This document shows positions 1 through 13,110 of a stretch of DNA of 13,110 nt, one piece after another. This DNA is from a virus. A program made the position numbers and the translations under genes. The notes beneath the pieces were generated by a model. The model made no database searches. It saw only the letters and a list, made by a program, of their open reading frames with translations, and was not told the DNA's origin. How positions within the stretch are numbered: position 1 is the stretch's first letter; each line of letters opens with the position of its first letter. Where the stretch lies: the UHGV virus genome UHGV-1616770; one strand, given 5' to 3'.

Positions 1-192
1 AAGTCGCTGTCGTTCTCAAAATCGGTGGAGCTGCATGACAAAGTCATCGGGCATTATCTGAACATAAAACACTATCAATAAGTTGGAGTCATTACCCACT
101 TGCTGGTGTGGTGCCTGCAACTGTCTCCCGGATAAATGCCGAGATAACCTTTGCACCTGAACTCACAGGAGCCTCCTATGTCATTAATTGCG

Positions 193-585
193 CTAGAGCG
201 CGCGATATGGAATTTGAAGATTAAGCTGGACCCAGCCATTCTTTTCGCCAACGGTTATTGAGGAAACAGCCTGGTAACTGAGACGATCGTCATCCTTAAA
301 CTCAAACAGTTCCCGCAATTTATCGGCTGTCTCAGTAATGAGTTTTGAACCAGAACCTGCGGGGACAAATAACTGAATAATGATTATCCCCGTGCGATAA
401 ACAACCGGCCCCGCGCCAATTTCATTAACTCCAGCCTGCCCGGGAATATTACTTAAACGCGCCCAGATTAACTTACCGGAAGGATCGAACGTTGGCCCGT
501 TCGGATACAATACGTCTTTTCCATCAATAACCGTCTGTGCCGTCATTCTGGAAATGACCGTATTTCTGATTTCAGTAAACGTCAT
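193..585 (-). CDS. Phage tail-completion / tail-terminator-like protein (last gene of the head-tail joining block)
   Basis: 130-aa ORF with ATG at 585..583 overlapping the upstream stop (ATGA) and TAG stop at 195..193. Function is assigned from position only, as the fifth small gene after the capsid gene in an HK97/SPP1-like order; no diagnostic motif was recognised. Confidence 0.5.
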   Translation of the reverse strand: MTFTEIRNTVISRMTAQTVIDGKDVLYPNGPTFDPSGKLIWARLSNIPGQAGVNEIGAGPVVYRTGIIIIQLFVPAGSGSKLITETADKLRELFEFKDDDRLSYQAVSSITVGEKNGWVQLNLQIPYRAL

Positions 586-962
586 TTGTAAGCCTGTAAA
601 ACACCATTAAAAGCGTTGGCATACACGCCAGTTGGCGCTTGTTGTGAATGACCGTTTTCAAGAGTCTCTGCATAAGGAAGGTTATTCTGGATATAAATAA
701 TTCCGTAATTTGCAGCTTTCGAAATAACTCCGATCCCACGCTGAACCGCAATCGTACCGTTCGGATCCACGTTATCAGATATACCAAAATCGGGATACTG
801 TAACGACACCATGTTGTTATTTCTGAAACGCCCGGTATCAACCGGAGCAGCAATATCAATAGCAGTAAGAATCTGAATAGCGATGTAGCGAATTTTCAGC
901 CCCACATCTTCCTCAATCATCCCGGCAAATATTGACGGTTCGATATCCCATGCCTTTGCCAT
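582..962 (-). CDS. Phage head-tail joining protein, HK97 gp10-like (tentative)
   Basis: 126-aa ORF with ATG at 962..960 directly after the upstream TAA (TAAATG junction) and an AAGGAG Shine-Dalgarno 7 nt upstream. Function is from synteny only. Confidence 0.5.
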   Translation of the reverse strand: MAKAWDIEPSIFAGMIEEDVGLKIRYIAIQILTAIDIAAPVDTGRFRNNNMVSLQYPDFGISDNVDPNGTIAVQRGIGVISKAANYGIIYIQNNLPYAETLENGHSQQAPTGVYANAFNGVLQAYK

Positions 963-1349
963 TTACGCTCTCCTTAACTGGATTGAGTAAACTGATGCGG
1001 AAGGATCTACACTCGCTGTAATTACCTCGTATCGTTGCAACTGCCTTGATACAGAATCATAAATCTCAATAATATGACCGACAGCGGGTTTATCCGTAAC
1101 CTCGCATACCAGAGCAGTTAATTTAAGGTCACCATGCAAAATATTAATCCCATCAATTCTGCCCAGCTTATAACGCGTCAACACACCTCGCCCGGTATAG
1201 GTTGCTGTGGATTCACCGCCAGTTTCAGTCACAGGATCCCAGTTCCGGTACGTAACGTAAGAACCAGAAAAATCACTCACGACGTCTGCTAAATCCTCAT
1301 CAAAAGCAGCGGCAACCTCTGACTGAATCTCTTCACGAAACCCCATCAT
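963..1349 (-). CDS. Phage head-closure / head-tail adaptor protein (tentative)
   Basis: 128-aa ORF with ATG at 1349..1347 overlapping the upstream stop (ATGA) and a GAGGGGGG RBS. Function is from synteny in the connector gene block. Confidence 0.5.
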   Translation of the reverse strand: MMGFREEIQSEVAAAFDEDLADVVSDFSGSYVTYRNWDPVTETGGESTATYTGRGVLTRYKLGRIDGINILHGDLKLTALVCEVTDKPAVGHIIEIYDSVSRQLQRYEVITASVDPSASVYSIQLRRA

Positions 1350-1741
1350 CCCCCCCTCACAACCCTGACTTGTGAGCGACTAAGTCCGTACGGTTTCAGC
1401 AGTGCTATCGCAAGCTGTAAATCGGGTTCAAGCAATGCAGTGCTGTTTGCTGGCAATTCAGCAAATGATTTCGATACACTGACCCCGTCAGCCGACACGG
1501 CTTTACTGATAACAACGCCTGAATCATTTTTCTGCTGAAACAACTTACCGACAGAGGCAATTCTGGCTGCATATGCTCCCGCAAGTTTTACCTCTTCCGG
1601 AATACGGGATGGGTTAATTTTCAGGCTGAAGCCATTAAGCCAGGCATTAGCCATTAAAACAGCTTTATTTTTAGCGTTCTCACTCGTCCAGGCGTTCCCA
1701 AACGCATTATCAACGTCATCACAGGTCACGTAAGTGATCAT
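1346..1741 (-). CDS. Phage gp6-like head-tail connector protein (tentative)
   Basis: 131-aa ORF with ATG at 1741..1739 and an AGGAG RBS 7 nt upstream. Size, N-terminal region and position two genes after the major capsid gene fit the gp6-like connector family; this is inference. Confidence 0.55.
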   Translation of the reverse strand: MITYVTCDDVDNAFGNAWTSENAKNKAVLMANAWLNGFSLKINPSRIPEEVKLAGAYAARIASVGKLFQQKNDSGVVISKAVSADGVSVSKSFAELPANSTALLEPDLQLAIALLKPYGLSRSQVRVVRGG

Positions 1742-1744
1742 GTG

Positions 1745-1969
1745 TTACTCCTGAGTTTTCCAGCCCAGAGCCTTCCAGTTGTCAACTTCATCAGGATGAA
1801 CATTAGCGATAGTTGGTGCGCCGGGAAACATCTGATAATCGGTCACCATAACCACTAACTCAATTTGCGTTTTTTGTGGCTCCTGAATTTGCTCCACATT
1901 CTGCTCCACCACTGCATTTTTTTGCGCGGCTTCACGCTGTGCTCTTTGCTCTTTAGTTAATCCGGCCAT
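1745..1969 (-). CDS. Small hypothetical phage protein between capsid and connector genes
   Basis: 74-aa ORF with ATG at 1969..1967 and a strong GGAGGG RBS 5 nt upstream, sitting immediately after a terminator-like hairpin. No family recognised. Confidence 0.5.
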   Translation of the reverse strand: MAGLTKEQRAQREAAQKNAVVEQNVEQIQEPQKTQIELVVMVTDYQMFPGAPTIANVHPDEVDNWKALGWKTQE

Positions 1970-1980
1970 ATACCCTCCAT

Positions 1981-2001
1981 TAAAAATGGGGCCGAAGCCC
2001 C
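1981..2001 (-). terminator. Intrinsic terminator-like hairpin downstream of the major capsid gene (minus strand)
   Basis: Minus-strand RNA reads GGGGC-UUCG-GCCCC (perfect 5-bp GC stem, UUCG tetraloop; plus 1988..2001) followed by AUUUUUA (plus 1981..1987). It lies 8 nt after the capsid stop at 2012 and just upstream of the RBS of the next gene. Confidence 0.5.
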
Positions 2002-2011
2002 GTTTGGATGT

Positions 2012-3151
2012 TTAACCAAGAATCAGACAACCATGTGCCGGTTTCACTGACGAAACACCCCATGCCAGTCCAACTTCATAGCGCACCTGGCGATACTGAC
2101 GATACAGTGCAATCTGGAACGTAATCCCTGAAATCGGGTCCGTAACATTCATTACATCATCAGCATTATCGCCACCTTCCGGCATTGCCGGAGTACGGGA
2201 TGCCAGCAGAAACGCGTTGCGATCAAACGCCATATTTGCAGTAAAGGAGCCAACAACTGTGATTGCAGTATCATCGGCCAGATCCTGACGCAGTCCTGGC
2301 GCTGCAAGAGTAATCAGATTGCTGGTCGCTGCTGCCACAACATACTGATTCGGATCGCCAGCGAACGTAACAATCTGACCTGCAGAAATACTCCCCGAAC
2401 CAGTATCAATGGAAATAAGAACATCGCCTTCTTTTTTCTCGCCATTCACGAGATAACCTGTTGCAGCAACCTTTGGCGCTCGTTTTACACCTGCCGAACT
2501 GTGAATATTGAATCCCTCCAGACGCCCCAACACGCCCTCACGCAGTAGCTGTTCAGTGCCGGATTCATTCACTTTAAACAATACAGACTGTTTTCCGCGC
2601 AAATTAGCAATGGCAGTGGAACCAAGCACCATCTGCAGATCTGTTGTCGGTGCGCCGTTATCCTCCAGAACCTGACGAGCCAGAGCAGCATCAGAAAGAT
2701 CATCTTTAACACCAAATGGCGTTGTCCCTGCGGTTCCCACGGCGCGGGAAGCACCGAAATACAACGCACCAAGATCAGCCTCAACCTCGTTTGCAAGGGC
2801 GCGAAAAGCCTGCTTGAACTGATCAGCCAGAATGGTGTTGTAAGTCCCTGAAGGGCCAAGAGCCAGTTGTTCTTCACCATTCCATTTAACCGGCGCCATT
2901 TTGGATTTAGTAATTTTTACATCAACAGTGCCAATATTTTGATCACCGGTATTCGGAGCTGACGGCCCCGGTACGATATCTTCGGTTTTCGCCTCAGGCG
3001 CAACTGGCGCGGTTACCGTCTGATCTTTTGCTGCGGCGTCAGCTTTTGCGTTTTTTGCTACCGCAGGGATAAAACCCACCTGCTCACGGGATACAACATC
3101 CAGGGCGGTGTAAATAGTCGGGATCAACCCGGTCAGGGTATTTCCAGCCAT
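2012..3151 (-). CDS. Phage major capsid protein
   Basis: Long ORF directly downstream of the scaffold gene in the canonical portal / F-like / scaffold / capsid order. The ORF-track start at 3244 is TTG; I place the start at the in-frame ATG 3151..3149 (MAGNTLTG...), which has an AAGGAA RBS about 10 nt upstream, giving 379 aa. TAA stop at 2014..2012. Confidence 0.8.
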   Translation of the reverse strand: MAGNTLTGLIPTIYTALDVVSREQVGFIPAVAKNAKADAAAKDQTVTAPVAPEAKTEDIVPGPSAPNTGDQNIGTVDVKITKSKMAPVKWNGEEQLALGPSGTYNTILADQFKQAFRALANEVEADLGALYFGASRAVGTAGTTPFGVKDDLSDAALARQVLEDNGAPTTDLQMVLGSTAIANLRGKQSVLFKVNESGTEQLLREGVLGRLEGFNIHSSAGVKRAPKVAATGYLVNGEKKEGDVLISIDTGSGSISAGQIVTFAGDPNQYVVAAATSNLITLAAPGLRQDLADDTAITVVGSFTANMAFDRNAFLLASRTPAMPEGGDNADDVMNVTDPISGITFQIALYRQYRQVRYEVGLAWGVSSVKPAHGCLILG

Positions 3152-3275
3152 AATTAAATATTCCTTAAAAATTTGCGTAATTGTGTATGGATTGAGTAGT
3201 GAGCTATCCAGCCCTGACACCAGCCCCCATCCGGAAGCTGGCAAATGTATTAATCAACGATTGTGATACCGTCTT

Positions 3276-4013
3276 TCAGTGCGTTTGCTTACCTGCAACA
3301 TCCAGTGCATCAAAAGCAGAGCGTTTCATCGTTTTCTGACCAATATCATGCTGTGTTGGACGGGAACCGCCGCCATTGTTGCCACTGGCTTTCAGGATGT
3401 AGTCTTTCTGAGGGTAATTTTCGACGAGGAACTCCAGCGCCTCATCAAACTGCGCCAGTTCTCCTGGCTTCGCGCGGGAATAAATTTTGTTGCCGGAAGC
3501 GTCATAAGCAACGATCTTCCCTTCTTCCACTTTGAATGCCTGTCCGAAGCGGGCTTGTAATAAATCTGCCGGGATCGCAATTTTATCGGCAATATATTTT
3601 GAACCCGCAAAACTACCGCCAATCATAGAATCGTAAAGCTGCTTCTCCAGCATCTGAGAGCGTTGCTTTTCTTCATCTAATTGCTGCTGAAAATTTTTCG
3701 TAATTTCTGCCTTAACCTGGTCAACCTGTTCCGCATCGATCAGCTTTTTTTGGTCGATTTTTGACAGCATTTCCAGTGCCTCAATCGCCTTCTTCGGGTC
3801 TTCGATAGCGGCAAACTTAGCCAGTTTTTCCTCTGCAGCTTCTTTAGCCAGGCGATGATTTTTTGCCTCGCCATTAAGCTCTGTAATTTTTTTTGTCGCC
3901 AGCGGTGCATCGAAGCCGATTTCTTTACCATCGTCGTGCACATAGACTGGCAGGCCAGCAGTATCAATTTCTGCGTATTGTTTTCCGTTAATCTCGACCG
4001 TTTTCAGTTTCAT
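3276..4013 (-). CDS. Phage scaffolding protein
   Basis: Highly charged E/K-rich, predicted coiled-coil protein between the head morphogenesis and capsid genes. The ORF-track start at 4085 is GTG and lies inside a hairpin; I prefer ATG 4013..4011 (MKLKTVEING..., 245 aa), with in-frame ATG 4058 as an alternative. TGA stop at 3278..3276. Confidence 0.65.
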   Translation of the reverse strand: MKLKTVEINGKQYAEIDTAGLPVYVHDDGKEIGFDAPLATKKITELNGEAKNHRLAKEAAEEKLAKFAAIEDPKKAIEALEMLSKIDQKKLIDAEQVDQVKAEITKNFQQQLDEEKQRSQMLEKQLYDSMIGGSFAGSKYIADKIAIPADLLQARFGQAFKVEEGKIVAYDASGNKIYSRAKPGELAQFDEALEFLVENYPQKDYILKASGNNGGGSRPTQHDIGQKTMKRSAFDALDVAGKQTH

Positions 4014-4073
4014 ATTAGTACCTGGTTTAAGTCTTCCGACAGTTACGCTGCTCACCATCCGGATCGCAGCAAT

Positions 4074-4096
4074 AAAAAAAGCCACCCGAAGGTAGC
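4074..4096 (-). terminator. Terminator-like hairpin between head-morphogenesis and scaffold genes (minus strand)
   Basis: Minus-strand RNA reads GCUACC-UUCG-GGUGGC (6-bp stem with one G-U pair, UUCG tetraloop; plus 4081..4096) followed by UUUUUUU (plus 4074..4080). It starts about 20 nt after the F-like gene stop at 4118. Confidence 0.45.
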
Positions 4097-4117
4097 CTGT
4101 TGTAATAAATGATTTAT

Positions 4118-5233
4118 TTAAATCCCTGCTTTTCTGAATACCTGTGCATCACGCTCACGGAGTTGCTTCAGCGTCAGCCATTCGCCTTTATCGGTGTAAA
4201 ATTCATCTGGCGACATACCGCCATCCCGAATCAGCTTTGCCCGGGTTTCCCCCACAATCTGTTTTTGTCTGGTGTAAGGCTGACGCAAAAACCATTCCCT
4301 GTAGGTTGTATCTCCGGCCACCACGCCATCCATGCTGGCCCGCTCAGCCGGGGAAATATCACGAACATCAATACCCAGTTCCTTCGCTGATTTCAGAATG
4401 AACGTTTCCGTTGAGCGGCAGCAGAAATGAATTTTTCCCGGCCCATGCAAATAAGGCACACTGTGACCTACAGGTTTATTATCCAGCGTATATTTGAGGC
4501 GATCCCTGATTCGACATTGTGGCGTAGTACGATTATCAAGCGTTGATAACCATTGCTTACCCTTAATCAAATCATTATTCGCGCTGGCAAAACTCTCACG
4601 GGCAGTAGCAGCAAGATGTCCAACCGCTGTTTTTGCAATGCTGGCCGCATTAGCCCGGCTCATCTGCAATGCACCATCCTGAAATCCCTTGCTGACATGT
4701 CCCCGAATTTTTCTTGCGATCTGCTCATTGGTATCCCCCAGCAAAAAACCCTGACGCACCGTATTTGTTATGCGTCTGAGCCGATCCGCCTCAAGATCCA
4801 AGGCCCACTCACTGAGCAGTCGTCCCTGGAATGGTCGCGCCATTGCAGCGGCGTAAAGTGCATCAGAAGATATACCAACCAGAGGGTGAACATCAGCAAC
4901 AAAATCAGGTAGCAGAGAATCAAACAGACTTAACTGATAACCAGCCTCATAAATTGCCAGCTCGTTCAGCTCTCCGGAGAGACTGGTAAACATGCTGTTA
5001 ATAGCAGCGCGGTTAACCTCTCTGACACTCGCCAGAAGTGACTCCAGGCGCGTAACGGTAAAACTACCAGGATCGAGGCTGTCCAGTGCTACCAGCAGGC
5101 GAGCTGTAAGCTCCGCATCGCTGTCATTCAGTATTTTCACCATTCTGGCAGCCACACCAGTGCTATAGCGGGATATCCAGACTGCATGAGCAATTGATTC
5201 ATCACGCAGCCGTTCATTCACGGTTTGCATCAT
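4118..5233 (-). CDS. Phage head morphogenesis protein, Mu F-like / SPP1 gp7 family
   Basis: 371-aa ORF immediately after the portal gene, with ATG at 5233..5231 overlapping the portal 3' end by 20 nt. It contains the conserved Cys/His-bearing region (…TPQCRIRDR…GPGKIHFCCRS…) typical of Mu F-like minor head proteins. TAA stop at 4120..4118. Confidence 0.8.
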   Translation of the reverse strand: MMQTVNERLRDESIAHAVWISRYSTGVAARMVKILNDSDAELTARLLVALDSLDPGSFTVTRLESLLASVREVNRAAINSMFTSLSGELNELAIYEAGYQLSLFDSLLPDFVADVHPLVGISSDALYAAAMARPFQGRLLSEWALDLEADRLRRITNTVRQGFLLGDTNEQIARKIRGHVSKGFQDGALQMSRANAASIAKTAVGHLAATARESFASANNDLIKGKQWLSTLDNRTTPQCRIRDRLKYTLDNKPVGHSVPYLHGPGKIHFCCRSTETFILKSAKELGIDVRDISPAERASMDGVVAGDTTYREWFLRQPYTRQKQIVGETRAKLIRDGGMSPDEFYTDKGEWLTLKQLRERDAQVFRKAGI

Positions 5234-6620
5234 TGATTTCCATCAGCATTACACTCTGATTTTTTAATTCATCGATCACTTCCTCTGGACGGGAATCCTG
5301 ATCGATAAATTTCAACGCCTGCAACACCCGAACCGCATCAATCTGACGTATATCACCGCCCTGACGCAATGACTGAACAGCCAGCGCGGAGGATGAGTCA
5401 AACACCTGGGCAGATACATCCAGTTCAGTGCGCACATCCACATTGCCACCGCAACTCTCTCCGCTCCATTCCGCCATTATCTGGAGAATATTATCGAGGG
5501 CATCTTCGAGGGAGTTCGCCATTGTATAAAGCGGCGAGTGTTCCTGCATCCGCTCTTCATTAGTCTGATCAACAGATTTGGTGGATGTATTTTCAGCCCG
5601 CAGAAGTTTAGCGCCGGCATGACGCATCTGATTTTCCAGCTTCTCAAGTGATGTTTCGCCAGATTCTATCGCTGCGCCACTATGTTCAACATATTCGAGG
5701 CCATTTTTTGTTCTGTCCTCAAAAATCGTAGCGGTGGATGCACCAACCGGCAGTTCTTCATTCCTGTCCAGCCCGTAGGCCACCAGCAATGGAACGCGGG
5801 CAACATGAAGAATATTGTCCTGCTCGCTCTGGCTTTGCCAGTGCTTGATATTCAGCAAGCCAAGATTAAGCAATGGCGGTGTACCACGCATAAACCCTGT
5901 TTTCTTCGTATACAGTGTTACCAGAGGAATATCATCACGGCTGGTATTCCATGACTCGTGAAGCGTCCAGACAGATTCGCCATTAGTACCTTCGCTGCGT
6001 CGATAAATTTCAACGCAACGGGGCATAATATGGCGGATCTGCTCCACCTTCTTCTGCCCGAAATCATCACCATCAATAATGATGACCTCTTTTATACGCA
6101 AATCAGTGAGAACAACTTTCCCTTTTTCAACTTTCGATTTCCATCCAATAACCTGGCGTGGATTCAGCATCGTAACGTACGGACGACCACCGGCCGCGTT
6201 TTCATCGGCTTTTGTCCGAATCTCTTTCATATCCGTTCGTGGATAGTCCACCAGCGCATGTGCCACACCATACTGAAATGCGAGGCTGAAAAATTGCTGC
6301 GCCCACACATCCAGTCGGCTCCCCTCCATGTCGATATTTTCTGCATATTCCCTGATTTTTGCCGGCGTTTCCTCACTCAATACTGTCGGCTCTGCAAATA
6401 TGCGCCCAATATTTTGCTTGATGCTTTCTTCATACACAGGAAGTAGCGTAGCCACAGACAGGCGTTTTTTATAAGCGTCTTCATCTTCGTTAGGCCATTT
6501 TGGGAGATAATTTTCCCCCTGCCTGCGCATTTCAAGCGTACCGCCCATCAGTGCGTCGTTAATATCCCACGCCTCCAGCATATCGTTATAGTCGAGGTTG
6601 GGTGTTGATATATCAGCCAT
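5214..6620 (-). CDS. Phage portal protein
   Basis: 468-aa ORF starting 2 nt after the TerL stop (ATG 6620..6618), in the standard position between terminase large subunit and head morphogenesis gene; the size fits SPP1-type portals. Confidence 0.85.
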   Translation of the reverse strand: MADISTPNLDYNDMLEAWDINDALMGGTLEMRRQGENYLPKWPNEDEDAYKKRLSVATLLPVYEESIKQNIGRIFAEPTVLSEETPAKIREYAENIDMEGSRLDVWAQQFFSLAFQYGVAHALVDYPRTDMKEIRTKADENAAGGRPYVTMLNPRQVIGWKSKVEKGKVVLTDLRIKEVIIIDGDDFGQKKVEQIRHIMPRCVEIYRRSEGTNGESVWTLHESWNTSRDDIPLVTLYTKKTGFMRGTPPLLNLGLLNIKHWQSQSEQDNILHVARVPLLVAYGLDRNEELPVGASTATIFEDRTKNGLEYVEHSGAAIESGETSLEKLENQMRHAGAKLLRAENTSTKSVDQTNEERMQEHSPLYTMANSLEDALDNILQIMAEWSGESCGGNVDVRTELDVSAQVFDSSSALAVQSLRQGGDIRQIDAVRVLQALKFIDQDSRPEEVIDELKNQSVMLMEINDANRE

Positions 6621-6622
6621 AA

Positions 6623-7924
6623 TTAAATCCGAAGTGATGTGACTCTTCCGGTCGGTTTGACAATAGGGAATTGCTTAACGATGAAATAACCTCCGGCATC
6701 ATTCGGGTGATCATTGCCAGATTTTTTATCAGGTTCCCCCTTCTCATCCCAGACCTGTTGCTCCAGAGATTCGGCATATAACGGGCAACGCTTCACATTA
6801 ACTTTATAGCGACGCTCACCATTGGCATTGCAGAACATTGCATTCATTGAGTTAACGCGATCTTTTACTGGCGGGTTCGAGCTGTTCACCACAACGTTAA
6901 AACCAGCCTGCTTAAGCTGGGCTATATCCGTCGTACTTGCGTTACTTGATTTTCTGGAATCCCCGGAAGCATCTGGATAAATATAAATTTCCCTCACTTT
7001 CCGGTAATCATTCCCATCATACAGCCAGAAGCGTTCTTTAATGATGCGGATCATATCCGGCGTATCGTAGGCATTGATGATTTCAGTTACCGCACATGGA
7101 AGCCCCAAACGCAGCACATGGACGATTCCCGCCATCTTTCCAACGTTAAAATCCATCCCAATATAAATCGGCTCCCCTGGCTGCTCCACTTCTTCGCAAT
7201 TATTCAGTTTCCGGTCAAACTGATGGTAAACAGTACCACTTGTCAGGTTAGTAAACTGTCCTCGAAGATAGGCTTTAATCAGCTCTGGAGGGTATGATTC
7301 AAGAAGCGAAGGAATGTAATCTGCTGGCAGGTTCTTTTCATTATCGAAAGTAGATGCCTGCACCAGACCATACAGTGAGGCCAGCTCTGTTTTTTCACGC
7401 ACGGCTTTAACAAACTGCTCGTAGACAAATTTGAATCCTTCCGGCGTGGTTGTAACGTCAATACCGTTGCGAAGTCCATCAATCTTATAACGCATACGCG
7501 CAATTATCTTGCGCCACGCCGTTCTGGCTTTTTCCTTCGGCAAAATGTCCAGTTCATCCACCAACGCATTACCAATTTTGAAACCGACGATCGTTTGTGG
7601 CTTCTCCATCGATCTGCAGATAGTGGTTCCCCGATACTGGCGTCCGTAATAAAAGTGAACCTCTTTATTTCCCTCATTAATTTTTACGTTCAATCCCCAG
7701 TCAGCAGCAACTTCTTCCACTGTAGGGTAAAAAATATCGCGAATTTGGGGATACGTTGGCGCAAAATATCCCTGATTTATACCAGGATGTTCCCAAATCC
7801 CCTTGCATATGCCACCACACCCAATCCATGTTTTACCCGAGCCAAAACCAGCGACATAGGCTTTAAATTTGTGGGGCATTGAAAGAAATCGCGCCTGAGG
7901 CACATTAAGCGTCGGAGAGATCAT
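6623..7924 (-). CDS. Terminase large subunit (TerL)
   Basis: Walker A motif GFGSGKT near the N-terminus and a hydrophobic-DE Walker B-like segment (ALVDELD). The ORF-track start at 7933 is GTG; I prefer ATG 7924..7922, which sits 8 nt after an AAGGAG RBS (ATG 7930 is a possible alternative), overlapping the terS 3' end. TAA stop at 6625..6623. Confidence 0.9.
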   Translation of the reverse strand: MISPTLNVPQARFLSMPHKFKAYVAGFGSGKTWIGCGGICKGIWEHPGINQGYFAPTYPQIRDIFYPTVEEVAADWGLNVKINEGNKEVHFYYGRQYRGTTICRSMEKPQTIVGFKIGNALVDELDILPKEKARTAWRKIIARMRYKIDGLRNGIDVTTTPEGFKFVYEQFVKAVREKTELASLYGLVQASTFDNEKNLPADYIPSLLESYPPELIKAYLRGQFTNLTSGTVYHQFDRKLNNCEEVEQPGEPIYIGMDFNVGKMAGIVHVLRLGLPCAVTEIINAYDTPDMIRIIKERFWLYDGNDYRKVREIYIYPDASGDSRKSSNASTTDIAQLKQAGFNVVVNSSNPPVKDRVNSMNAMFCNANGERRYKVNVKRCPLYAESLEQQVWDEKGEPDKKSGNDHPNDAGGYFIVKQFPIVKPTGRVTSLRI

Positions 7925-8999
7925 CTTCATCACTCCTTACTCTGGCATCAACCACATTAATATTGATCGCCACAGGTTGGGGATGTTCATTATCTTCCAC
8001 CGTTTCGATCTCTTTGCACAGCTTCTGGTTTTCCATTCTGCGCCGTTCAATTTCCAGTTCCTGTAGCCGCTTATCTGCACATAAAGCCCCACCAGCAGCA
8101 AGCAAACGCAACAATTCACGCCGGGCGGCAGCCTTATCCTCCAGCAGGATCTCAACACCAAATTTTCCGAGCTTTGCCCCTGCATATAATTGCCGCGCTT
8201 CCCCATCAAGCAGAGTGGTATCAGCCATATAAAGCTGCCCCGTTCCCTCACCGCAGCACTTCGGGCAGTCCGGATTGGGTATGGCGTTATCAACAAAGCC
8301 AAGGCCACCATATTCCGGCTCGGGTTTGCCATCTCTGGAGGCCTGCGACGCTGCCTTATCGAATTCTGCTATATCGCGCCACTGGTAGTGATGATTCTCG
8401 CCCCAGCAATAACGGCAGTTAACACGGCGAAATTGTGCCAACTGATTGGGGTCGGCCTGGACAATGGCCATCAACTGACTCACCAGTAAATCCAGGTCTG
8501 CGGTATAGCGTTTCTGGTACTGATTGCGGAAGTAGCTGATAGCACGAAAAACCTTAGGATTTCTTAGGAGCTGGCTGGCGGTTACGTAGGCCGCATTCCC
8601 CTCTGACTCGTATCCTGCCAGGCGATATGCCTCAACGAGTTTTTTCCCCTGGGCAACCAGCATTGCGAATTTCGCCTGCTGGTCAGAAACGCCGAATTCA
8701 TCGGGACAGAACGAAATTTCTTCCGCATCGCCCTCATTCAGGTACGCATCGGATACTGGCTTTTTTTCCTGAGATTTTCCGTTCCGCTTTTGTGCAGTCT
8801 GCGCAGATTTTTTCTGCGCACTTTTTTGCGCAGTTTTGCGCATTTCTGTCTGCGCATTTTTCGGAGGTTTTTTGATGTAACGACGGGCTGTTGCGTAATT
8901 CAGTCCCCTGGCTTCACACCATGCCACCGGAGATATACCGGAGCGGGTGTATTCAGCAATATACTCCTGCTGCAACGCCCCCCAGTCCGGTCTGCTCAT
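7905..8999 (-). CDS. Terminase small subunit (TerS), unusually long multi-domain form
   Basis: 364-aa ORF immediately upstream of TerL. It has an N-terminal HTH-like segment, a basic K/A/Q-repeat linker, a segment resembling the terminase small-subunit HTH (…AYRLAGYESEGNAAYVTASQLLRNPKVFRAI…), a Cys cluster (C-x2-C…HH…C-x2-CC) and a C-terminal coiled-coil-like tail. ATG at 8999..8997, AGGA RBS. Confidence 0.7.
   Translation of the reverse strand: MSRPDWGALQQEYIAEYTRSGISPVAWCEARGLNYATARRYIKKPPKNAQTEMRKTAQKSAQKKSAQTAQKRNGKSQEKKPVSDAYLNEGDAEEISFCPDEFGVSDQQAKFAMLVAQGKKLVEAYRLAGYESEGNAAYVTASQLLRNPKVFRAISYFRNQYQKRYTADLDLLVSQLMAIVQADPNQLAQFRRVNCRYCWGENHHYQWRDIAEFDKAASQASRDGKPEPEYGGLGFVDNAIPNPDCPKCCGEGTGQLYMADTTLLDGEARQLYAGAKLGKFGVEILLEDKAAARRELLRLLAAGGALCADKRLQELEIERRRMENQKLCKEIETVEDNEHPQPVAININVVDARVRSDEDDLSDA
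8791..8856. repeat. Cluster of palindromic TGCGCA hexamers interleaved with T/A tracts inside the terS 5' region
   Basis: Plus-strand TGCGCA at 8800, 8815, 8827, 8837 and 8851, plus TGTGCA at 8791, each flanked by T-runs, with 9-15 bp spacing. On the coding strand these encode the Ala-Gln-Lys repeat linker of TerS. Confidence 0.5.
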
Positions 9000-9002
9000 C
9001 AG

Positions 9003-9254
9003 TTAGTCCTGATTTTTATCCACCCTGAGTAGTTCGCGCAGGGCAAAGGCATCCCCTTTTCTGGCAAGCTTAAACAATGCCGCCCGTAGCTCGGCTTCAC
9101 CTTTCGCTCTGCCCTTACGGATGGACGCGTAAAAATTTGTCATTGCTTCCCGATTTTCTTTCAGTCGGTTCAGATCAACATCCAGAACGTCAGCGATTTG
9201 TTGTGCAGTCATCCGGCACGCTGCCAGAGACTCGACTTTCGAATACGGAATCAT
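9003..9254 (-). CDS. Small helix-turn-helix-like protein upstream of terS (packaging-associated or regulatory; function unknown)
   Basis: 83-aa ORF with ATG at 9254..9252 and a GGGGGTGA RBS; its stop at 9005..9003 is 3 nt before the terS ATG. The sequence is predicted helical and basic C-terminally (…MTAQQIADVLDVDLNRLK…). It overlaps the 3' end of the upstream reading frame by 65 nt. Confidence 0.5.
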   Translation of the reverse strand: MIPYSKVESLAACRMTAQQIADVLDVDLNRLKENREAMTNFYASIRKGRAKGEAELRAALFKLARKGDAFALRELLRVDKNQD

Positions 9255-9726
9255 TTGTCACCCCCATTAATATGCAGGGTGTCTTCTTCCTGTATTTTTC
9301 GTGAAGGATTTTTACTGCAGCGTTGTTCCAGGTGACCTGATGATGAATGCGTTTATGGCTGGCGCCCATCAGTGAGATTTTTACGCACGACGGCGCATAC
9401 ATGACGGAATAAAAACTTTTAACGTAGGTCCCGGAATCCAGATACAGCTCGGTCATTCCGCCGCTGTTTTTCTGCGTCTGTTTCTGCCCTAACTGGACAG
9501 CACCGATCGTCATAAACAATTCACCACGGCGACCGAGATTCGTGTACGTATTCACATCCTCGTTAATGCGCCCCATGAATGAGAACGGTCGATCAACCGA
9601 ACAGATAAAGCTGTTCATTGCCTTGCGTTTCACCCACGAAGCATGGCCGCCATTGTCACCAAGAAAATCCCCGCCCTGCGACATAGCGATGGAAAGCACG
9701 GGCATTGATTCGTAATACGCCAGCAT
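9190..9726 (-). CDS. C-terminal portion of the GT-A-like gene (same reading frame, downstream of the in-frame amber)
   Basis: 178 codons open in the same frame as 9769..10122 (10122 minus 9726 is 396, a multiple of 3). There is no Shine-Dalgarno before the ATG at 9726, so independent translation is doubtful. TGA stop at 9192..9190. Confidence 0.4.
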   Translation of the reverse strand: MLAYYESMPVLSIAMSQGGDFLGDNGGHASWVKRKAMNSFICSVDRPFSFMGRINEDVNTYTNLGRRGELFMTIGAVQLGQKQTQKNSGGMTELYLDSGTYVKSFYSVMYAPSCVKISLMGASHKRIHHQVTWNNAAVKILHEKYRKKTPCILMGVTNDSVFESRVSGSVPDDCTTNR

Positions 9727-9768
9727 TTCAGAAAGGATCGCATCCAGTTTCCTTATCGGGAAATAGGC

Positions 9769-10122
9769 CTAGTCATAGTTGCGATCCACCCGAAACTGGA
9801 ACTCGTGATAATCATCATCGAGCTGAATGAAGTATTTACACCCGACCAGTTTTGCCAGGTCGAAACAGGCATTACGGGCGTAAAAAATTGAGCGGCGGTC
9901 ACCAAAATTATCGGCTTCGTCAAAACGACTGGCAATATCGGCTTTGGAAAATACCAGCACCTGTTCACCAAATTCAGCCATGTACTGATGCCGTGTCTTA
10001 TCTTCATCATCAACAACGATAAAAATTTTCCCGGTATAGCCAGCACGACGCAACGTCCGGTAAGTCAGAACTTTGTCCGGTCGCCCGTGAGTCAGAATAA
10101 AGGCGCAAAAATCATCACGCAT
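9769..10122 (-). CDS. GT-A-fold glycosyltransferase-like protein, N-terminal portion ending at an in-frame amber codon
   Basis: Strong GGAGGAGG RBS and ATG at 10122..10120 overlapping the ParB-like gene stop (ATGCGTGA). The N-terminus has a strand-helix-strand pattern (FCAFILTHGRPDKVLTYRTLRRAGYTGKIFIVVDDEDK) and a later DxD-like motif (YFIQLDDDYHEF), resembling nucleotide-sugar transferases. The frame ends at TAG (plus 9769..9771 reads CTA). Confidence 0.55.
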   Translation of the reverse strand: MRDDFCAFILTHGRPDKVLTYRTLRRAGYTGKIFIVVDDEDKTRHQYMAEFGEQVLVFSKADIASRFDEADNFGDRRSIFYARNACFDLAKLVGCKYFIQLDDDYHEFQFRVDRNYD

Positions 10123-10903
10123 ATTCCTCCTCCCCGCTATGCATGATCGCCACCATGCGCTGCGTCATTCGGACAAATCCATTTTCAATAGCCTGCTGAT
10201 AATCAATGATCACCAGCGCCGACTCCTCGAAAAGGCACTGAATTTCAGCGGGGGCATGAGCGTAATAGTCCGCAATTCTGCTGAAATTAAACACCGTGTG
10301 ACGTTCTGCCGCACACAGGAGGAATTTCTCAATATCAGGATCAAGGGACGCCGAACGTATCCGGCTGATCAGCTCCTGAGTTTTCGTATCGTCGTACAGT
10401 TCACTGATATCCGGTTTACCGCCCGACGGCTCATAAACAGGCGTATCAATTTTCGTCGTATACGGCTCCTCCTTATTTCCTGTACCGGGCAAAACATCCG
10501 TCAACAGTTCATCAATTTCTGTCGGGCCGAAGCCTGTCAGGGAGACATCAAAATCAGCATTGATTAGGTCCGACAGCTCCATCCGCAACAGATCTTCATC
10601 CCAGCCAGCATTCATCGGTAGGCGATTATCTGCCAGGCGGTACGCCTTTTTCTGCTCATCCGTCAGGCCAGACAGAACAATGACCGGAACAGAATCCATT
10701 TTGAGCATTTCAGCCGCCATAACACGACCGTGACCCGCAATAATTTCGCCCTTTTCGTCAATCAGCACCGGATTAGTCCAGCCGAATTGCTTAATACTTT
10801 CTACCAGTTGTGCCACCTGCTCAGTACTGTGCGTCCTGGCGTTGTGCGCATACGGTGACAATTCTTGTAATGGGCGATAGACTATCTTTAATTTCTCGCT
10901 CAT
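10115..10903 (-). CDS. ParB-like nuclease domain (ParB/Srx fold) protein
   Basis: 262-aa ORF whose N-terminal domain matches the ParB N-terminal pattern (…YRPLQELSPYAHNARTHS…QLVESIKQFGWTNPVLID…EIIAGHGRVMAA…). ATG at 10903..10901 with an AAGG RBS; the stop overlaps the start of the downstream gene. Confidence 0.8.
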   Translation of the reverse strand: MSEKLKIVYRPLQELSPYAHNARTHSTEQVAQLVESIKQFGWTNPVLIDEKGEIIAGHGRVMAAEMLKMDSVPVIVLSGLTDEQKKAYRLADNRLPMNAGWDEDLLRMELSDLINADFDVSLTGFGPTEIDELLTDVLPGTGNKEEPYTTKIDTPVYEPSGGKPDISELYDDTKTQELISRIRSASLDPDIEKFLLCAAERHTVFNFSRIADYYAHAPAEIQCLFEESALVIIDYQQAIENGFVRMTQRMVAIMHSGEEEYA

Positions 10904-10918
10904 ACAGCCTTGCTTTAT

Positions 10919-10954
10919 GAATAAAACGCACCCCAGCAGCCAGTGCTACTGGGG
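10919..10954 (-). terminator. GC-rich hairpin plus U-tract downstream of trkG (putative intrinsic terminator)
   Basis: Plus CCCCAG (10931..10936) and CTGGGG (10949..10954) are reverse complements, with an inner CCAGT/ACTGG pair. On the minus-strand RNA the hairpin is followed by UGCG then UUUUAU (plus 10921..10926). It lies between the trkG stop (11041) and the ParB-like start (10903). Confidence 0.45.
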
Positions 10955-11040
10955 GCGGAGGTGTTGCTGGTAAAGTTAGGTATTGGATCAATGAGTGAGT
11001 CAATATAATATTAAACTCACAATTATAAATCAGCCATATA

Positions 11041-12498
11041 TTAGGAGCGCCAAAAAAAACCTGAAAACAATATAATAACAGGATAAATTTCAAGGCGACC
11101 AAGAATCATAGCTATGCACATTAAATATTTTGCAATGTCATTAAGCACTCCGAATGACGATGCAGTAGCCCCAAAACCTAATCCCATATTATTAATACAT
11201 GCAGCCACTGTTGCAAATGATGTAAGAAAATCATATCCCATACCATTTAACACCAGTATAAAAAACACCGTGAAGAGAGTATAAAGAAAAAAGAAACTCC
11301 ATACAGACCTCATTACACGATCTGTAACTATCTTCCCTCCTACATTTACACTCAACAACGCTCTGGGATGAGAAAGCTGATTTATCTCGTGTTTGCTTTG
11401 TTTGAAAAGTATAAGAAATCGAAGTGACTTAATTCCACCACAAGTTGAACCTATACATCCCCCAAAGAAACTTGACGACAGCAAAAACACTATCGTGTGC
11501 GTGGGCCAGTTTGCATAATCCTGCGTAGCTAAACCATTATCAGTGAGCATGGAGCTGGCAAGAAAAAACGAATGAATAAAACTTCCATGCAAGTCATACA
11601 TACCTATATGCCAGACCTGGAAAGAGGTAACAATGATCACCCCTAAGGCTATTAACAGAAAGAAACGAAGTTCAATATCTCTGATTAAAGGTTTTATCGT
11701 TTTCCTGCTAATAACAATATACCAAAGAGTGAAGTTGAAAGCCGATAGCAGGGAAAAAGAACCAGCCACCAGCTCAACCAAATAGTTATTAAAATATCCG
11801 ATACTCTCGCTATGAGTTGAGAAACCACCAAGCGAAACTGTGGAAATCCCGTGACAAATAGCATCAAACAAAGGCATTCCTGCAAGTCTATAACAGACAA
11901 TACAAGCAATACCTAATAAAGAATAAGTTATCCACAGTGTCCGTGACGTATCGGCCAGGCGGGGAGTGAGTTTGTCATCCTTAAATGGCCCCGGCATTTC
12001 TGACTGATAAAGCTTTGCACCACCAATACCCAATAATGGCAATACAGCAACCGCCAGAACAATAACTCCTAAACCACCTATAAAATTTAACTGTGACCGA
12101 TAGTACAAATATGCCCGAGGTAATGAACTAACATCATCAATTACAGTTGCTCCTGTTGTTGTTATTCCAGAAACCCCTTCAAACAGAGCATCAATGAACG
12201 TTAAATTAAGTTCTGAGTCAATCCATAAAGGGAATGCACTAATAACAGAAAACAAAATCCAAAACATTACAATTATAATAAACCCATCACGGGTACGTAA
12301 TTGAATGCCAGATTTCTTAGTTGTATACCACGCTCCGCCACCAATGCAAAAAAATATAACGAAAGTTATAAAGAAAACGAACAGGCTTTTTTCTTTATAA
12401 AACAATGCTACAACCATTGGTGGCAACATTGAAAGACTATAGAGCCAAACCAGGAACCCACACATATGAGTAACAACTCTTACATGAGATGTATTCAT
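11041..12498 (-). CDS. trkG: TrkH/TrkG-family potassium uptake protein (prophage moron)
   Basis: Polytopic membrane protein; from ATG 12498..12496 (MNTSHVRVVTHMCGFLVW…) it is 485 aa, which I recognise as E. coli Rac-prophage TrkG. The ORF-track start at 12516 is TTG and likely an over-extension. The gene is visibly more AT-rich than its flanks. TAA stop at 11043..11041. Confidence 0.9.
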   Translation of the reverse strand: MNTSHVRVVTHMCGFLVWLYSLSMLPPMVVALFYKEKSLFVFFITFVIFFCIGGGAWYTTKKSGIQLRTRDGFIIIVMFWILFSVISAFPLWIDSELNLTFIDALFEGVSGITTTGATVIDDVSSLPRAYLYYRSQLNFIGGLGVIVLAVAVLPLLGIGGAKLYQSEMPGPFKDDKLTPRLADTSRTLWITYSLLGIACIVCYRLAGMPLFDAICHGISTVSLGGFSTHSESIGYFNNYLVELVAGSFSLLSAFNFTLWYIVISRKTIKPLIRDIELRFFLLIALGVIIVTSFQVWHIGMYDLHGSFIHSFFLASSMLTDNGLATQDYANWPTHTIVFLLSSSFFGGCIGSTCGGIKSLRFLILFKQSKHEINQLSHPRALLSVNVGGKIVTDRVMRSVWSFFFLYTLFTVFFILVLNGMGYDFLTSFATVAACINNMGLGFGATASSFGVLNDIAKYLMCIAMILGRLEIYPVIILFSGFFWRS

Positions 12499-12516
12499 AT
12501 CTAAATATTCTTTCAA

Positions 12517-12549
12517 TTATAACCACCTTGCTGCAATATTATGATTATA
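12517..12549 (-). promoter_or_regulatory. Candidate sigma70 -10 elements upstream of trkG
   Basis: Two perfect TATAAT hexamers on the minus strand (plus 12517..12522 and 12544..12549) in the AT-rich gap between Rz and trkG. The -35 regions are poor, so this is a weak call. Confidence 0.25.
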
Positions 12550-12635
12550 CTGTATAAAATTTAACTCCTCTTAGATCTTACTTCACTGTTCCTTATGAAA
12601 CAATCATCAAAATGAATCATATTGTAGTTAAGATT

Positions 12636-13100
12636 TTACTTTAAACACTGTTCGGTTATGTATTGCTGAGCACCTTCAAGTTGGGCCTGCATCATTACCA
12701 GTCGTTCCCGGAGGGTGAAATAATCCCGTTCAGCGGTGTCTGCCAGTCGGGGGGAGGCTGCATTATCCACGCCGGAGGCGGTGGTGGCTTCACGCACTGA
12801 CTGACAGACTGCTTTGATGTGCAACCGACGACGACCAGCGGCAACATCATCACGCAGAGCATCATTTTCAGCTTTCGCATCAGCTAACTCCTTCGTGTAT
12901 TTTGCATCGAGCGCAGCAACATCACGCTGACGCATCTGCATGTCAGTAATTGCCGCGTTCGCCAGCTTCAGTTCTCTGGCATTTTTGTCGCGCTGGGCTT
13001 TGTAGGTAATGGCGTTATCACGGTAATGATTAACAGCCCATGACAGGCAGACGATGATGCAGATAACCAGAGCGGAGATAATCGCGGTTACTCTGTTCAT
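12636..13100 (-). CDS. Rz: Rz-like i-spanin (inner-membrane spanin)
   Basis: 154-aa ORF with an N-terminal transmembrane segment ([18 protein letters not shown]) followed by a charged coiled-coil-like periplasmic domain; it is near-identical to phage lambda Rz as I recall it, and contains the embedded Rz1 frame. Coordinates follow the ORF track. Confidence 0.9.
12695..12880 (-). CDS. Rz1: Rz1-like o-spanin (outer-membrane lipoprotein), embedded in the +1 frame of Rz
   Basis: 61-aa ORF with signal peptide and lipobox (LPLVVVGC) followed by a proline-rich segment ([13 protein letters not shown]), nested wholly within Rz in another frame, which is the classic lambda Rz/Rz1 arrangement. Confidence 0.85.
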
Positions 13101-13110
13101 TGCTGACCCC

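Follow-up and report, generated by a model that had tools for sequence, protein, structure and literature searches.

Pac sites are known experimentally for a handful of phages only, and are otherwise hard to predict. An earlier note on the DNA described here took phages P22, SPP1 and Sf6 as precedents for a pac site in this locus, but the apt precedent is pac of phage P1. P1 pac comprises 161 bp within pacA and carries seven hexamers with Dam sites, and synonymous recoding of the hexamers cuts P1 packaging about 9-fold (PMC10028697). The P1 hexamers, of sequence TGATCA/G, are found at pacA nt 194, 201, 213 and 228 and at nt 324, 336 and 347 (nt 194-352 overall), they use two reading frames, and the annotated pac cuts fall at pacA nt 276-285, between the two hexamer groups. 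In SPP1, pac (pacL/pacR) overlaps the 5' end of terS and has repeated boxes that are bound by several helix-turn-helices (HTHs) of the ring oligomer (PMC5615212, PMC4737164). In E. coli LF82, an Sf6-type pac of prophage Gally has been experimentally placed inside terS (bioRxiv 10.1101/2022.10.28.514194).

The window, i.e. the whole stretch of 13,110 nucleotides that was analysed (UHGV virus genome UHGV-1616770), is part of a Rac-like E. coli prophage. Its minus-strand genes follow the order terS, terL, portal, Mu-F-like head protein, scaffold and P22-type coat, and the coordinates of the features discussed are given in Table 1. Of 5,426 complete E. coli genomes, 896 contain DNA homologous to terS, mostly 90-95% identical and annotated as terminase small subunit; the copy in E. 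coli ATCC 8739 has 99.7% identity. Upstream of terS is an ORF at 9003-9254 encoding an HTH-like product of 83 aa, which matches the TerS-annotated family phrog_309 (E 2.5e-22). Remnants of a DNA-modification glycosyltransferase gene adjoin this ORF.

Table 1. Positions of genes, protein domains and candidate recognition sequences in the window.
Feature	Position	Strand	Basis
trkG	11041-12516		
ParB-like gene	10115-10903		
terS, small terminase subunit, 364 aa	7905-8999	-	Pfam Terminase_2, PHROG 51
PacA-like N-terminal helix-turn-helix (predicted), TerS aa 1-43	8871-8999	-	hhalign to P1 PacA, PHROG 1711, AlphaFold2
Lys/Ala/Gln-rich linker, TerS aa 46-93, contains the hexamers	8721-8864	-	AlphaFold2 low confidence/disorder
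Six-hexamer palindromic cluster, candidate TerS recognition array of pac	8791-8856	.	Sequence and homologous clusters in relatives
Possible degenerate second cluster (weak), one-mismatch variants	8650-8748	.	TGGGCA 8650, TGCGAA 8664, TCCGCA 8722, TACGCA 8743
Terminase_2 (SPP1 G1P-type) body, TerS aa 123-316	8052-8633	-	Pfam PF03592, E 2.8e-9
terL, T4-type N-terminal ATPase and RNaseH-like nuclease	6623-7933	-	Pfam Terminase_6N (E 4e-33), Terminase_6C

The earlier note reported a TGCGCA repeat cluster with T tracts, about 66 bp long, in the 5' third of terS, and this description is confirmed. Five exact copies, at 8800, 8815, 8827, 8837 and 8851, and one TGTGCA, at 8791, span 66 bp that correspond to codons 47-70 of terS. 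Start-to-start distances are 9, 15, 12, 10 and 14 nt, and every copy abuts a run of three to six T on the + strand, these runs being the complement of Lys AAA codons in terS. Only three more TGCGCA are found elsewhere in the 13.1-kb window, and the number per 66-bp stretch did not exceed three in 300 simulated windows (first-order Markov). Variants with one mismatch, which may form a weak and degenerate second cluster, number four in the roughly 100 nt at 8650-8748, compared with 0.54 per 100 nt across the window. The A/T tracts are separated by 11-23.5 nt from centre to centre, which is not helically phased, and intrinsic bending is unsupported.

The peptide encoded by the cluster is N-A-Q-T-E-M-R-K-T-A-Q-K-S-A-Q-K-K-S-A-Q-T-A-Q, with the hexamers spelled on the coding strand as aaT GCG CAg, aTG CGC Aaa, acT GCG CAa, agT GCG CAg, tcT GCG CAg and acT GCA CAa. 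The previous description of this DNA as encoding an Ala-Gln-Lys linker is therefore correct for most copies, with the exception of the one at 8837, which is in a different frame and is read as Met-Arg-Lys. When the same peptide was resampled synonymously with the codon usage of the window, 7 of 50,000 trials had at least five TGCGCA (P = 1.4e-4, mean below 1); the clustering is thus stronger than the peptide demands. Tandem Repeats Finder reports imperfect arrays only, with periods of 10, 12, 15 and 36 nt, 75-86% matches and up to 17% indels. A simple tandem repeat has a constant period and a single frame, and in the window the spacing is irregular and one copy is off-frame; the cluster is a short motif at variable spacing, and not a clean tandem repeat.

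The part of TerS that precedes the repeat-encoded linker is, by profile comparison, homologous to the N-terminal domain of P1 PacA, over about 38 residues only. TerS aa 6-43 align in register with PacA aa 3-40 in hhalign (probability 90.8%, E 1.2e-6), and TerS matches the PacA family PHROG 1711 (E 1.4e-4), through only the N-terminal ~55 profile positions. PacA also matches PHROG 370, the Stx-type TerS family (E 1.7e-4). The homology claim rests on these profile methods, pairwise BLASTP of the window N-terminus against PacA being marginal (E 0.033). A PDB sequence search with the N-terminal profile gave nothing meaningful. The AlphaFold2 model of TerS, built on a shallow alignment, is poor overall (mean pLDDT 48.8), because the homologue search gave only close relatives (84-99% identity). 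Residues 1-45 are modelled with pLDDT 74-84 and with helices at 6-20, 24-30 and 35-38, a prediction that is compatible with an HTH, in which N-Y-A-T-A-R-R-Y-I-K is the putative recognition helix. In the DNA-binding region of Terminase_2 (residues 99-160) pLDDT is 65-88, and in the repeat-encoded linker (aa 52-93) it is below 50. The Terminase_2 match, in which TerS aa 123-316 fall on profile positions 20-129, scores 38.2 bits against a gathering cut-off of 26.1, and is interrupted by an insertion carrying four Cys (C195, C198, C245 and C248) that are invariant among the aligned relatives.

The first 43 residues of the window TerS recur at the N-terminus of small terminases with differing remainders, and the domain is N-terminal in every one of 191 representative proteins. 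Scanning one genome per species identified 56 loci from about 25 enterobacterial genera, and inclusion of IMG/VR brings the set to 72 non-redundant loci. More than 100 distinct terS genes, from many enterobacterial genera, have a hexamer cluster immediately behind the stretch that codes for the domain. In Klebsiella phage Kpn_R1 the domain is followed at once by six TGCGCA, which use all three frames (T-A-Q, L-R-T and C-A), PhiR12_3 has seven, also in three frames, and a distant family of ~200-aa proteins (N-terminus DWHAIEADF, containing STLRKRI) has six after the HTH. Yersinia phage vB_YenM_30.14 and Klebsiella phage RothD carry TGCGAAT in place of TGCGCA, and Stx-converting phages carry four GATCAT followed by two TGCGCA. 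The ends of published phage records do not coincide with the repeats: RothD begins 455 nt upstream of terS, and phi345 stops at the terS 3' end.

Among closer relatives, the cluster is kept in 80 sequences from IMG/VR, with in-frame changes in linker length (+9, -9, -12 and -36 nt) and occasional mutations of single hexamer copies, including an Arg to Cys change in the commonest Rac allele. Polymorphism within the Rac clade is 0.061 for the hexamer and 0.076 for the other linker positions, a difference that does not set the hexamer apart at this level, and single copies mutate freely. The earlier note had reasoned that a lack of the repeats in close relatives with the same linker and packaging specificity would speak against a pac site; they are present in all relatives examined, and have decayed in Rac-SA53, the one examined relative that has lost the HTH, where the domain is replaced through a deletion and only two of the five remaining hexamers are intact. 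In a reverse scan for viral contigs bearing three TGCGCA close together, the domain is encoded alongside in 73 of the first 120, and further cases are the same TerS family cut off by the contig end. Clusters of TGCGCA thus also exist outside terS: the remaining contigs hold tandem peptide repeats (such as collagen-like GAQ, AAHDAA and MRKNS), clusters between genes, and a replication-protein-like gene whose own linker bears the motif.

For 62 non-redundant loci with an A-R-R-Y/H recognition helix, there are on average 4.15 TGCGCA per locus at terS nt +120 to +179, compared with about 0.02 per 60-nt bin in 3 kb of flanking DNA, and a second maximum, of about 1.5 copies per locus, falls at nt +300 to +419. 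Copies of the motif encode x-Ala-Gln (297), Leu/Met/Val-Arg-x (60) or Cys-Ala (21), at least two frames being used in 61 of 63 loci and all three in 14 of these. Ala-Gln is spelled T GCG CA in 215 of 231 instances in the linker, and in 6 of 69 in the other parts of these genes. Because of this three-frame use and linker codon choice, a pattern that neither a peptide repeat nor mere slippage can give, the hexamer is selected as a DNA sequence and not as a peptide. The motif is also kept among genes that share only 40-65% identity in their N-terminal domains, and relatives tolerate radical peptide changes in the linker, such as the Arg to Cys replacement, in a region that is predicted with low confidence.

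The same data bear on the alternative raised in the earlier note, that this is a slippage-prone, low-complexity Lys/Ala/Gln linker, the DNA repetition of which would be the trace of recent duplications with no sequence-specific role. Copy number does change in frame among relatives, the linker peptide is of low complexity and predicted to be disordered, and the viral genes with plain tandem peptide repeats mentioned above carry TGCGCA in just this manner. As an origin of the motif, however, we reject slippage as extremely improbable. The use of three frames with different peptides and the extreme codon choice found in the linker only already largely refute it, and it agrees poorly with the persistence of the motif across divergent domains, with its irregular spacing and with the switching of the motif together with the HTH helix.

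Hexamer type is coupled to the recognition helix of the encoded protein. The 62 loci with an A-R-R-Y/H helix have TGCGCA, with a mean of about five copies, and essentially no TGCGAA, while nine loci with an A-K-R-Y helix have TGCGAA (TTCGCA), often as the 12-bp palindrome TGCGAATTCGCA, and no TGCGCA. On the Stx-type body, a T-A-R-T-R-I-K helix is accompanied by four to five GATCAT (15 distinct sequences), and a T/S-A-R-R-Y-I/L-K helix by four to seven TGCGCA (28 distinct sequences). There are zero exceptions to the pairing among the loci and sequences compared. The Terminase_2 body with the Zn-type insert is found with either pair, A-R-R-Y/TGCGCA or A-K-R-Y/TGCGAA, and so is an unrelated GNQNALKHGGY body. 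Altogether, the pairing is seen with unrelated C-terminal bodies of four kinds (Zn-insert Terminase_2, short Terminase_2, GNQNALKHGGY and Stx PHROG 370), and in the distant ~200-aa family. Since pairs are shared across unrelated bodies, the motif follows the HTH, and not the rest of TerS. The association could, however, reflect only a few ancestral switches, two or three, carried by linkage, as fewer than 20 nt separate the HTH-coding DNA from the hexamers. Nor do the four helix residues make up the full recognition code, because T-A-R-R-Y is also found in P1 PacA, where the hexamer is TGATCA/G.

Tentatively, the PacA-type HTH and its hexamers may constitute a portable 'pac cassette' of about 250 bp, which would have been grafted onto at least four unrelated TerS bodies. 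It would exist in at least three specificities (TGCGCA, TGCGAA/TTCGCA and GATCA(T)), with the P1 TGATCA/G as a fourth and with matching helix changes, and packaging specificity would be swapped between prophages, including Stx-converting ones, as one protein-plus-site module. Were this possibility borne out, the packaging module would be predictable and re-engineerable from sequence alone.

Tracking of the HTH also makes it very unlikely that the hexamers serve a modification system as targets, or are sites for some other protein, for instance a host factor or the product of the 83-aa ORF. Type II restriction at TGCGCA is known, and the match of the upstream ORF to a TerS-annotated family and the adjoining glycosyltransferase remnants would fit with such a role. 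Across families, however, the sites go together with the N-terminal domain encoded by the gene in which they lie, despite different neighbours and different bodies, and clustered restriction targets would be counter-selected.

A different reading accepts binding of the TerS HTH to the hexamers, but sees these mainly as an autoregulatory operator, or as an RNA element in the terS message, controlling expression of terS and terL. The sites do lie inside the gene's own 5' coding region, which also folds far better as RNA than shuffled sequences (MFE -32.3 kcal/mol, z = -5.1), because the palindromic hexamers pair with each other. What is kept across genera, however, is the identity of the hexamer and not the pairing: copy number and spacing vary, which alters the predicted hairpins, and the GATCAT and single TGCGAAT variants form weak stems or none. 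We regard this reading as unlikely, given also that in P1, the one homologous system tested experimentally, the hexamers are used as pac elements (PMC10028697). Autoregulation and a pac function of the same hexamers are compatible.

Pairs of hexamers with T runs on the + strand could in principle also act as intrinsic terminators against transcription that opposes the late operon, and four hairpin-plus-T-run sites are indeed present on this strand at 8789-8856, where 0.8 are expected from shuffled sequences. Such a pattern arises automatically when palindromic hexamers stand beside Lys AAA codons, the surrounding DNA showed no site resembling a promoter, and a terminator needs neither a fixed hexamer nor co-variation with the HTH, and would be poorly served by the GATCAT and TGCGAA variants as stems; we give this explanation hardly any credence. 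Left unexplained by both the RNA and the terminator readings are the constancy of hexamer identity against varying number and spacing, the existence of non-pairing variants, and the tracking of the HTH.

On these comparisons, the TGCGCA cluster is probably the array by which TerS recognises a P1-type pac site with a new hexamer. The suggestion in the earlier note of a candidate pac site inside terS, with selection at the DNA level, is strongly supported by the three frames, by recurrence in more than 100 genes, by co-variation with the HTH and by homology to PacA. TerS would consist of an ordinary oligomerising Terminase_2 body and, in front of it, a PacA-type HTH attached through a flexible basic linker, and the DNA coding for the linker would hold six copies of the hexamer that is read by the HTH of the same protein. 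We infer binding of the HTH to the hexamers, multivalency, a packaging start at this place, and the position and direction of the cut. Several HTHs of one TerS oligomer would bind adjacent hexamers 9-15 bp apart, giving high avidity and specificity for phage DNA; TerL would then be recruited and cut near the array, and headful packaging would run in the terS-to-terL direction, i.e. leftwards in window coordinates.

Full-text literature searches found no prior description of TGCGCA repeats as pac or of a PacA-like domain in TerS of the Rac or Stx type, and no virion-end or coverage data for these phage types. If the cluster is a pac site, sequence alone would tell where packaging begins in a very common class of enterobacterial prophages; the class includes Rac-like elements (found in about one-sixth of complete E. 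coli genomes), Stx-converting phages, and many prophages of Klebsiella, Enterobacter, Citrobacter, Serratia and Yersinia. The site would also set where lateral transduction from these prophages starts and which way it runs, and hint at which co-resident prophages can package each other's DNA. The recoding strategy already used for P1 could be adopted to obtain packaging-deficient helpers or packageable plasmids (PMC10028697). The matched HTH/hexamer variants offer a natural series for the study of small-terminase sequence specificity.

The likeness to P1 lies in the arrangement of HTH-coding DNA followed by an array of palindromic TG..CA hexamers, in more than one frame, in the 5' part of the small-terminase gene. 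The window hexamer TGCGCA and the P1 hexamer TGATCA have the outer TG..CA in common, and many relatives of the window gene have a bipartite array, like HEX4/HEX3 of P1. The window itself has one cluster of six, whereas P1 has two clusters (4 + 3) flanking the cut, and the hexamers of the window begin about 10 nt after the helix, compared with 74 nt in P1. GATC is absent from the TGCGCA hexamers of the window, which would thus be without the Dam control that the P1 TGATCA/G hexamers allow; GATC is present in the GATCAT repeats of the Stx-type relatives. The IHF consensus WATCAANNNNTTR has no match near the cluster, its only two matches in the window being at 73 and 4565, which is a further difference from P1. 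The bodies of the two proteins also differ, that of the window TerS being Terminase_2, and that of PacA having no Pfam match.

With SPP1/SF6 G1P, the window TerS shares the Pfam family of its body (PF03592), but it has an extra PacA-like HTH ahead of the Terminase_2 DNA-binding region. The sites differ accordingly in kind, being a discrete 6-bp palindrome with unphased A-tracts in the window, and A-tract-rich bent boxes in SPP1. P22, which has pac in gene 3, and Gally are headful enterobacterial phages that resemble the window in having the recognition site inside the small-terminase gene, but their TerS families are unrelated to that of the window. Gally was considered as a direct test of the window array and rejected, its TerS being an unrelated protein of 140 aa. 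In P22, pac has no hexamer array and consists of one asymmetric site, about 22 bp long.

Two systems of phage lambda share further aspects of the arrangement. The R-sites of cosB are bound by the winged HTH of gpNu1, and so resemble the proposed array in being several short sites read by the HTH of a small terminase; they are located outside coding sequence, need IHF, and belong to a cos system with defined ends. The iterons of the lambda origin of replication lie inside gene O, in the linker-coding part of the gene for the protein that binds them. Like the hexamers of terS, they are repeated sites within the linker-coding DNA of their own protein, serving replication there and, as proposed here, packaging in the Rac-like prophage.

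The hexamer cluster of the window, five TGCGCA and one TGTGCA in the linker-coding part of the small-terminase gene terS, is read here together with the genes around it, with disrupted copies of terS and with comparable clusters elsewhere. On its antisense (+) strand, window 8789-8856 holds four intrinsic-terminator-like hairpins with T tails, against 0.8 expected; palindromic hexamers lying beside Lys codons probably give rise to them as a by-product.

Two broken copies of terS are cut at the cluster. In NZ_CP182145.1 (L002), an IS1 element lies within terS at about 2985-3005, corresponding to about 8855 of the window, exactly where the hexamer cluster has its edge on the 5' (coding) side, so that terS is cut off after the HTH domain. 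For phage Rac-SA53 (L001, KU052037, 2794-3822), the annotation describes terS as fused to gpO through a deletion. This gene lacks the PacA-like HTH, its fusion junction falls within the repeat, and of the five hexamers left, three are mutated (TTCGCA, TGCGCT and TGCCCA). A further terS segment, 91% identical to the E. coli prophage gene of the window, is found in Actinobacillus phage vB_Apl-pPE4 (PP818812.1, database match H12, 20980-21570), and the host assignment or assembly purity of this record looks doubtful.

Upstream of terS are two genes on the same strand (see table). The interruption of the TAGT-like gene is a Gln to stop change, resulting in ORFs of 117 and 178 aa; in phage vB_EcoS-666R9 (L003, 4286-5218) the gene, 97.8% identical to the window copy, is uninterrupted and encodes 310 aa. 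The 83-aa ORF has no Pfam match, and aligns with positions 145-218 of the 319 of phrog_309, annotated as terminase small subunit (E 2.5e-22); its product may take part in packaging as a second partner that binds DNA.

Within the TerS body, the four-Cys insertion, which in sequence looks like a zinc ribbon, has all four cysteines invariant and is common to TerS of Kpn_R1, Yersinia and others with the same body type. The 46-aa N-terminal domain is matched by four to seven separate stretches in each of the representative proteins P0142 (565 aa), P0201 (304 aa), P0228 and P0246, which appear, as judged from these matches, to be tandem arrays of the HTH-like domain.

Features of the window and of compared loci
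Feature	Locus	Coordinates	Strand	Remarks
TET-associated-glycosyltransferase-like gene	window	9190-10122	minus	in-frame stop inside; Pfam TAGT, PHROG 842
Small HTH-like ORF, 83 aa	window	9003-9254	minus	adjoins terS upstream; phrog_309
Four-Cys insertion in Terminase_2 domain	window	8255-8415		TerS aa 195-248; CRYC ... CPKC
Replication-initiator-like HTH protein ORF	L340	about 10536-11291 of reverse complement	minus	
Intergenic TGCGCA cluster	L341	1554-1576		5-7 copies per cluster (L341, L266, L324)
Intergenic TGCGCA cluster	L266	1119-1141		
Intergenic TGCGCA cluster	L324	1892-1924		

TGCGCA clusters also occur outside terS. Those of L341, L266 and L324, unrelated viral contigs of 40-57% GC, are intergenic, with no PacA-like domain nearby. 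That of L340 (IMGVR_UViG, minus strand) lies in the linker-coding region of the gene for a replication-initiator-like HTH protein (..RRLRKSAQTNAQICADECVNPRKRVRKSTQTSAQNSAH..), a layout similar to the lambda O/ori arrangement. In Stx-converting phages (L086, L359-L395), terS carries an array at about nt 140-270, in which four to five GATCAT repeats, which are Dam sites and encode the peptide I/T-D-H-E/K, are followed about 60 nt further on by two copies of AAAAAYTGCGCAAA, read as Cys-Ala. The Stx-type array is bipartite and of mixed motif, reminiscent of HEX4/HEX3, the two hexamer clusters of the phage P1 pac site.

Follow-up and report, generated by a model that had tools for sequence, protein, structure and literature searches.

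The window, a 13,110-nucleotide stretch of the virus genome UHGV-1616770, contains two overlapping genes that open the packaging section of the late operon in a Rac-like lambdoid E. coli prophage. One encodes an acidic protein with a ParB-type domain (the partner) and the other a glycosyltransferase (GT) of the GT-A 'TET-associated' (TAGT) family. Placement of the GT in a family of DNA glycosyltransferases, together with its obligate pairing to a ParB-like protein, makes DNA modification the leading reading: the pair may constitute a late glycosyltransferase of two subunits that modifies phage DNA around the time of packaging, a proposal that we make tentatively and hold at somewhat below even confidence. 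The locus is laid out as follows, in the direction of transcription.

11041–12516, minus strand: trkG moron (Pfam TrkH, 6e-144).
10954–10931, minus strand: intrinsic terminator of trkG, just upstream of the ParB-like start.
10115–10903, minus strand: ParB/Srx-fold partner gene, 262 aa (Pfam ParB_N, phrog_620, PADLOC MTase_II).
10499–10903, minus strand: ParB-type N-terminal, NTP-binding-like domain of the partner, residues 1–135 (AF2, Foldseek, HMM alignments).
10409–10471, minus strand: disordered acidic linker with the invariant Y148...P164 motif (pLDDT, alignments).
10139–10390, minus strand: helical acidic C-terminal domain, residues 172–255 (conservation in 27 non-redundant loci).
10115–10133, minus strand: coupling junction of the partner and GT genes (read from the sequence).
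9190–10122, minus strand: TAGT-family GT-A glycosyltransferase gene, 310 codons plus stop, interrupted (Pfam PF20691).
9811–9819, minus strand: D102-D103-D104, GATGATGAT, the DXD/'DDD' metal and nucleotide-sugar motif (alignment).
9769–9771, minus strand: in-frame amber TAG at GT codon 118 (alignment with relatives).
9003–9212, minus strand: small basic HTH-like ORF, 69 aa, between GT and terS (phrog_309).
7905–8999, minus strand: terminase small subunit, terS (Pfam Terminase_2, Terminase_6N/6C and DUF4055 cover terS, terL and portal).
6623–7933, minus strand: terL, downstream of terS.
5214–6620, minus strand: portal, downstream of terL.

Profile comparison identifies the GT product as a clear member of PF20691 TAGT, the GT-A 'TET-associated' DNA glycosyltransferases (123.4 bits against a gathering cut-off of 27.5; E = 1.5e-35), with residues 8–222 spanning profile positions 4–205 of 205; it also matches phrog_842 (1e-102). 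Its fold is of the GT-A type (Rossmann-like, DXD), and the profile and fold searches bear out the preliminary description, which had taken the second protein for a GT-A nucleotide-sugar transferase. The 26 aligned GT homologues show no variation at R14, D102-D103-D104, N187 and D189 and very little at E188, with D38, D41 and H260-H261 likewise invariant. The protein carries the R...DDD...ED(Y/F) motif, with E-D-V as the third element; this motif is common to DNA GT-A enzymes and JGT (bioRxiv 10.1101/2023.12.21.572611). With a maximum 19-residue hydropathy of 1.07–1.25 it has no membrane segment, and it is predicted to be a basic, soluble enzyme using a nucleotide-sugar donor. A PDB sequence search returned no match at E up to 1, and neither NCBIfam nor PADLOC holds a model matching it. 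The pair had been described as unlike any characterised system; the GT family is nonetheless a recognised one, as Pfam TAGT and, for the E. coli protein, under the PGAP/NCBI name 'GREB1-related protein'. The literature on ynaK, on 'GREB1-related protein' and on ParB-like proteins with a glycosyltransferase and terminase yielded no functional work on these two genes.

The junction consists, in order, of the GGAGGAGG ribosome-binding site (10126–10133), AAT and ATGCGTGA (10115–10122), the last being an 8-nt overlap that contains both the GT start and the ParB-like stop, in agreement with the stop/start overlap noted previously. The idea that the two genes form a module held up in a neighbourhood survey, in which the pair co-occurs well outside this lineage: partner and GT are adjacent in 147 of 159 distinct loci and overlap by 4–35 nt in 142 of them (8 nt in 68, 11 nt in 51). 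Carriers include prophages of E. coli, Salmonella and Yersinia, phages of Lactobacillus and Vibrio and the haloarchaeal virus HHTV-2, and among them are the virulent phage c5 (31.8 kb) and 191-kb Vibrio phages, the latter with the pair among replication genes; roughly a sixth of complete E. coli genomes have it. Across domains of life, identity is 42–47% with the overlap preserved. Loci encoding the partner C-terminal domain have a TAGT gene one or two genes downstream in 63 of 63 assessable cases, and 11 that seemingly lack a GT are three-gene variants, in which the GT is shifted downstream by one gene. No partner–GT fusion was found: the N-terminal extensions of P0258, P0267, P0263, P0294 and P0300 gave no match to the ParB or the C-domain profile, and a 560-aa ORF (L182) fuses the partner to a phosphatase/cytidylyltransferase protein, not to the GT. 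Judged by gene order, the partner is an obligate, overlapping companion of the GT far beyond this lineage.

The second constant neighbour is the terminase. Most of 27 non-redundant loci have a TerL family no more than three genes downstream (23 matches), and the terminase linkage of the pair is kept across three TerL families. The HTH-like ORF before terS (83 aa with a start at 9254) matches phrog_309 'terminase small subunit' (2.5e-22) and is a 210-nt annotated CDS in relatives; present in Salmonella and Yersinia loci and missing from many others, it is a packaging gene outside the partner/GT pair. These surroundings do not sustain the earlier view of the pair as moron cargo. Its GC content (47–51%) is the same as in the terminase genes, to which it stays linked, and a promoter scan gave 8 sites against 7.9 expected, i.e., chance level; the moron is trkG, at 35–40% GC against ~50% in adjacent genes and closed by a terminator with a 10-bp stem (7 GC). 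Backbone GC, chance-level promoter signal and terminase linkage likewise argue against a Gtr- or TarP-like transferase, serving lysogenic conversion or carried as a moron, that would modify polysaccharides of the host surface, as the placement in a 'moron slot' would suggest. The GT lacks a membrane segment, GtrA/GtrC-type neighbours are absent, and the pair is found in virulent c5, in the 191-kb Vibrio phages and in an archaeal virus, all of which render such a function very unlikely.

The partner is strongly acidic (pI 4.6; net charge about -21) and is divided by AF2 into segments 1–135, 137–168 and 172–255. Its N domain (pLDDT 74–92) is of the ParB type: the protein matches Pfam ParB_N (PF02195; 8.8e-7, 29.3 bits, cut-off 26.3), phrog_620 (3e-90) and, in HMM alignments, ParB, Noc and Spo0J of the PDB (E 1.8e-5 to 2e-4), while Foldseek aligns the domain model with Noc, ParB and KorB (4e-7 to 1e-5). 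Residues 3–141 also match phrog_498, which groups ParB-domain/DNA methyltransferase fusions (3.7e-51), and the N-terminal domain of PADLOC MTase_II (1e-38), a resemblance suggesting that this type of ParB domain has been attached repeatedly to DNA-modifying enzymes. Among positions of the CTP-binding and hydrolysis elements QPR, box I S/G, GERR and ENxxR, R23, S36, G41, P45, G57, R60 and N93 are conserved; box II GERR reads GHGR, with the Glu and first Arg lost, and the Q of QPR has become N21. The domain is present in about 85% of partner homologues and absent in about 11–17%, and DNA clamping therefore cannot be the core mechanism. No feature supports the nuclease role once assigned to the ParB-like protein, and a partition role is ruled out by missing ParA and HTH: no parA is annotated in the prophage, and the partner has no Pfam HTH match, with short helices only at 103–134 and the disordered linker thereafter.

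The linker, at pLDDT below 50 over residues 137–168, contains the motif Y148-T149-x-K151-I-x-x-P155-x-Y157-x-P159...P164, whose columns are invariant in the partner alignment and in 27 distant partners. In the form Y-[T/S]-x-K-x3-P-x-Y-x-P it is present in 143 of 150 distinct partners, the residue after the Tyr being T (129) or S (13). The C domain (FLxxAAERHTVFxF..IADYYAH..Q.LFE.SALVIID..AIE.G) is the best-conserved stretch of the partner in the 27 non-redundant loci, and Pfam gave nothing better than 0.003 against it; Phage_Gene47 matched weakly, in 6 of 22 members, and these matches were treated as noise. By these alignments, the invariant part of the partner is the motif plus the acidic helical domain, not the ParB domain.

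Such conservation also fits a partner that is itself the acceptor, bearing a sugar on the invariant Tyr or the Thr/Ser of the linker motif and ending as a glycoprotein in packaging or in the virion. The strict T/S following the invariant Tyr is what a protein acceptor site would show, glycogenin primes its own glycan on Tyr, and GREB1, a relative within the family, glycosylates a protein. The invariant Pro and aromatics are, however, equally typical of a docking peptide, the ParB domain is nearest to those fused with DNA methylases, and the Vibrio phages keep the pair among replication genes. Moreover, the viral TAGT-type enzymes characterised so far all act on DNA (PMC13216743; bioRxiv 10.1101/2023.12.21.572611). 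We regard a glycosylated partner as rather improbable, while keeping it among the serious candidates.

In the two-subunit DNA glycosyltransferase that we favor, the TAGT GT-A enzyme would be the catalytic subunit and the acidic partner the second subunit. The partner motif and helical C domain would dock onto the transferase and activate it, and the ParB-type N domain, where present, would bring the enzyme onto dsDNA; the template for this role is a phage ParB homologue that activates a thymine dioxygenase on dsDNA. With the partner stop overlapping the GT start, both subunits would be co-produced. Because the pair precedes terS and terL and is expected to be expressed late, its target would most likely be phage DNA fresh from replication, during packaging or shortly ahead of it, and the outcome may be protection against host nucleases or defence systems. 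The physical complex, the DNA target and this biological role are thus what we infer from family, pairing and position.

Several features count against this model. The partner is strongly negative in net charge, lacks a DNA-binding domain, does without the ParB N domain in 11–17% of homologues and has the strict T/S that would also suit a protein acceptor. Acceptor-forming enzymes are missing, too: no TET/JBP, ThyS-type hydroxymethylase or DNA methyltransferase is encoded in the whole Rac-like prophage or in phage c5, no TET/JBP or hydroxymethylase lies within about 8 kb either side of the Salmonella, Yersinia and other loci, and no TET/JBP, hydroxymethylase or DNA methyltransferase is among the 25 families listed near the 27 non-redundant loci. 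To our knowledge, every characterised TAGT-type enzyme requires a hydroxyl provided by TET/JBP- or hydroxymethylase-type enzymes. A TAGT clade that dispenses with hydroxymethyl-pyrimidines, and glycosylates unmodified DNA (base, backbone or terminase ends) or the partner Tyr/Thr, is a distinct possibility, albeit on the unlikely side.

The absent DNA acceptor pathway would also suit a counter-defence function, with the GT glycosylating a target other than phage DNA, for example a defence protein, the DNA or the RNA of the host or a nucleotide immune signal, and the ParB-fold protein serving as an NTP-binding or kinase-like accessory. The ParB/Srx fold takes in kinases (SerK) and sulfiredoxin, and in Salmonella the region around the pair also contains genes of anti-defence type (Acb2/Tad1-hairpin, AcrVA2-like). 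These neighbours vary, however, whereas the terminase is the fixed neighbour of the pair; genes of this kind are usually early rather than at the packaging end of a late operon, and the GT has no PADLOC match. Counter-defence is accordingly an improbable explanation, a step below glycosylation of the partner.

The GT reading frame is not intact in this window. Codon 118 is TAG here and CAG (Gln) in relatives, 13 codons downstream of the DDD motif, and the frame past the amber stays open for 192 more codons. A 61-nt probe across the codon matched 914 E. coli genomes, none exactly, and the amber was seen in none of the 914; all three relatives inspected have the gene intact. Intact modules are carried, for example, by E. 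coli EcPNK004 and phage vB_EcoS-666R9. With its in-frame stop, this copy is probably a null allele, its product probably lacking activity unless the host is an amber suppressor; a glnV (supE) suppressor would put back the wild-type Gln. The preliminary description had left the stop unflagged.

E. coli K-12 (MG1655, BW25113 and others) is 100% identical to positions 10650–10903 only. The proposal that the pair corresponds to the K-12 ynaK/ydaY remnant was half right: ynaK is what K-12 retains of the 5' end of the ParB-like gene, namely its first 254 nt (roughly 85 codons), whereas ydaY is a small tail gene, placed in intact relatives between those for tail tube and tape measure, and is unrelated to the GT. 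The K-12 Rac lacks the rest of the partner gene as well as the GT, terminase, portal and capsid genes.

Decay of this sort could be extended to the whole family, the pair then being a functionless remnant of a ParB/TET-JBP/TAGT hypermodification cluster that has lost its dioxygenase, with the amber as a sign of decay. The literature and the family name do link TAGT and ParB to TET/JBP clusters, and both the nonsense mutation here and the lone stump in K-12 are in keeping with it. Purifying selection on the family is nevertheless strong, the cross-domain identity of 42–47% comes with a retained overlap, and the amber is private to this copy, with intact relatives, an open downstream frame and no occurrence in the probe-matched genomes. 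For the family this explanation is largely refuted and scarcely credible; for this copy we accept a null allele.

Phage DNA glycosylation is understood only where a hydroxylated base comes first, as in T-even hmC, TET/5mYOX and base J. The present locus offers a tractable E. coli example of the 'orphan' TAGT class, which lacks acceptor-making enzymes, and adds three facts: in this clade the transferase is locked to a partner protein; that partner is defined by a Y-T...P-x-Y peptide and an undescribed acidic domain, the ParB NTP-binding domain being a frequent add-on; and the pair heads the packaging genes in phages with at least three terminase families. If DNA is modified, the 'ParB as activator' principle would extend from dioxygenases to glycosyltransferases and the acceptor chemistry would be novel; if a protein is modified, this would be a new viral glycoprotein system. 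Glycosylation of unmodified DNA or of the partner Tyr/Thr would yield a phage glycoconjugate of a new kind, encoded in archaeal as well as bacterial viruses. K-12 ynaK has gained an origin, and the intact gene proves to be wrongly labelled a pseudogene in RefSeq.

Among known systems, the T2/T6 beta-glucosyl-HMC-alpha-glucosyltransferase and the metavirome GT-A DNA GTs share the Pfam family, fold and motif of this GT and are likewise phage-encoded and soluble. They act on 5hmC or glucosyl-5hmC, an acceptor made by dCMP hydroxymethylase or by a C5-methyltransferase plus TET, and the maker enzymes are absent from this genome; the T-even enzymes also work without a partner protein, whereas this GT clade has an obligate one. 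JGT and GREB1 are, by description, distant members of the same GT-A assemblage, neither with a ParB-fold partner: the substrate of JGT is 5hmU from JBP1/2, and vertebrate GREB1 O-GlcNAcylates a protein, the oestrogen receptor. The clade falls into the 'solitary TAGT' class, to which no defined function was assigned (PMC13216743), and in two recent surveys 288 of 753 TAGT-carrying phage genomes and most viral GT-A contigs were without hydroxylated-base makers. The ParB-domain/DNA methyltransferase fusions (phrog_498; MTase_II) have the same type of N domain as the partner but are single polypeptides; the partner is a separate protein that has a motif and a C domain of its own, and its enzyme is a glycosyltransferase. 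A close parallel to the partner is ParB176, a ParB homologue that activates the cognate thymine dioxygenase 5mYOX176 on dsDNA and needs both of its domains for activity (O'Toole et al. 2026, PMC13229309). ParB176, by description, and the partner both consist of an N domain, a disordered linker and a C domain, with no DNA-binding domain; for both, the nearest structures are M. xanthus or C. crescentus ParB or Noc; and both are encoded beside a DNA-modifying enzyme (a candidate one here), ParB176 often near terminase genes. They differ in that the partner N domain is dispensable in 11–17% of homologues and in their clients: a dioxygenase, absent here, for ParB176, and a glycosyltransferase for the partner.

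Two overlapping genes lie between trkG and the terminase genes, on the minus strand where all relevant genes are located: a ParB-like partner gene and a glycosyltransferase (GT) gene of the TAGT family (Pfam PF20691, GT-A "TET-associated" DNA glycosyltransferases).

Genes of the module and its flanks
12636..13100, minus strand, Rz
11041..12516, minus strand, trkG
10115..10903, minus strand, ParB-like partner gene (ORF call, 262 aa)
9190..10122, minus strand, GT gene, a single frame of 311 codons with one internal TAG
9003..9212/9254, minus strand, small ORF between GT and terS
7905..8999, minus strand, terS
6623..7933, minus strand, terL
Further flank genes: portal, Mu-F-like minor head protein, DUF6651 protein and P22-type coat

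The region is a Rac-like prophage and shares 98% identity with induced "vB_EcoS" phages of E. coli. The partner stop TGA (10115-10117) lies inside ATGCGTGA (10115-10122), which also holds the ATG opening the GT, with GGAGGAGG at 10126-10133, 3 nt 5' of that ATG; the overlapping pair reported in the preliminary description is thus confirmed. The E. coli-lineage GT has a ~21-aa C-terminal tail (9190-9254), missing in the 283-290-aa homologues of other genera, that runs 23 nt into the small ORF downstream, or 65 nt if that ORF begins at 9254. Separately, five TGCGCA hexamers spaced 10-14 nt apart at 8800-8860 (plus strand) form nested inverted repeats (TGCGCAGA/TCTGCGCA), which also score as three terminator-like hairpins; as they lie inside terS, in its 5' part, they may represent a pac site or a site recognized by TerS. 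The minor head protein (4118-5233, minus strand) matches Phage_Mu_F/SPP1 gp7 at residues 154-275; it is labeled "NAD+--asparagine ADP-ribosyltransferase" in related GenBank phage records, and no ART domain was found in it by Pfam or NCBIfam.

Sequence, fold and motif all place the GT firmly in the TAGT family, and the proposed transferase identity therefore stands. Alignment of 26 homologues revealed invariant R14, D38, D41, D102-D103-D104, N187, D189 and H260-H261, with E188 nearly so, in agreement with the R...DDD...ED(Y/F) motif of phage GT-A DNA glycosyltransferases of experimentally shown activity and of kinetoplastid JGT (bioRxiv 10.1101/2023.12.21.572611). PF20691 also covers the T2/T6 beta-glucosyl-HMC-alpha-glucosyltransferase. 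The protein is mildly basic (pI 8.4). In three relatives (P0248, P0254 and P0287) the GT is joined to a class-I methyltransferase or Sulfotransfer_2 domain, and a UDP-galactopyranose mutase neighbors the pair at one locus, a hint that the glycans may be tailored by methylation, sulfation or a furanose form.

The gene had been assumed intact, with a 296-aa read-through product. It is interrupted by a TAG at codon 118 (9769-9771), which is CAG (Gln) in three relatives, and consequently shows up as separate ORFs of 117 and 178 aa; the figure of 296 corresponds to 117+1+178, and the true read-through product is 310 aa. Of the 914 complete E. coli genomes matched by a 61-nt probe centered on this codon, none was an exact match, and the best had one mismatch. 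The frame stays open for 192 codons beyond the TAG, the ParB-like proteins of the window and of E. coli strain EcPNK004 are 100% identical, and the GT differs from its EcPNK004 counterpart by a dN of 0.006. Together these indicate that the gene is otherwise intact and that the nonsense mutation arose very recently, or else that the TAG is a sequencing error. A truncated GT would stop 13 residues past the DDD motif, without the ED and HH elements, and the window allele is provisionally taken as null, unless the host has a Gln-inserting amber suppressor. GT dN/dS was 0.07-0.09 in the three comparisons with estimable dS; that the module is a dead remnant is the reading to which we give least credence.

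The pairing of the two genes is strict and extends well beyond this lineage. Profiles of both proteins placed a ParB-like gene directly 5' of the GT in 89/89 loci spanning 58-100% GT identity. Salmonella, Yersinia and one more distant locus share the order ParB_N, TAGT, then terminase genes (with a ~83-aa ORF and terS intervening in Salmonella and Yersinia), and differ in terminase, portal and capsid types. A library-wide profile search returned 1,501 representatives of clusters built at 50% identity (716 of them below 1e-30), and a viral-contig scan with relatives of 39-45% identity added 76 loci, where the partner was present whenever sufficient upstream sequence was available. After start-codon refinement, the neighborhood survey found the genes adjacent in 147 of 159 distinct loci, including haloarchaeal virus HHTV-2, and separated by one gene in the remaining 12; an overlap of 4-35 nt occurred in 142, most often 8 nt (68 loci) or 11 nt (51 loci). 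Within three genes downstream, 27 non-redundant loci (below 80% GT identity) gave 23 terminase large-subunit matches (Terminase_6N 13, Terminase_3 9, GpA 1), where one protein could match two models.

Isolated carriers include Lactobacillus phages c5 and phi jlb1, Nocardia phage NTR1, Vibrio phages and HHTV-2, with GTs 42-47% identical to the E. coli protein. The pair forms the first two genes after cos in c5, lies among primase, exonuclease and helicase genes in the 191-kb Vibrio phages, and is gp21/gp22 in HHTV-2. Between genera dS was saturated, with dN of 0.12-0.36 for the GT and 0.31-0.49 for the partner. A scan with the partner's C-domain profile recovered 66 loci, 63 of them assessable: the TAGT gene was directly next in 52, and in 11 (L187, L191, L192, L194, L195, L198, L217, L219, L221, L225 and L230) a ~322-aa fusion of a histidine phosphatase (His_Phos_1) and a cytidylyltransferase-like domain intervened. 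At locus L182 (5572-7254) this protein and the partner are one polypeptide. This three-gene variant of the module looks like a dedicated nucleotide-activated donor pathway.

The partner is a ParB/Srx-fold protein, not a partition protein, and nothing supports the earlier "nuclease" label. It scores 29.3 bits against Pfam ParB_N and 3e-90 against phrog_620, and over residues 3-141 it matches the ParB domain found in fusions with phage DNA methyltransferases (phrog_498, 3.7e-51; PADLOC MTase_II, 1e-38). AF2 gives a confidently modeled N domain (1-135), a disordered linker (137-168) and, with less confidence, helices that make up a C-terminal domain (172-255). The N-terminal domain is similar to Noc, M. 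xanthus ParB, B. subtilis ParB and KorB; it retains Ser, Gly and Pro of box I, the final Arg of box II and the box III Asn, with GHGR in place of GERR in box II. No HTH domain was found in the partner, which is very acidic (pI 4.6, net charge -21). Among 27 aligned non-redundant partners, the ParB N domain was the least conserved region and was missing from several, whereas two elements were invariant: a linker motif, Y-[T/S]-x-K-[I/V]-x-x-P-x-Y-x-P...P...L (Y148, T149, K151, P155, Y157, P159 and P164 in the window), and a C-terminal domain of ~85 aa, FL..AA.RH.VF....IA.YYAH...Q.LME.SALVIID...AIE.G, with no Pfam family. Across 150 distinct partners, 143 carried the motif, its first Tyr being followed by T (129 partners) or S (13); 123 had the N domain and 16-26 lacked it, and a Vibrio-phage partner of 139 aa consists only of motif and C domain. 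Motif-plus-C-domain regions are acidic throughout (median pI 4.8), whereas GT domains are basic (median 8.8).

Among 5,426 complete genomes of E. coli, 889 carry the two-gene region at ≥80% coverage. In K-12 strains the match is confined to 10650-10903, so the suspected link to the ynaK/ydaY remnant holds for ynaK, the 5' stump of the ParB-like gene, and fails for ydaY. In an intact Rac-like prophage (E. coli MB49; L090 18859..19218), ydaY corresponds to a small gene that separates the tail tube gene from the tape measure gene and is thus unrelated to the GT; the K-12 ynaK-ydaY junction is accordingly the trace of a single large deletion, in which K-12 lost the ParB-like gene's 3' part together with the GT, terminase, portal, capsid and tail tube genes. 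PGAP labels the intact 262-aa gene as a 258-nt partial "ynaK" pseudogene (L002, L003, L090, RefSeq E. coli) and leaves its C-terminal two thirds unannotated (L002, L003, L090), apparently because the truncated K-12 protein serves as naming reference. Overexpression of the 87-aa K-12 YnaK stump, a ParB N-domain fragment, raised MICs of six antibiotics 3-6 fold in a screen (PMC12924614).

The pair had also been viewed as a moron. Its GC content (47-51%) is like that of terS and terL; trkG (10931-12516 with terminator, minus strand) has 35-40% GC against ~50% around it, and its own terminator, a 10-bp stem at 10954..10931, immediately precedes the ParB-like start, identifying trkG as the moron of the slot. 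A promoter scan for the pair found promoter-like sites at chance level. Just upstream of the module, a variable slot holds toxin or anti-defense cargo in other prophages: an Enterotoxin_a/Scabin-like ADP-ribosyltransferase with LT-IIB subunit in Yersinia (L007 2180-3332), and an Acb2/Tad1-hairpin, an AcrVA2-like and a Cas1-like gene in Salmonella (L004-L006).

Phage DNA modification by a two-subunit, late-expressed glycosyltransferase, a role raised in the preliminary description, is the best-supported model, held tentatively at somewhat below an even chance. The GT would be the catalytic subunit, bound or activated by the partner's motif and C domain; the ParB-type N domain, where present, would couple it to dsDNA, and the target would be phage DNA around packaging. 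Burke et al. 2021 cite an older proposal in which ParB would direct modification machinery during packaging. Against this model stand the strongly negative charge of the partner, the fact that a minority of partners do without the N domain, and an absent acceptor pathway. All characterized enzymes of this assemblage add sugar to a hydroxyl made by a TET/JBP dioxygenase, ThyS-type hydroxymethylase or similar enzyme, or to a sugar already attached there. No annotated TET/JBP dioxygenase, ThyS-type hydroxymethylase or DNA methyltransferase was present in the whole Rac-like prophage or in the 31.8-kb phage c5, none of the three occurred near the pair at the Salmonella, Yersinia and distant loci, and TET/JBP was not among 25 families listed near the pair in the 27 non-redundant loci. 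The main rival, rather unlikely in our estimation, has the sugar added to the partner itself, at the invariant Tyr or Thr/Ser; it fits the strict hydroxyl residue of the motif and the protein-directed activity of GREB1. Counter-defense through other targets appears more doubtful still. Neither protein has a membrane segment, and envelope conversion is very improbable.

The component families are already known. A literature search, which did not cover Iyer et al. 2013 (possibly on ParB-TAGT neighborhoods), returned no paper on the obligate partner-TAGT pair, the motif or the C domain. The module is widespread, ancient and strictly paired; its missing acceptor pathway is a question directly testable in E. 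coli, although the window copy itself appears broken, its GT being a nonsense allele.

Compared with the TAGT family at large, this GT lacks the characteristic context, an associated TET/JBP or hydroxymethylase. It falls in the "solitary TAGT" group, 288 of 753 genomes and called undefined (PMC13216743), and among the 65% of GT contigs without a base-modifying neighbor (Pyle et al.). As precedent for the DNA-modification model, the commonest neighbors of phage dioxygenases are GTs (31%), ParBs (27%) and terminases (19%). The closest precedent is a phage ParB homologue with the same layout of N domain, linker and C domain and no DNA-binding domain, which its cognate thymine dioxygenase requires for acting on dsDNA (O'Toole et al. 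2026, PMC13229309).

Follow-up and report, generated by a model that had tools for sequence, protein, structure and literature searches.

Amber hotspots at CCAGG sites are known from lacI, where they are attributed to deamination of 5-methylcytosine to thymine (PMC12606429), and amber markers of lambda cI located in CTAGG, studied by Lieb, led to the discovery of very-short-patch repair (PMC2715241). This Vsr-dependent repair, which works in the direction CTAGG to CCAGG, counteracts the deamination only partly (PMC2715241). With respect to the enzymes involved here, TET-associated glycosyltransferases (TAGTs) are common as solitary genes (288 of 753 phages; PMC13216743), point mutants of the T4 glucosyltransferase evade a glycosylase-based defence (PMC13216743), and the glycosyltransferase domain of eukaryotic GREB1 is reportedly related to phage TAGTs (PMC7968844). 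In this study, a prophage TAGT gene interrupted by a single amber codon was compared with its relatives. The comparison indicates that the gene has probably been inactivated by a recurrent and recent C-to-T change at a Dcm hotspot, leaving a null product of 117 amino acids.

The window (the whole stretch of 13,110 nucleotides that was analysed, UHGV virus genome UHGV-1616770) is the late region of a Rac-like lambdoid prophage of E. coli and displays the gene order lysis genes, trkG, a ParB_N/YnaK-like gene, the TAGT gene, a small open reading frame (ORF), terS, terL, portal, MuF, scaffold, and capsid (Table 1). As in the Rac prophage of K-12, the potassium transporter gene trkG (11041-12516, minus strand) is a moron flanked by the lysis genes on one side and the ParB/TAGT/terminase block on the other; in K-12, everything from mid-ynaK through the head genes has been lost. 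The K-12 Rac gene ydaY was considered as an N-terminal fragment of the TAGT gene and was ruled out, as this region is wholly absent from K-12 Rac.

Table 1. Features of the interrupted TAGT locus and its neighbours, in window coordinates
Feature	Position	Strand	Remarks
ParB_N/YnaK-like gene, 262 aa, upstream	10115..10903	-	Its stop overlaps the TAGT start
Shine-Dalgarno sequence GGGGAGGAGG of the true start 10122	10126..10135	-	Within the 3' end of the ParB_N gene
TAGT-family glycosyltransferase gene, pseudogene in the window	9190..10122	-	Intact: 310 codons plus stop; PF20691, PHROG 842
N-terminal ORF, 117 aa, nucleotide-sugar-binding half including DDD	9769..10122	-	AF2 confident at residues 1-150
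DDD (DxD-type) motif, codons 102-104	9811..9819	-	Invariant in the 32-homologue alignment
Former Dcm site (intact alleles CCAGG, window CTAGG)	9768..9772	-	Mutated base is the internal C
Amber codon TAG, codon 118	9769..9771	-	CAG (Gln) in relatives; C to T at gene nt 352
Open frame 3' of the TAG, codons 119-310 plus TGA	9190..9768	-	37 of 71 invariant family positions
In-frame ATG, codon 133, without Shine-Dalgarno sequence	9724..9726	-	Anti-Shine-Dalgarno -3.1 kcal/mol
I140M (nt 420) and A142V (nt 425), private to the window lineage	9698..9705	-	3' of the stop, flanking invariant P141
Small ORF, 83 aa (RefSeq: 69 aa), downstream	9003..9254	-	Own Shine-Dalgarno sequence; overlaps the TAGT 3' end
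Small terminase subunit gene, next late-operon gene	7905..8999	-	

The frame running from 10122 to 9190 on the minus strand comprises 311 codons and, on translation, closes with a TGA (9192..9190); the TAG at 9771..9769, which reads CTA on the plus strand and is followed by a G, is its only internal stop, and no further lesion was found in the frame. The ORFs of 117 aa (9769..10122) and 178 aa (9190..9726) share this frame. A preliminary description of the locus had proposed that one in-frame amber codon splits a GT-A-like gene just after a DxD-like motif, with a G as the next base, and these observations are borne out, the motif being a DDD that lies 14 codons 5' of the stop. Its figure of 178 open codons is correct when counted from the ATG at 9726, while the TAG itself is followed by 192 sense codons in open frame. 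This ATG, in frame and 42 nt past the TAG, had also been described as having no Shine-Dalgarno sequence, in agreement with anti-Shine-Dalgarno duplex energies of -12.1 kcal/mol at the true start 10122, -3.1 at 9726, and -1.5 at a lineage-specific ATG at 9705; by the same measure, no in-frame restart codon near the TAG is preceded by a Shine-Dalgarno sequence.

For profile searches, the protein with Gln restored at codon 118 was used. The matches to the Pfam TAGT family PF20691 (E 9.4e-36, 124 bits against a cut-off of 27.5) and to PHROG 842 (beta-glucosyl-HMC-alpha-glucosyltransferase; E 1.3e-103, profile positions 1-269 of 270), together with the invariant DDD, lend support to the earlier GT-A-like assignment. 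Along the 205 positions of the Pfam profile, the N-terminal fragment covers 4-98 and the C-terminal fragment 122-205, and since the two match complementary parts, the stop divides what is a single domain. Among 32 aligned homologues (59-82% identity to the first sequence of the alignment), 71 positions are invariant, 37 of which fall after the stop, and codon 118 lies in a variable loop. The AlphaFold model (AF2) is confident at residues 1-150 and poor beyond (pLDDT 66.5 overall), and Foldseek searches against the PDB returned GT-A matches to SpsA, glycogenin, and SunS that are weak (TM 0.3-0.4) owing to the poor model of the C-terminal half. No TET/JBP dioxygenase, 5hmC, alpha- or beta-GT, or other GT gene was found among the neighbours in the 13-kb window or the related loci, so that the gene counts as a "solitary" TAGT. 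Judged by its sequence, it is a solitary TAGT-family glycosyltransferase of GT-A fold. The E. coli alleles additionally display a C-terminal extension of about 22 aa (window 9190-9255, overlapping the start of the next ORF), which is missing from the 284-290 aa homologues of other Enterobacteriaceae.

Comparison with relatives reveals that the normal state of this locus is one functional gene and that the window carries a null allele. In four relatives (L001-L004), the 933-nt gene is uninterrupted and codon 118 reads CAG, as it does in representatives of Shigella flexneri and E. ruysiae, and the CAG 30-mer around the site is matched exactly in 289 complete E. coli genomes; the TAG 30-mer, in either of two common flanking contexts, occurs in 0 of 5,426 complete genomes. 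The preliminary description had left it to the orthologues whether TAG or a sense codon occupies this position, and they answer with the sense codon CAG throughout this set. It had also named two outcomes that would speak for a genuine boundary, namely two conserved genes or homologues ending at this point; both are absent, as the Enterobacteriaceae homologues are single proteins of about 284-310 aa that continue past codon 118. A naturally split two-gene enzyme was rejected on the strength of these single proteins and of the missing Shine-Dalgarno sequence at ATG133. None of 80 IMG/VR alleles (39 distinct) has an internal stop. The pN/pS ratio of intact alleles is 0.125 over the whole gene and 0.057 over codons 119-310, and the intact gene is under purifying selection. 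In the protein collection, the intact protein is found on at least 2,492 contigs over three alleles, two of these on at least 1,000 each, versus 19 and 16 contigs for the two 117-aa products. The TAG allele accounts for under about 1% of occurrences, and other null forms (frameshifts, truncations) are present on 3-12 contigs each.

The consequence of the stop can be read from what each part of the protein retains. The 117-aa fragment keeps the nucleotide-sugar-binding half with its DDD motif; as the conserved C-terminal half is lost, it should be inactive, and on the family comparison it almost certainly is. The downstream half lacks a ribosome-binding site, and there is nothing to indicate that it is translated. 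The next ORF has its own Shine-Dalgarno sequence, so that the lost translational coupling should matter little. Three changes 3' of the stop, I140M, A142V, and one synonymous change, are private to the window lineage, and no complete genome was found with I140M and A142V on a CAG allele. These private replacements exceed the expectation from the ratio of 0.057 and, in very small numbers, point towards relaxed constraint.

With regard to the reality of the allele, the exact 117-aa product is present on 19 contigs of the protein collection (indexed in 34 blocks, at least 24 contigs read), and its carriers include the NCTC genome GCA_900448925.1 and gut metagenome and SRA assemblies from unrelated samples. 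The TAG was found in ten of ten fetched loci, with the frame otherwise open, and four of them (L006, L008, L011, and L012) differ from the window by one mismatch each over 10-11 kb. Searches of GTDB species representatives, JGI metagenome contigs, IMG/VR, and INPHARED phages did not recover the allele, and TAG carriers are therefore known solely through the exact-protein index. In the NCTC copy (L005), the ParB gene additionally contains an IS21-family element and terL one of the IS66 family (L005 5409-7351 and 10653-13069), and this prophage copy is decaying in several places. A further peculiarity of the window lies at 8348, where the coding strand has T versus G in all 14 compared loci (L001-L014), giving A218S in terS; this T is the only difference between the window and four metagenome/SRA contigs over 10-11 kb.

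The sequence context of the stop suggests how it came about. In intact alleles, codon 118 is part of the Dcm site CCAGG, a feature which the preliminary description had missed: the context is GACCAGGCC in intact alleles and GACTAGGCC in the window, that is, TATGAC[C]AGGCCT versus TATGAC[T]AGGCCT. The change is a C-to-T transition at the internal C of CCWGG, giving CTWGG, and it is the sole difference from the CAG twins described below in that part of the gene. A nonsense codon can arise in the gene by 106 different substitutions, and only two of them are products of Dcm deamination, nt 352 being one of the two. Truncations before the four non-Dcm CAG codons (100, 109, 149, and 262) are absent from the protein collection. 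A recurrence was likewise expected for the second Dcm-linked target, TGG265 to TAG (nt 794), whose 264-aa product is absent from the collection for the two commonest alleles. Among the 80 unbiased IMG/VR alleles, two of six Dcm-target positions are polymorphic in the expected C-to-T direction, an excess that is not significant. On every feature that can be read from the sequence, the mutation fits the Dcm hotspot class, and from this context we infer deamination as its cause. The dcm-vsr genes are present in most E. coli. In the proposed mechanism, Dcm would methylate the internal C of CCAGG at codon 118, and the resulting 5-methylcytosine would deaminate spontaneously to thymine, converting CCAGG to CTAGG and Gln118 from CAG to TAG. 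Very-short-patch repair would prevent this only in part; the change would recur independently on at least four haplotypes, and the amber allele would persist briefly each time. As each event would be young, no second lesion would be expected yet in the downstream frame.

This recurrence, likewise missed in the preliminary description, is illustrated by the nucleotide haplotypes. The TAG was found on four of them, each with a near-identical CAG twin in complete genomes. The L007 group differs from its CAG counterpart (L015, GPEC657) solely at nt 352 across -787..+1237, and L014 differs from its own (L018, AR_0077) by two differences in 2,981 nt. For L005 and its CAG twin L019, seven differences were counted in 2,711 nt, nt 352 being the only one within the gene, and the window group departs from L001 (CAG) within the gene at nt 352, 420, 425, and 780. 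Overall, the TAG haplotypes are separated from their CAG twins by 0-6 other substitutions over about 3 kb, and about 100 substitutions in the neighbouring 1.4 kb separate the prophage backgrounds of the TAG haplotypes. When 18 sequences were put through a four-gamete test over 1.63 kb, nt 352 conflicted with 24 of 27 informative sites and the others with 0-4, making nt 352 the only strongly homoplastic site in the region. At the protein level, a 117-aa product with an L003-type N-terminus on 16 contigs suggests a fifth TAG background. From this haplotype pattern, the same change appears to have arisen independently on at least four prophage haplotypes. The preliminary description had offered a very recent nonsense mutation as one of its options, and this option gains support from the CAG in orthologues and from the short distance of 0-6 substitutions to the CAG twins.

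Several other explanations were weighed against recurrent mutation. The TAG might have originated once and then been passed on when Rac-like phages residing in or infecting the same cell underwent homologous recombination or short-patch conversion. Such prophages are mosaic, and the backgrounds are near-identical over gene nt 1-594, so that no other trace would be expected of a short tract in which nt 352 alone is transferred; the haplotype pattern would equally be produced by conversion around nt 352 in tracts shorter than about 230-400 bp. Against this, at least three separate tracts would be needed, each confined to ~193-419/594, and no other site in the 1.6-kb region displays comparable homoplasy. 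Furthermore, Vsr repair of the T:G mismatch in a CTAGG/CCAGG heteroduplex restores C (PMC2715241), and conversion should consequently favour CAG over TAG, which together leave a single origin unlikely. A different view holds that the mutation recurs since loss is selected, for example if the product marks DNA or protein for a modification-dependent defence, with the Dcm site as merely the easiest route to a null. The other truncated and frameshifted products on 3-12 contigs each and the T4 glucosyltransferase point mutants that escape glycosylase-based defence (PMC13216743) are in line with such selection. We nevertheless regard it as quite improbable given that nulls are rare, with the TAG in 0 of 5,426 complete genomes and 0 of 80 IMG/VR alleles, and intact proteins on at least 2,492 contigs versus 19 and 16 for the 117-aa products, and given the strong purifying selection on intact alleles. 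As a long shot, we also put forward that the CCAGG/CTAGG codon might serve the glycosyltransferase gene as a mutational ON/OFF toggle, turned off at an elevated rate by Dcm deamination and on by Vsr-biased correction of T:G replication errors at CTAGG. If true, a standing small fraction of null prophages would survive hosts whose defences target glycosyl modification, and the codon would represent a methylation-based analogue of phase variation.

The remaining explanations concern whether the stop is functional or real. A functional stop, with full-length protein obtained by amber suppression or read-through, or with two cooperating polypeptides obtained by re-initiation at ATG133, would be compatible with the downstream frame being open in every TAG allele examined and with an in-frame ATG following 42 nt past the TAG. 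The stop is not conserved, however, with CAG in the 289 exact-match complete genomes and TAG in none; it splits a single Pfam domain, no nearby in-frame restart codon has a Shine-Dalgarno sequence, and I140M, A142V, and the synonymous change near invariant P141 point towards relaxed constraint. A search for tRNA genes, including suppressor tRNAs, found none in the 13-kb window. This makes a functional stop extremely improbable, and the suppressor or read-through option of the preliminary description, for an allele at under about 1% of occurrences, finds no support. The same description had considered a sequencing error, and Dcm motifs are indeed known trouble spots for some long-read basecallers. 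This option is rejected, since the allele is present in many independent assemblies, namely the NCTC genome and, from unrelated samples, several assemblies of metagenome or SRA data, of which four are one mismatch from the window over 10-11 kb, and the TAG is found in 0 of 5,426 complete genomes, many of which are long-read based. A nanopore methylation artefact in particular was discarded, as mixed independent assemblies carry the allele and complete genomes are without it, and the probability of any sequencing or assembly artefact at the methylated motif is close to negligible.

The neighbouring genes present some observations of their own. The small ORF at 9003-9254 (minus strand) matches positions 145-218 of 319 of a "terminase small subunit" PHROG (E 2.5e-22), and its start differs between gene callers (83 versus 69 aa), the 83-aa start having the better Shine-Dalgarno sequence. 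Upstream, near-identical prophages in RefSeq are annotated only with a 258-nt pseudogene, "ynaK, incomplete, missing C-terminus", the remainder being unannotated (L001 7647-7904). In contrast to this model, the ParB_N ORF of the window (10115-10903, minus strand) is intact at 262 aa, and the RefSeq pseudogene is apparently an artefact of annotation for which the truncated YnaK of K-12 (87 aa) served as the model. A GGA repeat at about 10123-10135 of the window is polymorphic in length (0, 3, or 6 extra bases; in L007 and L014 at gene position -11). The repeat belongs to the 3' end of the ParB gene and is at the same time the Shine-Dalgarno sequence of the glycosyltransferase gene; ParB is accordingly 262 or 264 aa long, and the length of the Shine-Dalgarno run varies.

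Taken together, the annotation of this locus is settled as a pseudogene allele of a conserved and selected prophage gene, as opposed to a split gene, a recoding site, or an assembly error. The locus is also a clear case, from natural populations, of the 5-methylcytosine amber hotspot originally described in lacI. In phylogenies of prophages, such Dcm hotspot sites can be mistaken for shared ancestry or for recombination. Moreover, TAG and CAG prophage pairs that are one base apart would constitute ready isogenic material for a search for the substrate of solitary TAGTs.

In comparison with described enzymes, the gene resembles the T2/T6 beta-glucosyl-HMC-alpha-glucosyltransferase (TAGT) in belonging to the same HMM family, in its N-terminal half of GT-A type, and in its invariant DDD. 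The T-even TAGT enzymes act on alpha-glucosyl-5hmC DNA supplied by a dedicated pathway, whereas the window has no such pathway genes and carries a null allele. The likeness to eukaryotic GREB1 consists in the name "GREB1-related protein" that RefSeq gives to the intact prophage orthologue; GREB1 is a multidomain protein of 1,949 aa that O-GlcNAcylates a protein substrate (PMC7968844), while the prophage enzyme is known here from its sequence. As for the mutation, the lambda cI amber markers (Lieb; cited in PMC2715241) share with the window an amber codon in a lambdoid phage gene, the CTAGG/CCAGG context, and the Vsr-biased correction to CCAGG, and they differ in being laboratory markers, as opposed to a natural allele read from sequence. 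The mutation also resembles the lacI amber hotspots (Coulondre, Miller, Farabaugh, and Gilbert 1978; summarised in PMC12606429), in which the second C of CCAGG likewise becomes T, an in-frame CAG likewise becomes TAG, and one site likewise recurs far above other nonsense targets. lacI is a chromosomal gene known from laboratory mutant collections, whereas the present case comes from natural populations and a prophage late gene; unlike in lacI, its recurrence is deduced from haplotypes and is not a measured rate, and its second Dcm target (W265) was not seen mutated. The amber allele is thus ordinary gene decay by a known process with no special coding trick, and the new part is its natural and apparently recurrent occurrence in a prophage glycosyltransferase gene.

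Follow-up and report, generated by a model that had tools for sequence, protein, structure and literature searches.

The window, i.e., the whole stretch of 13,110 nt that was analyzed here, contains a trkG gene that is located between the last gene of a phage lysis cassette and a set of phage packaging and head genes. Every gene in the window is on the minus strand. The earlier note on this DNA gave no strand for trkG and the signals around it; all of them are on the minus strand and co-oriented with the late genes. The following features were identified, listed from the lysis cassette to the tail genes.

12636 to 13100, minus strand: Rz (i-spanin), final gene of the lysis cassette and neighbor of trkG on its upstream side (Pfam Phage_lysis, E=3.5e-53)
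12695 to 12880, embedded in Rz: Rz1 (o-spanin), its translation having a lipobox-like VVGC and a proline-rich tail
12499 to 12635, minus strand: leader/promoter region of trkG, 137 nt, AT-rich (25.5% GC)
12544 to 12549, minus strand: TATAAT box 1, from its sequence the most likely candidate for the trkG -10 element
12516 to 12521, minus strand: TATAAT box 2, the last T of which is the first base of a TTG codon
11041 to 12516, minus strand: trkG coding sequence, 485 amino acids from the annotated ATG at 12498 or 491 amino acids from the TTG at 12516
10974 to 11040, minus strand: 3' untranslated end of the trkG cassette, AT-rich (26.9% GC)
10921 to 10954, minus strand: intrinsic-terminator-like hairpin (10954-10931) and T-rich tail, just upstream of the ParB-like gene
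10115 to 10903, minus strand: ParB/Srx-like gene, full length, 262 amino acids (Pfam ParB_N, E=8.8e-07)
9190 to 10122, minus strand: TAGT/GREB1-like glycosyltransferase gene (Pfam TAGT, E=8.2e-09) with an amber codon at 9771-9769
193 to 8999, minus strand: packaging and head module (Pfam matches; no match in K-12), consisting of the features on the next seven lines
7905 to 8999, minus strand: TerS (Pfam)
6623 to 7933, minus strand: TerL (Pfam)
5214 to 6620, minus strand: portal (Pfam)
4118 to 5233, minus strand: MuF-like (Pfam)
3276 to 4085, minus strand: scaffold (Pfam)
2012 to 3244, minus strand: P22-type capsid (Pfam)
193 to 1969, minus strand: head-tail genes (Pfam)
1 to 96, no strand assigned: IS1 end inside the tail-tube gene, 100% identical to the ends of the IS1A copies in L003

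The Rz gene is 100% identical to the lambda/DLP12-type Rz down to position 12711 only, and its last 25 codons correspond to a different allele. The terminase, portal, and head open reading frames are full length, and their sizes match those of the annotated intact genes of strain 127. An Rfam scan of the whole window gave no match.

The trkG product matched Pfam family PF02386 with an E value of 5.9e-144 and 480.7 bits (cutoff 27) over profile positions 3-500 of 502, the TIGR00933 model with 413.4 bits (cutoff 331), and the V. parahaemolyticus TrkH structures 4J9U/3PJZ with an E value of 3.9e-121. Its score against the NCBIfam TrkH equivalog model was 453 bits, which is below the cutoff of 866 bits. 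All four residues D121, E231, G322, and D327, which have been studied in TrkG, are present. Only 3 of 485 residues differ from K-12 TrkG, namely, N330, S341, and Y458 in the window, which are S, L, and C in K-12; all three sites are polymorphic, and 14 of 149 IMG/VR copies have the combination seen in the window. Judged by these matches, the gene encodes a full-length cation transporter subunit of the TrkH family, and this subunit is TrkG rather than TrkH. Family and full-length architecture are shared with the TrkH proteins of E. coli and V. parahaemolyticus (3PJZ, 4J9U), but TrkG is a paralog and not an ortholog of TrkH. It was shown that K-12 TrkG mediates Na+-dependent K+ uptake as well as Na+ uptake, neither of which is observed for TrkH, and that it shares TrkA with TrkH, its K+ uptake being TrkA dependent (PMC9898762). 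This TrkA-dependent K+ uptake is transferred here, by sequence identity, from K-12 to the window protein, which would thus be expected to behave in the same way.

The earlier note had named TrkG as cargo of the K-12 Rac prophage and suggested that the window may represent a less decayed relative of Rac. Both statements hold. Window positions 10650-13080 were aligned to Rac of strain MG1655 over 2431 bp without gaps, with 16 mismatches (99.34% identity), and the matched K-12 stretch consists of the Rz remnant followed by trkG and ynaK. The K-12 Rac trkG (b1363) has the same neighbors, namely, rzpR/rzoR upstream and ynaK downstream. The differences concern the state of these neighbors. In K-12 Rac, Rz has lost its 5' end and is a pseudogene fused to ydaW; ynaK retains 264 nt from the 5' end of the 262-codon ParB-like gene and is joined to ydaY; and about 10.6 kb of packaging and head genes, corresponding to window positions 1-10649, have been deleted. 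Since window positions 1-10649 gave no match in K-12, the window represents the state that preceded the loss from K-12 of the genes for terminase, portal, head, and tail shaft. An identity of the window with K-12 Rac itself can be dismissed, as K-12 matches positions 10650-13080 only.

The packaging and head genes had been described as an apparently intact set. They do form full-length open reading frames that are absent from K-12, but the prophage that carries them is not intact. Its tail-tube gene is interrupted, about 70 nt downstream of the start, by the IS1 end at 1-96 (phage homology resumes at position 96), and a CAG codon of strain 127 is replaced by TAG at 9771-9769 in the 310-codon TAGT-like gene. 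In view of the IS1 end and the amber codon, there is no support for an intact and inducible phage, and this reading was discarded. K-12 Rac is the more decayed of the two, but the prophage of the window is damaged as well.

A trkG gene was found in 1551 of 5426 complete E. coli genomes, nearly always as a single copy and with at least 99% identity. In 709 of these 5426 genomes, at least 80% of the 13-kb window was present in one place, with up to 99.1% identity, which implies that about 46% (709/1551) of the trkG-positive complete E. coli genomes keep the adjacent head/packaging module. The trkG and recE genes were among the best-conserved Rac genes in a published survey (PMC5700373). The layout of the window was also found in ten deposited phage records. 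Record ON470614 (Escherichia phage vB_EcoS-666R9) contains a Rac-type integrase, RecET, RacC, KilR, and SieB. This record and the prophages of E. coli strains 127 and S1-INA-02-A have the same order Rz-trkG-ParB-TAGT-TerS-TerL-portal-head, with 97.9-99.1% identity over 99-100% of the window. They have an intact 310-amino-acid TAGT-like gene, and some have an intact tail-tube gene, whereas the window has the amber codon and the IS1 end. The vB_EcoS GenBank records stem from a study of phages found within genomes of clinical isolates (bioRxiv 10.1101/2022.06.29.498070), and they are not taken here as proof of viable particles. The layout is ordinary, since hundreds of sequenced E. coli carry trkG together with head/packaging genes, and the trkG cassette in a Rac-type prophage is already known and common.

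The same module, with 100% identity over positions 10800-12750, is also present in a lambda-like prophage that is located beside ybhC in strain SY3626 and carries cIII, kil, gam, bet, exo, ren, and P. Its occurrence there is as expected for mosaic lambdoid phages. The window itself contains no integrase, att site, or early genes. It could consequently derive from another lambdoid prophage that received the Rz-trkG-ParB-head module by recombination, in which case the relationship to Rac would apply to the module only. We consider this unlikely, given that the closest full-length matches (99.1%) are located at the Rac site, next to ttcA/uspF, and that the Rac-type integrase, RecET, RacC, and KilR are present in deposited prophage records with the module. 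A Rac-type prophage is thus the preferred source of the window.

The leader of trkG contains two perfect TATAAT hexamers on the coding (minus) strand, at 12549-12544 and at 12521-12516, in agreement with what had been noticed in the sequence. Dinucleotide shuffles of the leader contained on average 0.27 TATAAT; at least one was present in 24% and at least two in 2.6% of the shuffles. The presence of two is modestly above chance. A good -35 element or an extended -10 was not found for either hexamer, the best -35 having at most 3 of 6 matches, and a simple promoter scan chose another, weak candidate at 12645-12616. Any assignment of the -10 element is a guess because neither TATAAT is accompanied by such an element, but the hexamer at 12549-12544 is probably the -10 element of trkG. 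Strain MFDS1019527 has, at the icd locus, a diverged allele of trkG that is 89.6% identical and matches window positions 10991-12709 only. Box 1 is kept in this allele as well as upstream of the chromosomal homolog of E. fergusonii; box 2 is kept in L169 and E. fergusonii.

Information on the K-12 gene is pertinent here, since the 137-nt leader is 100% identical to the K-12 Rac leader, and promoter activity, the effect of H-NS, and the transport properties can therefore be transferred from K-12 to the window copy. The K-12 trkG was described as low in GC and located in Rac; promoter activity of the fragment upstream of it was seen with a lux reporter, and its transcription is increased in hns and hns stpA mutants, being only partly repressed, and not silenced, in the wild type (PMC9898762). 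A genomic-SELEX peak of the RNA polymerase RpoD holoenzyme, obtained in vitro with K-12, was assigned to the trkG promoter (PMC5811629). No transcription start site of trkG was found in the literature searched.

It may be argued that trkG lacks a promoter of its own, that the TATAAT hexamers are by-products of AT-richness, and that the gene is a member of the Q-dependent late operon that is expressed on induction only. The AT-rich island as a whole contains 7 TATAAT on both strands, compared to 2.8 +/- 1.7 in shuffles, and this reading would also agree with the frequency at which single hexamers arise in leader shuffles, with the poor -35 elements, and with the overlap of one TATAAT with the probable start codon. 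We regard it as very improbable. The leader is the one that, in K-12, drives lux and is bound in vitro by the RNA polymerase holoenzyme. Moreover, the DNA between ydaW and Rz has been lost in K-12 Rac, yet trkG is expressed at about the level of trkH and contributes to K+ uptake. Finally, E. fergusonii and the allele at the icd locus (89.6% identity) have kept both hexamers. These data argue for a promoter that belongs to trkG.

A Shine-Dalgarno sequence, AAGGTGG, is located at 12529-12523, 6 nt before the TTG at 12516, whereas the annotated ATG has no comparable one. Most homologs of the TrkG clade have 491 amino acids, and those examined begin with TTG or GTG behind a Shine-Dalgarno sequence. 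A ribosome-profiling study tried an alternative start codon for trkG, and the lacZ test was inconclusive (PMC4909307). Translation of trkG probably starts at TTG 12516, giving a protein of 491 amino acids. Box 2 sits between AAGGTGG and this TTG and could be a translation-initiation sequence instead of, or as well as, a -10 element. If TTG 12516 is used, box 2 is part of the translation-initiation region, which leaves box 1 as the sole candidate for the -10 element.

As had been estimated by eye, trkG is far more AT-rich than the surrounding phage genes. Its coding sequence has 38.1% GC (GC1 42%, GC2 40%, GC3 32.5%), as compared to 48.0% for the left flank (1-10903) and 52% for Rz. Windows of 1458 bp along the left flank range from 45.1% to 51.2% (standard deviation, 1.5%). 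None of them is below 45.1%, so that trkG, which lies about 6.7 standard deviations under their mean, does not match its flanks. The change in composition is abrupt: positions 10904-10973 have 54.3% GC and positions 10974-11040 only 26.9%, and the other border is at about 12636. The bias of trkG does not result from its amino acid content, because the GC3 of the neighboring genes is 42-54%. The view that the low GC content reflects the amino acids of a hydrophobic membrane protein rather than foreign origin, and that there is no compositional island, is refuted by the GC3 value and by the noncoding flanks: TrkG does contain many Phe, Ile, and Leu residues, with codons that are AT-rich at positions 1 and 2, in line with its GC1 and GC2, but the noncoding leader and 3' end are lower in GC still, an Enterobacter homolog that is 70% identical has 56.7% GC and a GC3 of 72%, and E. 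coli trkH has 53% GC (PMC9898762).

The borders of the island were further defined by comparison with relatives. Four of them (L015, L054, L071, and L082 of IMG/VR) possess the ParB-TAGT-terminase module in the absence of trkG and are homologous to the window only as far as 10926-10973. Their lysis cassette differs, consisting of a holin followed by an M15 peptidase or a GH108 endolysin. Taken together with the match of the icd-locus allele, which begins at 10991, this indicates that the cargo ends between 10973 and 10991, a position that coincides with the jump in GC content. The other junction coincides with the 3' end of Rz or lies slightly inside it, since Rz alleles without trkG lose similarity at 12658-12711. 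An exact empty site, with the ParB gene directly beside Rz, was not found in the 5426 E. coli genomes when a joined query was used, and we therefore infer the insertion and its borders from distant relatives with another lysis cassette. Only short AT-rich chance matches were found when direct or inverted repeats were sought around the cassette, i.e., there is no signature of transposition. The icd-locus allele retains both TATAAT, the AAGGTGG, the TTG, and a 74-nt remnant of the Rz 3' end; the linkage of the Rz 3' end to trkG is thus long-standing across alleles that have diverged by about 10%. We conclude that the trkG cassette is probably an AT-rich insert of foreign origin, about 1.66 kb long (approximately 10974-12635), between Rz/Rz1 and the ParB-like/terminase genes.

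The most prominent terminator-like signal is located outside these borders. On the minus strand, the hairpin at 10954-10931 reads CCCCAGTAGCACTGGCTGCTGGGG followed by TGCGTTTTAT; it has 10 pairs, 7 of which are G-C, and was the top-ranked terminator-like site of the whole window. Its predicted fold has -25.2 kcal/mol (z=-4.06), and 0 of 200 shuffles folded as well. The hairpin begins 86 nt past the trkG stop codon and ends 27 nt before the start of the ParB-like gene, and the T-tract that follows is interrupted (TGCGTTTTAT). In the trkG-less relatives, homology covers the interval between about 10973 and the start of ParB, in which a hairpin that has diverged and the T-tract TTTTATTCATAAAGC are found, whereas the icd-locus cassette with its diverged trkG has no such hairpin. 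Because of this distribution, the hairpin is, on comparative grounds, part of the phage backbone and not of the trkG cassette. The proposal that trkG is followed by its own terminator-like signal can thus be retained for the presence of a strong hairpin with a T-rich tail before the next gene, but the signal does not belong to trkG.

Classical lambdoid morons, such as lambda bor and lom, are extra genes in the late region that are located after the lysis genes, deviate in composition, and have their own promoter, active in the prophage, followed by a terminator. Morons of HK97 and HK022 were reportedly described by Juhala, Hendrix, and colleagues. The trkG cassette is similar to the classical examples in its deviant composition and in its place in the late region after the lysis genes. 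It differs in three respects. Lambda bor is antisense, whereas trkG is co-oriented with the late operon; the terminator downstream of trkG is backbone sequence that is common to trkG-less relatives; and the cargo is a paralog of a housekeeping-type transporter rather than a surface or virulence factor. Of the moron layout that the earlier note had recognized, the deviant composition is confirmed; an insert of cargo type and, by identity with K-12, a promoter of its own are probable, whereas the terminator is not its own. The predicted layout is one that works like a moron with a borrowed, putative terminator.

Proteins of the TrkG clade, with 61-79% identity, are widespread in Enterobacterales. 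Where examined, the homologs were chromosomal and not prophage borne, as in E. fergusonii (79%), Citrobacter (77%), Pectobacterium (76%), and Enterobacter (70%), those of E. fergusonii and Citrobacter being the nearest full-length proteins outside E. coli. The Enterobacter homolog has the GC content of its host, about 57%. Among the homologs searched, there was no donor that combined matching DNA composition with high identity. In E. fergusonii, the upstream region retains both TATAAT and the in-frame TTG, which suggests that trkG was captured together with promoter-proximal DNA.

Taken together, the window very probably contains the trkG cassette already known from lambdoid prophages of the Rac family, located in the late operon of a prophage that has kept its head/packaging module. 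In the lysogen, trkG would be transcribed from its own sigma-70 promoter in the leader of about 25% GC, the activity of which is transferred from K-12, and H-NS and StpA would, as in K-12, dampen this transcription without silencing it. Transcription may then stop at the hairpin 10954-10931, so that the silent packaging genes would not be read. The TrkG membrane subunit, together with the TrkA of the host, would carry out Na+-dependent K+ uptake. During lytic growth, by analogy with the lambda paradigm, Q-modified RNA polymerase may read through the hairpin.

The constant position of the cassette directly after the holin-endolysin-spanin genes could, in principle, serve the phage and not the lysogen only. 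Late read-through would then raise the level of TrkG, and the resulting K+/Na+ uptake could alter the membrane potential or the ion balance, which in turn might tune holin triggering or aid late phage development. This idea is highly doubtful, and a novelty at the TTG start is likelier. The linkage between the Rz 3' end and trkG, and the lack of an empty site in E. coli, are recorded alongside it.

For the biology of Rac-type prophages, trkG is a textbook case of a prophage-borne gene that benefits the host, and it has been characterized genetically and biochemically in K-12. The present analysis has little import beyond annotation. The refinements that it offers are the borders of the cassette at about 10974-12635, the assignment of the terminator to the phage backbone, the proportion of trkG-positive genomes that keep the head/packaging module, and the probable TTG start. 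If TTG 12516 is the true start of TrkG, the K-12 annotation would be six residues short.

An in-frame TTG codon with the Shine-Dalgarno sequence AAGGTGG 6 nt upstream is present at window positions 12514-12529, and translation from this codon would yield a TrkG of 491 amino acids. The majority of the TrkG-clade homologues are also 491 amino acids long, and those examined start with TTG or GTG. The annotation of K-12 TrkG, which comprises 485 amino acids starting from ATG, may be six residues too short. The question of the trkG start was left undecided by a ribosome-profiling paper (PMC4909307). In L060, from IMG/VR, a transposase-like (insertion-sequence) segment at positions 1-268 abuts GGTTATAATTG on the upstream side, with the junction corresponding to window 12524/12525. 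This insertion deletes the remaining trkG leader, so that TATAAT box 1 and the greater part of the Shine-Dalgarno sequence are missing.

E. coli MFDS1019527 (L169, positions 5543-7240) carries a second allele of trkG, which has diverged to 89.6% nucleotide identity and has a GC content of 37%. It is located between iraM and icd, at the e14/icd locus, with a transposase remnant alongside. Since this allele retains the leader and a 74-nt remnant of the Rz 3' end, the junction between Rz and trkG predates the divergence of the window-type and L169 alleles. Comparison with lambda/DLP12-type Rz revealed 100% identity down to position 12711 and lower identity below it (window 12636-12711), and the last 25 Rz codons represent a different allele, with the terminus EQCLK vs EQCR in lambda. 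There is therefore a mosaic joint inside Rz, near the trkG insert.

The window contains two lesions, each described with reference to strain 127, an E. coli with a close full-length match at the Rac site:
Window 1-96: terminal part of an IS1 element, matching the IS1A ends of strain 127 at 100% identity
Window 9769-9771, minus strand: amber codon, TAG here vs CAG in strain 127
Since the tail-tube gene is broken by IS1 roughly 70 nt past its start, the prophage is probably tail-defective. The amber codon cuts the TAGT/GREB1-like glycosyltransferase gene (9190-10122, minus strand; 310 amino acids) into ORFs of 117 and 178 amino acids.

At 9190-10903, ParB/Srx-like and TET-associated-glycosyltransferase-like genes are paired immediately upstream of the terminase genes. 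The two genes may work together as a DNA-modification or packaging-accessory module. The window itself contains no TET/JBP gene. The TerS gene (7905-8999, minus strand) is of unusual length (364 amino acids), and its Terminase_2 domain is restricted to residues 123-316. Inside the late operon there are further good terminator-like hairpins on the minus strand, one after the MuF-like gene (4079-4098) and one after the capsid gene (1988-2001).

trkG was also detected, with 99.9% identity, on 15 plasmids (plasmid hits H141-H150), mostly large and conjugative, whose hosts include Citrobacter freundii, Klebsiella quasipneumoniae, and Enterobacter. Furthermore, E. coli SY3626 (L001) carries the Rz-trkG-ParB-head module with 100% identity across window 10800-12750, in a lambda-like prophage (cIII, kil, gam, bet, exo, ren, P) beside ybhC, in the lambda attachment region. 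The presence of the module in this prophage shows that Rac-type and lambda-type prophages exchange modules.
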